A stretch of DNA of 64,000 bases from Sphyrna mokarran (taxonomy: Eukaryota), in assembly GCA_024679065.1 (NCBI GenBank), contig JAGIQG010000005.1, positions 124,868,001 through 124,932,000 on the forward strand. The letters run 5' to 3'. The translations under genes were made by a program, and so were the position numbers. The notes beneath the pieces are model-generated. The model was given only the letters and a program-made list of their open reading frames with translations, had not been told where the DNA came from and made no database searches. Of this stretch, positions 1 through 64,000 are shown piece by piece. The number at the start of each line of letters is the position of its first letter. The first letter of the stretch is position 1.

Positions 1-390
1 ATCGGTTTTCTCCTCTTTTAAGACCTTCCTTAAAACCATCATTTCTGAACAAGCTTTTGGTTATCTCTCATCATATCTCCTTATATGACTCAGTGGCAAA
101 CTTTGTTTTATAACATTGTGTAAGTTGCCTTGGATCTACATTTACTGCATTAGAGACACTATATAAATGCAAGTTGTTATTGTTGAACATGTTAAGTCAC
201 ATAATGCTCCCAGGACATTGTGTACACATATGGTTGATGATCTGGGAATTGTTGCCACCAAGAGCAGATGGCAACACATTTGCACAAATATTTGCAGATC
301 CACACCATGAATCATTGAAGATTATTTTGAACAAACAAAAGTAAAATTCTGGACAAGATGCACTTCATCTTGTTTTGTTTCATTTTCCAG

Positions 391-581
391 GCACAATTTC
401 TATCGACTCCGGTCACAAAGAACTCTGTGCACTTCCCAAAGGGACGTCAGTTCATATCGCTTTTGCCGAAGGAAAGAATGTTATTGATTTCCTCAAGAAA
501 AATCCTTTCACATACGTCTTTATGAAAATCCCAACTGAACTTATCTTAGAAGACACAGAAATATTACAGAGTTCACACTAA
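391..581 (+). CDS. Putative terminal coding exon of an unidentified gene nested antisense in a pcnx2 intron
   Basis: Strong acceptor tcttgttttgtttcattttccag|GC, stop-free to TAA at 579-581, globular-looking peptide, five CpGs, non-repetitive; ATTAAA near 646 and AATAAA near 1008. Confidence 0.55.
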
Positions 582-1034
582 ACATAAGACCCTAATCTGA
601 GACGTCATTTGGCTGTACAAAAATATTATCTTGTTTCTGTGGAAAATTAAATGGACATCAGCTTGTCCTCTTACCTAAAGCTATAGATAATAGTGAATGT
701 AACAAAATTAGATCCATAGAGTTGGCAAGAATGTCACATACAGCTTGTAGCAACACATAAGAAATGACAGGCACTAGTTCCCAATAATAGCATACATATC
801 TCTGTTAGGCATATCTAGTGAGCTATTATCTAAGACATATATAGTTCCATCTTGGCATTTCCCCAATTCTTTCTGCACTGAGCTGTTTAATAACCTCAAA
901 GGTAATAAGCAGTCAGAATCAGGGCATACATTTTTAAATGATCCTTTTGCTCAATAGTAGCACTCTCAAACCCATAATCAGCTGATTTATAGACAAACAT
1001 GATTCCAAATAAAGACTGAAATTCTCACAATATA

Positions 1035-1335
1035 TTGAGAGACTGCTGCGCTGTTGGAGGTGCCATCTTTCAAATCAGATGCAGATGAAAGGTTTCGCAG
1101 TCATTATTCACTGAAGTACAGAGGAGCCCTGTCTGATGTCTAGTTAATAATTATCCCTCAACGAACAAATAATCTGGTCATTATAATATTAACGTTAAGT
1201 GTGGGAGCTTGCTATACCCAAACTGGCTTCTGCATTTACTACATTACAATAATGACTACACTTCAAAACAGCATGTCATCATTGGCTGTTCAGTATTTTT
1301 GAATGTACTGAGGGAGGAAAAGATACTATATAAAT
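1035..1335 (+). mobile_element. Old Deu-domain-type SINE
   Basis: gctgcgctgttggaggtgccatctttc..ttacaataatgactacacttcaaaa. Related copies at about 2730-3000(-), 13820-14110(-), 22385-22780(-), 38480-38760(+) and 57180-57555(-). Confidence 0.6.
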
Positions 1336-1494
1336 GATGGCAGTCATTCTTTCATCAGTTTGGAGTAATGCATTTATAAACATTTAACAAATGAAGATGT
1401 GAGTAAAGAGACCAAAGCTTTCTAATGATTGCTGCAGTAAGCACTTTAACCAGCAGTTTAATGGTTAAACTGTCAATTATACGTATTGACTCAC

Positions 1495-57880
<56,386 letters not shown>

Positions 57881-58220
57881 CTGCAAAACAGATCAGGAAA
57901 ACAGGCTTTAAGAGATTAGTTGTCATTTAAAAATTCACTGATACATAATTACATGTTTTTCTTGTGTAATTTTGTAGAGCTGATTCAAATTTAAAAATTC
58001 TTTAATTTCAATATCTTGAGGAGCATAAGAACAAGAAAAGCCCACTTTGCCCCTCAAACCTGTTCCTGCCATTCAATCAGATCAGTCTCTTATCCCCATT
58101 TATCTAAGGATGTGCATTTGGTGAATTGGCTATCCTAAAATGTCTCTAATGTGCCAAGGATGTTTGTTTAGATTAGGGGACAAACATGTGGGGTGGACCT
58201 GGGAATGATACTGTGCCAGA

Positions 58221-58294
58221 GAATTACAGCAGTAAAACTGATGGCAAAGGAAATTACAGCAGTAAAACTGGTGGAGAAGGAAATGATAGTAGCA
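58221..58294. repeat. 30-bp tandem repeat, about 2.5 copies
   Basis: aattacagcagtaaaactg is repeated at 30-nt spacing. Confidence 0.8.
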
Positions 58295-61200
58295 TTTGAG
58301 TGATTGGCTTATGTTTATTAAAATAAAAACGTACACAGTTTTCAAAAATGTGCTTTCAGTTTTTTCTCAGTTGTGGTATCAGTGAACAGCCTGTTTAATC
58401 ATTTAGCCTCCAGAGGAATGGCAGCATTCAGTTAACACTCTCCTATAACTATATTTCTCATTGCTCTTCTTTTAGATGGAACTTTATAAATTAAAATTGT
58501 GGTTACCTGATCACATTTTTTTTAAACAGCACAGAAACAGGTCTGTCAGCCCAACAGAGCACAAACTACCTTCCACCATACTCCATCTAACTCGTTTCCT
58601 CTTAAATATAGCTGTGCTGTTTGCCTCAACCATCTTTGTTTTGATGGCAATTTTCACATTCTCAACATTCCGGATAAAAAAGGTTTATCTTTGGATTTAT
58701 TAGCGTCTAGGGTTTATTTATAGCCCTTGGATTTAATCTTCCCCACAATGAGACATCATCTTTACGCTTATCTTACCAAATCATTTTATAAGTTTTAAGT
58801 CATCCCTCAATCTTCACTTTGCTGGAGGGTTCACATTTTTTCAATAGTCAAACCTACTCAGTTCTGGCACATGAAGGAAAAACAATTGAGTTTGAACAAT
58901 GTTGATCTTGTTCTTCCATAAATTTGTCTGAGCGGTAATAATTTAGACAGAAGTGGAATAAGAATCATTTGGCTCAAATAGTCCATGTTGGTGTTAACCC
59001 TACAGTAAACAGAGCTAATGACATTTATTCACCATTCCCATACTTCTTCAATGATTTCAGCAAAATCTTACCAAAAAATGAGTGCTTTTCTCTCCAGAGT
59101 TAAGGCGCACTTCCTAAAAAAATTTTAAGGGATGTGTTTCACCCTGTCATGCAGGGGAATGGGACCCAAACACACCACCAAAATCCAACTGCACTGAGAC
59201 TGGATGCTATGTTTAAAAGGAGGCCCGATCATAACAGGAATAAACCTCCTCCCCAGCCCATCATAGAGGTCTGAGGGTTTTCACTCCCGGTCTGAATTTG
59301 CACTACCCCTCCTACAAGCTGGCAACATCTGTCACTGGCATCCCATGCTCCTCTATCCATTTCCAGCCCACCAGAACCCCTATGAAGTTTCTACTGGGAC
59401 CAGCCTCCTGACACAGGTTGGCACTGTCAAGTTACTGTCTGGCCACATCCCTCTCCCCCAGGGCTATACTCAACTTTATGCTTCAGGGACATCCCCCGGC
59501 AGGTTCCTATCAAGGTGAATCCACAGTAGTCACACTGGCACCTGCTGAATATCCAATAATGGGGAAGTTCCAGGAAGACTGTTCATTAGCACATTATTAA
59601 TGTATTAAAAGAGCTTCCAATAGTCCCATGGTATGTTTCACACCACTCTGCCCACAAGGGGCCTGGAAGATCAGAACTGGGAAACATGCCAGTGCAAATC
59701 AGGTTTTCGGATTTTGAGGGCATACTGCAATTCTTGCAGATGGAGACTGCAAATTCAAAATTACCCCCTTAATGTGTGAATCAATTACTACCTCAAGTTT
59801 TGCAGTACACAATACTCTATATTCCGTACATATATTGGAACAAGCTGAATATGTCTCCTGCTTCCTATTAATGGTGCTCCAGTTTTCTCAATGGGCACAA
59901 TGTTCCTTCTGTATATTTCCCACAAACACTTTTAAGCACATTTCTAATGAGCTTGTGATAAGCTATGTCCTATAGCCATCTTTGGCATCTCAGGCATGTT
60001 TCAAATGAATCTGCCATCTTACATTTTTTGTCCTCAAAGTTGCGTATAAATCAGGTATTTAATTCCTACTACTAGCATTTTTAGGACAAAGTGCCTTTTC
60101 GGCTAGCTTGCTGAAAAAGTTGAATTGGAATACACATTTCACTGTCCAGGACAGTAAGGCATGCTAGCACCAATCCCACTCTGAAATATTCTCATTAACG
60201 TGATACTTGTGATGAGGCGACTGAATGAAACAGCTGAACTCTCAAAGCTTGTTTAAAAATTAATTTGATGCACATCTTGCATAAATACTGGAAAGGAAGT
60301 ACCACATGCAATGCTCCGATTTTATATCTTATTATCGTGCTGCATTGAATACTTTTTCATGCAAATAAACTGGCAAGGAGTGTCTTATGCAATTTGGTCA
60401 CCTGCCCTAATATCTCATGTACCTTGGTGTCAAATTTTGATTGATTCATGTCTTGAGATGGAGAAAGCGGATCTATGATTCCTACCCATTTGAAAAATAG
60501 TCTTTCAACTAATAACATTTGAGAATTCTACTGGACTATAGCACAGAATCAAGCTTTAAATCCTTATTACTTATCTACGGACCACTCCATATCTAATTCC
60601 ACTCTCCTGCTCACTTTCCACAGTCTTTAACATTCTCCCATTAAAAGAATTTATGCACAGTTCTTAAAGAACAGAAATTCTTGACTTCTGTTACTTCTAC
60701 CACACATTTTTAATACTCTGCTTACTGAGTACCGTGAAATTGATGCTCCTTTAAGGCAGTGCCTTGGGTTTTTCATTAAATATAAAATGATCTCCTAACC
60801 ACCACAGTTCAATCTCTTTGGACAAATCAAGAACTGTAACCTGAAAGTTGTAACAATGCTGAAAGGTAATTGGCAGAAGGACCAGAGGACAGATCGAGCC
60901 GTACTATTTATGCAGCAAGATGCAATGGTCTGGAATGCACTGAGAAATGGAATGGAAAACAGATTCAAATGATAACTTCCAAAAGGGAGAAGCAAAAACC
61001 TGCGAGGCAATGCAGAATAGCAAGGGAGTGGGACTAGTTCTACCAAAGAGCTAGCGCAGGGGTTTTTCTTTATTCCAAGCATCTACTTCCTCCTCTAAAA
61101 TTGTCCTGCAGTTGTAGTTTGATCTGAGTCATTTCCAGCTCCATCTCCAAGAGTCAGTAACTGTTCTCCTTTATCCTGCTATTGATCTGAAATACCCTTA

Positions 61201-62206
61201 AATGCACTGACAACCCCAGTGACCCTCCTTTGCCAAGAGAGCCTCTCCTCTGCTCCATCTCACACCAGCTCATCAAGCTATTCTTCCTCTTGACTTCATT
61301 CTATCAATTTTTCTAGTTAGCTGTCAGTTAATTCATCTTGTTTTGTCTCTTCTCCAACTTTAATTCTTCTTGGTGATTCCTCTCTCTGTTCAATGCTCCG
61401 AGTTTCTGAAACTTCTGTTTCTTATTCCCAATTCTTAATTCATTTGTCACAAGCTCCATTAGCATGCCCACCCTGATTTCTAGCACTTTGCAAAAAAATT
61501 CCAGTCAAATGATTTTTTTTGCCAGCTTAACACTCAGTCACTGTACACATCAGAGCTCTTCCTCAAACCACTGCATTTCTTTTCTGAATACCCTACTCCT
61601 TGTCGACAGAGAATCATTCTTTAGTCCATTATTCTGCTTTTTCAATCCATTGTTTACCTGTTTGCATTTCTTCCTTTCTTCCAAAGTAAAACCATCTTTC
61701 TCTTTTAACATCATATCTTTTTATTAGACAATTCTCCTGAATTGCTAACTTGTTCAACAGTTCTATTCTCTCTTTCGGTTTGTCCATTGCAATGTCCTCC
61801 CTGGAACACCTAGCAATTTCTGCTTCTCTGCAAAGTTTCCCAAACTCATTTGCATTTTCCATCTGATTGGTAGTTCAATCATTCAATTGAATTTCTAGAA
61901 AATTCCCCAAAATGGTTTTGGTAAATGATATCTCTGTTCTGACTTCTGCTTCGAAAGTCTGGTAGCTCTTGCAGTAGATAAAGCAGTATATCCTACATGA
62001 GCACCATGGGTCAAACCTTTCATGCATTTCACTCTTAGGAAAATTCCATCACCCAACTAACAGCATCAATTATACGGGACTTCCTTGGCCTTTCAGGTTC
62101 CATGCAATAAACTCTGTTGCTGAGTTTCACGTGTATTTCTCTTTCTGTCAACTCTTTTTACCTTTTATCAACATCTTCATGCTGTGATTCCTAATATGTG
62201 AATTTA

Positions 62207-62460
62207 GGCCTGTGTCTGTGGGAGTTTGCGCATCCTCCCCGTGCTTGCGTGGGTTTTCTCCAGGTACTCCGGTTTCCTCCCACATCCCAAAGATGTGCTC
62301 TTAGGCTAACTGGCAAAACAAATTCTCCCTAAATTGTCTCAAATTTGGTTTTTAATCCATAGATCTATAAACATAGACAGGGATCACGGGTAGAGATGGG
62401 AACATCAGGGTGACGGCGTGGGCTTGTTGGGCCGAAGGGCCTGTTTCCCATGCTGTTTTG
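62207..62460 (+). mobile_element. Young HE1-related SINE subfamily copy, 5'-truncated
   Basis: About 15 mismatches in 242 nt (hand count) versus the reverse complement of 32779-33020. Confidence 0.85.
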
Positions 62461-62804
62461 TTCTTTGTTTGTTGTTCACTTGCTGGTGCATATGGCACCG
62501 TTTCTTTCTGGCTCTGATAGGCTTCTAGCTACTCCCATTCTTTTTCATGGTTTTAATATAGCTGGGCTGTTTCTCATTAGATTATGGGTCACAAACTTTT
62601 ATCCAATTTTCTATTTGTTGTAGTTCTTGGTGAAGTTTATTTAAAATTTTTTTCTGTGGCTTGTCTTATTTTTAGACCGATTACATCTTTATCATTTGTT
62701 TGCATTTCACTGCCAAAACTTACAAGGAACTTCTCATTACAGCACAAAAAGATGAGCACAATTGAATTGTGTTACCTTCAGCTCTTTAATTAGTTAGTAA
62801 AGGA

Positions 62805-63200
62805 CTTCCTCTGCCCTCTTTCTAGGTTCTCTCTATACCCCTGCTCTCTGGGATCTTCTAATACTTCTTCCTCTCTGGGGTTTCTCAGCATTCCCCCTTT
62901 CTTCAAGGTTTTCCACTGCGCCATCCTTTCCGGGGTTTTCCAATACTTCCCCTCTCTGGGGTTTTTCAGTGCTTCCCCCTTTCACCAAGTTCTAGTGTGC
63001 CACCCTCCCTGGGTTTCCCAACACCCTTCACCTTCTCTGAAGCCTTTTACTGTCTACTGAGTCTGGAGTTGCCTCTTTCTTGAGGGCTTTTATCCCTTAA
63101 GCTCTAGCATTACCTCTTACTTCAGACCTTAATTTACTTTGCTGAGATCTTGCATTGCTTATGGGGCCTCTTTATAGAATTTCCCGCTATCTGGGATGTT
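62805..63200. repeat. Degenerate tandem repeat (cttcccctctctggggttt..)
   Basis: Recurrent ctctctggggttt / ttccccctttc units. Confidence 0.65.
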
Positions 63201-63657
63201 CATTGATTTTCCTGTTCCTTGTTCTTTTTTATGGTTGTTTCATTAAATATTGCACCATGTTAAATGCATTACTGCTTTAAGACTATATAGTTTTTTTTCC
63301 CCACACAGGCTGCTGTTGCTCAGTCCATTGGCTTCCTTTTTGCAACAACAACTCAATGTAAGTACAGAATGTCTCCGGCTGCTGAAGGCTTTTCCTCTTT
63401 CAAAACTGCTTACTTATAAGTTCCAACCATTTTGTTTTAAACTTTGGCTTATTCTCTCATTGGAAAGAGTTTCCAGGACATATCTGCTGGAAATACCCTG
63501 TTCATGGCTCTTTACTCAAACTCCCTGCAAGTTCTGTTCAGATTAAGGAGCTGCAATAGTTCTAAGGCCCTTTTTCCTCTTTTACTCTTCTTATGTTTGA
63601 ATCTGTTCAACTGAGTCAACATCATCTTCAAAAAAAAATCTTCCTCCCGGATTGCCA

Positions 63658-63964
63658 GGGTGGCACAGTGGTTAGTATTGCTGCCTCACAGCTCCAGGAA
63701 CCCAGGTTCAATTCTGGCCTTGGGTGACTGAGTGGAGTTTGCACATTCTCCCCATGTCTGTGTGGATTTCTTCCAGATGCCCTAGTTTCCTCCCATATCG
63801 AAACATGTGCAGATTAGGTGGATTAGCTATGTTAAATTGCCCCTTAGTTCAGGGGTTTAGCACAGTAAACATATGGGATTATGGAGAAAGGGTGTGGGTA
63901 GGATAGGTGTTGGTGCAAGTTTGGTAGGCTGAATGGCCTCCTTCTGCACTGTAAGGATTCCATA
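63658..63964 (+). mobile_element. HE1-type SINE
   Basis: ggtggcacagtggttag A box, ggttcaattc B box, core and tail. 3'-only copies lie at about 8965-9166 (-) and 46676-46838 (+). Confidence 0.85.
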
Positions 63965-64000
63965 ATTTCACCTTTATAAATCTGAAACACAGCTCTCTTC

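Follow-up and report, generated by a model that had tools for sequence, protein, structure and literature searches.

An exon-like, CpG-retaining stretch antisense within an intron of pcnx2 in the shark Sphyrna mokarran

An exon-like stretch in a pcnx2 intron

The DNA analysed here, hereafter the window, is a stretch of 64,000 nucleotides from Sphyrna mokarran (GCA_024679065.1, contig JAGIQG010000005.1, positions 124,868,001 to 124,932,000 of the forward strand), and positions refer to it unless another locus is named. It is crossed by the minus-strand gene pcnx2, which a tblastn search with pecanex-like protein 2 resolves into 32 pieces, extending from window position 57,880 to a point 119,833 bases beyond the left window edge. 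The exon at about 1495-1666 shows 95% identity to a shark protein named pecanex-like protein 2, and the next one is found 4,564 bases left of the window; the intron between them, measured from 1493, is 6.06 kb long. Since pcnx2 lies on the minus strand and its next exon falls beyond the left window edge, the plus-strand stretch described in Table 1 is intronic and antisense, that is, in the position of a nested antisense gene, and the initial annotation was right in stating that pcnx2 continues to the left of 1495. NTPCR exons (L015:2079-3650) are found on the plus strand, tail to tail with pcnx2, an arrangement that we take to agree with the synteny of PCNX2. A role of the stretch as an alternative last exon of this neighbour was rejected, since NTPCR has its own last exon about 136 kb away. 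At a distance of about 141 kb from the left window edge, there is also a CpG island. Within the window, a strong minus-strand acceptor followed by a 300-codon open frame, reading from 41666 leftwards, probably marks a large pcnx2 exon missing from the reference protein P0007.

Table 1. Sequence features in and around the exon-like stretch (window positions)
Feature	Position	Strand	Basis or remark
Stop-free stretch of 76 codons, same frame, cut off by TAA 342-344	114..344	+	no CpG, not coding-like
Acceptor-like site, pyrimidine tract, AG 389-390	357..390	+	33-nt AG-free zone; 10.8 bits
Stop-free frame, phase 1, candidate terminal exon (P0001)	391..581	+	62 whole codons to TAA 579-581
CpG-retaining patch, 7 CpGs, observed/expected about 0.9	404..604	.	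CpG count
GACGTCA, agreeing with the 8-base CRE palindrome in 7 bases	443..449	+	motif scan; post hoc, weak
Second GACGTCA, outside the open frame	601..607	+	motif scan
ATTAAA, possible poly(A) signal	646..651	+	64 nt past the stop
AATAAA, possible poly(A) signal	1008..1013	+	hexamer scan
Host pcnx2 exon, right of the intron	1495..1666 (ends from AG/GT; tblastn match 1493-1684)	-	protein identity

The acceptor, the frame with its stop, the hexamers and the intronic antisense place are confirmed as real. In particular, a strong plus-strand acceptor at 390/391, a stop-free frame to the TAA at 581 and hexamers at about 646 and 1008 had all been claimed from the first reading of the sequence, and each was found where it had been described, with the peptide as given; the first residue of the latter, G, is one that we infer, as phase 1 leaves two bases of its codon after the AG. 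When a hand-set matrix is used, 13 of the 4014 plus-strand AGs of the window score as high as this acceptor, as do 3 of the 32 pcnx2 acceptors, and the two hexamers are the sole ones of their kind in 1-1500. Strong acceptors (at least 10 bits) followed by at least 55 open codons occur 12 times on the plus strand in the locus of 214 kb. Half (50%) of all 430-nt stretches contain a poly(A) hexamer, so that these two traits alone are ordinary.

Coding potential and partner exons

Both strands of 784 kb of DNA contain 216 acceptor-plus-frame configurations, 83 of which are repeat-free, corresponding to about 7 per 64 kb. Among these 83, values as high as those of 391-581 are seen in 4 for the G1-G2 asymmetry, in 14 for the CpG count and in 3 for the share of D/E/K residues, and 7 have a hexamer at most 100 nt past the stop. 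Only one configuration combines all four traits, and it is 391-581 itself, the cut-offs having been set post hoc at its own values. In a comparison with 304 repeat-free 62-codon frames, the G1-G2 asymmetry is matched by 4, the CpG density by 2 and the amino-acid score by 70.

Explicit coding models give a graded picture. With a simpler codon model, 35% of 744 background frames score at least as high as the frame at 391-581, and with a second model 21 of 304 do. A coding score cross-validated on low-GC3 exons is equalled by 10 of 455 background frames, with a local likelihood ratio of about 4; according to which family is held out, the number becomes 6, 13 or 43 of 455. Moreover, the phase-1 frame is the best of the three plus-strand frames under the coding model and falls within the range of real exons. 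The frame is thus coding-like, but modestly.

Other ways of reading the same DNA were considered and set aside. A 44-codon phase-0 frame and a 31-codon phase-2 frame, the latter with four CpGs in Arg codons, obtain lower scores and are without homolog. A broken gene of 150 codons, read through the TAA at 342, was rejected as well, its upstream part being not coding-like and the whole having neither family nor fold. Protein-looking frames are found elsewhere in the region. A 65-codon plus-strand frame at L011:8389-8586, equally protein-looking, antisense and adjoining a pcnx2 exon, lacks a strong acceptor and is probably a decayed repeat; it serves as an example of a look-alike. Coding-like frames at about 25300-29400 (minus) and 35300 (plus) of the window resemble decayed retrotransposon pol, and the other top-scoring background frames look like remnants of mobile elements.

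A terminal exon calls for partners, and the 150 kb left of the window were scanned for them. A simple exon finder, which recovers pcnx2 exons and one NTPCR exon, has among its 45 best candidates no plus-strand one that lies 11 kb or less from the acceptor. The search for initial exons in 136 kb yielded one weak candidate of the leader type, an ATG followed by a hydrophobic run with a coding score of -5.4, and nothing else convincing. Finally, a 27-nt micro-exon candidate of phase 1-1 is located at L002:9390-9416, 974 nt upstream; its donor is strong (9.7), its acceptor weak (5.3), and equally good candidates within 1 kb are obtained for 119 of 1272 null positions and phases (9%).

Copy number, relatives and family assignment

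DNA and protein searches of the genome, which could miss old diverged copies, return a single match to the stretch, namely itself, and no copy of 179-1204 is present in 733 kb of fetched DNA. An origin from a transposon or repeat finds no support in further genome copies, very old ones excepted, and none of 11 frames reaches the Pfam cut-off. The initial annotation had recognised no repeat here, in line with the single copy and with the lack of a mobile-element domain.

The peptide matches nothing in Pfam, PDB sequences, NCBIfam or PHROGs, and no homolog is found in the own-genome protein search or in a set of 5.8 billion proteins (34-111 and 112-2000 aa). The 1.84 billion representative proteins likewise hold no homolog apart from three microbial matches, rejected since their scores are summed over repeats. 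In the Atlas, the best values of 0.83 and 0.86 are below the lead threshold, and the recognition value of 2003 is below 2300, a value reached by 91 of 100 known-family proteins. The protein libraries include some shark proteins with uncalibrated coverage, and a fast-evolving piece of 63 residues could be missed in them. At the DNA level, 170 kb including the matching pcnx1 and pcnx3 introns contain no nested paralog, the viral, prokaryote and phage collections give no match, and Rfam reports nothing at gathering level across the stretch. Three metagenome loci with matches of 17-25 residues were discarded: in L094 the match is in the wrong frame, opposite a longer bacterial-type ORF, in L095 it falls in AT-rich short frames, and L096 has the same match. 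In the accessible literature, no report was found that ties PCNX2 to the TNF superfamily in sharks or to intron-nested genes, and none on the synteny of PCNXL2.

The jelly-roll idea advanced in the initial annotation, that is, a likeness of the peptide to the final strands of TNF or C1q domains, could be examined against the families of the same genome, and it found no support. The likeness of the peptide to the TNF superfamily (PF00229) and C1q (PF00386) is superficial and consists in hydrophobic runs of short length and, close to the C-terminus, a Lys-Gly turn; in contrast, it scores like shuffled sequence and neither family is nearby. Specifically, the genome holds 28 TNF matches, none of them on this contig; of its 57 C1q matches, the ones that share the contig are 67 Mb away. 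A TNF profile was made from 25 of the 28 loci, with the last 60 residues of each; on it the peptide obtains -1.3 bits, with 498 of 1000 shuffles as high, whereas the held-out divergent ligand L040 obtains 14.0 bits. The C1q profiles include the 30 best among the 57 loci, and here 212 and 149 of 1000 shuffles are as high as the peptide, against 0 of 1000 for the held-out control; divergent positive controls, in other words, pass. Pairwise comparison with the 28 TNF-domain loci gives a best p of 0.006 (L041), about 0.17 after correction and hence not significant. An 11-residue likeness to L040 has an E of 0.03, and a weak match in the same locus at 656-712 lies past the stop of that TNF gene and was dismissed as chance. 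As for the remainder of a TNF protein or a type II membrane anchor upstream, the contig has no TNF match, and the 136 kb scanned offer only the weak hydrophobic candidate mentioned above. Single-sequence structure models, with pLDDT of 44 and 39, have no PDB match and are too poor for a judgement of the fold. The accessible parts of PMC11762692 and PMC7674686 do not mention PCNX, and the supplement of the former, which includes a synteny table, contains neither PCNX nor NTPCR, MAP3K21 or SIPA1L2.

Other families fared no better. For the beta-trefoil families IL-1 (PF00340) and FGF (PF00167) Pfam gives no match to the peptide, and their 8 and 47 genome matches are all outside this contig. A supposed resemblance to OX40L-type ligands, to IL-18, to AID/APOBEC, to galectin or to beta-grasp domains finds no support in Pfam or PDB. 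The ligand L040 corresponds to a divergent TNF-family exon on the minus strand (L040:1306-1695; G000:C1548, about 69.233 Mb), with an intact frame of 129 codons of which Pfam sees the first third alone (E 0.031), its tail being the one recognised with 14 bits by the own-genome profile; it is located about 0.5 Mb from three other TNF loci. On the contig of the window, at G000:C1104:57.76-58.01 Mb, six C1q-domain genes are arranged in tandem, and every one of them consists of one frame with a length of about 600-635 codons.

CpG retention and competing readings

The initial annotation counted five CpGs in a CpG-poor background. The background is indeed poor, the flanks 179-390 and 611-1030 having no CpG where 7 and 12 are expected; the count needs correction, since six CpGs fall in 391-581 (404, 410, 445, 458, 467 and 515) and a seventh at 603, past the stop. 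The observed/expected ratio of the patch is to be compared with a regional average of 0.24. The patch starts 13 nt past the acceptor, and six of its seven CpGs are inside the frame. Five of the six CpGs of 391-581 span codon positions 3|1 (p about 0.05 for five of six in one phase), where a C to T change is silent. The CpG:TpG ratio at 3|1 is 5:5 in the frame against 19:147 in pcnx2 exons (p 0.005), and against 68:442 in 25 TNF and C1q exons of the same genome, picked by hand with GC3 under 0.45 (p 0.007). As most of these CpGs are silent, and resident low-GC3 exons lose such CpGs, protein constraint in that frame is no explanation for them, and CpG retention does not support an exon in the way first proposed. 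Low methylation, selection at the level of single bases or a recent arrival would instead explain the kept CpGs.

Two of the seven CpGs are part of the motif GACGTCA, which we read as a near-complete CRE. This motif has 11 sites in 784 kb, two of them here, 158 nt apart. For GACGTC, 0.12 pairs this close are expected, a post hoc and weak indication, as pairs are also seen for most CpG palindromes. The patch resembles a known class, that of small regulatory elements in introns which retain CpGs and carry CRE sites, in its length of about 200 bases, its single copy, its observed/expected ratio and its two motifs; it differs from them in being known from sequence alone, with a motif pair noticed post hoc.

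We favour, at a probability of about two in five, a non-coding CpG-retaining patch of about 200 bases on which acceptor, frame and hexamer are coincidental; a small CpG-rich element without coding function, resembling an exon by chance, thus appears slightly more likely than a new gene. In such a patch of the pcnx2 intron, the acceptor-like site, the 62-codon frame and the poly(A) hexamer would coincide by chance, and the CpGs would survive through lack of methylation or base-level selection, as in a small enhancer; the two CRE motifs may be bound by a putative CREB/ATF-type factor, which is our likeliest guess, and the plus strand would make no protein. With about 7 configurations per 64 kb, about 2% of which pass the coding test and at most half of which have a hexamer, one comparable look-alike should turn up in every few tens to hundreds of windows. 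By a rough estimate, to be taken as a soft prior, a terminal exon that is orphan, nested and antisense and also combines these traits should be less frequent, and the base-rate sum would place look-alikes well ahead. The opposite reading takes the stretch for a genuine coding exon, the last one of a gene that is nested antisense in pcnx2, has escaped annotation and either evolves fast or is restricted to a lineage. It keeps a substantial minority share of our confidence, at about one in three, because our crude coding models may score a true exon too low. Such an exon would be spliced in phase 1, possibly from L002:9390-9416, end at the TAA at 581 and be polyadenylated after the ATTAAA at 646, contributing to a small protein of no recognised family. 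The strength of the acceptor, the best-of-three frame, the G1-G2 and CpG values, the combination of all four traits and a micro-exon candidate in phase speak for it, whereas the lack of a homolog in any library, in the own genome or at the pcnx1 and pcnx3 loci, the lack of a convincing further exon, start or hydrophobic leader upstream, and the silent CpG excess speak against it. In its most specific form, the last exon of an undescribed shark gene joined through that micro-exon and without relative among the 1.84 billion proteins, we give it nearly the same share.

Three further explanations carry less weight. A coding relic rather than a working gene, either a youngish insertion of about 220 bases, foreign or mobile and not depleted in CpG, or what is left of a lost gene, would account for the sharp CpG edges, the silent CpGs kept and a coding-like periodicity without partner exons, and would be in keeping with the nature that we presume for other top background frames; no parent is found in the genome or in the viral, prokaryote or phage collections, and there is neither a poly(A) tail nor a clear flanking duplication; we consider a relic improbable. 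Less probable still is the terminal exon of a non-coding antisense RNA, in which acceptor and poly(A) signal would be used and the frame be incidental: the strong acceptor and the nearby hexamer suit it, but the codon periodicity would be left unexplained. Very little probability, finally, attaches to a jelly-roll gene, a divergent member of the TNF or C1q family that would end in this exon, for which the L041 pairwise value and the short likeness to L040 are outweighed by profile scores like those of shuffles, by the distance of both families and by the synteny supplement.

Nesting itself is ordinary. According to the accessible part of PMC11694760, mammals have many nested genes: in humans, 17% of the genes act as hosts, and a mouse ortholog exists for 15.6% of the nested ones, so that poor conservation would suit a nested gene here. 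In the same part of that source, an enrichment for protein-coding genes is given for the hosts and not for the genes nested in them, a point in favour of an antisense RNA. The stretch resembles the vertebrate antisense intron-nested genes covered there in falling wholly within an intron of a host that is long and has many exons, in its antisense orientation and in its acceptor, stop and hexamer; it differs in consisting of one exon-like piece and a weak micro-exon candidate, both seen at the level of DNA sequence. If the gene is real, it would encode a new vertebrate orphan protein, overlooked by homology-based annotation of cartilaginous fishes. A TNF-like ligand would mean a further lineage in an immune family that has been studied well, but the tests argue against it. 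The favoured non-coding patch would amount at most to one small candidate enhancer.

Other sites in the DNA examined deserve mention. The neighbouring pcnx2 intron contains, in a repeat-masked stretch, a near-perfect hairpin (L002:4413-4494; G000:C1104:124862413-124862494) with weak Rfam microRNA-precursor matches, the best of which (E 0.0017, 34 bits) is far below the gathering score of 80. In the same intron, a purine-rich, minisatellite-like region (L002:5245-6060) has stop-free frames of 105-193 codons on both strands. Moreover, the randomly fetched stretch L077 carries on its minus strand a cysteine-rich exon, which resembles the IGFBP-type module of the CCN family.
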